Source: Podarcis pityusensis
Lineage: Eukaryota
DNA length: 64,000 nt
Reading direction: 5' to 3' (one strand)
Assembly (NCBI GenBank): GCA_964106645.2
Contig: OZ067044.1
Shown here: positions 1 through 64,000 of the stretch, in pieces
Position numbering within the stretch: the stretch's first letter is position 1
Layout: every line of letters starts with the position of its first letter
Program-made: the position numbers and the translations under genes
The notes under the pieces: model-generated
What the model saw: the letters and a program-made list of their open reading frames with translations, nothing else
What the model was told of the DNA's origin: nothing
The model's database searches: none

Positions 1-896
1 AACTGCCAACTTTTGCTACTCCTCTTGGGGAGTTTTTAAAACACTTCATCTACCTCCCTTGCATTTTCTTCAGCAGAGCAGTATCCAGCCCAAGGCACTC
101 CAGCACACCTCACTCCTCTGGGGTGAAAACAGCCCCCCCCCCAGTTGCGCAGCACACAGCTGCAGAAGCTACAGACCTGCGGCTGCTTCCCATGCTAACC
201 AACTGCATTCATTAAAAGCAATTTCATAAGCCGCTTCTGTTCCACAGGGATTAATCCCAAGAGAGATTCTCTGTAGGTTAATTAATACAAGCTGCGGCTA
301 GGGGATAGTTCAGAAAGAAGCCTAATTCTTCGTCCTCTCCTGGGAAACACAAGCAGTTCCTCTCATCTAAAAGTGATTGTGTGGCAATGAACACAATATA
401 GATAGTCTTGGAACCTGAATAAAACCTCAGTCAATTCTGTAACTCAAATGTGATTTTGGGGTTCTATTTATTTCAGCAACCAGTAAGCTAATGCAATCCT
501 GGTATACATTTAGGTGGCAATCCTATACCCACTTACCTGGGACTTGGGAGTAAACCGCTTTGAACTCGCTAATGAGTTGACATTCATTTAAATTCTTTAT
601 TTATTATTTTTTATTAATGAGTCGACATTCAAATAACTGCACTGCTCGCTCTATTAAAACACACAGGTTTTTAATTTTACTTTAAAAAATGCCCATAAGA
701 AAGTGAATCTGCTATTACAGAACTGGAGAACAGGGGGCGAGGATGGGGCATTGGGCAACGTCCCCTTGCTCTAGAAATTCAGTTGCTTTTCCTATCCCTC
801 TTCATTTTTCATCCCACCTTTTTGCCTGCCTAGGCCCTAACTTCTTATTCATAACAGTGTTCACCCAAAGTAGGTCAGGATACCATTTGTCTATGC

Positions 897-1037
897 CAGG
901 GATAGCTAAGGTGGTTTTTGCTCTGGATGCTGTTAGGCTCCAACTCCCATTGGTCCTTGCCAGAATGGCCAAGACTCAGGAATTGTGGGACTTGAGATGC
1001 AGCAACATCTGAAAGGTACCATGTTGGTCAGTCCTGG
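897..1037. mobile_element. Degenerate palindromic hAT-type MITE
   Basis: caggg...ccaactcccat...tgtgggacttg...cctg; decayed relative of the ~135-bp palindromic family. Confidence 0.5.
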
Positions 1038-1356
1038 TATATGCTGACTAAAAGACTCACTGCAGTCAAAATATGCCCCCTTTCAAAAACTGAATATATA
1101 TTAAAAACCCCAGACATGTAATATATGAAACGCAGCATACTTTTAAAAGGAGGCTATCAAATAAATGGCTCCTGGGGAAAGTTTAATCATCAATGAATTG
1201 AAAGGAGATATTCTGTTGTAGATATGATGAACAACGCTGCTCTCCCTCCTATACAACATATCAATAATGTGGAACATATGTATGCTTTAAAAACCTTTAG
1301 AACCACAAGCTCACAAGGGGGCGGAGAAGGAGGAAGGAAGAGAAATTCATGGTTTA

Positions 1357-1574
1357 CAGTGCTACCTCGGGTTACAGACGCTTCAGGTTACAGACTCCGC
1401 TAACCCAGAAATAGTACCTTGGGTTAAGAACTTTGCTTCAGGATGAGAACAGAAATCGCGCGGCAGGGGCAGCGGGAGGCCCCATTAGCTAAAGTGGTAC
1501 CTCAGGTTAAGTACAGTTTCAGGTTAAGAACAGACCTCCAGAACGAATTAAGTTCTTAACCCGAGGTACCACTG
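1357..1574. mobile_element. Tc1/mariner (pogo/Tigger-like) MITE, ~220 bp, copy 1
   Basis: TIRs CAGTGCTACCTCGGGTTA / TAACCCGAGGTACCACTG, flanked by TA on both sides. Confidence 0.9.
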
Positions 1575-3064
1575 TACCGAAGTCATATTTTGCTTCCTGT
1601 AATGGGCTGTTTGACATAAAACTTCCAGGATGTAAGGAGCCTGGCATAAAACTGGCCAGTGAGGAGGGGAAAGACATTAATGGGCCATGATAAAGACTCC
1701 CAGGGAGAAATGGGGACGTAACACAGGCACAGCTTCTGAGTACTATTGCCCTGTAGGCATCTGAGACTTGCTTAACATCTATAAGGCAGCAGCCATAGTT
1801 CCTGGTGGTACTCACTGGTATGCAGTACCGGCACTTTTTCCTCCAAATCCTGGCTTCTAAACTGACAGTGTGAGGAGGGAACACCTTTTCTCTAAATTGC
1901 AGGTGGCAGGGGGAAGGCTAAGGCAAGACACACCTAGAAGGCCACTTTAAGGAGCTCCTGGGCTGCAGCAGCGTTTGAAATGGGCTTCCCGGCTCACATC
2001 CTTAGCCATTATGCAACAAAAATGCTGTCTCTCTTAAACTGAAAAGGTTGTGCCAGACTATGCACTCAGCAGACATTTCAAACACAAGACAAAATAGTGA
2101 TCTACCAAGTCGAGATTTCAACTAGTTAATCAAACAGTCAAACAAAAACAAAACAAACCACATCCACTAGGAGACTAGCTGCTACTACAGAAAACATGAC
2201 TGATACAGAAGGGACCCAAAGCCCTAGAATCTACAGGAAACGTAAATTAAACCCACATTTTAATCGTATCTCTCTAAACGACTTGCTCTAAATTCTGGAA
2301 GCGTCCCTTGTGAGAAACACAGCTGGTGGAGTATTTTAAGTAAGATGATGTCAGCTAGATTTTGATAGGCTCCTGCATAAGGTGACACTTAAATGGAGGT
2401 CATCATCCTTTCTACCAGACGATGGCACTCTCCACTCCTGAAAGGAAAGCTTTCCTGACGTGCCACTTTTACTGATGGTATTTGTGAGCATGAAGAGAAG
2501 ACACCGGCATCTGCCTCCCCACCTCTGCTGCTGCTGCAGAGGTGACAGCATCAATATGCTAGTACAACAACATTAAAAGACATGGAGGGGATGGGCTAGG
2601 CTGAAACTTATCATATGGTTTTCACAGATACGGCTGATTTTTTGGTTGTACATTTCTCTGTAAGTGAAAACACAACTTTCCATTGAATGGTACAGCTTAT
2701 TATAGGTCCAGGAGAAGAATTTCATACGGCAGCATCCTCATGAGTGAACAGGGCAAGTTCTGCAGCTGCTAAAGGGAGAAGAACTTATCTCTTGGGAAAA
2801 TGTTGACAATCCTAATTTAGAGGTCCATTGTTACATCCACACACATTAAGGAACCTTGAAACTTTTAGTCACTCGGCAACCACTTCTACTTTGCAACATA
2901 TGCCATTGCTCTTCCTCAGTTATTAAGCCACTGGAATGCCATTTTGAAAATCTCTTCCACACTACCACGTGCTAGCCCTCCTGTGCTCCTAAGAGACTTA
3001 GACATTGTGAGAAAGGATATCCAGTCAACTGAATAGCCCCTCCTTTCCCCAGCCCATTTATTAC

Positions 3065-3297
3065 CTGTGCTCGGTGCTCTCCAACTGCAAACTGTATCAT
3101 GGCAATGCCTGGAGTATGGCTGTCATCAACCCTTTCCACGGTGCTGGAGTCTATTTTCAGGTCACTGCTAATTTCTGCACTCTGTATAAAGTCTTCTGTT
3201 TTCAAATCTTCTACCTTCTTCAGCTCTCCGTTGGCCAACTGAATGATAGACCCTTTCATGAAGTAAGGAGGCAGTGTAGAAGGAGCAGCTGCTGAAG
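3065..3297 (-). other. ATXN1: N-terminal part of the AXH (ataxin-1/HBP1) domain
   Basis: SAAAPSTLPPYFMKGSIIQLANGELKKVEDLKTEDF...FAVGEHRAQ matches the AXH domain start. The domain is split by the intron. Confidence 0.9.
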
Positions 3298-4945
3298 AAG
3301 GTACAGGCTGGATCAGGGGGAGGTGGATCTGGGCCTGCACGACGGCTGCCTGGTAAGCTGGTTGACTTGCTAGCGACTCAGCGTTGAAATTCTCGCTTTT
3401 TGGAATGGCGGTTGTGACAAACGTGTGAGGCACTGCTGCCAACTGGGGAGATGAAGTGGCGATAGCAGGAGGAACCCCTGTTGAGTCGAGATCTGCATTG
3501 CCTACCGGTATTAGGAGGGGCTGAGTGCCTGGGATCACCAGGTGCTGTGGCAGATTTCCAGGATAGCCAAAGGCTTGCTGTTGACTGCTTAGGTAGCCAA
3601 TTACCGGTGGCTGAGTCCCAGTGTAGAAGGCCGCAGCAGGCAACCCAACGGGGAGGTGCTCTGAGGCGCTGTGGGTGGTCTGAATGACTGTGTGAGGGGA
3701 CAAAGTGGCAACTGCTTTCACCCCTTCGTGGCCCATAGTCTGTTGCGGAGATAAAGCATAGGATCGGTGGGCTGTTTTTCCTAAGTGCAAGCTTCCCTTT
3801 TCGTTGAGGGCCAAGGGAGGTGTTTCTCTATTGGTGGCTTGTTGGACCTCCATGTCTGCAGTAGGTGTGCTGCTATTGGGAACAACCATAACAGAGGACC
3901 GGACACTGGTGGAATCGCGTGCAATATAATCAGCAGGACCCGAATGGACCACCACGTGCCTGGCCTCATAATGATGAGGAGATGGTTTATTGCCTGATTT
4001 GACGAGACTCACTTCTGAGGATGGGGAGATGCCGTAACGCCTGCTCTTCTCTATTTCCCCGTTCAGTATTTCTTTTGCTTGCATAGCCTGCAGCCTGCCG
4101 CTCTCAGACTTCTTGGAGGACTCCCGAGTGACAAAATGGCCGCCAGAATCTGCATATTGCACCACCACCTGGGAGGAGGGGCCAAGGGCAAACGCATGAG
4201 GAATCACTGCCTGGTGTGGATGCAAATGGACTGGGATGGCTGGAGGAGAGACGTTCCTAACTGAGCCTTGTGGAGAGCTGGAAATGTGGACGTACTGGTT
4301 TTGCTGGGTCGGTGGAGGGGACCCTGCTGTGATCAACCCGGGCGCCCGAACGAGATGTGGCTCAACTTTGTGCCCTTGCTGGTTTAGGTTGCTCATGCTG
4401 GCCAGCAAAGTGGAATAAGCCTCCAGCTGAGAACGCTGGGATGGAGTTGTGGCAACAGCAGTGGCAGAGGCCGCCGTGCTGGTTGCAGAATTGGCTGTCG
4501 GGGAAATCAGTGGGGAGGGGATGAATCCGGCGTATGGTCCGCTATACGGGGGCCCTACAAACTGGAAAGTGTGCTGCAGGTGTGCGTACTGCACTGGGGA
4601 GACAGGTGTCCCGGCCTGAGAAAGTGCAGGCGGGTACACTGTGGTGGTGGTGGCTGGAACAGACCTAGGAGCGCTAGGTGGGGAATAATCTACTCCTGCA
4701 GACAGCGATTTGTGTAAACCTATTCCATGTTGTGAACCAGCTTCCGCCGAGGTCCCTCCAGGCCTGCCTCTCCCACCCAGGCTGCTCTGGCTGCTGACTG
4801 TGCTGGAGAGCCATGTTAAGTTGTCCGCTCGGTGGTTTTCACTGGCCAGAACTAACGGCTTCACCTCGGAAGGCAGGCTGGTGGCAGGGATCTCTCGCTT
4901 CTTGGGCGGCAGGCTTTCGTTGCTCCTCTCCTGGTTGGATTTCAT
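3065..4945 (-). CDS. ATXN1: Ataxin-1, first coding exon (codons 1-627, ends within AXH domain; CDS continues in an exon outside the window)
   Basis: Translation begins MKSNQERSNESLPPKKREIPATS and includes SQRSQLEAYSTLL, QQNQYVHISSSPQ and LPPYFMKGSIIQLANGELKKVEDLKTEDFIQSAEIS...QFAVGEHRAQ, all typical of ataxin-1. Phase-0 donor CAG|GTAATA at 3065/3064. The last 30 aa of the 657-aa track ORF are intron read-through. Confidence 0.97.
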
Positions 4946-5102
4946 TTTTCACCGGCCCCTGCCCTCCGCTTCTGTGGCTTCACTGCCTGGCTGGCTCCGA
5001 TTTCAGTCTGCTAAGTGGAAAGTCACATTTGATTTCTGAAGGGGATCCAGAGACTTCATGAGGAATCATCTCCCTGTGAGCACACTCCGCCAACAAGCTG
5101 CT
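4946..5102 (-). other. ATXN1: 5'UTR portion of the large ATXN1 exon
   Basis: Lies between the acceptor (ccctccag|AGCAGC at 5103/5102) and the ATG at 4945 (AAAATGA context). It resembles the human ATXN1 UTR segment as I recall it. Confidence 0.85.
4980..5069 (-). CDS. Upstream ORF, 29 aa (MIPHEVSGSPSEIKCDFPLSRLKSEPARQ), candidate conserved microprotein
   Basis: ATG at 5069-5067 (G at -3) and TGA at 4982-4980, 34 nt before the main ATG. The frame is also open back to the exon start (11 more codons, phase 0). Confidence 0.55.
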   Translation of the reverse strand: MIPHEVSGSPSEIKCDFPLSRLKSEPARQ

Positions 5103-5171
5103 CTGGAGGGAGAGGGAGAGGAAGAGAGAAAAAGAAAGGGAGAAGGGTAACATTAACATCAAAACATTAGC
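5103..5171 (-). promoter_or_regulatory. Splice acceptor: branch-point candidate, long polypyrimidine tract and CAG
   Basis: Minus strand reads gctaatg...gttaatgttacccttctccctttctttttctctcttcctctccctctccctccag|. Confidence 0.85.
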
Positions 5172-5454
5172 AGTAAGGGAAAAATAAAAGAAAATGAATA
5201 TTAAAATCAGGAGCAGTGCATTTGTTCAGAATTTCAACTAGTAGGTCTACAGCCATGCCGTAAAAAACAAAACAAAAAACCAAGAGGATGCTGTATGCTG
5301 CAATTAAGACACTAGGTTAATCAAAATTTATTTCCCCCCTCAACACATACCTGGAGGCAGAATTTTCAAGGGTGAATCCCTTAGGATGCTATCCCAGGCA
5401 CATTTACAGTAAACATAATATACTATCAGGTTATTGTCCTCTTCCTCATAAGAG

Positions 5455-5815
5455 CATAAGGCTATCAATGGTTACTAATATTGGTGTTGATGTATTAACT
5501 ACACCAGTGTTTCCCAAACTTGGGTCTCCAGCTGTTTTTGGACAACAACTTCCATCATCCTTGACCACTGGTCCTGCTAGCTAGGGATGATGGGAGTTGT
5601 AGTCCAAAAACAACTGGAGACCCAAGTTTGGAAAGCAGTGACCTACACAGTCATAGGCAGTTTGCCTCTGAAGACTAGCTGCTGGGGATCATGTGGGGAG
5701 AGAGTGCTGCTGCACCTGTATCCTGCTTGCGGGCTTCCCCCAGACACCTGGCAGGCCACTGTGAACACAGGATGCTGTACTAGATGGGCCTTTGGTCAGA
5801 TCCAGAAGTCCTTTT
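5455..5815 (+). mobile_element. CR1-type LINE 3'UTR fragment, interrupted by a MITE
   Basis: aaggctatcaatggttacta...gggcttccccagacacctggcaggccactgtgaacacaggatgctgtactagatgggcctttggtcagatccag is typical of squamate CR1 3' ends. Confidence 0.7.
5505..5640. mobile_element. Palindromic hAT-type MITE (~135 bp)
   Basis: Long TIRs cagtgtttcccaaacttgggtctccagctgttttt / aaaaacaactggagacccaagtttggaaagcagtg. 8-bp TSD aactacac/acctacac. Confidence 0.9.
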
Positions 5816-8180
5816 CCATTTTCACTCTCAGGAAATCATTATATACTCAACAAAGCATGTAGCCTAAATCTCTGGATTGCAGCATTATTCACATACTACA
5901 TGAAGTGCATTAACGGATAAAACATGCACAGTACATGAACAACTATGGCTTTTAGTGTACGATATATACAAACAGATTTAGGGTAATTGGCATAATTTCA
6001 TATTGAGGCACAGAGATGATGAAGGTAGTGAAAGGAGTAAGGATGTACTCTGTAAAAAGAAAAAAAAAGCACCTCTCCTCAAACAATAAGACAGGTTCAT
6101 CTTTGTGAAATTACCACAGAAAGCAGAGAAAGATGATGCAAACACCTGAAAGATCACAGCATTGTGCTTGAGTTAGAATTGCAAGTTTGCCATTTCTCTT
6201 TCCCTACAAACCTCCCCATTCAAATTGATTCCAGGATTCTTTTGGGCGGGGAGTGTTGAATAACACAGTGTGCTTCTGAAATGGCACTGAACAGTCAGTA
6301 TTCTACCATTCCTTCTGTTTTCATTAGTAGGTTTTGACTACTGTACATGCACAGTTAGCAGTAGTTTTCAATAAACGTCTCTCCCTGTCCCACCATTCCA
6401 CAGTTTTACCAATGTGCAGAGGCACACAGGGACACTGATTTAAGAACTGCAGAAAATGAATCCTGATGTGATCCTACAATAGCACGAAGATTCCTTTTTA
6501 TGCAGTGTATGATGCACATGAAACTGATTCAAAAAATACTAATTTTTCATTTAGTAGACTTATTTCCTGCTCCCTCCCCAAGAGTACATATTTTTTAAAT
6601 TCACAACTTTAAACTGGAAGACAGGCAGAACCAACCCATGTAGCAACAAAGTGAGAGAATTACTCTTATGAGCAGATAGCATAAAGTCAAGGATAGGTCT
6701 TTATTTATCAATATTTCAAATACTGGCTGCTACAGGTGCTGAAATGTCTCCTCCTCTTCCCCCACCTCTTTGGCATATTCACAGGAGAAGGGCCCTTACA
6801 GGAGCTTACTTTTGGATCCCTACAATCTGCATCAGTATGCACAGGTCAAACTCACCTGCATGGTTAAAATTACATAATATGACAAACTCCCACGTTCTGT
6901 TCCCTTATATCTTAGTAACAAATGAACTGTGCGCTACAGATGCTGTGTGGATTGTGCTCTGCATAGGAGCAGGGCACTTACAAGGGACCGGGAACTGCTC
7001 TGCCCAAGGAAGAAGATCCAACAAATTTCAAGGGGTAAAACCACGTGATGCATTAGGACTAAAACAGCAGCTGTAAAATTCAGATCTGAATGTTCGCAGT
7101 TACGTTGGCATCCTCCCTTACAGGATGATTCTGTTTTCCATACTGTGACAGATTTGAAGTGTGGGATGGCAGAGAAAGACTGCCTGCCTCTCTGTGTGTG
7201 TTGGTATGAGTATCTTTCTGTTCCTGTGTACTACAGGCAAGCTGTAGTACATGGGTCAGACGAGTATGTCATAAGAAAGGAGGCCCCTTTCTCTCAAGAT
7301 CTCCTTCTCAGGGTTGCTTGTATATTGAGACCTGGCTTAGACTCAAGAAGCAGTGCTTGAATTACAGGAGGACAGAGGGGTCTTACTCTCTTAAGTTAAG
7401 CATTTTAGAAGAATACAAGGAGAGCATAATCTGGGTAAAATTGAGGAGAGGACAACCCTTACTTCCCCCCTCATAATTTGAACACTGCCCAAAAGGACAG
7501 AGGGAAACACCCCGATAGTGATAAGTGGCAAAACTGGGGGGGGGGGGGATATCTACCTGGGGTAATGTTCCAAAGTGCAAATACATTATTTTGCTTCTTC
7601 TTCTTTTGAATAAGCATTTTAATCACTTTTTCAACTCAGAAGATTACTTCCCCTGTGTGCCCTTTAGATAACATAAGCTTCATTCATTCTTTAATTTCCG
7701 AACAAAATACATTCTGGTCCAATAACATAAATTCATATGATTTTTCTTTGGGTGGCAGTGAGTATGTGCAATGTCTGTACCTGGAAGTTTATCCTTGTGG
7801 TGATCCCTGCTTACTTAAAATTGAGGACCAAGATATTAAACCAGGTAATCATAGTTGACACTAGTACAGATAGGAGAATGCTCCAGAACTGAAGCATAAT
7901 CCCTCCCTGTACAAACACATAGACACAGCACTCAAGCTTGGGTATGATTTATCGTTTCAGCTTAGCATTAAACTAGAAAAAGTGTTTCAGGAAGGATATT
8001 CCATGTTACTGTCCTAAGTAACCTAGCATCATACGAAGCCATCCATTCCAGTCTCAAGTCCACAGAAAAAAAATATACAGCTGATAGTTAAAGCATTCCA
8101 GATTACTGGATGTTAGGCTAACCTCAACTTGCTCATTATGGGTTTTTGCATGACTCAACAACTCTATGCTTTATGTTCAC

Positions 8181-8411
8181 GGGGTGGGATTCACCTAATC
8201 AGTGGAAGTCCTGCACAAAGACTTCTGCTTGCACAACAGGGCTTGGCCCCCTTCCCCATGCCCCCCCTCCAAATTCATTCTGGGGAGGCTGGGAGAACCC
8301 CCAGAACAGTGGGGGGGGGGAGGGGAGGAGAGGAGAACTGGTCCATCTAGCAAAGGTTGCAATACTTGCACAGATGGAACCATTGGAAGGGTGCAATGCT
8401 GAATTCCTCTC
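8181..8411. mobile_element. Degenerate palindromic MITE-like repeat
   Basis: Ends ggggtgggattcacc / gctgaattcctctc with mirrored C-rich and G-rich halves. Weak relatives near 45282 and 63780-63890. Confidence 0.4.
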
Positions 8412-10323
8412 ATGTTTTCTGAGAGAGGCGTAATGTTCCCTATTTCTAAGTGACCTTGTAGGCAAGTCAGGGCTCCTCAGTCATCAAAGGTTTACTGAAC
8501 TGTCACTCTTGGAATACAGGAGTAGGAGGCATTGCTCAGCCCAACCTAACCACATCTGCTGTTGCCACAAGTCTTACAATCAGTCTGCAATAAGCCTTTT
8601 GCAGTAGATTATGATAATCTACCGGGAAGAAAAAAAGACAGTTAAGGGTAGATAAAGGTTATAAGAATGGAGTAGGGTAACACAATGAGGCTGAATAGTT
8701 AAAGAAACATGCTAAAAATAAACCTTGGGATCAAGTATTTCAGACCATTTCTTGCTTGCTTCAGCAAATTACTGCTCTAGAAAAGCTTGTTTTAGTAAGC
8801 ATGGGAAATCTATTACTACTGCTTCCTGCATTAAAAAAGAAAAGAAACCAGCCAAGGTAGTAAAGAGTATTTTCACATTATTTTGTTAACCCTCTGTTGA
8901 CAGGTATGGTTAAACGGCCCCCAAGAGTACTGAAAATAAAATGAATAAAACTTTTGTTATCAGTCTCTCACAACTCTATGTTCCAGATATTCCTCAATCA
9001 TGACAGGGACCAAACTAACCTGTTGTGTTGTTGTTTTTTTAAGAGGAAAGGGCCTCCTAAATTTACTGAAAATTTGATATTATTTTTGCAAAATTTGGGT
9101 TCAGTTCTACTCCTATTGAAGTTATGGAGAAAACTGAAAAAAGCATAAGAATAAAGGTGCTGGGTCAAAGAGACCTTGCAAAATGCTGTTTAAATTTTTT
9201 TTAGTGTAAAGATGTGTAAAGATGTATACCCCAAACCTGTTATTCCATCATTTTGTGCCATGCTTACTACTGTGCCCCAAAACTGCATCTGCAAATGTTT
9301 GCAAGCGATCTGCGCCCTCATCTCAGGAGGTGACCAAGGTCAGTGGCTATCTTTAATCAAGGACTTTTAGATAACTGCATTGCTCTGTTCACAGAAAGGT
9401 ATTTACAAAATGCATTGTTGAGTGTTTCCTACCCTTAGCTATAATTGCAACCAGACAGTTCCAGCAAACTCAAAATCTAGGCCCAACAGCGGTTGAGAAG
9501 CTAACAACACATTTGCATGGTTCCAGACAGAACCTAACAACTAGTTACAGGATTAGCTAATGAAAAAAATCCTGACCGCCGTTGCACATTGCAAAAAGTA
9601 AACTAGAAATTCCTCAATGCGTTCCTTTCCCACAAATCCAGAAATGTAAGTAGAAGCATTTTGGGTTTCTAAGAAGATTTAACACTTGTATAATATGTGC
9701 GAAAAGTAGGATTGACAATACCTCTTCTTTGTTCAGTGCACAGCAATCTCAGTCTAGAATTTGAAGTCTCAAAGCACTCTTTATATAAGAAAACTAAAAA
9801 TGGCATAGACATCTGTGATCTGATGGTCTTCCAAATGGCATCCCCCCCCCCAAGGATAATGGGCAATGCCCATTTAAAAGCCTAAGTTTTTGCAACCAGA
9901 ACAACCCACAACAGATAGAGCATCCCAAATAGACCTGGATCTGGACTTGATCAAACTCTGGGTTGAATCTAGAAACATAGCTACCTTGCCTAGGGTGTCA
10001 ATAGGGTTAGTCTCTGAACTGATAGGGCATGCCACACCAGGAAAAGAAGAAAGTATCTTGCAGAAAATTTCAGCAACATTGTGCTCTATGTAATAGTTTG
10101 TTTGACCTACGCAAGAGTTGTGAAGTGCGGCGATTCTGCATGGGCTGCCTAAATAGCAAGTGCTATGTGTGTAAAGTCATGTGAGATTTTTGTTGCTGTT
10201 ACTTATTTAAGTGTTTTAAAAATGTTATATGTATGCATGTCAGAGGTACAACATTTTATCTTATGTTTAAAGAACTGTGTGGTCATCCCACACCCTGTTC
10301 TTGGAGGTTTATGTACTTTACAT

Positions 10324-10739
10324 TGTTGTTGTTTAGTCGTTCAGTCGTGTCCGACTCTTCGTGACCCCATGAACCAGAGCACGCCAGGCACTTCTGTCTT
10401 CCACTGCCTCTCGCAGTTTGGTCAAACATGCTGGTAGCTTCGAGAACACTATCCAACCATCTCGTTCTCTGTCGTCCCCTTCTCCTTGTGCCCTCCATCT
10501 TTCCCAACATCAGGATCTTTTCCAGGGAGTCTTCTCTTCTCACGAGGTGGCCAAAGTACTGGAGCCTCAGCTTCAGGATCTGTCCTTCCAGTGAGCACTC
10601 AGGGCTGATTTCCTTAAGCATGGATAGGTTTGATCTTCTTGCAGTCCATGGGACTCTCAAGAGTCTCCTCCAGCACCATAATTCAAAAGCATCAATTCTT
10701 CAGCGATCAGCCTTCTTTATGGTCCAGCTTTCACTTCCA
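10324..10739 (-). mobile_element. 5'-truncated RTE-BovB LINE (ORF C-terminus, 3'UTR and (CAA)n tail)
   Basis: Translation LRVPWTARRSN.S.LKEISPECSLEGQILKLRLQYFGHLVRREDSLEKILMLGKMEGTRRRGRQRTRWLD is the BovB C-terminus. Tail acaacaacaa. 10-bp TSD tactttacat at 10314-10323 and 10740-10749. Confidence 0.95.
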
Positions 10740-12867
10740 TACTTTACATAGTAGATTCCAATTAGTTGTGTACAACTTTATTGCATACTGGAAAAGTTTT
10801 CAATGAAGGTATGGCTTGTTTTTTACCTGCAAATTCTACCACACTTAATATATTCCTCTAGATGTTTCATTTTTATTGGTTCAAATATAGTAAATATGAT
10901 TCTAAAATCAGATAGATATAGTCAAGTTTTCTATCAACACAGGGTTCACAAGACCAGTCCATTCACTCTTATATTTGATGTCTGGGTTTTTATTTTTATG
11001 TTGTGCTAAAAATAAAAATTGCTAAGCTACATTTGTACAATCACTGGTAGTAAACTTTAGACCATCACAGGCTTTCTATTCTTGGCACCATATTTTGGCA
11101 CATAACACAAGATACCTCTCAGGCTCAGAGAGAGGCATCTTGTGTAATGTGCCAAATGAAGGCAACAGGATGGAATAGTTTTACAGGTACGTTTGCTTGA
11201 ATATCCTGGGTGGCACATTGACATAAATAATCTAGAGCCTGATATTTTAGAGAAATGAAATACAGCATTCAAGTAAGGGGGGAATTAAGAAGCATTGGTG
11301 ATTCAAAGGCATGATTTATGATGTAATTGTCACGCAGTGTCTCAGAATATGAGTTATGAGATTTTAGTAAAGCTGCACCTACAGACCTTCTTCTTACAAT
11401 CTGATCCTATCTTCTTGCAAACCTGTGTGAAGACACAATGGCACATTAAATGCCCTTGTGTCAATGTAATGCAGTTTGTGCCATGTTACAGCCGTGCAAT
11501 TCAAGTATCTTGCACCGGCTCAGTAATTGATTCATGTAGCCTATTACTGACTGTGATTGTCTCTCTCCAGTCTCTGAAGTAAGCCCAGCCTAGCCATCTG
11601 GCATCCTCAGACTACAGACGTCAAAAACCGAACATTGGACTTCAGTAGTGTAAAAATGTGCTCTAGTCCTGAACTTGTAATGATCTCAACAAAAACTGCC
11701 CAACATGCACCCATGTTAGTCAATGAGACCAAACTGGTAGAAAACAGAGAAAGTGGTATTGTGGGCCAACAAATCCCTACATTTTCCATATACTTCTGGA
11801 AAGCAAAAAGAAGAGCAGGGGGAAGAGAGTTAAAATGGGAGCTGTCATCATTTGAGCCTGCAGTGGTCCCAAACAGAAGTCAGAATATAAGGAAAGACCA
11901 ATGTATTTTCAACATGATTCTGAAGTATGAAATATTAAGATTTTATTTATTTATTTTTAAATATGAGCTGAAATGTGACAAGCATACATCACCTGCCCTT
12001 AGCTCTTGCAACAAGACATATGGGAAACAGGCAAAACTACCTAAGTAAATTTGGGAAATTCATTTTTTAAAAAAATGTTTTATTAAGATTTGTCCTTTTA
12101 AATGCAGAAACAACTTTTTTGTTTTGTTTTAAGTACAATAGTTACCTAAAACAAAATTAAATTAAATTATTCCACCACCAGGCAGTTAAATTTATTCTAC
12201 AGGGGGGAAACAACAAAACAACCACTGATTTTATTTTTAAGATAGTAAGTTGTAACTTTTTCTTCCTTGATAGCATATCCATCTTGTAAAAACTGCTTTG
12301 GAAATCTAGCAAAGTTACAAAAGTTACAAGCTAAAGGGACAGACAAGTAACTTTCTACTTGCAACAATTTTCAACTGAATAATCAAATAATTCCTGCAGC
12401 CTTCACTTATGGCTCAAAGCAGCAGAGTCTGGGTTTGAAAAAGCATAAGGCAAGTCTCATCATTTGCCAGACCTCCTGGAGCTCTCAGCAGCCAAGTAAT
12501 TCCTCCCACTACTGGCCAAGCTTCATTAAGTTAATCAGGTGTTCATTCATTCAGTCATTCATTGAAGAAGAAAAGATGTATTTTTAAAAATACTTGTACG
12601 AGCTAGCAGCCACTAAAATGCACCAGCAAGGAGTGTGCCACACCAAGTCAACGCTGAAAGATTAATTTGCAGAGGCCTTTGAGGCTGTCAAATAGGAATT
12701 CATTTCATATTTCCCCCCAGGGTTTTTATTCTGCACACATACTTCTTGCTACGTATAGCCTGCCAAAAGGTGGCAATACAACAGGAAAATTGGGGTGCTG
12801 GTGGGTGAGAAATGAACGTTCTGAATGTCATGAGCAAGTTAAAACACACTGCCATTGTCCATCCTGT

Positions 12868-13574
12868 TGTTGCACACCCCCCCCCCCCAATCTCTTCAGT
12901 GCTGAGAAGCTCCAGGGGTTCCAATGCTCACCCAGGGGTCAGTTTCCTTGGAAGGCCAATGGTGACTGTGGTGTCTTTAAGCTATATGGTTTTATTAACA
13001 CCTACATACAATCTGAAGGCAGGAGGGAGGGTCTTGCAGTGTTAACACACCAAAAGAATTTAATTATCCACTAGTCACAGCTTTGGATCCAGCACAGAGC
13101 TAGACATGTCTCTGAACCCACCTCTCACTGAGTCATCTCCCTGGCTTCCAGCTCTCTCTCAGACAGCAACTCTCCCCCCCCAGCCCCCCCCGCCTTGCCC
13201 TTTTGGTTGTTTCTCACTTAGATGTAACTACAGTGGTACCTCGGGTTACATACGCTTCAGGTTACAGACTCCGCTAACCCAGAAATAGTACCTGGGGTTA
13301 AGAACTTTGCTTCAGGATGAGAACAGAAACCGCGCGGCGGCGGCGTGGCAGCAGCGGGAGGCCCCATTAGCTAAAGTGGTGCTTCAGGTTAAGAACAGTT
13401 TCAGGTTAAGAACAGACCTCTGGAACGAATGAAGTACGTAACCAGAGGTACCACTGTACTGCAACTCAACTCATTCATTTCAAGTTCTCAGATGAGCACT
13501 AAAGTGGCCAGCTGGTCATCATCTTCAAAGAATCTTGCCTGGCCAGTTCCCCAACCTCCCCCAAACTCAAAACG
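12868..13574 (-). mobile_element. Solo LTR (same family as 53763-54198, opposite orientation), interrupted by a MITE
   Basis: Starts tgttgcac. The segment gactgtggtgtctttaagctatatggttttattaacacctacatac...cttgcagtgttaacac is the reverse complement of the 3' half of the 53763-54198 element. Right end approximate. Confidence 0.7.
13231..13456. mobile_element. Tc1/mariner (pogo/Tigger-like) MITE, copy 2
   Basis: TA|CAGTGGTACCTCGGGTTA...TAACCAGAGGTACCACTG|TA. Highly similar to 1357-1574. Confidence 0.92.
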
Positions 13575-14509
13575 TTACTATTAGTGGTAGAAAATCAAAA
13601 AACAAAACGAAGTGTGTCTTTTTATTTTTTAACACATTCTTTATTGCAGTAACCTTCAACCTTTTCAGACAGGGGACCCACCAAACATGTACTTGGGGCC
13701 CCATTTCTTCATTTTTTAAACCATAGATGGGACAGTGCTGCTGTTGGAACCCACCTTAGATCACTGGCATGGTAGTGCGTCTCAGCTCACCAGCTGAAGA
13801 CCCATGTTTCATTGAGACATACAAAATCAAGGCTTAAACCTTGAGCAATTTAAAACAGTCAGCTCTGATCTCCCAGGGTGGAGGGTTTCCATTGGCTTCA
13901 GTGATTTAAAGAGACAACCAAGCATGTGCACACACACAAACACACACAGTCCAAGTACATGTGGTTCATGGATTGGTGGTGAGCTGTGAGACCACAATTA
14001 AAAACAGAGACAAATGTTGACGGTCACTTCTAGAGCAAACAGAGAAGCATGCTGAATTAATGCACAGGTGCTTCTGCATGCCGATGCAGCGATACTCAAT
14101 ATGCAGGGGGAAAGGGATGGGGAAGCATTATTAAGCAGCAAGTAAGTATTGCTAGGTTTCCTCACAATCCATGTCACCGAGGCATTTGTCAGTCAAGAGA
14201 CATTACTGCTTCACAGTGGTAAAAGGCTAGAGAAAGCCCAATCTCAGTAAGTGCTCATATATTCTTGAGTTGTCTTCGTACACCCATTAAAGCTTAAAGC
14301 TATTAATTGCCTTACTAAAAATGTACCATTAAACATCTCACTTTACAACGGGGATAATCCTTTGCTTGGATCAATGCAACAGAATGTCTCCCCCCACCCC
14401 CGTTCTTCTCCTCTCAGAAGTTCACTTTTAAAAAATGAGGTTAATAAACATTTGAAGTCACTGTAGTAAAATCGTATGCAATTGAAATCCCCTGTTGTAT
14501 CTTATAAAG

Positions 14510-14511
<2 letters not shown>

Positions 14512-14540
<29 letters not shown>
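14512..14540. repeat. (TG)n microsatellite, ~14 units
   Basis: Direct reading. Confidence 0.95.
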
Positions 14541-15455
14541 TGCATGCACTTTACGCGCATGCATTATGGGTGTCAACTGACTAAATTCTCTAACCGAAAA
14601 CATGGTCACCTCAGTAGATTTTAAATATCTAAATGACTCCCAAAGGGTACAACTTTGAAATTTGTACTAGATAGATATTTCCAAAAATGAGGGTGCGATA
14701 TCTCTCTCCTGAAAGGCTGGCAACTGCACTGCATGAACACATTGATGGCTTTCAAGAGGGACTATGCATATTTTTAGGAGATCACATCATCTCCTGCCAG
14801 AGTTAATTTGATAAAATACTGAGCTCTTTCAACATGCCATGGAAGATGGAAGACTGATGTATTAGCAAAGAGCTAGTCCCAAGCTATAATGAGCGCTTTA
14901 CATTAGTATAAAAGCAAGATGATCTAACTGTTTCCTGGGAAACAGGCCTTCTTGATATATAGTGGTAAACCTTCTGGGAATAGAACTGCAGGTTTTCTTC
15001 TAGCAAAAGCTTCCAACATTACTTATTCAGCACCACTTCATGCAATACCATTATTCCAGTTGCAATTGTATAGGTAATAAAAGGAGGGAAAAATCACCGA
15101 GTGTGCTCATGACTTCTTGCTGCTTGTCAAAAAAGAAAAAAGAAAAAAGAAAGAGAAAAGCATACATACTAATTGCATTTATCTTTGTGGCTGCACAGTC
15201 TTGCCAAATCTATAAAAATCCAAACCTAAATGCTTTGACAGCGGGGTGGGGGGTAGTACCCAGGAATCGATGGACAGGAACAGACTTTGAAAACTATCTG
15301 ATTTATTAGCTTTCCTCATGCTTTAAAATTTGAAAGAAAAATGTAAACTTGGGATGAGTCCTGATAGCTGCGGGACACAAGCACCCAAAGAAGGATGTGC
15401 AATGGTTACAGTTAACACACAGGTGGATATTCAAAGCATACCCAAGAGAATCCTA

Positions 15456-16157
15456 CAGTGGTAGCTCGGGTTACGAACAGGTAACAAACTTTTTGGATTA
15501 CGAACACTTCAAACCCGGAAATTAGTGTTCTAGGTTGCGTATTTTTTTGGTTTACGAACCTACTCCATTCAGGGGTGCACTTCCGTTTTGAGTACAACAC
15601 TTCCGTTGTCCAGCAGCGGAGAAGGGGGTTGTCACAGCGTTTCCTGGAGCCACGATGGAGCGAAGCTATGCGCCTGCCCGCCATCTGGTTGGAGGGCGCG
15701 CAATTCCTCCCCCCCCATGCCACTGTGGGAGGCACAAGCGCTCTAGGGAACATTTCCCGCAGCAGCGTGGGGAGGGATCTGTGTGGATCCCAGTTCAGCT
15801 ACTGATTGATTGATTGTGTGACTGAGGAGATGGATAAAAGCCCCCCACATCCAAACAATGACAATCATCAGTGCAGGTAAGAATTTTTTTTAATTTTTAT
15901 TTTGATCATCTACAATACTGTTTTATTTATTTTATAGTACAGTACATTAATTATTGCTTTCATTTTATGGATCAATGGTATTGTTAGATAGTAAAATTCA
16001 AGTTAAATTGCTGATTTAGGGGTTGTTTTTAAAAGTCTGGAACGGATTAATCCATTTTGCATTACTTTCTATAGGAAAGTGCGCCTTGGTTTAAGAATGC
16101 TTTGGTTTTAGAACGGACTTCCAGAACAGATTAAGTTCGTAAACCAAGGTACCACTG
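15456..16157. mobile_element. 702-bp non-autonomous Tc1/mariner (pogo/Tigger-like) element sharing TIRs with the 220-bp MITEs
   Basis: TA|CAGTGGTAGCTCGGGTTA...TAAACCAAGGTACCACTG|TA. Subterminal agaacggacttccagaacagattaagttc resembles the MITE right end. No transposase ORF. Confidence 0.85.
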
Positions 16158-17586
16158 TACTTTCCTTCATACTTTCTGAACATCTTTCATACACGTGCTA
16201 TGCTCCAAAGCTCATCTCTTCCCATAGATCTAAGCAACCCTTCAGTATCTTTGCACATGGAAGCTGCTCTTAGTCTACCGGATCTCTAGAAGAAAGGAGT
16301 TAGTTCCTTCTCACATGTGGTTGCATCCGGAAACGATTTTGCTTACCAACTTGCCATGCCCTGTGCTCCACGGCAAAAGAGGCCTATGGCTCCACACCAA
16401 CCTGATGGCTAAAAACAAGGTTTGGGGGGGATGGGCAAAGGTAACCCTTGCTCTGATAACTGCTGCTGTTCCCCTCCGGCTTGGCTGCAAAGAAAAGGGT
16501 GTTTTGTATAGAAACTTTCCAGGCTTGTATCTGCTCAGATATGACCAACGTGCTGCACTAAAAGCCTAAGAGACACAGAGAGAGCTCTTTGCAAAGTCTA
16601 GAGAACTAAATTCATCAGCTGCCAAGAGCCAAATCTTACCCAGTTCAGTTAACACGGCACATGATGATCGCACATAATTCAGAGTCAGGGTTCAATTGAC
16701 TCCAACAAGTAACTCGAGGAAAGGAAAGTATATGTTAATGTGCCATTGCTAGCGTATAGTTTATCATAATCTCAGTGATGTCTCCTCATGACCACTCAGT
16801 ATAAAAGCTTTCACATTTTCTAGACCAAGCTGAAATAATATTTCAACTTAATTCAAAGGGAAGACTTCTCCCTTTCCACTGCTTACTGATGCTTGTGAAG
16901 ATGAGTCCACTAAGCATCTCTTTACTCATTGTAAATTATTCCAAATTACAATCTAGAAAATAAAAGAGAAAGAAAAACTTTTTTCAAAACTAGGGACTTA
17001 TTTCAGCATAAAAATGCACAGGAGTGCACTGTAATCACTTAAAACGCCACAAAAGGGGGGGGGAACACAAATAAATAAAAATACATGGAGGCTGCTGTTT
17101 TGAAGCACAAACTATCTACACACACTCTCACTCCTGATTTGTACTACCTAAACCAAACGTAAAAAAGTGTGTTGTTTCATCTGGGACACACACTGTATAA
17201 CACCAACACACACAAAGGCATTACAAACAATTACCAGCAGTTTTGCTATCCTTAAATGACCCTGGCAGGTGGGTTACTCTTGTGGGGAACACACACTTCT
17301 CTTTCTCTATTAATAAAGCTTAAGTGTGAACAGCATGTGTGTATTATGTGTGTGAGAGCGTTCACTTGCAAGGAGAATAAATTATAGAGTTACTAGATTT
17401 TTAGCAATCACCCCTTGCAGCTGTGATAAAATACAGGAAAAACAAGGAACTTTGTCAAAGAACAAAAATGTTACATACAAAGGGTGTTAAAAACCCTGGC
17501 TCAGGATAGCAATGGCCCTTAATGAGATATGAACAATGTACAAAAAAGGCCCGAGAATGTAGATGTTCTCAGACAACTATGTAGAA

Positions 17587-17722
17587 CAGGCACAGGCAAA
17601 CTCGGCCCTCCAGATGTTTTGGGACTACAACTCCCATCATCCCTGACCACTGGTCCTGTTAGCTAGGGATGATGGGAGTTGTAGTCCCAAAACATCTGGA
17701 GGGCCGAGTTTGGCTATGCCTG
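17587..17722. mobile_element. Palindromic hAT-type MITE (variant TIR)
   Basis: caggcacaggcaaactcggccctccagatgttttgggactac...gtagtcccaaaacatctggagggccgagtttggctatgcctg. TSD atgtagaa/atatagaa. Confidence 0.9.
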
Positions 17723-19757
17723 ATATAGAACAAGGATGGAGAATCTTCTACCATGGGTTGTTGAACTACAGAAAAATCAAGCAGGTTCCACAGATCTCTC
17801 CCATCTAAGTAAGGTTTTGAATTCTTGGATAAAGTTAGCTATCAGGCACCCCTCCTTGAGGAAAGGGGTCTTCTGGTGCTGACTGGCCTTGCGCATGAGG
17901 GGCTATGTATCAGGCATCTCCAAAGAGAGCGCTTGGAAGATGTAAATTGAGCTGGCTATCAGCTGTCCAGTGCTGGGCAGCCTCTTGTAGGAGGTGGGAC
18001 CCTGCAGACCAGGCAGCTGCCAGGTGGCTCAATCTGCGCTTTCAAAGCTCTTCTCAGGTGGGCTGGATGAAATTCAGCAGCTGGATGGGCCAGACTGAGT
18101 CTGTGATGTTTTTGCATCTGTTTAGTAAAGAAGGGCGGGATATAAACTTAAGAAATATCTGCAGTCACTAGTGTGGTTTATTGGTTGCATTACTGTGCGC
18201 CTTCACATTTCTCTGTGGAAATTAAACATCAGAAGCTGTTTGTTGTTCAGACCAAATTGTGAGAGGGGAAGGTAATCTGCTAGCAATCCCCCCCCCTTAT
18301 TGTTCTTGAGAATGCTATAAAAGTATTGTTTTCAATCTGAAATTTCTATACTGTGATATGTGCAGCTAAACAAAGAAGCCCTCGGGGAGACGATGCACCC
18401 TTCTTTTGCACAGCCACAATCCATTCAGAGAAAAACTGATTCGTCTTTGTGGGTGGTTAATATATCCAGGGCCCTTTTTCCCCAACCGGAACTCAGTTCT
18501 TGCATCTCTCAGATGGGCACCACTGCCATTATCAGAGAACAAGGGTGAGTTCACGATGGGTTCCAGAATCTCTTTTTCTAGAAGAATAGCACTGAATATA
18601 TCTAATAAAGTTTTACATAGATCACAACTTTTTAAAGCTCTCATTTAACATTCAGTGCTGGCTTCTATACAAGCTGCTATATTTAAATCATTAATCTAAA
18701 ATGTTTCTATTGGGACTTATTTTCCACCACAATGTGATTTTTAAAGATCACTTCTCTTTTGCAAGTATGTGGATGGTGGTCTTGGGAGTTGGCCAGCACC
18801 ATGTGTTCAGCTGTACAGGTATTTGGGGGGCGGAAAGGAGAAGAGAAGTGATGCAAGTTAGACCAGTTAACTGTAGACCAATCTCCAACTTGATCTCACC
18901 CCAAGAAACTGTGAAGAGCAGGAATTAACTATAAAGTGAAAAGCAATGGTAGCGGGGAAGTCAAAGTGTTTCTTAAGAACTGGTAGGCATGCTGTACTGT
19001 ACCATCTCTGTCATTTATGATCCACATACTACAGCAAGATTTTACATTATTATTATTATTAGGTTCTAAAGGACACGCCTTGCCATCACTTAAATTAATC
19101 ACTTTATGAACATTTTGAAAGAGCTTTTGGAATAAGCCGGAGAAATAGGAGATTATGAAGATGCAAAGATGTCAGAATACAAAACAAAGGCTGCAGACCA
19201 AGCCCCTGGCTGCAAGTGACAGTGCCTAATGGACAAGCTCTGCCCTCGCTGTATCTACAGACCTGCCCCTGCTAGCCAGGTTGTGAGGTGTGGGAGAGGT
19301 ATGAAAAATATGTTCCTTCACTGCATCAGCTCCCAGGTCAGTGCAGTAAAGAGGCCCAGATTGGGCCCACTGCCATCATGCAACAGCAGTGGGGCTGGCT
19401 AAAGAGGCTGAGGACCCTGTCCTAGTCCACCCCTTCCCCAAATGCCCCATTTCAGAGGCTTCTGCTAGCTACCATGAATGGGGATACCTCGGACAGTAGC
19501 GTCTACCTTCCTGCACGTTGGGAAGCTTCTTGGTATTGGGAGTTGGCAGGAATGGACACAGGAATTCCCCCCTTCCAACGCCATCTAACATGGTAGGTCA
19601 CACTTTGGACTAATCTTTAAGTGTTGTCTGAGGTTTAACTTGGAACAAGCCAATTTAGGAAATGTTTAGTCCTGGGGCTGATACAACCTTTGACCCCAAT
19701 GTCCGTGTACATTAACAACCTAAGTGGGTTCTTATTCGCTCCCCTCTTCATTATCAT

Positions 19758-19998
19758 TGTTATGTATTGAGGTTCTCACCCTGGCCACCAGGGGGTATTG
19801 TGTATATAGTTTTCACTCAGGTCCACGTAAATTAATTTAGGCGGGAAACCTTGGGCTGCTGTTACAATGGTGACAGCCGGCTGCCTATAAAAACAGGCCG
19901 GCTGAGCTGTTTGCGGTTCAGTTCAGTTCCAGCTTACTTATTAAGAACTACTTGGAGAAATCTCTGTGTCGTCTGCTATGTCCACCCACTACCTAATA
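19758..19998 (+). mobile_element. Solo LTR (Gypsy-like), 241 bp
   Basis: TGTTA...TAATA ends (decayed TAACA), 5-bp TSD atcat/atcat, TATA box tataaaaa at 19886-19893. Confidence 0.75.
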
Positions 19999-21003
19999 AT
20001 CATCATTCACATGGCAAGTCATCCTCTTTTCCCTCCTCCAGGCTTCTGAAAGAGTCAAGCGTGGAATGTGAGGTCTATAGAGTCTGTGGATTGCAAATTC
20101 TTCTGCTTCCAAGGTCTTAAATTGGCATTAAAGGACGATATGCCAAGTCCTGTACCAATGAGGTGAACTGGGGAAACTGATGAGGACAACTTTCATAGTG
20201 GGTACGGGTATAAAGCTGTGAAACAAAGCCTAGTTTAAAAGGCGGCAATAGGCTTTTGCATGCCCCACATCTGTCACATAAGGCCTCATGTCAGAAACTG
20301 GAGTGATGATATAGGTCCACTCTGTGCCAGTTTTACTCCAATTTCTAGGAGGAAAGTTGCTAGTGTGGGAAAGACCTCCAGAACAGACTCCTCCATTATG
20401 GCCTGGGGCTTTTGATATAACCTTTGGGGTGCAGGAAAGAACTAAGCTAAGCTGCAAACAAAAATGATATGAGAAGGGCCCTGTGAGGTCCTGATTTCAC
20501 TGTGCTCTCTTATTTGTTTATTTACTTCTGCTTTTACTATTTTTATTTACAAGAGGTGGCAAACAAAACAAACACACAGCCGATACTAAGGAGAACTAAG
20601 GCACGTAGAGAAGGGAAAAGTGGTAGCCAACTTCTTCGCAACATCATCTTTTAAATACCTCTGTTATATCACATGACGAAAACAAAATACAGATAACAAA
20701 TAAGAGAGAGCAATACTAACACAGTGTTGGTTGTTATCAAACTTCAAGCTCCCCCAAGCTATCAATTAGTAGCTATCAGCTTCTTAGCACCACAGCTCCT
20801 CTCAGGTTCAGAAATAGCACCCTTCGTTTCCCAATGTACTTTATTAACAAAGTCAACCTATAGCAAACAATTTATAATTCTCTGCAAATCCCTTGATAAC
20901 ACATTTCACATTCTCATTCACAGCTTTTAAATGATCAGTTACGTAAGAACTTTGATGCTGTTGAAGATGTTAAGTGCACCTGTAGCACATAATAATAATA
21001 ATC

Positions 21004-21052
21004 ATCATATCATATCATATCATATCATATCATATCATACCATATCATATCA
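21004..21052. repeat. (ATCAT)n pentanucleotide microsatellite
   Basis: About 10 units with one variant unit. Confidence 0.95.
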
Positions 21053-21254
21053 CAGCTAACAGGCCAGGAATCAGAGAGAAAGATTTGTGAAATCTTATGA
21101 TGAAGGCTGGTATATAAGTCTAATAAATAAATACAAAATAAATGAATCAAAACTCAATGAAAACATCTTCCTGGTGCAAATCAGAAACACGGTGGCCATA
21201 TTTGGATGACCACCCAAGGCTTCATCAGCCATGGACAAATACTCCTCCCTCACC

Positions 21255-21495
21255 ACTCTCCCCTTCCCATCGCACAGATCCTGGCTCACATTTAACCAGA
21301 GTTCCCAATTATGTCCAAATAGGGTTTCTCTAACTTAGTGTTGGTTAACAAACCTGGAAAATGAGTCAGGATAGTTTTTTGGGTTTGTTCACTAACATTA
21401 AGCCAGACTTCCCTGGGTCAGATGTAACAGGAAACTCTCGACTTAATGTGAGCCAAGATCTCCATGCATGTGCAGAATGTGAGGGGAGGAGCACA
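21255..21495. mobile_element. Degenerate palindromic MITE-like element
   Basis: Inverted arms agatcctggctcacatttaaccagagttccc / ggaaactctcgacttaatgtgagccaagatct. Ends approximate. Confidence 0.55.
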
Positions 21496-21960
21496 TGGCT
21501 ATGCTACTCATCCGTAGCAGTTTTAAAAGCTGCGGAGAACTGACTGAACACAGCCACCAGACACTAGGCCTCAGAATGTTTTCTTGCTGTATTATAAAAC
21601 CTGTCTTTGAATAATATATTCCTCCCCCTACCCAAAACAAGCAGTCAAAAGAAAATCTTGCTCTTAATAACCAAGACAGATTATTTTTGAGTTTGTTTGC
21701 TGTGAAACATTTCCCTTCAAACCCACTGGGCTGGCGAGCTACACAGAATCCATAATTTCTAGGATATTTTTTTCCTAGGAGGATTAGTTAAACCATGGTT
21801 TTAAGAGGCAAATGAAGTTTTTGAAGCATTTGCCCTGGACACAGGATCCAAAACTTGGAGAAGCAGCCCATCCTTCATGTCCCTTTCGAAGTGGGAGAAA
21901 ATATAATGTTTAGGGTGAGAATTTGGGCTGGGGCAGCTGTTGGTGGGCTGGAGTTCTTAT

Positions 21961-22270
21961 CAGGGCTGTCTTAAGCATATGCGGCGCCGGGATGCGAATT
22001 TCCGCCTGGCACCCGCCCCCCTGGTTGCCCAGTCCCAGGCGTGCAGGAGGGCAGAGCCAGCCGGCCGCCTCAGTGTCTCGCTGGCTCGGCTGCCCCGGAA
22101 CTTGCGGTGCAGAGCTGCCCACAGCAGAAGAGCCTGCCGCGGCGCTCTGACCGACAGACGGGCTCTTCCCTGGACTCAACTCTCAGGCCTCGAACTCTCG
22201 GCCTGGCACCCCTGAGAGCCCAGCACCCAGGTGCCCCGCACCCCTAGCGCCTATGGGTAAGACGGCCCTG
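21961..22270. mobile_element. GC-rich non-autonomous hAT element, 310 bp
   Basis: TIRs CAGGGCTGTCTTA / TAAGACGGCCCTG and a perfect 8-bp TSD gttcttat at 21953-21960 and 22271-22278. Confidence 0.9.
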
Positions 22271-22699
22271 GTTCTTATGATACTAGATTTACCTGTGTTT
22301 TATTTTATAAATGTGATCTCGTGATGCTTTGTGCTTTTATTTATATACTATTATAAGTTTTCGGAAAAGTAGGCCATCTGTGGGATATAAAGCTGTCAGT
22401 CAAGTCCAACATCCCAAGAGAGGACTAACTGCCTCTATGTGGCAGGCAGTTTTGTCGGTTGGTTGGTTGGTTACTGCAAGGAGTGTTAACTGGTAACTGC
22501 TCGGATGCAGTCTTCTCATGACTCACTACTATCTAGTATATAGTTTATCTGTTATGTAACCTAAGCCTGCCTTCAGGAACAACTCTGTAAACCTGAATGA
22601 ATCCGATAGTAAAGTAGTTTATGTTAATATGATTCAGATTCATGTGTGTTGTCTTTAAGAGGGACAGAAAGGGATTATCAACCAGGTATCAACCAGCAC

Positions 22700-22789
22700 T
22701 GGCTCCCGGCCTCTAGAGTTAGGTAAGCGCACAACCCTAGAGTCTGTCAAGACTGGCCCGTACGGGCAGGGGTACCTTTACCTTTACCT
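22700..22789 (+). mobile_element. Sauria SINE 3' fragment
   Basis: gcgcacaaccctagagtctgtcaagactggcc...ggggtacctttacctttacct with the (ACCTTT)n tail. Confidence 0.75.
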
Positions 22790-24539
22790 ATAATTATTGA
22801 TAGGACTCAAAACAAGCTAGCAACCCGTTTGTCGTTGCATTAACTAAAACAGGGGATCGTTTAAACTCTACTAAATTATATAAACGTTTCCGCACTATCT
22901 AGAATAAAAAGGGCCCTTCTAGTTTAAAGAATGACACTAACGGTAGACATTGTGTAATTTCTACTATACCAACAGAATGCTGAAAACTACATTTTTTAAT
23001 TTTAAAAAATAAGGGAAGTTTCTAGTAATGACAATTTGGTATGAATAGATAATTTGGTATGAATAGACAATAGATTCCAATACCTTTAGGCAAATCAGTA
23101 TATAATGGATGATGTGGTGTAGCCCCTCTCCTACTGTTTATTTTCTAATGAATATTTTTATTCATTTTTAGGTCAACAGGAGTATATAACCAACCAAGAA
23201 CATCACACTGTATTGGTCTTTACAACCTCTTCAATGTCCGCATTGGCTCAGTTCAATAAATCATTCCACAGGCTCAACTCCTCTCATATTGTTAAGGGTG
23301 GCTGATCCTGCTTTAGGCGGTCCGCCTGCTATTAGGGCTATGCATTAGATTGGAATTTAGAAAGCTGAGAGAGATGATACCCAGGTTCTTGGCACTTATG
23401 ATACTGGGTGGCCAAAGCTCCTCACTTTCAGTCAATGACAAAAGGAGAACAAACTTTCTTTTCCTGATGAAGGCAGTAAATGGATAAGAGAGGACAGCAC
23501 CAGCTTACCTGGGCATCATTCTCTTCATCAATCCCAAATATAAACAGATTATTTCTTTCTTTGGAGGGGAAATGAGGGATGGGGAAAGGGATGTTTTCTC
23601 TGACACCACACAAGGTCTTCAGGTTCACACGACCTTAAGTAGTAGCTGGCACTGCCATCTCTTCAAGTTGCCAATTTGCACACACAAATTTATGGCAACA
23701 GTAGAGATGAAGCACCTGAAATAAATTATCCTATTTTGGTGAGCAGGGAAGGAGAAGAAAAATGGTGAACTGTATACAGTATGCATAGCATAAAGTTTAT
23801 CTTGCCCAGATTGTTGGATCTCAGATATGGCAATTTTAAACTGTCACCAAAAACATAAGGCTTCTTATTGCTTCCTCTTTGCTTTGGAATAAAACACCAA
23901 AGTATAAGAAAGTGAGGGCTTCACAGTTCTGGCTCCAACCAGCAAATCTAGATTTCTGCATATCAAAGCCACTTCTAGTTCACTGAACAAAGGCAGTCTG
24001 TAATGTTCACTTTAGTGGCTATGAAGCAGAAGGAAGGAACAAGGGAGAAAGATGGTTCAATTAGGCTTCAGAACTTTAGACAAAGGTTACTCAAATAAGC
24101 AATGTACTGAAACTATGAGTAGCATTTCTGCTCTGTAATTTGTAATAACATGACACCTCAGCTTGCGCAAAAGCACCACAGTGTATACTAATAGCACCCT
24201 TATTATTAGATTTTCTGCATGGTTACATAAGCCCATAAAAAGAAAAAAAATGTAAATGATTCAAGAAGATAGTGTTGCAGTTTTCATGAAGTCTTTAATA
24301 ATCTGAGGCCTGAGAAAGATCCCTGCTGGCAAGAAACTATCAATTTTAATGCTTCATTAAAACTGTTCTTTTGAGTATTTTAAAAAGAAAATGCTGATAG
24401 GCAAATGAAGCAAAAACATTTTTTAAAGTAAGGGTTTTGTGCTAATTTCTGCCATTAGATCTTTCATGCTTATCCTGAAAAACTATATGCATAATTCTTT
24501 GTCTGCCCAATAGGTCTACTTTGCCCTATAGGATAGCAG

Positions 24540-24542
<3 letters not shown>

Positions 24543-24583
<41 letters not shown>
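24543..24583. repeat. (TG)20 microsatellite
   Basis: Direct reading. Confidence 0.95.
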
Positions 24584-24585
<2 letters not shown>

Positions 24586-24813
24586 ACATAATATATATAT
24601 GGGCCAAGTAAGGGCAAAAGAAAGGAGGATTGTGCAGAGATTCTGATGATCAGAAAAGGCTAATTCCTTGCTGCATTGCAAATTATAATCATTGTGATTC
24701 TTTCCTACAAACTGCTATGAAAGTCTAGTTAATATTCTTTAGACAAGAGTTATCTTCTAAAAAGTGCAGCAAAGAATACTCATAATCCTGAAACATTGAT
24801 AAGCCCCACAGAT

Positions 24814-24848
24814 TCATAGAATTGTAGAGTTGGAAGGGACCCCGAGAC
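24814..24848 (-). mobile_element. Extreme 3' tail of a CR1 or CR1-tailed SINE
   Basis: tcatagaattgtagagttggaagggaccc is the reverse complement of the tail seen at 38851-38878. Confidence 0.6.
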
Positions 24849-25574
24849 CCCTTTACTTGTAAAATGCTAGTGTCAATTTATTTACTTTTGAAAATAAGCA
24901 TTAATATCAAGTTAATTTTGTCTAGACTGAAATGTCACTCTTGGAATTACATTTTATCTGCCACCTCTGCTGGGGAGGTGGCAGTTGTTAATACTGGCTG
25001 CTGTGCAGTAGTATGTGTTAATTTAAATACATGCAGATTTACCATAGTACCATGCCATGAAAAGTGCCTTTGTTTCAACCATAGAGTGCACAGAGTATGC
25101 TCTATAGGAGACAAAAATATGTTTGTGATGGCATGTCACCTTGCCCAATGATTGGTCCCTGACACAAATGTATGTCTTCAACGTCAGTTTACAGAGCTCA
25201 CAAAGTATGCCTGTCTTCCCCTTACATTACATTTTGAGAGTGTGCACATTAAATGTAACATGCAAAGTAACCTCTGATCTGATTATCTGGTGCAAATCGA
25301 CGGGCATCTAGGTGAAAGCTTACAGCAGATTGACACAGAAGGAAAGTCGAATTGAGGTATGTGAACTTCCTAGGGATAAGGCCTCCATGAGGAATCATCC
25401 CTGCCTTGCCCTGCCATTCAATTAGAATGTAGTTTCTTGCTCCTACGGTATTTACCATCTCACTTGCACTCAATTCTCACTTTCCACTTTCTGATATATG
25501 TAGGAAGTCTCTGCATATTTGTGCGCATGCCACTGCGTTGAATGACCACAGTTGAGGCAGCAATTGTTGAGTCC

Positions 25575-25708
25575 CAACAGCAGGAGAAGGCTATTGTCCT
25601 CGCATCAGGTGGGCCTCCCATAGACACCTGGTTTATCATTGTGACAAACAGGTTGATGGACTAGATAGGCTTTTGGCTGGAACCGGCAGGATTCTTAATG
25701 CTCTTATG
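25575..25708 (+). mobile_element. Old CR1-type 3'UTR fragment
   Basis: gggcctcccatagacacctggttt...ggactagataggcttttggctggaaccggcaggattcttaatgctcttatg. Confidence 0.55.
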
Positions 25709-26472
25709 CATCATTTTGCGATTGATTCAATACAAAATGAAAAAAAAAGTTGTTAGAAAGGTAAATGCTCAGAAAAGTTATCAGTTGATAAAGTGTACAC
25801 AAGTAAGAACAAGGGTCACTTTGCAAAAGTAAAAAAAAAAGTGGTTAAATATTTCAAGATGCTAAACTTGAAAGATTCATAGATCTGTTTTGTAACAAAT
25901 GCCAGTTCATTCCACCCTGAATGAAATCTGATACCCAATGTAAACACAGATGAGGATCTTGCACACCCAATTAATCTTCCCTGCAAGTTCCCACAAAGAT
26001 GAATCTGACTGGTTTCATTATTACCACAACTCTTCAATGGCACTTAATAATACTGAATTAGACTGGTTTCATGCTGATACCACAAAAAAACTCTTCTCTT
26101 CTGCCACTGCTCAGGGCTGCTCCACACACAACTAACTTTCCTACGTGTATATAATTTCCACGTGGGAGCATGCATGAACATGCATGTACTGCCAGATGAA
26201 GAATGCACACATCTATTGTCCCATGTGCATACAGAGAAAGAAGCTGTAGTTGGCAATAGGTTCCCACAGTAAAATAAGGAGATATAAATTTGTGACATTG
26301 TCACTACAGGCATGAATAATTTACATATGATTTGGTTTCTTGAGAATATACTAAACTTTATGCTGAGGACAGTTTGGAAACTGCAGCTAGACAAGAACTG
26401 CAGATAGACTGGGTGAAAACTTCTTACCTTGCCTGCACTGAAACAACTACAATTCTTCCCAGTGAGCATGAC

Positions 26473-26838
26473 AGGCCAATTTGAAGTGCTGGTCTTAACC
26501 TTTCAAGCCCTACATGACTTAAGACCTAGATATTTGATGGATCAATTTCTCATATTCATCCACCACTGAGATCATTATCTGAGGCCTTTCTCCAGATGTC
26601 CTCAGCATCTAAAGTGACCCTTTTCTGTAGTGGTTGCTCACCTTTCAAATGAGCTCTGTAGCAGGCCAGCCTAAAAACATCACTGCTATAATTTATGCGC
26701 CAGGCAAAAACATTTCCATTTCCCCAGGCTTTTAAGAACTGCTAATGGAAGCATTCTTTAACTTGAACAGTTTGATTTTACTATCTATTAAATTGGTCAC
26801 TGCAGTTTTAGTTTTGTTTCAATTTGCTGTATTAGTGC

Positions 26839-26871
<33 letters not shown>

Positions 26872-26950
26872 TTGTTATTATTTTTAAATGGTAGTTTTGT
26901 TCCTTACCACTCGTTAGCTGCCCTGGGAACATAAATCTATGTTGAGGGCT
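26473..26950 (+). mobile_element. L2 LINE 3' end (decayed ORF2 C-terminus and tail), containing (TAA)n at ~26840-26870
   Basis: Translates to QFEVLVLTFQALHDLRPRYL, compared with the L2 motif FKVLVLTFKALHGLGP.YL. Also gccaggcaaaaacatttccatttccccaggctttt. Confidence 0.65.
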
Positions 26951-29900
26951 TAAGATATACATTATGTACCCAAACCAACAAACCCAATAGTGGGTTAGGC
27001 CTCCATATTAGTATACAGTATTTCAACCCAACAAGTATAGAAAGTGGATAATAGAGTTCAGGTCTACTAGACTGTATAAATGTAGATGGCTGATTCAGGA
27101 TAACAACCCTGAATCAACAATATCCGTTGTCAACAATTATATAAACAAACTTTGTATATGCTTCAGAATGTGAGAATCTGTGGCTTGCTGCCATATAATG
27201 TAGGAAGAGGTTTGTCTGAGCCCACAACTATATCTTCATATAGATAGTTCTAAACAAAGAAAAATACATTTTCAATTGTATTTTTGTGTGGATTTAAGAG
27301 AGGTTTCTTATCCATATCTATGCCACTCATTTATTTTATTTTGGTTCATTTCCTTTTTTGTTAAGCTAAAGAACACCTTTGATTTCACGAAGGCACACTT
27401 GAAAATGGACACAGCACTACATAATAAACAACGAAGTATACTGATCAATACCTTTCAGACCCATTGCTGTTTTCTCCCTGGACTCTCCCCTTTCTTAGAA
27501 TTCTTTATTAAGAAACACCCGAAACTTCTAGAGCAAAGCAATACTGTTCAGCTCATTTGAGAATGAACTTGTGTGCAGGCTTGCCACTGTACAGGAATAA
27601 AAAAGCGCACTATGCCTTGACCTCACTCAAGAACACACAGTTACTTGCTGTAAAGCCAAATTGTTCCAGTGAAGCCAATTTGAAGATCCATACAGTTAAG
27701 CTTACTCTTTTTACCCGCTGAAGCTGAAACAGCAGACAAAGAGACTGAGTTCCTGAGATACTATATGTGTGGCAGAGAAATGTTTCCATAGAGAGTTTTG
27801 CAGCAAAACAGAATCGCTGCCTTTTATCAGATAAGCACACACTAGCAAAGCGTCCAGCATGATTTTTTTAATGGCTAAATCCTGGGGAAAATGTGAAGAA
27901 TGTTTGGCTAGAAACATGCTTTCCCAATGAACACAAAACTTGGCTTGTTAGCTGCAGGACTCAAAGCAGATTGTTCAGTGCAGATGCATTTATTTAAGCA
28001 AAAGACAGAAAACAAGTGTTTTGGTACAAGTTTCCTTTAGCCAGACCTCCAGTTTACTAGTCTGTGTGGCAGGAAGGTTCAAACCCTCAAGTATTTAGGT
28101 GATATTATATAAAACACAGCTCTTCTATGTTTGGTTTGAAACTCTTGTTAAGACCTTCTGGTTTTCCCCCCTTGGGATGTATTTAACAAGTAAATGGACC
28201 ACGAAGTCCCACAAGCTTCCACGTTAGGACTTTCATGGTGACCAAGATTATTACACCACAAGTAAACTGTGCTGGTGGCAAGGTGGGAACAATGCACAAC
28301 CATGAGAGCGATGCGTACTATTAACATTGCTGCAAGGATACATCATGTGATTTCCACTCTATCTTGGTATCTGCGTGGGTGTACGGTGATGCAATTTTAC
28401 ATGATGTCAGATTTCCAAGCCTACACACTTTCCCCCTAGGAAAAAAAAAAGCCCCCTTGCTGAATTTTGAGTAACATCACACACATTATGTTTTGGAAAA
28501 GCAAACTTAAAATAAGATTTTTTAAATGGCTCACAATGTTATTCAAAGCATCTGCATTTGAAACTGGAAAGTCAGCATTTCTGAAATAACCTACTGTACT
28601 AAACACCACTCGTTTCAGGCTTGAGCACTGCATTAAGGAAGTTAAGAAGTATCTGACTACTTTTGGATTAAAGATCCACAAAACCGATTTTGTGCCTCAT
28701 GTTATGGGCTGAAAATGAGGTAATTTCAGGTGCTGTGTAAGTGGGCTATAATTACAACCAAGCCTCATACAAATATCCTGAGAGGTGTTTGTCACTGACA
28801 ATGTTGTTTTGCCACTCCAAAAAGCCCCTTTATCATAGCTTCACTGGAAAGCACAGCCTATTCTACCTCTGAAAGTGTTTTGAGCTTGTACCAATCTGCT
28901 TGGCTTCTCTATTTATGGGCGTAAACATGGTCAATATACGGCAGGAGTGTGAGTTCAACGCCATCACTTACAAGTTGTGTGGACAGAACCAGGAGCAATT
29001 ATTGAGTTTCCTTGATGGTTAGCATCTGACAGATGTCTCAGAGATATCAGTTTTAAAACTTGACAAAAAGAAAGCACATTTTGCTCTTTAACACAAACAG
29101 CCAACCTGCCACGATTATTCAGTTCACATTTATGCCAAGTATGACAGCAACCTTAAGCCATGAATTAAACTGGTAAAATTTCCCTCCCTTAATCAACTCA
29201 AAAGATATTTACTGCTTTCAGTCTGTGTGATGTGTGCACTCACTAAAATGAATCAGTTACTCAATTTAAAGGTTTTGGCCTCTGCTCATACTAGTTGCTT
29301 TACCAGTATAACAATAAGTGTCCAAATTGCCATTTGTTAGTACATATGTCAGTTTGTGGGAACTAGTAACTTGGTCTTACCTTTGCATATTTCTGATGCA
29401 CCTCTACTCCACCCCAGTCCTTTTGCAAGCCCCTTCTTTTTCCTGCAACATCCACGTCCCACAGTATGTGGGTGAGAGAAGAGAGTGGTCAAAAGATTTG
29501 ATGCAGGAGAGTTGCTGCACCTGCGTTCTGTCTTAACGCTGTGGAGCATTGTACAGATATAAGCAGAGTCTCTTGTAACCTCATTCCTTTCGTGAGGGAA
29601 CAAGAGAAAGCACGATTATGTAAAATGCCACCAGCTATACACAAAACGCTTTTCCAAATTAACTGCAAAGACGAAAGCGAGAATGCCCAACCTGAGTATA
29701 CATAACTTCTTGTGAAGACTGATGTCAGTATGGAAATTACAATGCAGAACATGCTGCTGTGTCTTGTGTCTGCAGCTGGCCAATCTACACAAACAGTTTT
29801 CTCACATATACAGTAACAAGGAGCACAAGGGGACTCCCATATGAGACTGTATTTGAAAGGGTGGTGGACAGGAGAGGCATCTCCTCTCTCCGCAGCCTTC

Positions 29901-30075
29901 TGCTCCCTGTTTTAATTTGAAAACATCATGTCTTTTACGTCAAGAAAGGGGATGGAAAAGAAGAATAGCCAGCAGGGCACAAGGTAGGGGGGCTGCAGTA
30001 CAGTGAACAGATGAGCCTTCTTATCTTAACTACACTGCACTGTGTAGTTTCCCAAACTTGGGTCTCCAGCTGCAC

Positions 30076-30213
30076 CAATGTTTCCCAAACTTGGGTCTCC
30101 AGCTGTTTTTGGACTACAATTTCCATCATCCCTGACCACTGGTCTTGCTAGCTAGGGATGATGGGAGTTGTAGTCCAAAAAAACAGCTGGAGACCCAAGT
30201 TTGGGAAACACTG
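30076..30213. mobile_element. Palindromic hAT-type MITE with an extra partial left end at 30047-30072
   Basis: caatgtttcccaaacttgggtctccagctg...cagctggagacccaagtttgggaaacactg. Confidence 0.88.
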
Positions 30214-31664
30214 CACCAGATAGACAACCTTAATGAACAGTAGCCCCCACCTCCGTGAAAAGGCATCCTTTACCTCCTGCATTTATTGCAAGAAGTACAA
30301 TGCATGCCCCAAAGGTATCATAGCCCAATTTCAGCATATTGCATGCTACACTCAAATGAATATAGCAAAGGCCCAATCATTTTTTGAAATGGAATGCAGC
30401 TTTGGGAACAGGGAAATTCAGAGAGCAGGAGAAGCAGCTCCCCTATATAATCATGGAGCAAACATGTTCCTGGACTTGGGGACAGAAATGAAGTGACTGT
30501 CAAAATAACTTCTCTTACATTCATCTTCAGCTGTCCATCCTTGAAAAGTGTCACTTAAGACTGAGCAGGAAAGTATTTTTTCACACTTTCAGTGCTTGCT
30601 CTTTCACATTTTAGCAGTATGGCATTTACAGTCAGAACAACTGCTCACTGCCCTGCCATCCAAACATCGCAAACATCCACAGCTTGTTCGCTCTGCACTG
30701 TTAAGTTTTCAAGTAGATTCTTGGGTGAGCTGGAGCAACTCCTAGCATTAATTTCGTTTCTCTCAGGGCCAAGTAAATCTGCCAAACAGCAATTTTCACA
30801 ACATGCTTTGTAATGAAGCATTATGAACATCTTCTCTACACAGCCTTAACTTTCTTTTTCACTCTGGGATATTGTCATTTCAGCACTCGGGAGACAAACA
30901 GCTGAATGACAGCCTTGAAAATAAAAGCCTTTATAATGTGGCCAGGAGTATTTGGCAGCAGCTGCTATTCCTTCGCACACATTTCCCATCATCTTTCCAG
31001 GCCTAGAAGCAAGCTTCGTTTTCAATGAGCTACTCTTCCACCACTGCATTGATGGCTTCCTTTTCATAATAATCTTACTTTGTCTAAAGAAAACTACGCC
31101 AGTCCAAAGACTATTACTGAGAACTGTAACAGTGATCAATAGTATTCTCAATGTGCACAAAGCACCAAATTATATAAAACAGAAACTACCCTGAGCCATG
31201 CCAGGATGCTTGTGTTATCCCCAATACTGTCTCTGCAGTTGTCAGTGTAACTGTTTTGCTTTCAGGAGAGGCTCACCCAAGCAGAGGAGAGCTGCAGCAG
31301 TAGTTTCCGAGGGGCAGAGTCATTGCAGAAGCACACACAGGTGAAAGGAAGAGGAAGCAGCAAGGCAGGGACTGCACAAGCACACCAGCAGTGTCAATCT
31401 GGTGCACCCACAGAGCTCCAACCTCATCACCACCTAGCCGCCCCCCCCAAGGCTATTGGAGTGGCTCCACCCTATAGGGCAAGCTGCTTCTGTTTCCTTT
31501 TAGATGATGAATGCTGTCTGTTCTTTACGCATTTCGTTTTGCTCTTGATGATATCCCTCTCCACCTGCCCTCACCCATGTTTGCATATCAGAGACCAACA
31601 ACCGTTTGGGGTTCATGAGCACATTTGCAAACTAGAGGAACTCTTAAGAACATAAGAAGAGTGG

Positions 31665-32092
31665 CTGGATGGAGGAATTGACCTGGTATGTGTAACAGAG
31701 ACTCGGTTGGACGAGGCAGATGGGTCTGTTCTTGCCACTGCTTGTCCACCAGGTTTCTCTTATGCACAGCAACCCAGGTCATATGGGCACGAAGGGAGCG
31801 TTCCATTGATTTTTAGGAAGTCATTAGCTTGCACCAGGCATCCTATTGGGAAGACCCAGTTTTCTGAGTGCATATCCTGGAAGTTGGGAAACGTGCAGTA
31901 CAGGATTCCTTTTGGTGTACAGACATCCCTGCTGCACCAAGAATTCCCTGCCTGAGCTGCTTTAGGTCGTGGCGGATGTTCTCCTGGAGACACCTAGTAT
32001 GGCTGTCCTAGAGGATTTTAACATCCATGCCAACACGAACTTGCAAGGGGTCACTCAGGACTTCATGAAAAGCATGGCCTCCATAGGGCTTT
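31665..32092 (+). mobile_element. L2-clade LINE APE endonuclease fragment (frameshifted)
   Basis: DLVCVTETRLDE...CPPGFSY.QQPR...LLVYRHP...AVLEDFNIH...DFMKSMASIGL matches the APE motifs (ITETW, YRPP, GDFNIH). Confidence 0.8.
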
Positions 32093-32661
32093 CCTTGATA
32101 GCCCTCACCTCCATGAATTCTCTAATCGTCCAGGGTGGTGGCCATACCCGCTAACTGTGGGAGCAAGCTCCATCATTTAATTATGCGCTGAGTGAAGACT
32201 TTTATCTGTCTTGAACCTTCCAAGATCCAGTTTCATCAGATGCCCATGAATTCTAGTGTTATGAGAAAGGGATAAAACTTTTCTCTATCCACCTTCTTCT
32301 TGCCATGCATAATTTTGCGAATTCTACCATATCACATCTCGCTTGCCTTTTATCTAAACCAGGGTTTCCCAAACTTTGGTCTCCAGCTGTTGCTGGACTA
32401 CAACTCCCATCATCCCTAGCTAGCAGGACCAGGGATGATGGGAACTGTAGTCCAAAAACGGATGGAGACCCAAGTTTGGGAAACACTGATCCAAACTAAA
32501 AGGCCCAAACTCTGCAACATTTCTTCATAGAGGAGTCACTCCATCTGCTTGATCATTTTGGATGCCCTTTTCTGAACCTTTTCAAACTCTATTAATATCC
32601 TTTTTGAGACGAGGTGACCAGAACTGTACGCAGTATTCCAAAAGATTTGTATAATGGCATT
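32093..32661 (-). mobile_element. CR1 LINE ORF2 C-terminus and start of 3'UTR, interrupted by a MITE
   Basis: Minus strand gives LEYCVQFWSPRLKKDI...EKVQKRASKMIK...SHNTRIHGHLMKL..GRFKTDK, then ttcatggaggtgagggctatcaa. Confidence 0.85.
32360..32488. mobile_element. Palindromic hAT-type MITE nested in CR1
   Basis: cagggtttcccaaactttggtctccagc...ggagacccaagtttgggaaacactg. TSD atctaaac/atccaaac. Confidence 0.9.
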
Positions 32662-33437
32662 GAGAGGAGCGCAGAAAGAAGAAATGCCACGGTGCTCAAC
32701 CACACACCTTCATCTGTCCCACAGCTGCAACAAAACATGTTATGACCGGCATACTGGGAAGGTTTTGACCAATAACATTCCTTACCTTTGTCAACATGGG
32801 GTCCTAAAAGGTTTTAAATACTGGGCAGTCTCATGTGCCAAAAATTATATTTGCTTTAGATACCCCATGCCCGCAAAAGTGATAACTGAATCTTAGACGT
32901 ATCTTATTCAATTTAATTGGTGTCAAGAGACCATCTGGCTATATTTCAAATTCATGCACAGAATGCTCTTGTTTGTTTCTCCTCAGTGCAGCAAAGGCAA
33001 GAGTGTGGGAGGACTGAATCAGATACGAGTTGCTTTAAACCATAGTTTGTTTTAAGCTATAGTTTAATGCTGCATGCACCAGGTTGTTATTGTTATTACT
33101 ATTTATTCAGCTTCTTCCCTTCCCTTCACCATAAGGTCTCAGGGTGGGCTACAGTAATTTAAACTCAATATTAAAAAGCAGTTTAACAGTAATAGGGTGG
33201 GACCTGAAAATCTCAGATTGTCAAGGGACAGGGTAAAGAGGTGCATCTTCAGCATATGACAGAAATTATATGCTGTGACTAGTCATCTTATGGGTCAGTA
33301 TTTGGGTAAGCAAGTGGACAGGCTGAGATTAGTGGAAAACAATACTAAATGCTTCCAGAGTCTTCCCAGCCACGTAGGAGGAGGAGAGGGGAAGGGGATC
33401 AATGAGTCAGAGTATTGCGCTCGTTCCAACTCATGTA

Positions 33438-33785
33438 AAGGTAAAGGGACCCCTGACCATTAGGTCCAGTCGTGACCGACTCTGGGGTTGCAGCGCTCAT
33501 CTCGCTTTACTGGCCGAGGGAGCTGGAGTACAGCTTCCGGGTCATGTGGCCAGAATGACTAGGCCGCTTCTGGCGAACCAGAGCAGCGCACGGAAACACC
33601 ATTTACCTTCCCGCCGGAGCGGTACCTATTTATCTACTAGCACTGGCATGCTTTCAAACTGCTAGGTTGGCAGGAGCAGGGACCAAGCAACGGGAGCTCA
33701 CCCCGTCGCAGGGATTAGAACTGCCAACCTTCTGATCGGCAAGCCCTCGGCTCTGTGGTTTAACCCACAGCGCCACCCGCTTCCC
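33438..33785 (-). mobile_element. Full-length Sauria SINE
   Basis: tRNA-like head (gggaagcgggtggcgctgtgggttaaaccacagagcc), body and BovB-like tail ending ccctttaccttt. 14-bp TSD ttccaactcatgta at 33424-33437 and 33786-33799. Confidence 0.93.
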
Positions 33786-35154
33786 TTCCAACTCATGTAC
33801 ACAGTGCTAAAACCTAGTTTAGTGGTACACACAAACTGGGTCTCACTGTTTTCCTTCTGTCCCACATTCACTGTATTTCCACTTGGCTCAAGCGGTGTGT
33901 GCAAAACTCCAAGGTACCTTTAGCTCCATGTGAGAAAATGTTCTGAGATTCAACTGGTTCTGATTTTTTTTTTTTTAATGTCCCTTTCCTGCTCACAAGC
34001 CACTTGCATAGTTTGCATAGAAAGTTAATGGCAGGCCAATTCAGTGCAGAGAAGAGGGGGAAAGCCTGTACAGGGGCCCACTGAGTCAGTTCTAAAGATG
34101 TCTTGACATTTTTTCCCTGATAATAGAATGCTATTCTGGGAACTTGCAACTTCCAAATTAGCTTCCTTAACTGCAGGAGTAACCAGCACCACTTCTCTTT
34201 ATAGATCAGCTATGCAGGGTTAAGGAATATTTACAGGAACAGTTTCCTAACTGATTTTAGATACAGCACTTGGCAGCTATCTAAGTTCTTTTAAAGGGTT
34301 CTGCTTTAAGGCACTTTTTTTTGCTGAGGTAGGGTAGGTAAGGAGAGTGCTTCGTTATTTCTATTTGAGAGAAGCTATCAACAGAGATGGTTTTATGAAA
34401 TATCCACTATTTTTGTCTGCAGCGTAAGTTAAGAGACAGCACTTGGCTTTGCCTCATCTGACGCCTATAGCACTCTGCTTTCAAGTTCATAAATAGCAGT
34501 GGAGTGCTGGTCTTCAATTGTGTTTTACTTGAAAGCACAGCCCATTGATTTTAGTAGAACCTGCCAATTAAGATTACAATCTTAATAGTACAGGTTAGTC
34601 TAAAACTGGTTTTAAACACCCCATCATTGTTTGCTTTAATCCTAGCTGAGGCATTTATGAAATAATCGTGCTGCTGTGAAGAGTCATTACATGTACATTT
34701 ACAATCTGAAGTAGACCAGAGCTGTGTGTTATGCGAACATGTTTAGCCACTAACATTAATAGTTTCTCATGCATTTGCTGGGCAAGATAATTGCTTTTCA
34801 ACACAAGTGTAATTGTTTTGGCAGATTTCTTGCTCATTCCATGTGCGTTTGCTTATTCCCTGGAGACTTATCTCTCTTAATTTTTGGGTTCCCATGAGAA
34901 TGTTGATATTACAGCTTTTGATGGATAAAGTTGACTCCACCTCCGCTTTTGTTTTCAACCATGGATTCCATTAAAAAAACGAAATCACATTATTAAAGAG
35001 CTTTAATTATCACTTGGGAAACTTTCTCTGCTTAGCTAACACATATTGCAACTGTTTACAAGTACAATTTCTCCCAATTCGAATGTCGCCATACTGCTCT
35101 GCCCTGGGGTGGAAGAGTGGGTATTTATGTTTAGCCTGCCCTTCCCTCCCAAGT

Positions 35155-35310
35155 CCTTCTCATTTTATCCTCATAAGAATCAAGTGAAATGGGTTAGGCT
35201 GAGAGATGGGTCAGTGGCCTAAGGTTGTACAGTATGTGTCATGGCTGAATGGGGAGTTAAAACCAGGTCTCCAAAGTCAGTCACTCTAATCACTAAACCA
35301 TGCTGGCTCT
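35155..35310 (-). mobile_element. MIR-like CORE-SINE fragment
   Basis: Minus strand agagccagcatggtttagtgattagagtg...accttaggccactgacccatctctcagcctaaccc...tgaggataaaatg gives a tRNA head plus CORE. Confidence 0.65.
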
Positions 35311-38300
35311 AAAGAACAAACACTGTCACTTGCTCATCCAGGGTCCATAACACCCAATGACTAGAAAGATGATGGAGTCACACCATTTCTGTCACATATA
35401 TTCCATCATAAGCTGAATATGCACTTCTTTACCCTGGTCTTTGACATATGATTTATTTTCAGGACCAGGCATGAATCTCACTTGGGCTCATTCCAGCTCA
35501 TGGAAGTACTGTAGAAATCCAGCCTGAGTCTTTCTTCTGCCAATGTAGGTTTCAAATTCATTTTAAATACTTTGAGCACCAATGCCCTGGATCACTGGAA
35601 GATGTTATAGTGCCTCTACAAGGGGACAAAGCACGAACAGGGCACAAGCTGTGTCCTTGCCTTTCTTCTATAAAAGAGCACTTCCGATTTTGCACAACAC
35701 CAACAGTAGTTTAGGCAGCACATCCCTAAGAACCTAAAGCATGACTCGGATGAGACATTTTTGTGCATGTGTATGAGATTTTTTTCACATATCTAGCCTG
35801 CAATGCGCTCTGGAACATGCCACTATTCTGCCACTAGTCTATTCAAAAGACATGCACAAGAACTCAGCTGAAAATGCCAGGGAGAACCTGTTTTAGATGC
35901 CTGCCTCTCAATTTGTAATCAGAGCCTCTGCCAATTGTTTTTATGGCATCATCTCCCCTCCCCGCAAAAACCCTCCTCAGAATTTCTGGCTGCAAACCTT
36001 GGTTTGATGTTCCCTGCATCTTACTCTGGAAATGCAGGGCTAAAAATAAATTGCCACATTAATCTGTGTGCAGCATATTTAATTTCAATGCAGCACAACT
36101 CCAAGCCATTTCCCCTTGAAATATTAATCTTTTACCATACCACACACATCTGAACTTTCCGGCAAAGCTATTATGACATAATTTATTACCCTGAAGCAAG
36201 TCAAGATTTGTATGCACTCTGGCAAGATCTGGCTGTCAGACTTGAACTGAAGTAATTATTAGGATGTATGAAAGCAGGTGTCACAAGCTGCAAGATGGCT
36301 TTATCTTCCTTGTTGTAACATCAACAGACTAAAAAGCAATCCATAAAAGAAAATGTGGCGTGGCAGGGCAAGTACTTTAGAGTCCATATGAATAAAATGG
36401 AAGCTGCAGATTATGTCTCTCTCCCTTTTGTATGTAAGAATTTAGCATCACTAAAATGACAAAATTCTGAAAGCATATGTCACCTTTCCTCTTTCCTTAC
36501 TAAAAACCCACCAACCAACCAATCAATCAACTACGGTAATTTTCATTTAGTTTCACAGGCACACATCAAACATTGAACCCTAATTTGCATATGGATTTTC
36601 AAAACAGGCTTGGCTGTAGTGAAAACGCAGGTGCTTTATTAAAGATTAGTTTGGCCTATTTGATGCTTACACAAAAACTAAGTAGCAAGCTGCAGAATTT
36701 TGGACAAAGCACATTAAATTAGAAACATAGCTTTAAAAAACTATGTTCAACATCATCATTATAACCACTTTTATTGCTTATCACAAAAAACAGCAACAGA
36801 TTCAATCAACTATGGATATTATTAATATCGCCTCCCATTCTTTTAAATGCAGTTATAAACCCCAATAATACTGTACGTCAAAGCCATCTTTCAAATGGTT
36901 CTGGGATGGGATGAAATTTCTGTTTCCCTTACTTTTTCTAGCAGGGTTATTTAGTTTTAAAAAGCAAAACTTTTCATTTTCCATAATGTTCAGCAATTTA
37001 ATTTGGCCATTTGAAATACCTTTGCTGCTTTAAACTGCTCAAAACTCTGAAGCCCTGAAATGTCATATTAACATTTCAAAAGGCACAGCATTAGAGGAGG
37101 TACACTTCTTTACGGCAAGCAGGCAGAGTTTTGTGGAGCACTTATGTGGGAAAGGTCAGGGCAAGATATGACCTACATTCAGTAGGAGAACAAAACTATG
37201 GCTCTGAATCTCTTATCTGAGAACGTACTGCCAGAGGAAAGTCCATTATAGGAATTGTACTGAACGTACACTAAAGTTCAAAATTAAGAAAAATGTCATC
37301 CAACCAAACTAATTTTATCAGTTCATTATGACAGCAGGAAAAGCTGGCAAGTCTTCAAAAGAAAAGTTGTTTTCTTCTCAAACCCCCACAATATGCTTTC
37401 ATAAAGTTGACAACAACATGTCTCATTTCAAGCAAATACAGAAATGCTTGTGCTTCCTTGTCAGCTATTTTTGCAAGGCACGACTAAAGCAGATTTCACA
37501 AGACTCCCAGACAGTGGAAGGAGAAATCTCACAGATCAGAAAGTGAGGTACTTCAGTGTAATGTACCTAACAAATGTTTCTTCAGTTCCTACTTATGGGA
37601 GACCTTTATGGTTCTAATATCAAGTTAAATCAAATTACTCACCTAATGTGGCTGTGTGAGAGACTATGTACACTTACAGTGCAACCTTACTCATTTTTGT
37701 TCAGACAAAAAGTCCCACTGTGTAGGTAAGTGTCTACAGGATTGCAGTCTGAAGCAAGAAAAACTTTCTCCATAAGACTTCCCTCTTGATACTCTTATTA
37801 GATGTATGCAACTCATTAATCACTCATTAGTCTAGCATTATACCTTTCAACACGGTGAAATTGAGAGACTTTGGGATTTAGTTTTGTTTTCATTGTAGAT
37901 AAACAACTTTTCTGATGCAATCCACAAGACACTGCTAATCATTTCTTTTAAAATGCTGCTGCAAAAGGAACAGGGAGCAGCAGCCATATCTTCAGCATGA
38001 TGTTATTTTAACACTCCTCTCAAGCTTTTCAGGCTTATGATTTTGGGGGATAATCTGACCAGCCGATACCTGTTTATTTTCCTTTGACATTCCTAAAAAG
38101 CAAACACAATTGCAGGAAGAACTGAAGGAGCCTGCTCACATGAAATCATGGAATGAGCAACTGGCACCAGAGCTTCAAGGAGGTTTCTACTATGTATTTA
38201 TACTGTTGCTATGTACTCATTGGCCCTAATTCTATGGTTTGGATAAGGTATGAAATAGCTGGAGCCCAGAACAAGTTAAGGAAGGTTGTAACCACAGGCT

Positions 38301-38731
38301 TTCGTTTCTCAGATCGAAAGCTGTGGTCCAAAAATGTGCTGGCTGGTTTCAGGGGCAGCTGCTGGCCAGATTCATACATTTCTAATTTTCTCCTTTCCTA
38401 CCAGCAGTATTCAGTGGCTGGATGTATTTTACAGTGTAGGACGTGCAGGCACAAAGACAACAAGAAGTTACAGCAGCATCTGCCTAGCCTGCTTGCTCTC
38501 TTTACAGCTCTGAGCAAGCTGATGTCTGGGCTTTCCCCCTGAAACTTCCTTGAAATGCAATGAGACCTCTGATACCAGTATTATAGCATTTTCCAGGTGG
38601 TTCCCAAGGCAAGCACCCCTATTATGGCACCTAAATGATGCCACCGTTTGGGGAACTGGGATGCGCTGTGGGCTTGCTTACTTCTTCCTCCCCTTGCAAA
38701 CTCAAAACCCTTCCTATTTGGTACAAACCAG

Positions 38732-38878
38732 CTTGGATAGCTCAGTTGGTCACAGTGTGGTGCTGATAACGCCAAGGTTGCAGGTTCGATCCCCAATAAG
38801 GGACAGCTGCATATTCCTGCACTGCAGATGGTTGGGCTCAATGATCCTCAGGGTCCCTTCCAACTCTAGTATTCTATG
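38732..38878 (+). mobile_element. tRNA-Ile-derived SINE with CR1-type tail
   Basis: A-box tagctcagttgg, anticodon-like loop ctgataa, B-box ggttcgatccc, tail gggtcccttccaactctagtattctatga. 7-bp TSD aaaccag. Confidence 0.85.
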
Positions 38879-38995
38879 AAACCAGTAAGTTTTTGCATCT
38901 GAACTGGGCAAGCAGTATGCAAGCAATCATCTGCCTCCAAATGAACTGAAAACCAAAGCCGATTTTTTCTCTCTCTTTGCAACTATAGTTTAGGA

Positions 38996-39117
38996 CAGCC
39001 TTCTCCAACCTAGTGCCCTCCAGATGTTTTGAACTAACCCCCCCGCACAGATGCTGGGTAGGCCTCATAGGAGTTGTAGTCCAAAACATTTGGTGGGCAC
39101 CAAGTTAAGGAAGAGTG
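38996..39117. mobile_element. Degenerate palindromic hAT-type MITE
   Basis: cagccttctccaacctagtgccctccagatgtttt...aaaacatttggtgggcaccaagttaaggaag. Confidence 0.65.
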
Positions 39118-42100
39118 GTCTGGCATTATGAAAGAACTAAGTTATTATGTCTTTCCCAATCTAGTGATTTGCCCAAAGCCTCCCAAGAAACGACGCTGCT
39201 GACCACAATTTTGACCTTGGGTTTTCCACACCCAGCCCCAACACTTCCTTGACTGCAGTGCCCTGGCTCTCAATATATAAGTGGGTTAGGAACAATATTT
39301 TCTTTTATACAGACAACATGCAGCACTAGGTTAAAAGATCAGACAGGAAAGTGTCTACCCAAAACAACGTGGTTGCCAGTTACAGATCACTGACAGTTAA
39401 ATACAGAGATTGAATGTGCAAGAAGGAATGTTTGCATACTTTCTCAGCACCATATTATGAAAATAAAAGGCCAGTTCCTATCCAACCCATGGATGTCTTA
39501 AATGCAAGTTTCAGATTAAAAGCACACAAATGTTTGAGCTGCAGTGTGACAGGTGGGCTTCAAACAACTCTGGGCAAAATGTCCCACAGACACACAGCTT
39601 TATATGGAAGAACAGTGTCTTGAAATTTATTTTAGTATTATTATTATTTTGCGGGGGGGGGGGGAGGAATATCCAGAAAGAAAGGGGGAGGAAAGATTCA
39701 GGATTTCTAGACTCCCCAGCCCCCTAACCAAGAATCACATTGTTAGAGTGGGAGGAACTGTCTGCTCTTTGTGCTTACAAAATCTGAAGAAGAGCAGACT
39801 CAATACAGGGAATCCATGGCCTTGATTCAAAATAAGCAATTTATCCATGTGTCAGGGAACTATATGTGCAGGCAGAACTTTCTTTGGAAATATTCTCAAG
39901 AGCACTCCACTTCCTAATCCTGAAGAGGCCATTTGTCCTTCCATTTCAAAACTGGCAGGAATTTTTCAGAAACCGGAATTGCTGTTAAGAATACTTAAAG
40001 GGAAGTGTAGTTCCCTTACTCACATGTAAGCTACTTCTACAGCCATAACATATAACTCATGCACGTTCAATAGAAAACTTTGGGTCGACGGGCACAAGTG
40101 CTGTGGGCACTACTGCCCCTTGTTACTTCTCTTCCACTTTGCCAGGTCACACAACCCCACATCAAACAGACAGAAAGAGAAAACACCCATACCCGGGCAT
40201 ATCTATGCTTTGCTTTACTGTGGGGTCTGGTTAAAATCAGATCCAGTAGAATTAAAATAATCTAGAATTTACATGGTTGTACAAGGTCCCCACAAAACCA
40301 CCATCAAACTAAAACATACATGGGCAGACTGTACAGTAAAAATCGTAAGAGCCAGCGCTTGCCAATTACAGAAAAGCAATTGTCTAGGGCATGTATGGAT
40401 CATAATGCAAATTTATAAATTTAAGTTTCATTCAGATACATTTGGAAAAAGGAGAGAGGGGATAGAAGGAAAGGTCCTTGGCTTCCATTGTGGCTCTGGT
40501 TGCATTATTAGGAATGCAAAAGGGTCCTTTTGGGCTGGGAATAACTTTTTAAAAAGATACTATTGTTTACTTTGTCAAACTAATTTTTTTTTTGGAGGGG
40601 TGTTTTTTAAAGTAGCTGCCTATTGAAAGTCAGAATGAAGTATTCACCCATCACTATCCATCGGTAGCCTGAACAAATGTGAAATGTAATCGGGGGGGGG
40701 GGGATGCAGAATTTTGGGGTGGGATCTGGATTTTTTGTTGTTCTGTCATGTAAAGCCAGCAAATGTCACCTTAAAAGGAATAACAAATCCTCCATATTTA
40801 GCTACTGCCGAGATACTACTCTGTCAACTACGTTATTTCTAGTAAATGACTCATGAACCCCTACACGGTTCTAATAACTTATTTAAAGAGGCATCGCTTC
40901 CTAAAATACATTTTAAATAGAAAAGACGGACCTACCAGGATTGCTATTCAACTTGAAGTTGAAACAATTTGCATTCCAGGGCTTAACAACATTCCCTCAC
41001 TTAAAAAAATAAACCAAATCTAGATGTTCCCTCCAACCTGATTTATTAATTTTTTTAAACACGTAGCCTGAGAAAGAGTTCTACATAACTTGAAGGTTCA
41101 CATAATTGTGAACACTGTTAGATGGTGGTGAACGTATTATTTTACTGACCTTGCTGGGCATAAAGTTCACAGCCATTAGATGCAATTCAAACCAAGTAAG
41201 ATTCTAAAACATAAAACATGTCTTTTCTGGGCAGACCTCTGAAACAAGGGTGTTGCCTCATGCCAATGGATTAGTTTGTCTAATTATAAGTTGTTACTAA
41301 GAGGTTTGCCTGACAAATGACTAGGCAATAGGAGTATTCATTTCAAGAATGCTGTGATTTACTGTGTGGGTAATTGTAATAGGGAAACACGTCTAATATC
41401 TCACCCAGCGATCCAGTTAAATTAAGAGCATAGTTCTGCCCTCAAGAAGAACGCAGAGGATTTTCACTTAAGTCTGTGGCAATTACATCTATGTCTTCCC
41501 AAACCCATAATCTATCCAAAGCAAATGTATTCCACCCACACTTACAAATGTTAATTAAATTTGACTCGAACATTTTTATTTAGGATTGGATAGGGCTCAT
41601 CAGAGGATCATAAAAAAAAAAAACCCTGATGCAAAACATTTACAAAACTAGCTCCAGAAACTCCAGATATTGTGATGGAAACCAAGAGGGATGAGTAAAA
41701 ATAGTCTGAAAGCCTCTGAAAATACTCGAGTTTGTATGAGAGGTGATAGTGCGACAGTGTAGGCAGTAATGTTTCAATTGCATATAGCGTCTAAAATCAA
41801 GTCGCACAAACTTTCCCCAAGACATTGTGCTACTATTTCCTAATCTGTTCTTGTTCCAATAATCTATAATGAATTACTGCAAGGGTAGGGGAGAAGAAGA
41901 AAGTAAAGATACCTTTTCGATACCTCCCCTAGCTTTCCCGATTTAGAAAACAAAGCGGTTCTTCATGGATTATGTTGCTAGTGTTTTTCATGCAACAGGA
42001 GAGGAACTTGGGTAACAGAATCCCTGAGATTATAAAAATAATATTCTACTTCAAAAAAAAAAAAATCACTTATTTATAGCAGTAGATCTAGTCCCTCTTC

Positions 42101-42159
42101 CACGGAAGCTAACTTTCTTTAACTTCGCATTCCATGCTGGGATTTCTCTCCCACTAAAC

Positions 42160-42270
42160 ATAACATCCAGGTTCTTGCATTTAGTCAGAAAGATGTCAGT
42201 CTGTACCTGTGCAAGTTTCTTGGTGAGGTTGATGGACTTCCTTTTATAGGGTATGTTCGCCACTTGCTAC
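42160..42270 (-). mobile_element. Penelope-like retroelement ORF N-terminal scrap
   Basis: KRKSINLTKKLAQVQTDIFLTKCKNLDV resembles the KLAQ..DIIFL.KCK..DIIPKGL N-terminal region of reptile Penelope-like ORFs (recalled). Confidence 0.5.
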
Positions 42271-45200
42271 ATTAAAAGAGGGCACACTGGAGAAAACAAC
42301 AGCAATCCTCTAGAAGCAGGCTTTACACCTGCTGTGTGGATATTGAGCTTCTCGCCCAACGTGTGTAGCATTTTAAATTTGGGTGAAAAAGCTCTTAACA
42401 CTTTCCCCTGTTAATGTCAGGAAATATGGTCCAGTGAAAGTACTCTGGGACTTTTACATAGGCCCAACTTCCTGCTTAGTCACAAATTGAGGACGCTTTG
42501 GTTCCTTCTCTGTAAAAATGGAAATAGCAGTGACTTGCCTTTGCCTGCCATAGGGATAATGAGAAAGTAAAGGTAACGTATGCATTACACAAATGGCATC
42601 ATGAGAGTAATAATAATTACTTTTGTGAGCTGTGTTAGACAAAACAAGCATGTTGCTAACTAAATGTTAGCACCACTAATCTACAGAAACCCTAAATAGG
42701 TGCTATACCATTTTCTGTTATTTACTCTAACACAGTCCAATCAAAAGACAATATAGTAATGGAGGTTTGCTTTGCTATGGGACATGCAGCACCTCCGACA
42801 AAATTACTCAACTTAAATCTGACTGCACAGAAAATTCCTATAACACTTCTTTCTGGTACTGAATTTATTTACTTTGGAAATCGATTTGCTCTGTCACTAT
42901 TTATTGCCGCATGCTGTTCAGTAATTCTCAGAAGCCGCATGAAAAATCACAATGTTGCACTTGTTAAATTGACCTGATGAAGTTAGGACACCGCTATATG
43001 AATCACCCCAAGAGGCAATTCTCCTAAATTCATGCTCTGCATAACGCTGCTAAATCAGAAGAAAAAGCAAAGTTGGTTGTACCGTATGTACCCTGCAGAG
43101 TTTTCAATTGATTGTATGTAGTTCCGTATACAAAACATCAATTAGTTTTACTTTCCTGCTGCAGCTTATTGCCAAAATGAGATGTTTACGACCTTTTAAA
43201 ACAAGGTGGATTCAGTAGTTAAAATGTTAGAAGACATAATTAAATACTCTCTGGAAAATGGAACAGTTTCTCAACAATATTCTAAGCACGGCCTCAACTG
43301 GTCTGTAGAAGTGAACTGAACGTAAAGCATTGCTTCTGTTTCCCTTCTGAGTAGCGTACACCCACACACTTTCCCCAGTTTCCATATAATTGGAAAAGCA
43401 GAAGCATTTGATTGTAAAAGTTGTATGCCCTGACTCAAGTCAGTTGAGTACACATTTTACTTGCATCAATAGCAGAGTGGAAGGCTGCCAGTTTAGTGTC
43501 TTGGCTGGCATTCAAACATGCTGTTTGCTGAGCTCTTTAGCTTCTGAGTTCACTATAAAAAACAGCACAACATCCCTCTCAAAATCACTTCTGATAGAGG
43601 CCTTTAAGCTCAGACTCAAGGAATGAAAGGATGCAAATGGTATTCAGCTATTTCTTTAAAAAGGTATGTTTTAAAATTGTGCTTTGGCTTTATATGCATT
43701 TACAATACAGAGTATAACATTTTATCCAGCCAAGCAAGGTTCCCATGCATACTTACAGCCAGAATTTGCTCAAATCACCTAGAAAGGTGGAGCTTTACAT
43801 TTACATTTTTACATGTTACTTGTGAAAAAACCCAGACGCAGCAGATCAAACTGCCTGGAAAATTCATTCATGTTCTATTGGAACTATTTCATAGCACAAC
43901 GTACAAATCTTTGACAAAATTTGAATATGTATTCATACTGCATATATAGTAGAGGCATATTTGACTACTTAAAATAATTCCCTGGATAACTAACTCTGCA
44001 CAAAGATGGTACAAATGAAGACTTGGCTCTTAGCTGAAATTATATCCCTTAGGGAGAGGTCTATGTAATATTTAACCACAACAGATAAACCTACAGCTTC
44101 TCTTAAAGTGAGTTACTAATTGCTTCAGTTAATTAATAGAAGACTGGATTTACTGTACTCATCCTGGGAAACCGTAAGAGGAATTCTAAAGCAGCTTCAA
44201 CACATTTAACTTTTTGCAAATATAGAAGTGATTTTACTTAGAATTTCTGTGTTACCACTGATGATTAGTCTCTCACTGGGGGTGATACAGTCCAGTCACT
44301 ACTAGATAAGTTTATTTCCACGGCCACCCATCACCCCTGGCACCCTCCACCTAAGTTTTATAACCCCCAGGCAGGTGAGTTGGGGGGGGTGCTAACAAGG
44401 AAGATGACCTATCTAATTATTGCCCTTTCTTTCAATTTCTGCTTAATAAAGGTGCTCTCTCTCAAACCTTATATACCTGTGGCCTTAAGGTGGGTTGGCA
44501 CTAGGCAGGCTTTTTTTCTGAGAGAAGGTGAATGCTGTCTCTCCTCTTCTTGAAGCGCTCTCTTGTTATCCGCAGGGGTGGCAAAGAGCAGCACTGAGTT
44601 AGCACCCTCAGACTGCCCCTGAAATGTGAGCTAGGATGCCTACCTGAGCAGAGATTGCTTTGGTAGGGAAGGCTCCAGCATACTGCTTCAAGTAACTTCT
44701 GACATCATTTTGTTAACAAAGCTCAGCAGCAAAGTTGGAATAGCAGCAACAACAACGATGATTAATAGAGGTGTAGGATTAGGCAGCTCGCATGAGGCTT
44801 TTCATATTCAAAATGTTTTCTTTGTGCTTATTTTAAACCCTTATATTGACAATAGCAGGTTAATCAAGCTTTGAAAACAAAACAAAAAACCCAGTTATTT
44901 CTAAATTATGCTTTCATAGGGTTCATTGGCACTTGAGTGAAAACATGGTCAAGAGGTAACCTCAGACAACTGTCTGGAGAAGGACATTTTTCCCATGCCT
45001 TCAATGCTATAGCATGCATTAACCACAACTATTCAGTCTATCATTTTGTAGCTTACATTGTGATGACTTCAGTGAGAAGTGTGTCGTGTCTGCAAGCTGG
45101 CGTACATTTGCTGAAGTGAAGTTGTGCAGCAGTTCTTAAATCTAAAACACAATTTAGCAACACAGCAATTCTGTAAAATGGAACAAACTAATTTCAGTCA

Positions 45201-46689
45201 GAAAAATGTCTCCTAAGGAATGTTCTAGGCTGACTAAAAGTATCTGTCAAAGAGATTTGTAATAAGATCAATGGTCAAATCCAGGGTGGCATCCAATACA
45301 AAATGCAGTTGTGCAAGGGGTTAACACTCAGCACAGCTTTCCTTGTTGTTCCTTTGCTAGGCTAAGAAGAATAGTTTAGCATGGTGTGTTGCCCTCTCCA
45401 GGAAGCAGCTCAAACTTAATACTTGTTTCAACAGGATACTCCTGACTTGTAGGTATAAGAGTCTGAGAATCTGACTTCATATTATATACTGCAATCCGTC
45501 TGCAAGTCAGTTTGAGAAGCCCTAGAGGAAACAATTCCCATTGCTCCTCTGTCAAGGAGTTTGAAACAAACAAGAGGAATAAAAGCATATAAAAGAATAA
45601 ATGAGTGGGCTGGGCTCCCTTTTGTATATGAAAAGGCATCCGTATTTAAAAAGCCTTGAAGCAAACCTACTGTTCAAATGTTCTTTAAGAACTGCTTTCC
45701 ACATCCTGATTTTAAAATACAGGAAATTTTTCACAAGCCACTCCTATGTTTCAAAACATCTTGTAATGCTTAAGGAACATAACTAGCACCTCCCCAGGTA
45801 TAAATTAAGACTTGTGCCTGGCAAGGATAAGAACCTTTGACACAAACCAAAGGGAGAGAGTGGAACAGCTTCTATTCTGAGGCTCTCCATCAATGGTGAG
45901 CAGCATGAGATGCTGGTCGTGTGAGAAGATGGTTGGGACATGGATTGACTACCGAGCAGCAGTGTCTGGAGTGACCCAAAGCAGACCACAGATGTGAAGG
46001 GCTGGTGTCTATGGAGGGCTTCCTTTGGGTGGATGCCAGCATTTGGGGAGAGCAGACTTGGGAGTCCTAGAAGCTTTGCTATTCGCTATTGTTATTGGTA
46101 TTATTTGTATTGAATACGTAATTTTAGCATTTTGTATTGTATTTAGGTTGTTGTGCATGGTATTTTTCTTCTGTTTTGTAAACTGCTTTGAAGATTATTT
46201 TAGCAGAAAACCAGGATATAATGTCAAAACTAACCCAATCACTGGCTATTAGCTACTCAGTCATGAGCAAGATTCAATGCACCTAGAGCTAACAGGAAGA
46301 AATTCATGGGAGCCGTTTAGGTAAGAGAAAGAAGGCATCTATACTTCTGGTGAACTCACAGAGTCTATACATTGTGATGCGATTGTTATAAGCAATTAAA
46401 AGGACTTGTGTACTGTGCACAGATGCCAAATATATCCACTTCATTTTTTTAAAAAAGCACGGTTGCAGAATAAAATATATTAAAACCACAACAAACTCTA
46501 CTTATAAGGGGCAACCAATTTGGACTGCAGCTCCCATCATTCTCGACAGTTGGTCATGCCGCCATATTGTGTACACCCAGCACACATGGTGTCCTTTTTG
46601 CTACATAAGTGATGGCACTACCTCTGAAATAGGGACTAGAGAAAGCTTTATGCAATTTCCACAGTTCCAAAGGCAGCATAGCACTCAAT

Positions 46690-46787
46690 ATGGCAACAGA
46701 GGGAGAGAACTATTGCCTTCATGTGTTGTTTGTGGGCTTCTCAGAGGCATGTCAGTAGGAAAGCAGGATGATGGGTTAGATGGCATC
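46690..46787 (+). mobile_element. CR1-type 3'UTR fragment split by the adjacent solo LTR (resumes ~47239-47265)
   Basis: gtgggcttctcagaggcatg...aagcaggatgatgggttagatg, continuing agaaccagtaattcttagg after the LTR. Confidence 0.55.
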
Positions 46788-47238
46788 TATTATGGTTCCA
46801 AGGGGTTGCTCGAGAGCAAGCAGGCAAATACCTCCCTGCTCGGCTGTGAAGCCTTGCTTTTGATGCCAAAATAAACTTTATCTGTCCAGAGCGCCACTCT
46901 CCCGTGGCTGCCTCATTCACTGGCAGAATCCGTGAGTGGGCGGTCCTTAAACCTTCCCCAGCAAAGTAATTTCTTGACGCCCAGTCTGCGCCTCCCCTCT
47001 CGGCGCAAAAGCTTACTGCGCAAGGAGGGCGTGGGTAACGGAGAACCTCTCTCCTCCCTGCTTTGCCCAGGCAAGGTGTCCTGGCACCGCCTCACCTCCT
47101 CCGAGCCCTGCAGCTCCTCTCCACTGGAGGCGTGGTTACTCTCCTCTGCTGAGGAGGAGCTGCTTCCCACGATCTTTGGGGGCTCTCTCCATCCGGCTTT
47201 TCCTCTCTCCCCCCTGAACCGATGGCAGTTCCCTGACA
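46788..47238 (-). mobile_element. Solo LTR (Gypsy-like), 451 bp
   Basis: Minus strand starts TGTCAGGGAACTGCC and ends ccataata (decayed TAACA). 5-bp TSD gcatc at 46783-46787 and 47239-47243. Confidence 0.8.
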
Positions 47239-47274
47239 GCATCAGAACCAGTAATTCTTAGGTTACCCTCAATC

Positions 47275-47412
47275 AGATGTGGGGAACATTTAGCCCTCCA
47301 GAGGTTGCTGAAGGACAACTCTCCTCATTCCTGGCCATTGACTATGTTTGCTGGGGGGTGATGGGAGTTGTAGTTCAGCATCATTTGGAGAGTCAATGGT
47401 TCTTCACACCTG
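47275..47412. mobile_element. Degenerate palindromic hAT-type MITE
   Basis: cagatgtggggaac...acaactctcctcat...gatgggagttgtagttcagc...gttcttcacacctg. Confidence 0.6.
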
Positions 47413-48314
47413 ACCTAGATGGACCACTGGTCAGAAGCAGTAAAAACGTTCCTGTAGAATAACAGTGACTTCATCAGTTTAGAGGAATATCAAAACTAGG
47501 GGGCAGAAGCGAAGCCTCACTAGTGCCATTCTGATCCCAGTAAACAAGATGTGTACCAAACAATTTGTTTGTTTTATTGCAGTCTCAGGCCTATAAATAT
47601 ACAGCTTGAATTATTCACTTGCAATCATGCAGATTGGTCACTAGATGTCTCTGCACTGTAGTTAGAACACCAGGAAAAAACATCGTCCCTAAATTTAAAC
47701 AACAAATGAACAAGGAAGTTATCTCCTGGTGTTTCATTGCTGCTCTTCCCCCCAAAAATGTGTTAAGAAAACACTATGGGCATTAATTAATAAGAATCTG
47801 CAAGCCAGATTTTGTGAGAGAAAGGTGCTAGAGGGAATATTCTTCCCATGGGAACAACTAGAGTGATCAGATTATCTTTAGACCAAAAAATTTGTAGCAG
47901 ACTTCAGCCTACAGACTTATATTGCCATATGGCCTAAACTTGAACTGACAGAGACAAATCCTGAACACTGCCGTAAAACCATGGTCCATTGAGTTTCTTT
48001 AACATGAACATTTAATTCTCCAGTGAAGATCACAAAGCTCTGTGAAGACACCACACCTAGCAAGCAACTTCACTGTGGCAGCTCCAGACCCCCTGATGCA
48101 CAACTGCCTCACGCTGCAGGCTGTTGCACCTCTGCTATTATGCCCAAAGACAACCTGCCTAAGAAAAACTTGCAAGCTGGACACACAGGTGAAGCTTGTG
48201 GATCGTTCCTACATATGTTCGCCTTTGGATAATATAGAAATTTTGAAACAACTCTCTCACATATATTGGACATAATGCCCAAAGCCACTATGCTGCCAAT
48301 CTAGGATCATTTTA

Positions 48315-48682
48315 TTGCATACCCTCCAACATTTCTCCAATGAAAATAGGGATGTCCTGTTCCATAATAATAATTATTATTTTATTATTTTATGCCTCAC
48401 CCATCTGACTAGGTTGCCCCAGCCACTCTTCCAACATATATAAAAACATAATAAAACATTAAACTTGAACAAACTTCCCTATATACAGTGCTGCCTTCAG
48501 ATGTCTTCTAAAGGCTGTATACTTATCCCCTTGGCTCAGAGGTTGCATACGCTCCAACATTTCTCTGATGAAATAGGGACATCCTAAGGAAGAGTGGGAC
48601 ATTCAAGGATCAAATTAGAAACCACGACGGCTTCTGTAAATCCGGGACTGTCCCTGGAAAACAGGGACACTTGGAGGGTTTG
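48315..48682. mobile_element. Composite repeat: DNA-transposon-like element with duplicated left end enclosing an L2-like tail
   Basis: ttgcatac.ctccaacatttctc..atgaaa(a)taggga..tcct occurs at 48315-48359 and 48543-48586. The right end ttggagggtttg is complementary to cataccctccaa. Confidence 0.6.
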
Positions 48683-49393
48683 TATATTGTGACATGTCGC
48701 CATAAGTTCTCAAGAAATAGGCATTTCTGCTAAATGCTATGAGACCATTGTACAAATAATTCAATCTTTTCTTCTCTCCTCTCAGGCCTGCTTGCAACTA
48801 CACAGAGGTCCATTATACCATTCCTCAACTTCCCTCAGCATATTTCAGTACAGTCATTAAACCTGGCTTGTTTGCTGTACCTTCACTATTTTCTCGCACC
48901 TGCCCCCACCCTATCTACTCATCCTGTCATCCAAAAATCTAGCGATTTTCCATAGCTTTGCGGCAGCTTTAACTGCTTTGGCCCAGACAACTGCTGGGTT
49001 GATCTCTGCCAAAACGTCCTTCCTCTGCCAATTTTTCTAGACTTTGATCCTTCTCATTTCGTCTGGGCCAAGCAGAGAGACTGAACTCATGCTAGTTTGT
49101 CAAACAGAATGCCAGGTAGGTGATTGTAAATATCAAAGCATTTATATATGCTTTATTGGGGCAGCTTTCCTTACAGGATGAAGGGTAAGATGCAGAAATA
49201 GATCTCTGAGCTTATCTTTGTTGCATGGAATTGGGTAAGACATGGGAGAAAGAATAGTGTCTATTAAGCAGATTTTTAAAAAACCTATACTTTCCCCCCT
49301 CTTCTGTTGAATGCAGAAGATACACTGATGCTGTGGAGAGACACAGACCAAGCCAATTACAGTTTTGCTGGTGATATTATGAAAATACACACT

Positions 49394-49692
49394 GGCCTCA
49401 TTCACTTACCATTTTAAACCATAGTTAAGCTAAACTATGGTTTCAATGTGAATGCACAACCTGCTAGGGTGCAGGCTGAAATTTTGCTGCTTCATTCCTC
49501 TCCCATTCATGTTGGGAACTATGCTATGATCTGGACTTGGGTTTTGTCTTTTGGTTTGCTTTCCCCAAACAAACCTTGGAGTGGGGCAGGAACAAAGTGC
49601 CTGCAATTTCAGCTGTGTGCAACAGCATGCTGCATGTTCACATTTAAACCATAGTTTAGCTTAACTATGGCTTGCAACAAGTAAACTAGGCC
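49394..49692. mobile_element. PIF/Harbinger-type MITE
   Basis: Ends GGCCT / AGGCC with 3-bp TSD act/act. Each arm carries the palindrome aaaccatagttaagctaaactatgg. Confidence 0.7.
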
Positions 49693-50832
49693 ACTAAATA
49701 GAATCAACAAAATAAAACTGGCCAAAGTGGGCAGATGTAAATGGATCAGGAAGGTGAAAGGGCCTTGCAAAATGTTATTGAAAGATCCAAAGCAGAGTTC
49801 TTAAGCTGGAAAATAATTACTATTGCAGCAATGTAGATTCTAAAAGAGGAAAGTATCTTGGGTTCAAGGCAACACTTGCATATTTGTATAAGCACTACTC
49901 AGAACCAAGGGCTAAACATTCATATGGTAAAGAGGCATCATAATTTTCAAAACATCCTGTATGCCTAAGGCTGGGGTGCAGGCTGAAGGCTATGTTCTAG
50001 TAAGAATGACTGAGCTCTGAGAAACTGGAAATCTTCCAGGGACAAGATGGCTGATTATTTTATTAGCAGAAAGATTAACATGTTCAGGCCAGAGATTAGA
50101 GATTATTCGCAAAAAGGAATATAACTCAAGACAGTTGTTCAAGAGGGTGGGGCATTATGGAACATGATAACTAGGAAAAAAAGCCAAGAAAATGAGATGG
50201 AGGAGATCTAGAAGAACATGGGAACAAAAAATCAAACACAATGCAAGGATTTCCAGTATTCAGAGACTTAAAAGTACAACAGTATTTCAATCTACAGTGA
50301 GGGAAATACAAGGAAGATAGGCATCAGATGTCAGCCTACAATTCTGGATGCTTTCCTGACATCTTTCATCTCCTCCCTGTTTGATCAAACCGTCATGTTC
50401 CCACATCCCAGGAAAACAGCTTTTCAAGAGATTCCAAACACCATTTCAGTCACTGGCAGGGTTATTGCACGAGAACTTGGGAGACATCAGGGAGCATTTT
50501 AGCCTCCCTTTTGAACGCTGCCCTGGTATCTGGGTTGATGAAGAACAGGTAATAAATATTTTTGCATAAATGAAATAAATAAGGAAGAGAAGGCAGAACT
50601 ATGTGAGATAGCGTTGAGGGACTCTGCAGTAAATGGATGGAATGAATGACTTCACACCAGAGGAAGCAAGAAGAAGCACAAGCTCACCTGTAGGTTGGCA
50701 TGGTATAAACTGATTAAGAAAAGCACAACCAGATCAAAACTAAGTAGGTTTCAATATGATTATTACTATTATTTACAACCTGTTTTTAATGTCCTTTTTC
50801 CTCCCCCAAGGGGAACTATCACAATGTGTGCA

Positions 50833-50975
50833 GGGCTGTACAAACACAATAAATTTAAAGCATGCCCCCTAGGAACTGTAATTTACTCTTAACAGAGCTA
50901 CAGTTCCCAGTACTCTTAACAAACTACGGTTCCCAGGAGGGGTTGTGCTTTAAATATATGGAGTGTATGCAGCCC
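50833..50975. mobile_element. Short palindromic MITE (Harbinger-like ends)
   Basis: gggctgtacaaacacaataaatttaaagca / tgctttaaatatatggagtgtatgcagccc. Confidence 0.6.
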
Positions 50976-51426
50976 AAGTTTCTCCAAGACCTCAACACAC
51001 TGCTCTCTTTGTCCATCATATTGTACGAGTACTGAAAGCAGACGAAGTTACAGCTTTCAAGAGCAACGGGCTCCCTAAAATATAGTACAAATCCCTCAAT
51101 AACACTATTGTCACAAAGAGCATTGTTACTGTTCTGTTGTCAACTGTTGCAGCTGTAAACAGAAGGAAAATTGTGCTAAACCAGTTAACGCTGAACCAAA
51201 AGGCTAAAGTTTTGATGAAACGAATTCACACCGCTCAGAACAATACTTACAGAAATAGTGTTGTAGGCGGTGTTTATAACTGGAATGCTGCACAATAAGT
51301 GGATATAACAAAAAGATTCAATGAGCTTTAGGTATGGCCACTGAAAAGCTAATTCCTGTGTGCTGGATGTATAGGAAGGTAGCTTAAAGTCAGAAATGAC
51401 TAAACAAGGAACATCTGTTTCTACAG

Positions 51427-51562
51427 TAGGGTTTTCCCAACTTGGGTCTCCAGCTGTTTTTGAACTACAATTCCCATCATCCCTGCCCACTGGTCCTGCT
51501 AGCTTGGGATGATGGGAGCTGTAGTCCAAAAACAGCTGGAGACCCAAGGTGGGGAAACCCTG
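51427..51562. mobile_element. Palindromic hAT-type MITE
   Basis: tagggttttcccaacttgggtctccagctg...cagctggagacccaaggtggggaaaccctg. Perfect 8-bp TSD ttctacag. Confidence 0.92.
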
Positions 51563-51616
51563 TTCTACAGCAATGCATAAAGCAAGACTTAGGATGAAGA
51601 TAGGGAATAGAAAGCT

Positions 51617-52255
51617 GCACACCTGCTCCTTCAGAGGAAATGTTAGCCCCATCAAGAGCAGGCAACCTCCCATCCATCCGCTCTAGTGAACCACTAACCG
51701 TGCCTCTGTCTTATCTGGATTGAGCTTCAGTTTACTGGCTGTCATCCAGTGCAATTATCAAGGAAAGACAACAGTCCAGAACATCCATTGCCACACCTTC
51801 AGAAGTAAAGGAATAGAGCTATGTGTCATCAGCATATTGCTTATGGCATACTCCAAAAATCGGGATGACCCCACTCAGTGGTTTCTTACAGATATTACAG
51901 AGCATGGGGCATAAAAATTGAACCCAGAGGAAACTGCATGGAAGGCTCCATGGGGCTGAAGAGCAGTCCCCAAGCATCACCCTCTGGAAATGACCATCCA
52001 AGTAGGACCAGACCCACCACATAGTGGTGCCACTCACCCCTAACTTGGACAGCCAATCCAGAAGGATACCATGGTCAATAATATTAAAAGCTGCTGGGAG
52101 GTTGAGGAGAATTAACAAGGATACATTTCCCCTATCTCTCTTCCGACAGAGGTCATCAGGCAGGGCGACCAAAGCTATTTCTGTGCCAAAACTGGGCCTA
52201 TACCCTGATTCAAATGGGTCTAGAAAATCAGTTTCCTTCAAGAGTGCCTGGATTT
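51617..52255 (-). mobile_element. L2 LINE reverse-transcriptase fragment (pseudogenised)
   Basis: LDPFESGYRPSFGTEIALVAL.DDL...LLILLNLPAAFNIIDHGILL...SYLDGHFQRV...QYADDT are non-LTR RT motifs of L2 type, with stops and frameshifts. Confidence 0.9.
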
Positions 52256-53632
52256 TGTTATGGGTGGAAAAAGGCTTCCACTTTGAAGAAAGCCAACAGA
52301 ATTATCAACTCCATGTGACCAAATCCTCTAAACATCCCTAAGATTTCTTGATGCTCTGCATATCTGGGAACATTGATAAGTTACAAAAAAATCTGAATGC
52401 CATGCAGTTCCTACACCTGGAGTGGTGGGAGGTTTCTTATCACGTCACCCTTCAGATAATGCATAATGGCAAATTGGGGAAAAGGAGATGATATGAAGTT
52501 AGCAAGAAAGAAAATAGTTTTGTTTTGACTTGACTGAGAGCTGCCCAAGAGTAGGAGGATTTAGGAGAGAAAGCTGCAGTAGTCAACAAGATGACTTGAG
52601 AGCTTTGATTTGTGTTTTGGGATGTCAAAACAGCAGTACAACAACAAACGTAATACCGATAGAAAGCAATTTTAGATTCCTAGTAGTTCAAAATGAGATT
52701 TACCTATGCCTGTGAAACAGTAAGCTAACAATAAATAGCTAGGAATAGTTTCTACTAGATAAATAAATTCATTTTCTAAAACGTAAAATTGCAAGTATTT
52801 ACAAAATGTTATCTTGCCCCTAGAACTTAGTAAAGATGGATATACAGTAAACCTTAAAGATAACGGAGGGGGGAGGTTGTTCTATTATTTGAAAGGTGGC
52901 TGGAAAACATCATTCTGGGAGAAGTGTGAAATAAGGGCATCTCCTTAAATTACCTAGCCCGCCTCTTCATTTCTACATGCTGAACAGCCAAAAGAACCAA
53001 GAGCAATCAAGGTAGCTGCTTTCCTTTCTCTCTGCCTCCCTCCTGACCTCTGTGCCATCAGATCCCTCTGAAACATTATCAGCACCTGTAACTCTAAGCA
53101 TCATACCTGACACAACCAGAAACATAAGACTCGTTCTGAAGAAATACAGATAGCACCAACACCATCAAGTGTGCATGAGATCATCTAACATCCCTACCCA
53201 GTGCACCCAAGAGTTTGCAGCCAGATATTATAAAGGCTGTAAACAGACCTCAAATGGATGTGAGCAAGCATGCTATTCTCAACAGAATAGCATTTCTCCT
53301 ACTAGGTCTTCATGGACTTACACATCAATGCCATTGAACTTGTTTGGATAGGGACTCCTAACAGCAAACAGAGCATTCAGTTGGGAGGGCAGGCTACTTG
53401 GCTAAAGATTTTATTGCCGCAGCCGTTTTAAACTCCTTGGAGTAACTACTATAGGGATGACAATAAGTTTCACTAGAATGTCAAACTGATTGGCACCCTT
53501 TTTCCCCCTCAGATGAACACAATGTTTAGAATCAGATCAGAGTACATTTGAGCTATTGTGAGGCAAAGCATTTTCAAAGGCTGCAATCCTATGCGTTACC
53601 TTCTTGGGATCACGTCTGCGTAAATGGGACTT

Positions 53633-53662
53633 AAAGGTAAAGGGACCCCGAACGTTAGGTCC
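53633..53662 (-). mobile_element. Very short Sauria SINE 3' stub
   Basis: aaaggtaaagggaccccgaacgttaggtcc closely matches the SINE tail at ~33437-33467. Confidence 0.65.
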
Positions 53663-53762
53663 CTGAACTTTAAGGGTGCTTTCCCAATAGCTATACCACG
53701 GGTAAAATCAACAAGTGCTTCTAATAATTAAACAGCTGGCTATGCAGTCATATTTATGGTAC

Positions 53763-54198
53763 TGTTGTGAGCTTTGGTATGGTGTCAAGCTGTATGCCAG
53801 ACCCCTCTAATCCCTGAATCTAGCAAGCTTTCTACTCATGGGAATAGCCAAACTAGCCCCTCTCTCAACAGGCAGAGCCAGAGTTGAGGGCAGAGTCAGA
53901 GTGATGAGAGCTAGAGAAGCAAAGCAGCAAGCTGAGATAAGACAGAGTTACAGAGCAATGTTTGATGTCTGTTTCAATCCAAGGCTGCAGCAATGGGAGA
54001 AACAAGACCCTATTGGGGTGTTAATGCTGCAAACCCCTCCATCATAGGCTCAGGCTGTAGGTATGTGTAAATTAACCATATATCATAAAGACACCACAGT
54101 CTCCACTGTCCCTCATTCCAAAAGGAAACACGAACCCTGGGAAAGCAACTGGAACCCTGGGATCCAACACTGTTCGGAGATAAGGGTGGAGTGCAACA
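53763..54198 (+). mobile_element. Solo LTR, 436 bp
   Basis: TGTTG...CAACA ends with near-TSD gtac/gtat. Homologous to 12868-13574. Confidence 0.75.
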
Positions 54199-57100
54199 GT
54201 ATTAATCCCAATTTTCCCTCTTGATTTTCATGGAAAGACTTCACAGATCAATACTAAGAACATCCTGCCTTCTAGAAGATTTTCAGTATTTCACAAGAAA
54301 AGAATCACAGGAATGGTGAAGGAACTCCCCAATTACCAGGCTCAAATGTTCCATTGAGAATTATAAGATAATACAAAGCCATTGTAAGATTAGTTTTGCA
54401 ATAGGTTTTTTCTCCAAAGCAGGAATGTTTATTGCTTTCCCAACATTACATTTTTTATGCACCACAAAGTATGGTTTCTAAAGGTAGATCTGTGTAATGT
54501 AATCAAATACACATCCATATTTTTTTTAGAACAAAACATTACACTGAATCTTTGGAAGGGTTTATGTTGCTTGTTTTAAGCAACTACTGAATCATTACTA
54601 TTCATTAATATTCAGCCCAAACTAAGACTTGGAACCTGATTGTTAGCTGCTTGAAAACATATTCCCTGATGTCCATGGGACTTCCTGTCAGGTGAAGCCT
54701 ACTTAAGAGTAGTGTTTCTTTTATTGCTTTCTGGAGTGAATGTGAAACTGGTTTCTTTTCCTGGTTATCTATCTACTTCATGTATGGGATGAAAAGTTGC
54801 TATGAGGATTTTAAGTTCCCTTCTATCAGCCTCCATTATATCTTGGCTAGGAAGGAAAAGTGTGTCCTTATCTCCCCACTCATGCCCCAAACCCACGTAA
54901 ACATTTCATTAACAACTTACTGATTGGGGTAAAACAGCCATTTAAGCAATGTGATATCCTTCCTTTTTCTACTGTTTTGCTTTCCTTCATTTCTACCTGG
55001 GAGGAAAACAAAGATATGCAAAATACAACTCAAATTTGTTGGGTCTTAGGCCATATGACTGGTAAAGCTCAAAACAAATGAGAACTTCTGCTCCGTACTG
55101 GAAGCACAGGACACAAACCAGAAACCAGCAAACAAGGCATTCTGAGTTATTATTCACTTGGTGTTAAATACTTATGATTTTGGCAGAGATCTATTAGTCC
55201 CTTGAACTCTGATGTACAGCATGCCTACAGAGCTATGCCTATTTAAAGGCAAGCAGCAGCTGTCTGTGGCTCTTAATCAAGAATAATGCCTGAGAATAAA
55301 TCACTGCCTTTTCAGAGACTGCGTTTTTCAAATAATTGCAATTCCTGCTCTTTCTGCCCCATCCCTAAAAATACGAGGTGGTTCACAGAAGAGAGTTGCT
55401 TACAAGAACAGAGACATATGGATGCCCTGCCTCTCTCGGCAGTCTGCAGTTTCTGTTAAAAAAAAAAAAAAGGCACGAAGTGAGCCTGTAAACAGATGCA
55501 AACAAGTTTAGAAGCAGACTAATTCAAAATTTCAAACTGTGTCAAAACTTTCCATTCATTCTGCCATGGTAAAAAGCCGACAGTTCTCCCAAGAGACCCA
55601 CAACATGCCATTCTCAAGGTCCATGGCAGGAGTACTTCCTGCATTCAAAACGCCTTGCAAAATGTGAATTAACACTTTCTTTTTTATGTCACGGCATAAA
55701 GATTTTTGCCATACTGTATTGGGACTCTATGGCTGCCATGCTGTACAAGTGAAATGGTGTGTAAAGAAAGAATGTGTGCATGGCTCGCTGCCATTTAGTA
55801 CAGGAATCAAACATGACACCGTCTACACAGCACATGGACTTGTTCACTGACCGGGCCTGACAATTATCAGGGACTATCTACATTAAAGCATGTTATCAGT
55901 GTTATGCCAGTTCCCCAAATAAGTCTGGAAGTTCTAGATCTAAAACTAATTCACAGACAAACAATTCCCTGGGGAAATGGGATAACGGTTAAAACAGTTT
56001 AAGTCCACTGCATAAAGGATAAGCTGAAGAACCAGTGTTTGGGATGAACTAAATCAGTTTAGTGAGGTTCACTGAACTAGTTCAGAAATCTCTGAAGTAG
56101 CTGCCATAATTGCCAGGTGAACTAAAGATGAATTAAGTTTATTTTGGGGTAGAACTCTGAATGATTTCTAATTCAGCCTCACATTCACTCCCTCCCAATC
56201 ACCCCCAGCAAGCGGCCTGGACTCTTAGCTTTCATAAAATAAACGAAGTCAATCAGAAAGGAAGGAAGAAGAAAGTTAGAAAGCAAAACTAGAGGCAATA
56301 TTCTAAAGCTTATTTGGCAGGTGGGGGCTGCTGCTACTAAGGACGCTCAGTTACTGTTGCTAAGCAATCCAAAGAAAGCTATGTGAGGCATTTCCTTATC
56401 TGCCCTGCTGAAGAGATGCAGTCTCTTCCAACAGGAGCAGCTTGCAGTGAGAAGTACAGGGACCAGGAACAAAGCAGACAATACCTTGTGCCTTTAACAG
56501 CTGTGTGGTTGGCACAAACTGAACAGCGTAAGCATTTTCTAGCATGAAAATACAATTATGGGGAAAGCTTCAAAGGGTGACATACATCTGTAACACATCT
56601 TATTAGTTACCCATAGCCCCTGATTTAACTTTTGGACCATGTACTTCAGTACAGCAGCTTATAACATTTTGAATACTGAAAATATTTTGCAAACAGTGAA
56701 CTTTACTTTTTATGAACCACAAACATATTATGGCTGAACCTGATCTGTTTTGTTAAAGGATGAGCAGAAACGGCAACGAATTCCTTTTGGAAAAGGATTA
56801 ACTTGAACCAGAACTAGTTCATTTTTTAAAATGAAACTGTAAGTGTTTAAGTGTCCACTGTTTCGTTGCAAAGGATGATAAAGAGAGAATCAGAAAAGGT
56901 GCCCTCCCCACAACCTTTCTCCCGACAGAGAAAGAATACTGACAGCAGGGACCCAAACCAAAGTAGGGCACTTTCCAAATTTGTTAGGTGCTAAGGATTC
57001 GTATAGCGGTAATGCTTAAGTGTCCAGAGTATCTTTGCAAAGGAGATGAATGGGAAGAAAATCAGAACAACTGGTCATGAGCCACGGCCTCATTGGCCAT

Positions 57101-58167
57101 GTCCTCATGACTCCCTAGCAGCCCTGCCAGGTGTAGTGGACACCAACCATCCAAGCTAATACCTAGACATATCTTGCATGTATAAAAGGAAGCATAACAC
57201 CATGTGCATTATTTTTCTAAATAAAATTGTGTTCTTCCTTAGCAGATGGTTGGGATCTCACAATGCTAAATTTGTAGCCAAATATATTTGCTACCATCCA
57301 AAAGAGAAAGAATGGAGGGTGTAAGTTAGAGGAAAAAAGATGCTGCTTTGTAAACAAATAATTTCTAGATGGATTTGGCTCCAAGCAGTATTTTAAAATG
57401 AGATTTGGCTCTGCATTGTGTCTGGTGGTGAACTGATGTAATTATAGGTAAGAGGCAGAAATGCTTTAGCTGAAACTGAAATTGATTGCATTCACCCCAG
57501 AAATGAAAACATCAGTCCAACCCTTAGCTATGGAACACTCTTTAGAAAAATTAGCAACCCCCATTTCATTGTCATGAATTCCAGATTTGTCAGCAGGATT
57601 AACCACTTAACAAGTATAATATGAACACATATTTCTAAGTTAAGAACTCAGATGCTGTATGAACTTTTGCCCATAGTTGTTGCTATTTTAAATCACTAAG
57701 CTGTAAAATTTTAACAGATAAGGGTTTATATAGCAATGGTAAAATTTACAGCTTGATAACGATGATGCTGAAAAATACTATCACTCTAAGAAAAAGAAGT
57801 CTAGCATTGTTCTGCCTCATAGACATTATCTAAAGAAAAAAGACCACAACCACCATGCATGTTTACTTAGAAGTTACATTTTGCTGCCTTCAATGACATA
57901 AATGTGCACAGGACTGCAGCCGTACACCGTGATCCTATGTTTGCTTTTTTCAGAGGGAAATTCCACCGAGTTGAATAGGACTTATCCCCAGTTTGAGTAT
58001 TTTGGACTGCACCGTACTTAACTAGTAAACTCAATTCCTTGCAGGCAAAATTCAGGGAGACATGCCCCCAAATATATATGTGTGAAGTTAGCATTATTAG
58101 TCTCTGGAAGTAGAGCTAGATGCCAAGTGCTGCTGCCTTCTTGAGAGTCAGAGATGAAATTTATATA

Positions 58168-58333
58168 CAGGCGGTAACCATTTTGGATGGGGGTTCTGTT
58201 CACGCCCCCTGCCCCACATTGGCGGAGCTCATATAAGTGTGCCCCGCCCTCCTATGCCCCGCCTCTGTTCTGATGTCTTCTGGGTCCAAAAGGACCCATA
58301 CATTGGCGAACACGTGTCATTTGGATGCGCCTG
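58168..58333. mobile_element. Small Tc1/mariner-type non-autonomous element
   Basis: TA|CAGGCG...CGCCTG|TA with a GC-rich interior. Confidence 0.5.
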
Positions 58334-58723
58334 TAATGGTTGCAGCCTGTAAAATAATTATGCATATTTTAACAGCTAAGACAAACAAAACCTTGTTCAT
58401 ATATATGGCACTTTGTGGCGTCACATTTTTACTGCTGAAATACATCTGCTGTATTATTCAATATTACATATTACATCTGAATAAAATTTCAGTTCTTTAA
58501 GGAGTCATAAATTGGCAGGTGTACCAAGACATAGAACACTTCTAGCTATTTGTTTTGTGAATCTTTGTACAGTTCATATATAAGAGATCAAGCTGGTTAT
58601 TCATGTGTGGGAGAAATGTCCTCCAAGGATAAGTGTTACAATGCAAGTGGAGGACTGAAAGGAAAACATGTCCCATATGAAAACTAGGGAACACCACACA
58701 CTATTACATCATTACGTTAAATA

Positions 58724-58949
58724 CAGTAGTACCTTGGGTTACATACGCTTCAGGTTACAGACTCCGCTAACCCAGAAATAGTACCTCAGGTGAACAACTT
58801 TGCTTCAGGATGAGAACAAAAATCGTGCTCCGGCGGCGCGGTGGCAGCAGGAGGCCCCATTAGCTAAAGTGGTGCTTCAGGTTAAGAACAGTTTTAGGTT
58901 AAGAACGGACCTCTGGAACGAATTAAGTACTTAACCCGAGGTACCACTA
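58724..58949. mobile_element. Tc1/mariner (pogo/Tigger-like) MITE, copy 3
   Basis: TA|CAGTAGTACCTTGGGTTA...TAACCCGAGGTACCACTA|TA. Same interior as copies 1 and 2. Confidence 0.9.
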
Positions 58950-61900
58950 TACTCAATGCCAAAAAATATTTACAGAGGAAGTATTCAGTAATGATTATTG
59001 CATAGCTTACTCACAACATTCACTGTCGTCAGTTGGGACTCCCAGATTATCCTTCACCTTGAAGAATTTGCAGGCATTGCTGGATTGTTCACAGGCCCTC
59101 AGCGGTGCTCTCTTTCAAATAAAATAGAACATTTTTTGAGTAAGAAAATCTGTATGCTGTACTTGACAAATTGTCCGTAGGTTTCTATAAGCTTAAAGGA
59201 ACAAATGTAATTAAGACTGGGGATCTCACTCCTGGCTCCCAAGCTTAATGACTGGCTGTGCTTGCAGTTTCGATTTCTGTGCCACCACAACTGAGATGGG
59301 ACTTGCTTGGTAAACACATAAACACATATGGCTCCACTACAGCAAAGTAATCCGCAAAGGTGGGGCTTTATATTGTCACGATATCGGCATTATATCTGTG
59401 CTTCATTTAGTACACAGGGGTGAAGAGGCCACCCACACATAAGCATGTGCATGGTCAGAGCTGTTATTAGGAATACATCATAAGTCTGCATGGTACTGCA
59501 CAATCTGAAGCAATAAGTGCACTGTACAATTCTGCAGTGCTGTGAAAATTTCCACTTGGCTATCATCCAGACCCACCCACTAAGAAAAACACTTACAGTA
59601 TAAAGTGCAACAGCAGTTAAAGAGCATTCAGTATGTTCACAGATTCCCAGCTTCAATCCCGAATAAGGAGGATTGTTATATTTTCCCTAGTTTGTTTTTC
59701 CGTATTTGTTATACTACCTCCCGTATATCTGAGACACATAATCTGTGGTTCAGGAATTTCTGCTAGTGGATGTAAGGAACATGACAAACATGCAACTTCT
59801 AAGTACCAAACTAGAATTTCACCCTCTGGTCATTGTGCCAAATTACTCCCTCCCCCCCTCCCATGTAAATTATGTGCAGGTACATGACTGAAGTGTGGAG
59901 AAAAGTATAAATACAAAACAGTTTGTTCACTAATATTTTGGAAAAGGTGATGTGAGTTTATGGCTAATGAAACAGCAAAATCTGCAATTAAAAAGTGACT
60001 CCTTCACCTAACTTTATGTCAGAATGTAAGAACCTTTGAAGTCATGTTATACTCTCAGATCATTGGTTCCACTGCAGTGCACTACAGAATATTCCGCAGG
60101 CACAGACTCCAACTGTGCTACTACTGCACAGAAGGATGGCCCCAGCACAAAAGGTATCAAAGCGACTTACAATTATAAGAGCATACCTAATACAAACCTT
60201 TAAACACACACACACAAAATTATTGACTGAAATGGCTCATCCATCATCATTCAATGACATCTGAAAGCAAAATGCTTGCAAAGGAAGTGGTATGCGTGGC
60301 AACAGAACTTGCTGGCAGGCCACTTCTCATATTGGCCCAATTGGTAAACTAATTGATGAACAGGACTGGGCCTTATGTATTTCCTCTACTGCAAGAAAGC
60401 TAACTAATACAACTACAAAATTGAACCAGAGTTATGGTGGGTCTGTATCTTTCATTTCTTTAATTTAGCATAAACAAGTTTTTCAACAGTAATAAAATTT
60501 GATGGAACATACCATGCTTCAAATTATAATATGAGAGACCAATGTATTAACAGTTGGAAATGATGTACCAGCAGCACTATAGCATTTTCCTTTGCAAGCA
60601 AAAGTATTTTGCTATGAGGAGAAGGGAGCTCCTAAGCTTGATCTGAAAGCCAGACAGCTGTGCCTAACAATGCTCTACTCTCTTGGTATTTGCACAATAC
60701 CTCCCTCTTTCAGTCCTGCGAGGTGCTCTGTAATTTGGTTGTTCTAATTCAGTTCAGGTAGCACTAATAAAAATGCAGTTACAAATGCCAGCAACCATGT
60801 TCCCATTTAATTTTTCATATTATCTTATCACTAATCCTTCATTCGCTTGTATACACTAGTTCACTTCCTCTTCTCTTTTGCATGGAATAAGCCTTAAACA
60901 GGTTGACTCATGTTCCAGTGACACCAGGCAGAGATGAAACAAGGCTTTTTTCAAGTGCATGCCATTCACATTATTTAAAATGCATAGTATGCATCATCTT
61001 CAACATGTTTCTAGGGTTCGAAGTAGTGAATTTGTTATTCTTTCCTTTAGCAGTAATATCACCACCACAGAGTAAGACCCACTGAAATTAATGGACATTA
61101 CATGCAGGTCCTGCTATTGGAACACTCATTATCTGAAATTTCAGTTATCCAAACACAAAGAATTCTATCTAAACCTTGCTACACGAACAGCTGATTCAGA
61201 TGCCCACACTACCTGAGTTTCCCTACTTCCTTGCTTATTTGTGTTTTGCTGGTTGGAGACAGGCATATTGGGCAAAAACCATGGCGGCAGAGATATCAGA
61301 CAAATCAGGCAGCATGAGAGATCAGACAGGGAGTAGTTTGTCTTTTGCTGGTTGGCTGCAGCAGTTTGGGGCAGAAACCCAGGAAGGAGAGAGACTGGAC
61401 AAATCACAGATTAGAAATATTCCCATAGAAAATAATGGAAATAATCAGCTTGTTATGTGAACGGTCACCTAATGAATGATTTCCTGGGAACGCACTGTGT
61501 TTAGACAGTGGAACCTGCATGTAGTAACTTAGCATCATTAATTCCAATGGGCCTACTCCAAGTAGGACTTAGTTGACCACAACCAAATACATTTGTGGAT
61601 CACTTATTTCTATTCCAAGTATGAAACACACACTGCTCATCATGAATGCATAAGCTGCACTAAATTTAATTAAAAATTCCAGGGTTCACTCCACACCCCA
61701 CTGCTGAAAGCCAAAGAGACACAGGGGCCACAATCCAACAAAGAGTTAACTGAAATTCATTCATTGGGTCCAACTTTGCGTTGCACTGTGGTCAGGGCAT
61801 CTTACTACCTGCTCTAAACACTGCTAGTACAATGATTATCCGGTGTCTATGATTAAGCAGTGTCTATTTATTAAATTTGTTAGTTGCTTTATATTGCCCA

Positions 61901-62386
61901 GGGCCACCGAAAGTGACTTATAACCAAAGAGGATTCCAAGAAGAGGTATGGATGCTCCCATCTGCCTAGGATGTAAAGGCTGCCATATTGCACAGTGCAG
62001 CCCAGGGTAGAAAACCCACAACCCTCAAGTTGTTGATGGACTACAATTGCCATCAACCTTGACTACTGGCCATGCTAGCTGTGCCTTCCAAACCAGGCTG
62101 CTCCTCCGCTCAGTGGGCTACTATTAAGCTAAGTGCACTGTGCCTCAGGAAAGCCACCCATTCTAAACTGAAGCCCCTCAGCATCTCATATTAACTGAGA
62201 TATGAGGAGCACAAGACACATCTAGGTGGAGCCTATTAGACAAAAACAACTTTCCCGCAATTTCTGGTTTCCGTTTGCAGAAGGGCTACTGACATGAAGA
62301 GGTGGTCAGAAGAAGAAAGCTTATGTGTACAGAGGAACCTGAGAGGTGAAAGGGAAGGTGGAAAAACTGACAGTTGACTGTACCCT

Positions 62387-62471
62387 AAGGCTGCAATTCT
62401 GTTCACAAATAAGCTATTAAATCCCATTAAAGTCAATGGACTCTAAGAAGCCACAGCAAGATTGCAGCTTA
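62387..62471. mobile_element. Short ~85-bp palindromic repeat family (GCTGCAATCC ends); decayed relatives at ~515-580, 37678-37750 and 53578-53632
   Basis: aaggctgcaattct...cccattaaagtcaatgg...aagattgcagctt. Confidence 0.55.
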
Positions 62472-64000
62472 CAATAACTTGTACCTTTTTATTGCTGGGG
62501 TCAGCTGTTTTGTTGACATAACCAGCTATTATTAAAATATCAGAAGTCCAATACAGGAAGAATTCAAAAACCTGAATTAAAAAAAGACAATTTTTGCATC
62601 CACCTACTCACAGTACTTAGCACTTTTTATACACGCAGACGTTCTGCTGGGCTAGATAATAGGAGGGTTCAATTCAATTTCACAACGTGCTCATTCCCAG
62701 GAGTATTTCATTGTTTTAGCATTTTATTTTATTTTTAAAAAGAGATCTCTTATTTTGCTTAGTATTTTTTAAAAGTACTATTAATGGCCAATTCTAATCC
62801 ATTCCCCTCAAAAATTAAAAAAACCAAGACTTTCCACTCTGAAGTTAGCAGCATGATCAGATTGATTTGGATTAGGCAAGGATGCTAAACTGCTGACCAG
62901 CCGATAGCATGTGACTTTATGTTATCTGGCTACTGTGACTAGAATTAGAAACAAGTCTGCTCAACCTCAGTTTAAACAGTATTAACCAATAATAAGTTCA
63001 AATACATGTGCACAGGCAACCATACTTGGGACTTGATAGGTATTATAGGAAATATAGTATGGCTACTTTTTGAAAAAGTAGTTAACAGAAAAGGTTGGAA
63101 ATCCAGTTTGTGAATCCTTTGATATATAAAGTGATGCAACAAGTGTTTTAGCTCAATGTCAAAGCAAAGTATAAGCAACAACAGTTAACAGACCCTGTTG
63201 CTAATTTACTACATGCAGTGACATGAGCAGAACAATGATTACTCTGTGCAGAGTATTTCCTGCTAAATACTCCACCCAACAGTCAATGTCTCATATTTAA
63301 ACACAAGATTAACACAGAGAGAGGAAAAGATGCAATAAAACGCACAGCTGGCATTTCTACTTTATAAACTAACTAACCCACATCAAAAGGTGTTCCCCTC
63401 TAGCGCTTCAGCAGGTAATCTTCGGATTTACTGCCAAGTGCTGCTCCTGATTCTTAGCGTTCATTGTTTGAAACCACTGGAATTTATGGTAAAGGCAAGT
63501 GTAGTCTCAGTAATATCTTCAGTGTACATCACTTTGAGTTGGTTGTTTAGAAGATGATGAATCAATGATGATGATAGCAATAATAGTACAGAGGATACTA
63601 GTGTTGTTGTTTTTAAAGGATTGCAAATGCATGTAAAGATTTGCGATGGTTACCTCTGAGAGTGACTGCCATAGGAATTCAGTGATTCACCCACATTTAG
63701 GTTCAAATGAACCCATCTCTCCAAACCTTCCCCCCAATCAATAGGTGAGATAGCAGTTTTGAGTTGAAGAAGGGAAAGGTGCAAGCAGACTGTCTCTGGC
63801 CCATTCCTTCCAATCTAATTTGACTCAGGCTGATTTTACCGAGGGTTGGGGGGAGACACCAGATGAAGTGGGGGAGAGGGAAAACAGAACTTCATCTAAC
63901 GTGTAATTAGAACCATAGGATGTCATCTTCATAACAGAAGTTTCATTCCTCGAATAATTTGCAATTAGACAGGCAAATGCACTGAATGGATTTATTATAC

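Follow-up and report, generated by a model that had tools for sequence, protein, structure and literature searches.

Introduction

The 5′UTR of ATXN1 is complex and contains five Ribo-seq ORFs, one of which, a 29-aa upstream open reading frame (uORF), was annotated as protein-coding and translated in the GENCODE Ribo-seq ORF paper (Mudge et al., bioRxiv 10.1101/2021.06.10.447896, Fig. 4B). The human uORF was reported there to be conserved to chicken, Xenopus, and zebrafish and to carry a strong PhyloCSF signal. In addition, the ATXN1 5′UTR lowers reporter output ~10-fold (PMC7462065, PMC7462066), and both of these papers cite Manek et al. 2019/2020 for a translational repression that, as represented in these citations, is attributed to out-of-frame upstream AUGs. 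The 5′UTR also carries a functional miR-760 site (site 2) ~42 nt before the main AUG (Nitschke et al. 2020, PMC7462065). A further frame, alt-ATXN1 (Bergeron et al. 2013), is an out-of-frame ORF nested in the ATXN1 coding sequence. ATXN1 dosage matters in spinocerebellar ataxia type 1 and lowering this dosage is a therapeutic aim; elements that set ATXN1 translation are therefore of real interest.

Short uORFs that encode conserved, ribosome-stalling peptides are known from other genes, including the MAGDIS uORF of AMD1/AdoMetDC, the fungal arginine attenuator peptide, and the uORF of CHOP/DDIT3.

Here, we analysed a window of 64,000 nucleotides from Podarcis pityusensis (GenBank assembly GCA_964106645.2, contig OZ067044.1), by which we mean the whole stretch of DNA; it is free of N stretches. 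The minus strand of the window carries a 29-codon uORF that is the squamate orthologue of the human-annotated ATXN1 uORF. Both belong to the same gene, comprise 29 codons, and lie in the leader part of the start-codon exon just upstream of the ataxin-1 start; homologues are found among vertebrates, and the human copy was matched by its published length and position. The human peptide given in an earlier note on this DNA agrees indirectly with that 29-aa length and with a primer used for mutagenesis in PMC7462065. The earlier note had proposed that ATXN1 mRNA may be functionally bicistronic. This agrees with the published status of the human uORF as translated and coding, but it also means that the idea is not new: earlier publications cover the uORF, the fact that human cells translate it, and its conservation among vertebrates, and the window adds the reptile copy. 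Our further additions are modest: a skate homologue, the lack of a uORF copy in one bird ATXN1L leader, the substitution pattern in a small sample, a conserved nested 18-codon ORF, and the location of the mammalian miR-760 site inside the uORF.

Compared with the systems above, the uORF resembles the repressive uAUGs cited from Manek et al. in that its AUG belongs to the long leader of ATXN1 and is out of frame with the main ORF. Like alt-ATXN1, it has been proposed as a second product of ATXN1 mRNA, but alt-ATXN1 lies inside the coding sequence and not in the leader. A long frame of the alt-ATXN1 type is absent from the window, where no same-strand out-of-frame ORF of more than 62 aa was found inside the 3065-4945 exon. 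With the stalling uORFs (MAGDIS, arginine attenuator, CHOP), the ATXN1 uORF shares its shortness, a conservation over hundreds of millions of years, an end close to the main AUG, here that of a dosage-sensitive gene, and conserved terminal residues. Unlike stalling uORFs with peptide-level selection, it shows a dN close to dS.

Results

The uORF lies in a transcribed start-codon exon of P. pityusensis ATXN1

Direct reading of the minus strand placed the start codon of the uORF at ATG 5069 (5069-5067) and its stop at TGA 4982-4980, giving 29 codons (4983-5069) and thus confirming the position that the earlier note had assigned to it. The ataxin-1 ATG follows at 4945, 34 nt past the uORF TGA, and the uORF frame is +1 relative to the main ORF. 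The exon is laid out as follows:

5103..5125, minus strand: polypyrimidine tract and AG splice acceptor, reading ...ccctccag/AGCAGC; RNA depth ends at ~5100
5070..5102, minus strand: first 33 nt of the exon, 5′ of the uATG, with 1- and 2-nt indels among species
4980..5069, minus strand: 29-codon uORF with its TGA stop, by direct reading; orthologous ORF in nine tetrapods, a teleost, and a skate (33 codons)
4946..4979, minus strand: spacer of 34 nt from the uORF stop to the ataxin-1 AUG; 31-40 nt in tetrapods and indel-rich
3065..4945, minus strand: ataxin-1 coding part of the exon, 627 codons, with donor CAG/GTAATA; 90-92% identity to squamate ataxin-1

The main ORF showed 90-92% identity to ataxin-1 of Anolis sagrei, Sceloporus, Pogona, and geckos and 82-84% to that of turtles, alligator, and birds; being closest to squamate ataxin-1, it identifies the window as squamate reptile DNA.

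Transcription of the uORF was evident from stranded RNA-seq of the same species. In two runs (X23, X24), positions 4300-5098 were covered at 1-7x, with the first mate always on the plus strand, as expected for RNA from the minus strand. Coverage of the exon ended at ~5100 and depth was zero across 5146-5474. A 796-nt contig of a related organism (X5) stopped at 5099, and its 407 further letters mapped elsewhere, as a spliced leader would. Together, the RNA-seq edge and the break in this contig confirm the exon boundary and show that the uORF is transcribed. The first base of the exon is 5102, and a squamate transcript (L001) joins at the homologous AGCAGC.

The uORF has the layout of a regulatory uORF, with a usable uAUG context and a position upstream of, out of frame with, and ending before the main AUG. 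The uATG has a G at -3 in the window and in all tetrapods, and a purine (G or A) at -3 in every species; the context of the main AUG, with an A at -3, is likewise conserved among species. Two further ATGs, at 5059 and 5028, are found in the leader part of the exon, the latter with a stop codon immediately after it.

No AUG-started extension of the uORF through the upstream exon

In the window, the uORF frame is open upstream as far as the exon edge at 5102, from which the earlier note had suggested that an upstream exon could extend it. The open frame in 5070-5102 is not conserved because of the 1- and 2-nt indels between species in this part. BLAST of the 5′ end of the squamate transcript L001 located the preceding leader exon:

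59015..59111, minus strand: upstream 5′UTR exon of 97 nt, with a GTGAGT donor at 59014; 77% identity to the L001 5′ end

By homology with L001, this exon is probably spliced to 5102 in P. pityusensis. Across the predicted junction, the uORF frame would run back 23 codons to an in-frame TGA and contain no ATG. In L001 itself, a TAG spans the junction, in addition to a 1-nt indel that shifts the frame. As read from these two exons, there is no AUG-started extension of the uORF, and the suggestion of a longer N terminus does not hold.

Aside from this, ATG 59019-59017, if spliced to 5102, would start a 13-codon uORF that spans the junction and ends at 5066, with its TGA overlapping the 29-codon uATG (ATGA, 5069-5066). 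This 13-codon uORF is not conserved; its counterparts in L001 and Anolis differ in frame and length.

The edges of conservation coincide with the start and stop codons

The ATXN1 leaders of nine tetrapods were compared, namely those of the window, the squamate transcript L001, Anolis sagrei, alligator, tortoise, a passerine, echidna, fox, and the frog Spea. Further leaders were those of skate atxn1a, atxn1a of the characiform Salminus, and one bird ATXN1L; the loci were found through their ataxin-1 proteins. All nine tetrapods had the same ATG, 29 codons, and TGA, with no indel and with a spacer of 31-40 nt, and the 90 nt could be aligned without gaps between the window and fox, echidna, bird, turtle, alligator, and frog. 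In the skate, a 33-codon version was found, whose sole length difference is a 12-nt in-frame insertion (4 codons). In the teleost Salminus, a 29-codon ORF at -270 to -180 (L011 9731-9820) starts with MIPHE and has R-L-R where others have R-L-K. It ends 180 nt ahead of the annotated start, as compared to 31-40 nt in tetrapods; an intron or an expanded purine-rich spacer may lie in between. Only the peptide termini are conserved in fish. The deeply conserved residues are the N-terminal MIPHE and an R-L-K/R close to the C terminus. These observations bear out the conserved start and stop described in the earlier note, in line with the published Ribo-seq and PhyloCSF data that treat the human copy as translated and coding. 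Frame-breaking indels or loss of the ATG or stop, which the note had listed as evidence against its proposal, were seen in none of the nine tetrapods, the teleost, or the skate. The skate homologue with its in-frame insertion makes the uORF frame older than reported.

Among the tetrapods, the uORF stood out from its surroundings in both substitutions and gaps:

5′ flank of the uATG: 1.26 Fitch changes per site; gaps in 7/34 columns
uORF codons 2-29: 0.56 Fitch changes per site; gaps in 0/84 columns
spacer to the main ATG: 1.32 Fitch changes per site; gaps in 15/46 columns

The uORF is thus an island of constraint bounded by its own start and stop codons. When nucleotide-only evolution was simulated with the rate observed here, the 29-codon ORF was kept in 9/9 tetrapods in only 0.6-3.7% of runs, and this ORF together with a nested 18-codon ORF (see below) in 0.03-0.4%. 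Its integrity, without indels between indel-rich flanks, therefore goes beyond chance, as for a regulatory uORF, and the reading frame itself, with its start, stop, and length, appears to be under selection.

The three codon positions of the uORF are constrained about equally

The earlier note had described the uORF as apparently protein-conserved, with several third-position synonymous differences to the human copy. In the nine tetrapods, however, variable sites were distributed over codon positions 1/2/3 as 11/11/11 and Fitch changes as 16/14/17, revealing no excess of synonymous changes, an outcome that the note itself had named as speaking against its proposal. We estimated omega with our own GY94 likelihood implementation on a fixed species tree, a small sample of nine tetrapods and ~47 substitutions. 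For the uORF, omega was 0.74-0.75 (profile interval about 0.39-1.47), with a dS of 0.75 and a dN of 0.56. This value is indistinguishable from 1 (p = 0.39), whereas omega = 0.133, the value for the 583 gap-free codons of the adjacent ATXN1 exon (tree dS 4.47, dN 0.60), was rejected for the uORF (p = 9e-8). The synonymous rate of the uORF is hence about six-fold below that of the ATXN1 coding sequence (0.75 vs 4.47), and its dN is close to its dS. When the sample was restricted, omega was 0.91 for amniotes alone and 0.65 for sauropsids alone.

Low dS together with a dN close to dS is the signature, in this small sample, of an open frame that is kept under added nucleotide-level constraint, unlike that of a peptide under ordinary purifying selection. 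The coding-type pattern reported for the ATXN1 uORF by GENCODE was not reproduced by the nine-species omega of 0.74. Since this value rests on nine species and ~47 changes, it is in tension with the published PhyloCSF claim and does not disprove it; being small but deep, the sample fits a kept ORF plus nucleotide constraint over a kept protein.

We consider, with a probability of roughly 0.55, that the uORF acts as a cis-acting translational gate under added nucleotide-level constraint. Scanning ribosomes would meet the uAUG with its purine at -3, translate its 29 codons, and reach the stop 31-40 nt ahead of the ataxin-1 start, a distance over which not much re-initiation is to be expected. 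Most ataxin-1 would then come from ribosomes that skip the uAUG by leaky scanning or re-initiate quickly, and the uORF would thereby dampen the output of dosage-sensitive ATXN1. In this mechanism of leaky scanning and re-initiation, which we infer, selection would hold the frame open (start, stop, and length) and keep the three codon positions about equally. Because the codon positions are held about equally, the extra constraint would lie on the RNA sequence itself; candidate sources are the 18-codon ORF inside the uORF and binding sites like that of miR-760 in mammals. For this reading, the present data supply the ORF, the evidence that it is transcribed and conserved, and the pattern of its substitutions; translation in human cells and repression by uAUGs enter from the literature. 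Some points count against it. A simple model in which any uORF will do does not call for constraint that is uniform over the nucleotides. GENCODE calls the ORF protein-coding on a strong PhyloCSF signal. In addition, the conservation of MIPHE and R-L-K/R, with six synonymous codon differences in Salminus, could reflect a function of the peptide or a nascent-peptide effect.

A trans-acting microprotein is a doubtful explanation of the conservation

The selected unit could instead be the peptide itself, as a stable trans-acting microprotein of 29 aa that is possibly SUMO-modified or active in the nuclear pathway of ataxin-1, as the earlier note had envisaged. We regard this as rather doubtful, although the literature speaks for it with a PhyloCSF-positive, Ribo-seq-supported human ORF annotated as coding (10.1101/2021.06.10.447896). 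It would also account for the exactly kept length, for the in-frame nature of the skate indel, and for the finding that 6/10 residues that Salminus has in common with tetrapods are encoded by a different synonymous codon. In contrast, the absence of a third-position excess and an omega of 0.74 are not what purifying selection on a peptide in tetrapods would give, neither for a microprotein nor for a conserved-peptide stalling uORF. Between alligator and skate, nucleotide identity by codon position was 19/17/17 of 28 and the three frames gave similarly similar peptides; between alligator and Salminus, it was 19/12/10. No hydrophobic or structured segment is evident in the peptide sequence. A search of the 40-aa open frame from the exon edge against a protein collection gave no match and no entry of 22-70 aa, a weak negative as microproteins are rarely called.

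The SUMO version of this explanation rests on two motifs in the peptide:

5022..5033, minus strand: IKCD, SUMO-consensus-like; kept in sauropsids and fox, lost in echidna, frog, teleost, and skate
4995..5006, minus strand: LKSE, SUMO-consensus-like; LK[SP][ED] in amniotes, lost in frog, teleost, and skate

Both motifs and one SP site are present in the window peptide, as the earlier note had stated. Two psi-K-x-D/E motifs occurred in only 0.09% of composition-preserving shuffles, and they are kept in most amniotes, which favours a role of the peptide. The acceptor lysines and acidic residues, however, are not conserved: one or the other is lost from both motifs in frog, teleost, and skate, and echidna has also lost the first motif. 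Anolis, echidna, and frog lack the SP site. From these sequences, SUMO modification of a trans-acting microprotein has little support.

A nested 18-codon ORF is conserved in nine tetrapods and a teleost

The ATG at 5059 opens a second frame within the uORF:

5003..5059, minus strand: nested 18-codon ORF in the +1 frame, which is the main-ORF frame; weak AUG context with a pyrimidine at -3

Its start, stop, and length were kept in 9/9 tetrapods and in Salminus, where a CTG>CTA change converts its stop from TGA to TAA; the ORF is absent in the skate. Salminus thus retains both 29 and 18 codons despite a middle part that has diverged beyond alignment.

The nested pair of 29 and 18 codons might be the selected unit, with constraint in two frames explaining the missing codon periodicity. 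Several observations agree with this. Both ORFs were retained together in very few of the simulations above, several sites that vary at first codon positions of the longer frame fall on synonymous third positions of the 18-codon one, and Ser3 and Leu7 of the 18-codon ORF are invariant in 9/9 tetrapods. Over the same bases, omega was 0.63 for the 18-codon ORF and 0.93 for the 29-codon frame, but neither value differs from 1. Further evidence weighs against the pair: in every species the base at -3 of the second AUG is a pyrimidine, a better AUG stands 10 nt ahead of it, the skate lacks the ORF, and codon periodicity is missing also outside the overlap of the two ORFs. The 18-codon ORF is also unmentioned in the GENCODE Ribo-seq ORF set as described in 10.1101/2021.06.10.447896. 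We therefore consider it very improbable that the pair is what selection acts on.

A wider version of the translational gate joins several of these points. The uORF would not be an ordinary protein; the nested 29- and 18-codon frames would have been open since the bony-vertebrate ancestor with their codon positions equally held; the gate would be sequence-specific; and the published deletion of miR-760 site 2 (see below) would be confounded. As a whole, we hold this combination to be unlikely. If true, the annotation of the ATXN1 uORF as protein-coding would rest mainly on frame integrity.

The miR-760 site falls within the uORF and is not deeply conserved

The functional human miR-760 site has its counterpart near the end of the uORF:

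4993..4999, minus strand: position homologous to the human functional miR-760 seed match; reads CGGAGCC, one mismatch (G:U wobble) from CAGAGCC

The site falls within uORF codons 24-26. Site 2 as described in PMC7462065 and the window sequence thus share their place in the uORF, but the 7-nt seed match is broken in the window and in 6/9 tetrapods overall; the perfect match CAGAGCC was found only in bird, fox, and L001. With the seed broken in most of these leaders, miR-760 cannot explain the deep conservation, and we rejected the site as its cause.

The location of the site inside the uORF complicates the reading of published mutagenesis. In the uORF frame, the site-2 deletion primer printed in PMC7462065 reads leucine, lysine, and then TAG. 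By our reading of this primer, the 3-nt deletion of miR-760 site 2 also truncates the uORF by six codons. Since the deletion creates an in-frame TAG, the small basal rise in reporter output that was ascribed to lost miR-760 binding may be confounded.

Stable RNA structure was likewise considered and rejected. The minimum free energy was -43.3 kcal/mol (z = +2.17), with every one of 200 shuffles folding more stably, and RNAalifold of the alignment gave -14 kcal/mol with a covariation term of +1.19, providing no covariation support.

These data bear on a further explanation, in which the 90 nt would be conserved as a nucleic-acid element, either a platform for miRNAs or RNA-binding proteins or a DNA regulatory element, with the open frames as by-products. 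Even constraint across the codon positions, at a rate six times lower than the neutral one of the adjacent coding sequence, would fit such an element, as would two overlapping frames that both remain open, a functional mammalian miR-760 site inside codons 24-26, and the low degree of structure in the leader, as for an accessible binding region. It does not fit the coincidence of the constraint edges with the start and stop codons or the improbable retention of the ORFs in the simulations. Salminus, in addition, keeps both frames although the middle part is unalignable, the miR-760 seed match is broken in most of the nine tetrapods and in the window, and the structure lacks covariation. On balance, we judge an element independent of the reading frames to be improbable.

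ATXN1L carries no recognizable copy of the uORF in one bird

Following the suggestion of the earlier note that the ATXN1L leader might contain a paralogous uORF, we searched the 10 kb upstream of the ATXN1L start in one bird (Porphyrio), in which the leader exons are unmapped, and found no homologue, while bird ATXN1 as positive control gave E ~1e-18. The bird ATXN1L leader (Porphyrio, L010 9964-10003) is very GC-rich and contains a single uATG at -37, which is out of frame and meets no stop before the main ATG, resulting in an overlapping uORF. This leader design differs from that of ATXN1, where the uORF ends before the AUG.

Further observations at the P. pityusensis locus

At position 4919, both RNA runs read A (2/2 and 3/3 reads) where the window has G on the plus strand. 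The difference is a synonymous AAC>AAT change in ataxin-1 codon 9; the uORF itself showed no read differences. The ataxin-1 coding part of the exon (3065-4945, minus strand) contains only two glutamines at the position where human ataxin-1 carries its polyglutamine tract. Close to the leader exon, the intron that precedes it holds a high-copy interspersed repeat at 5475-5662, with reads from both strands, a summed word depth of up to ~317,000 in all four runs, and many variant letters and loose ends in the read data.
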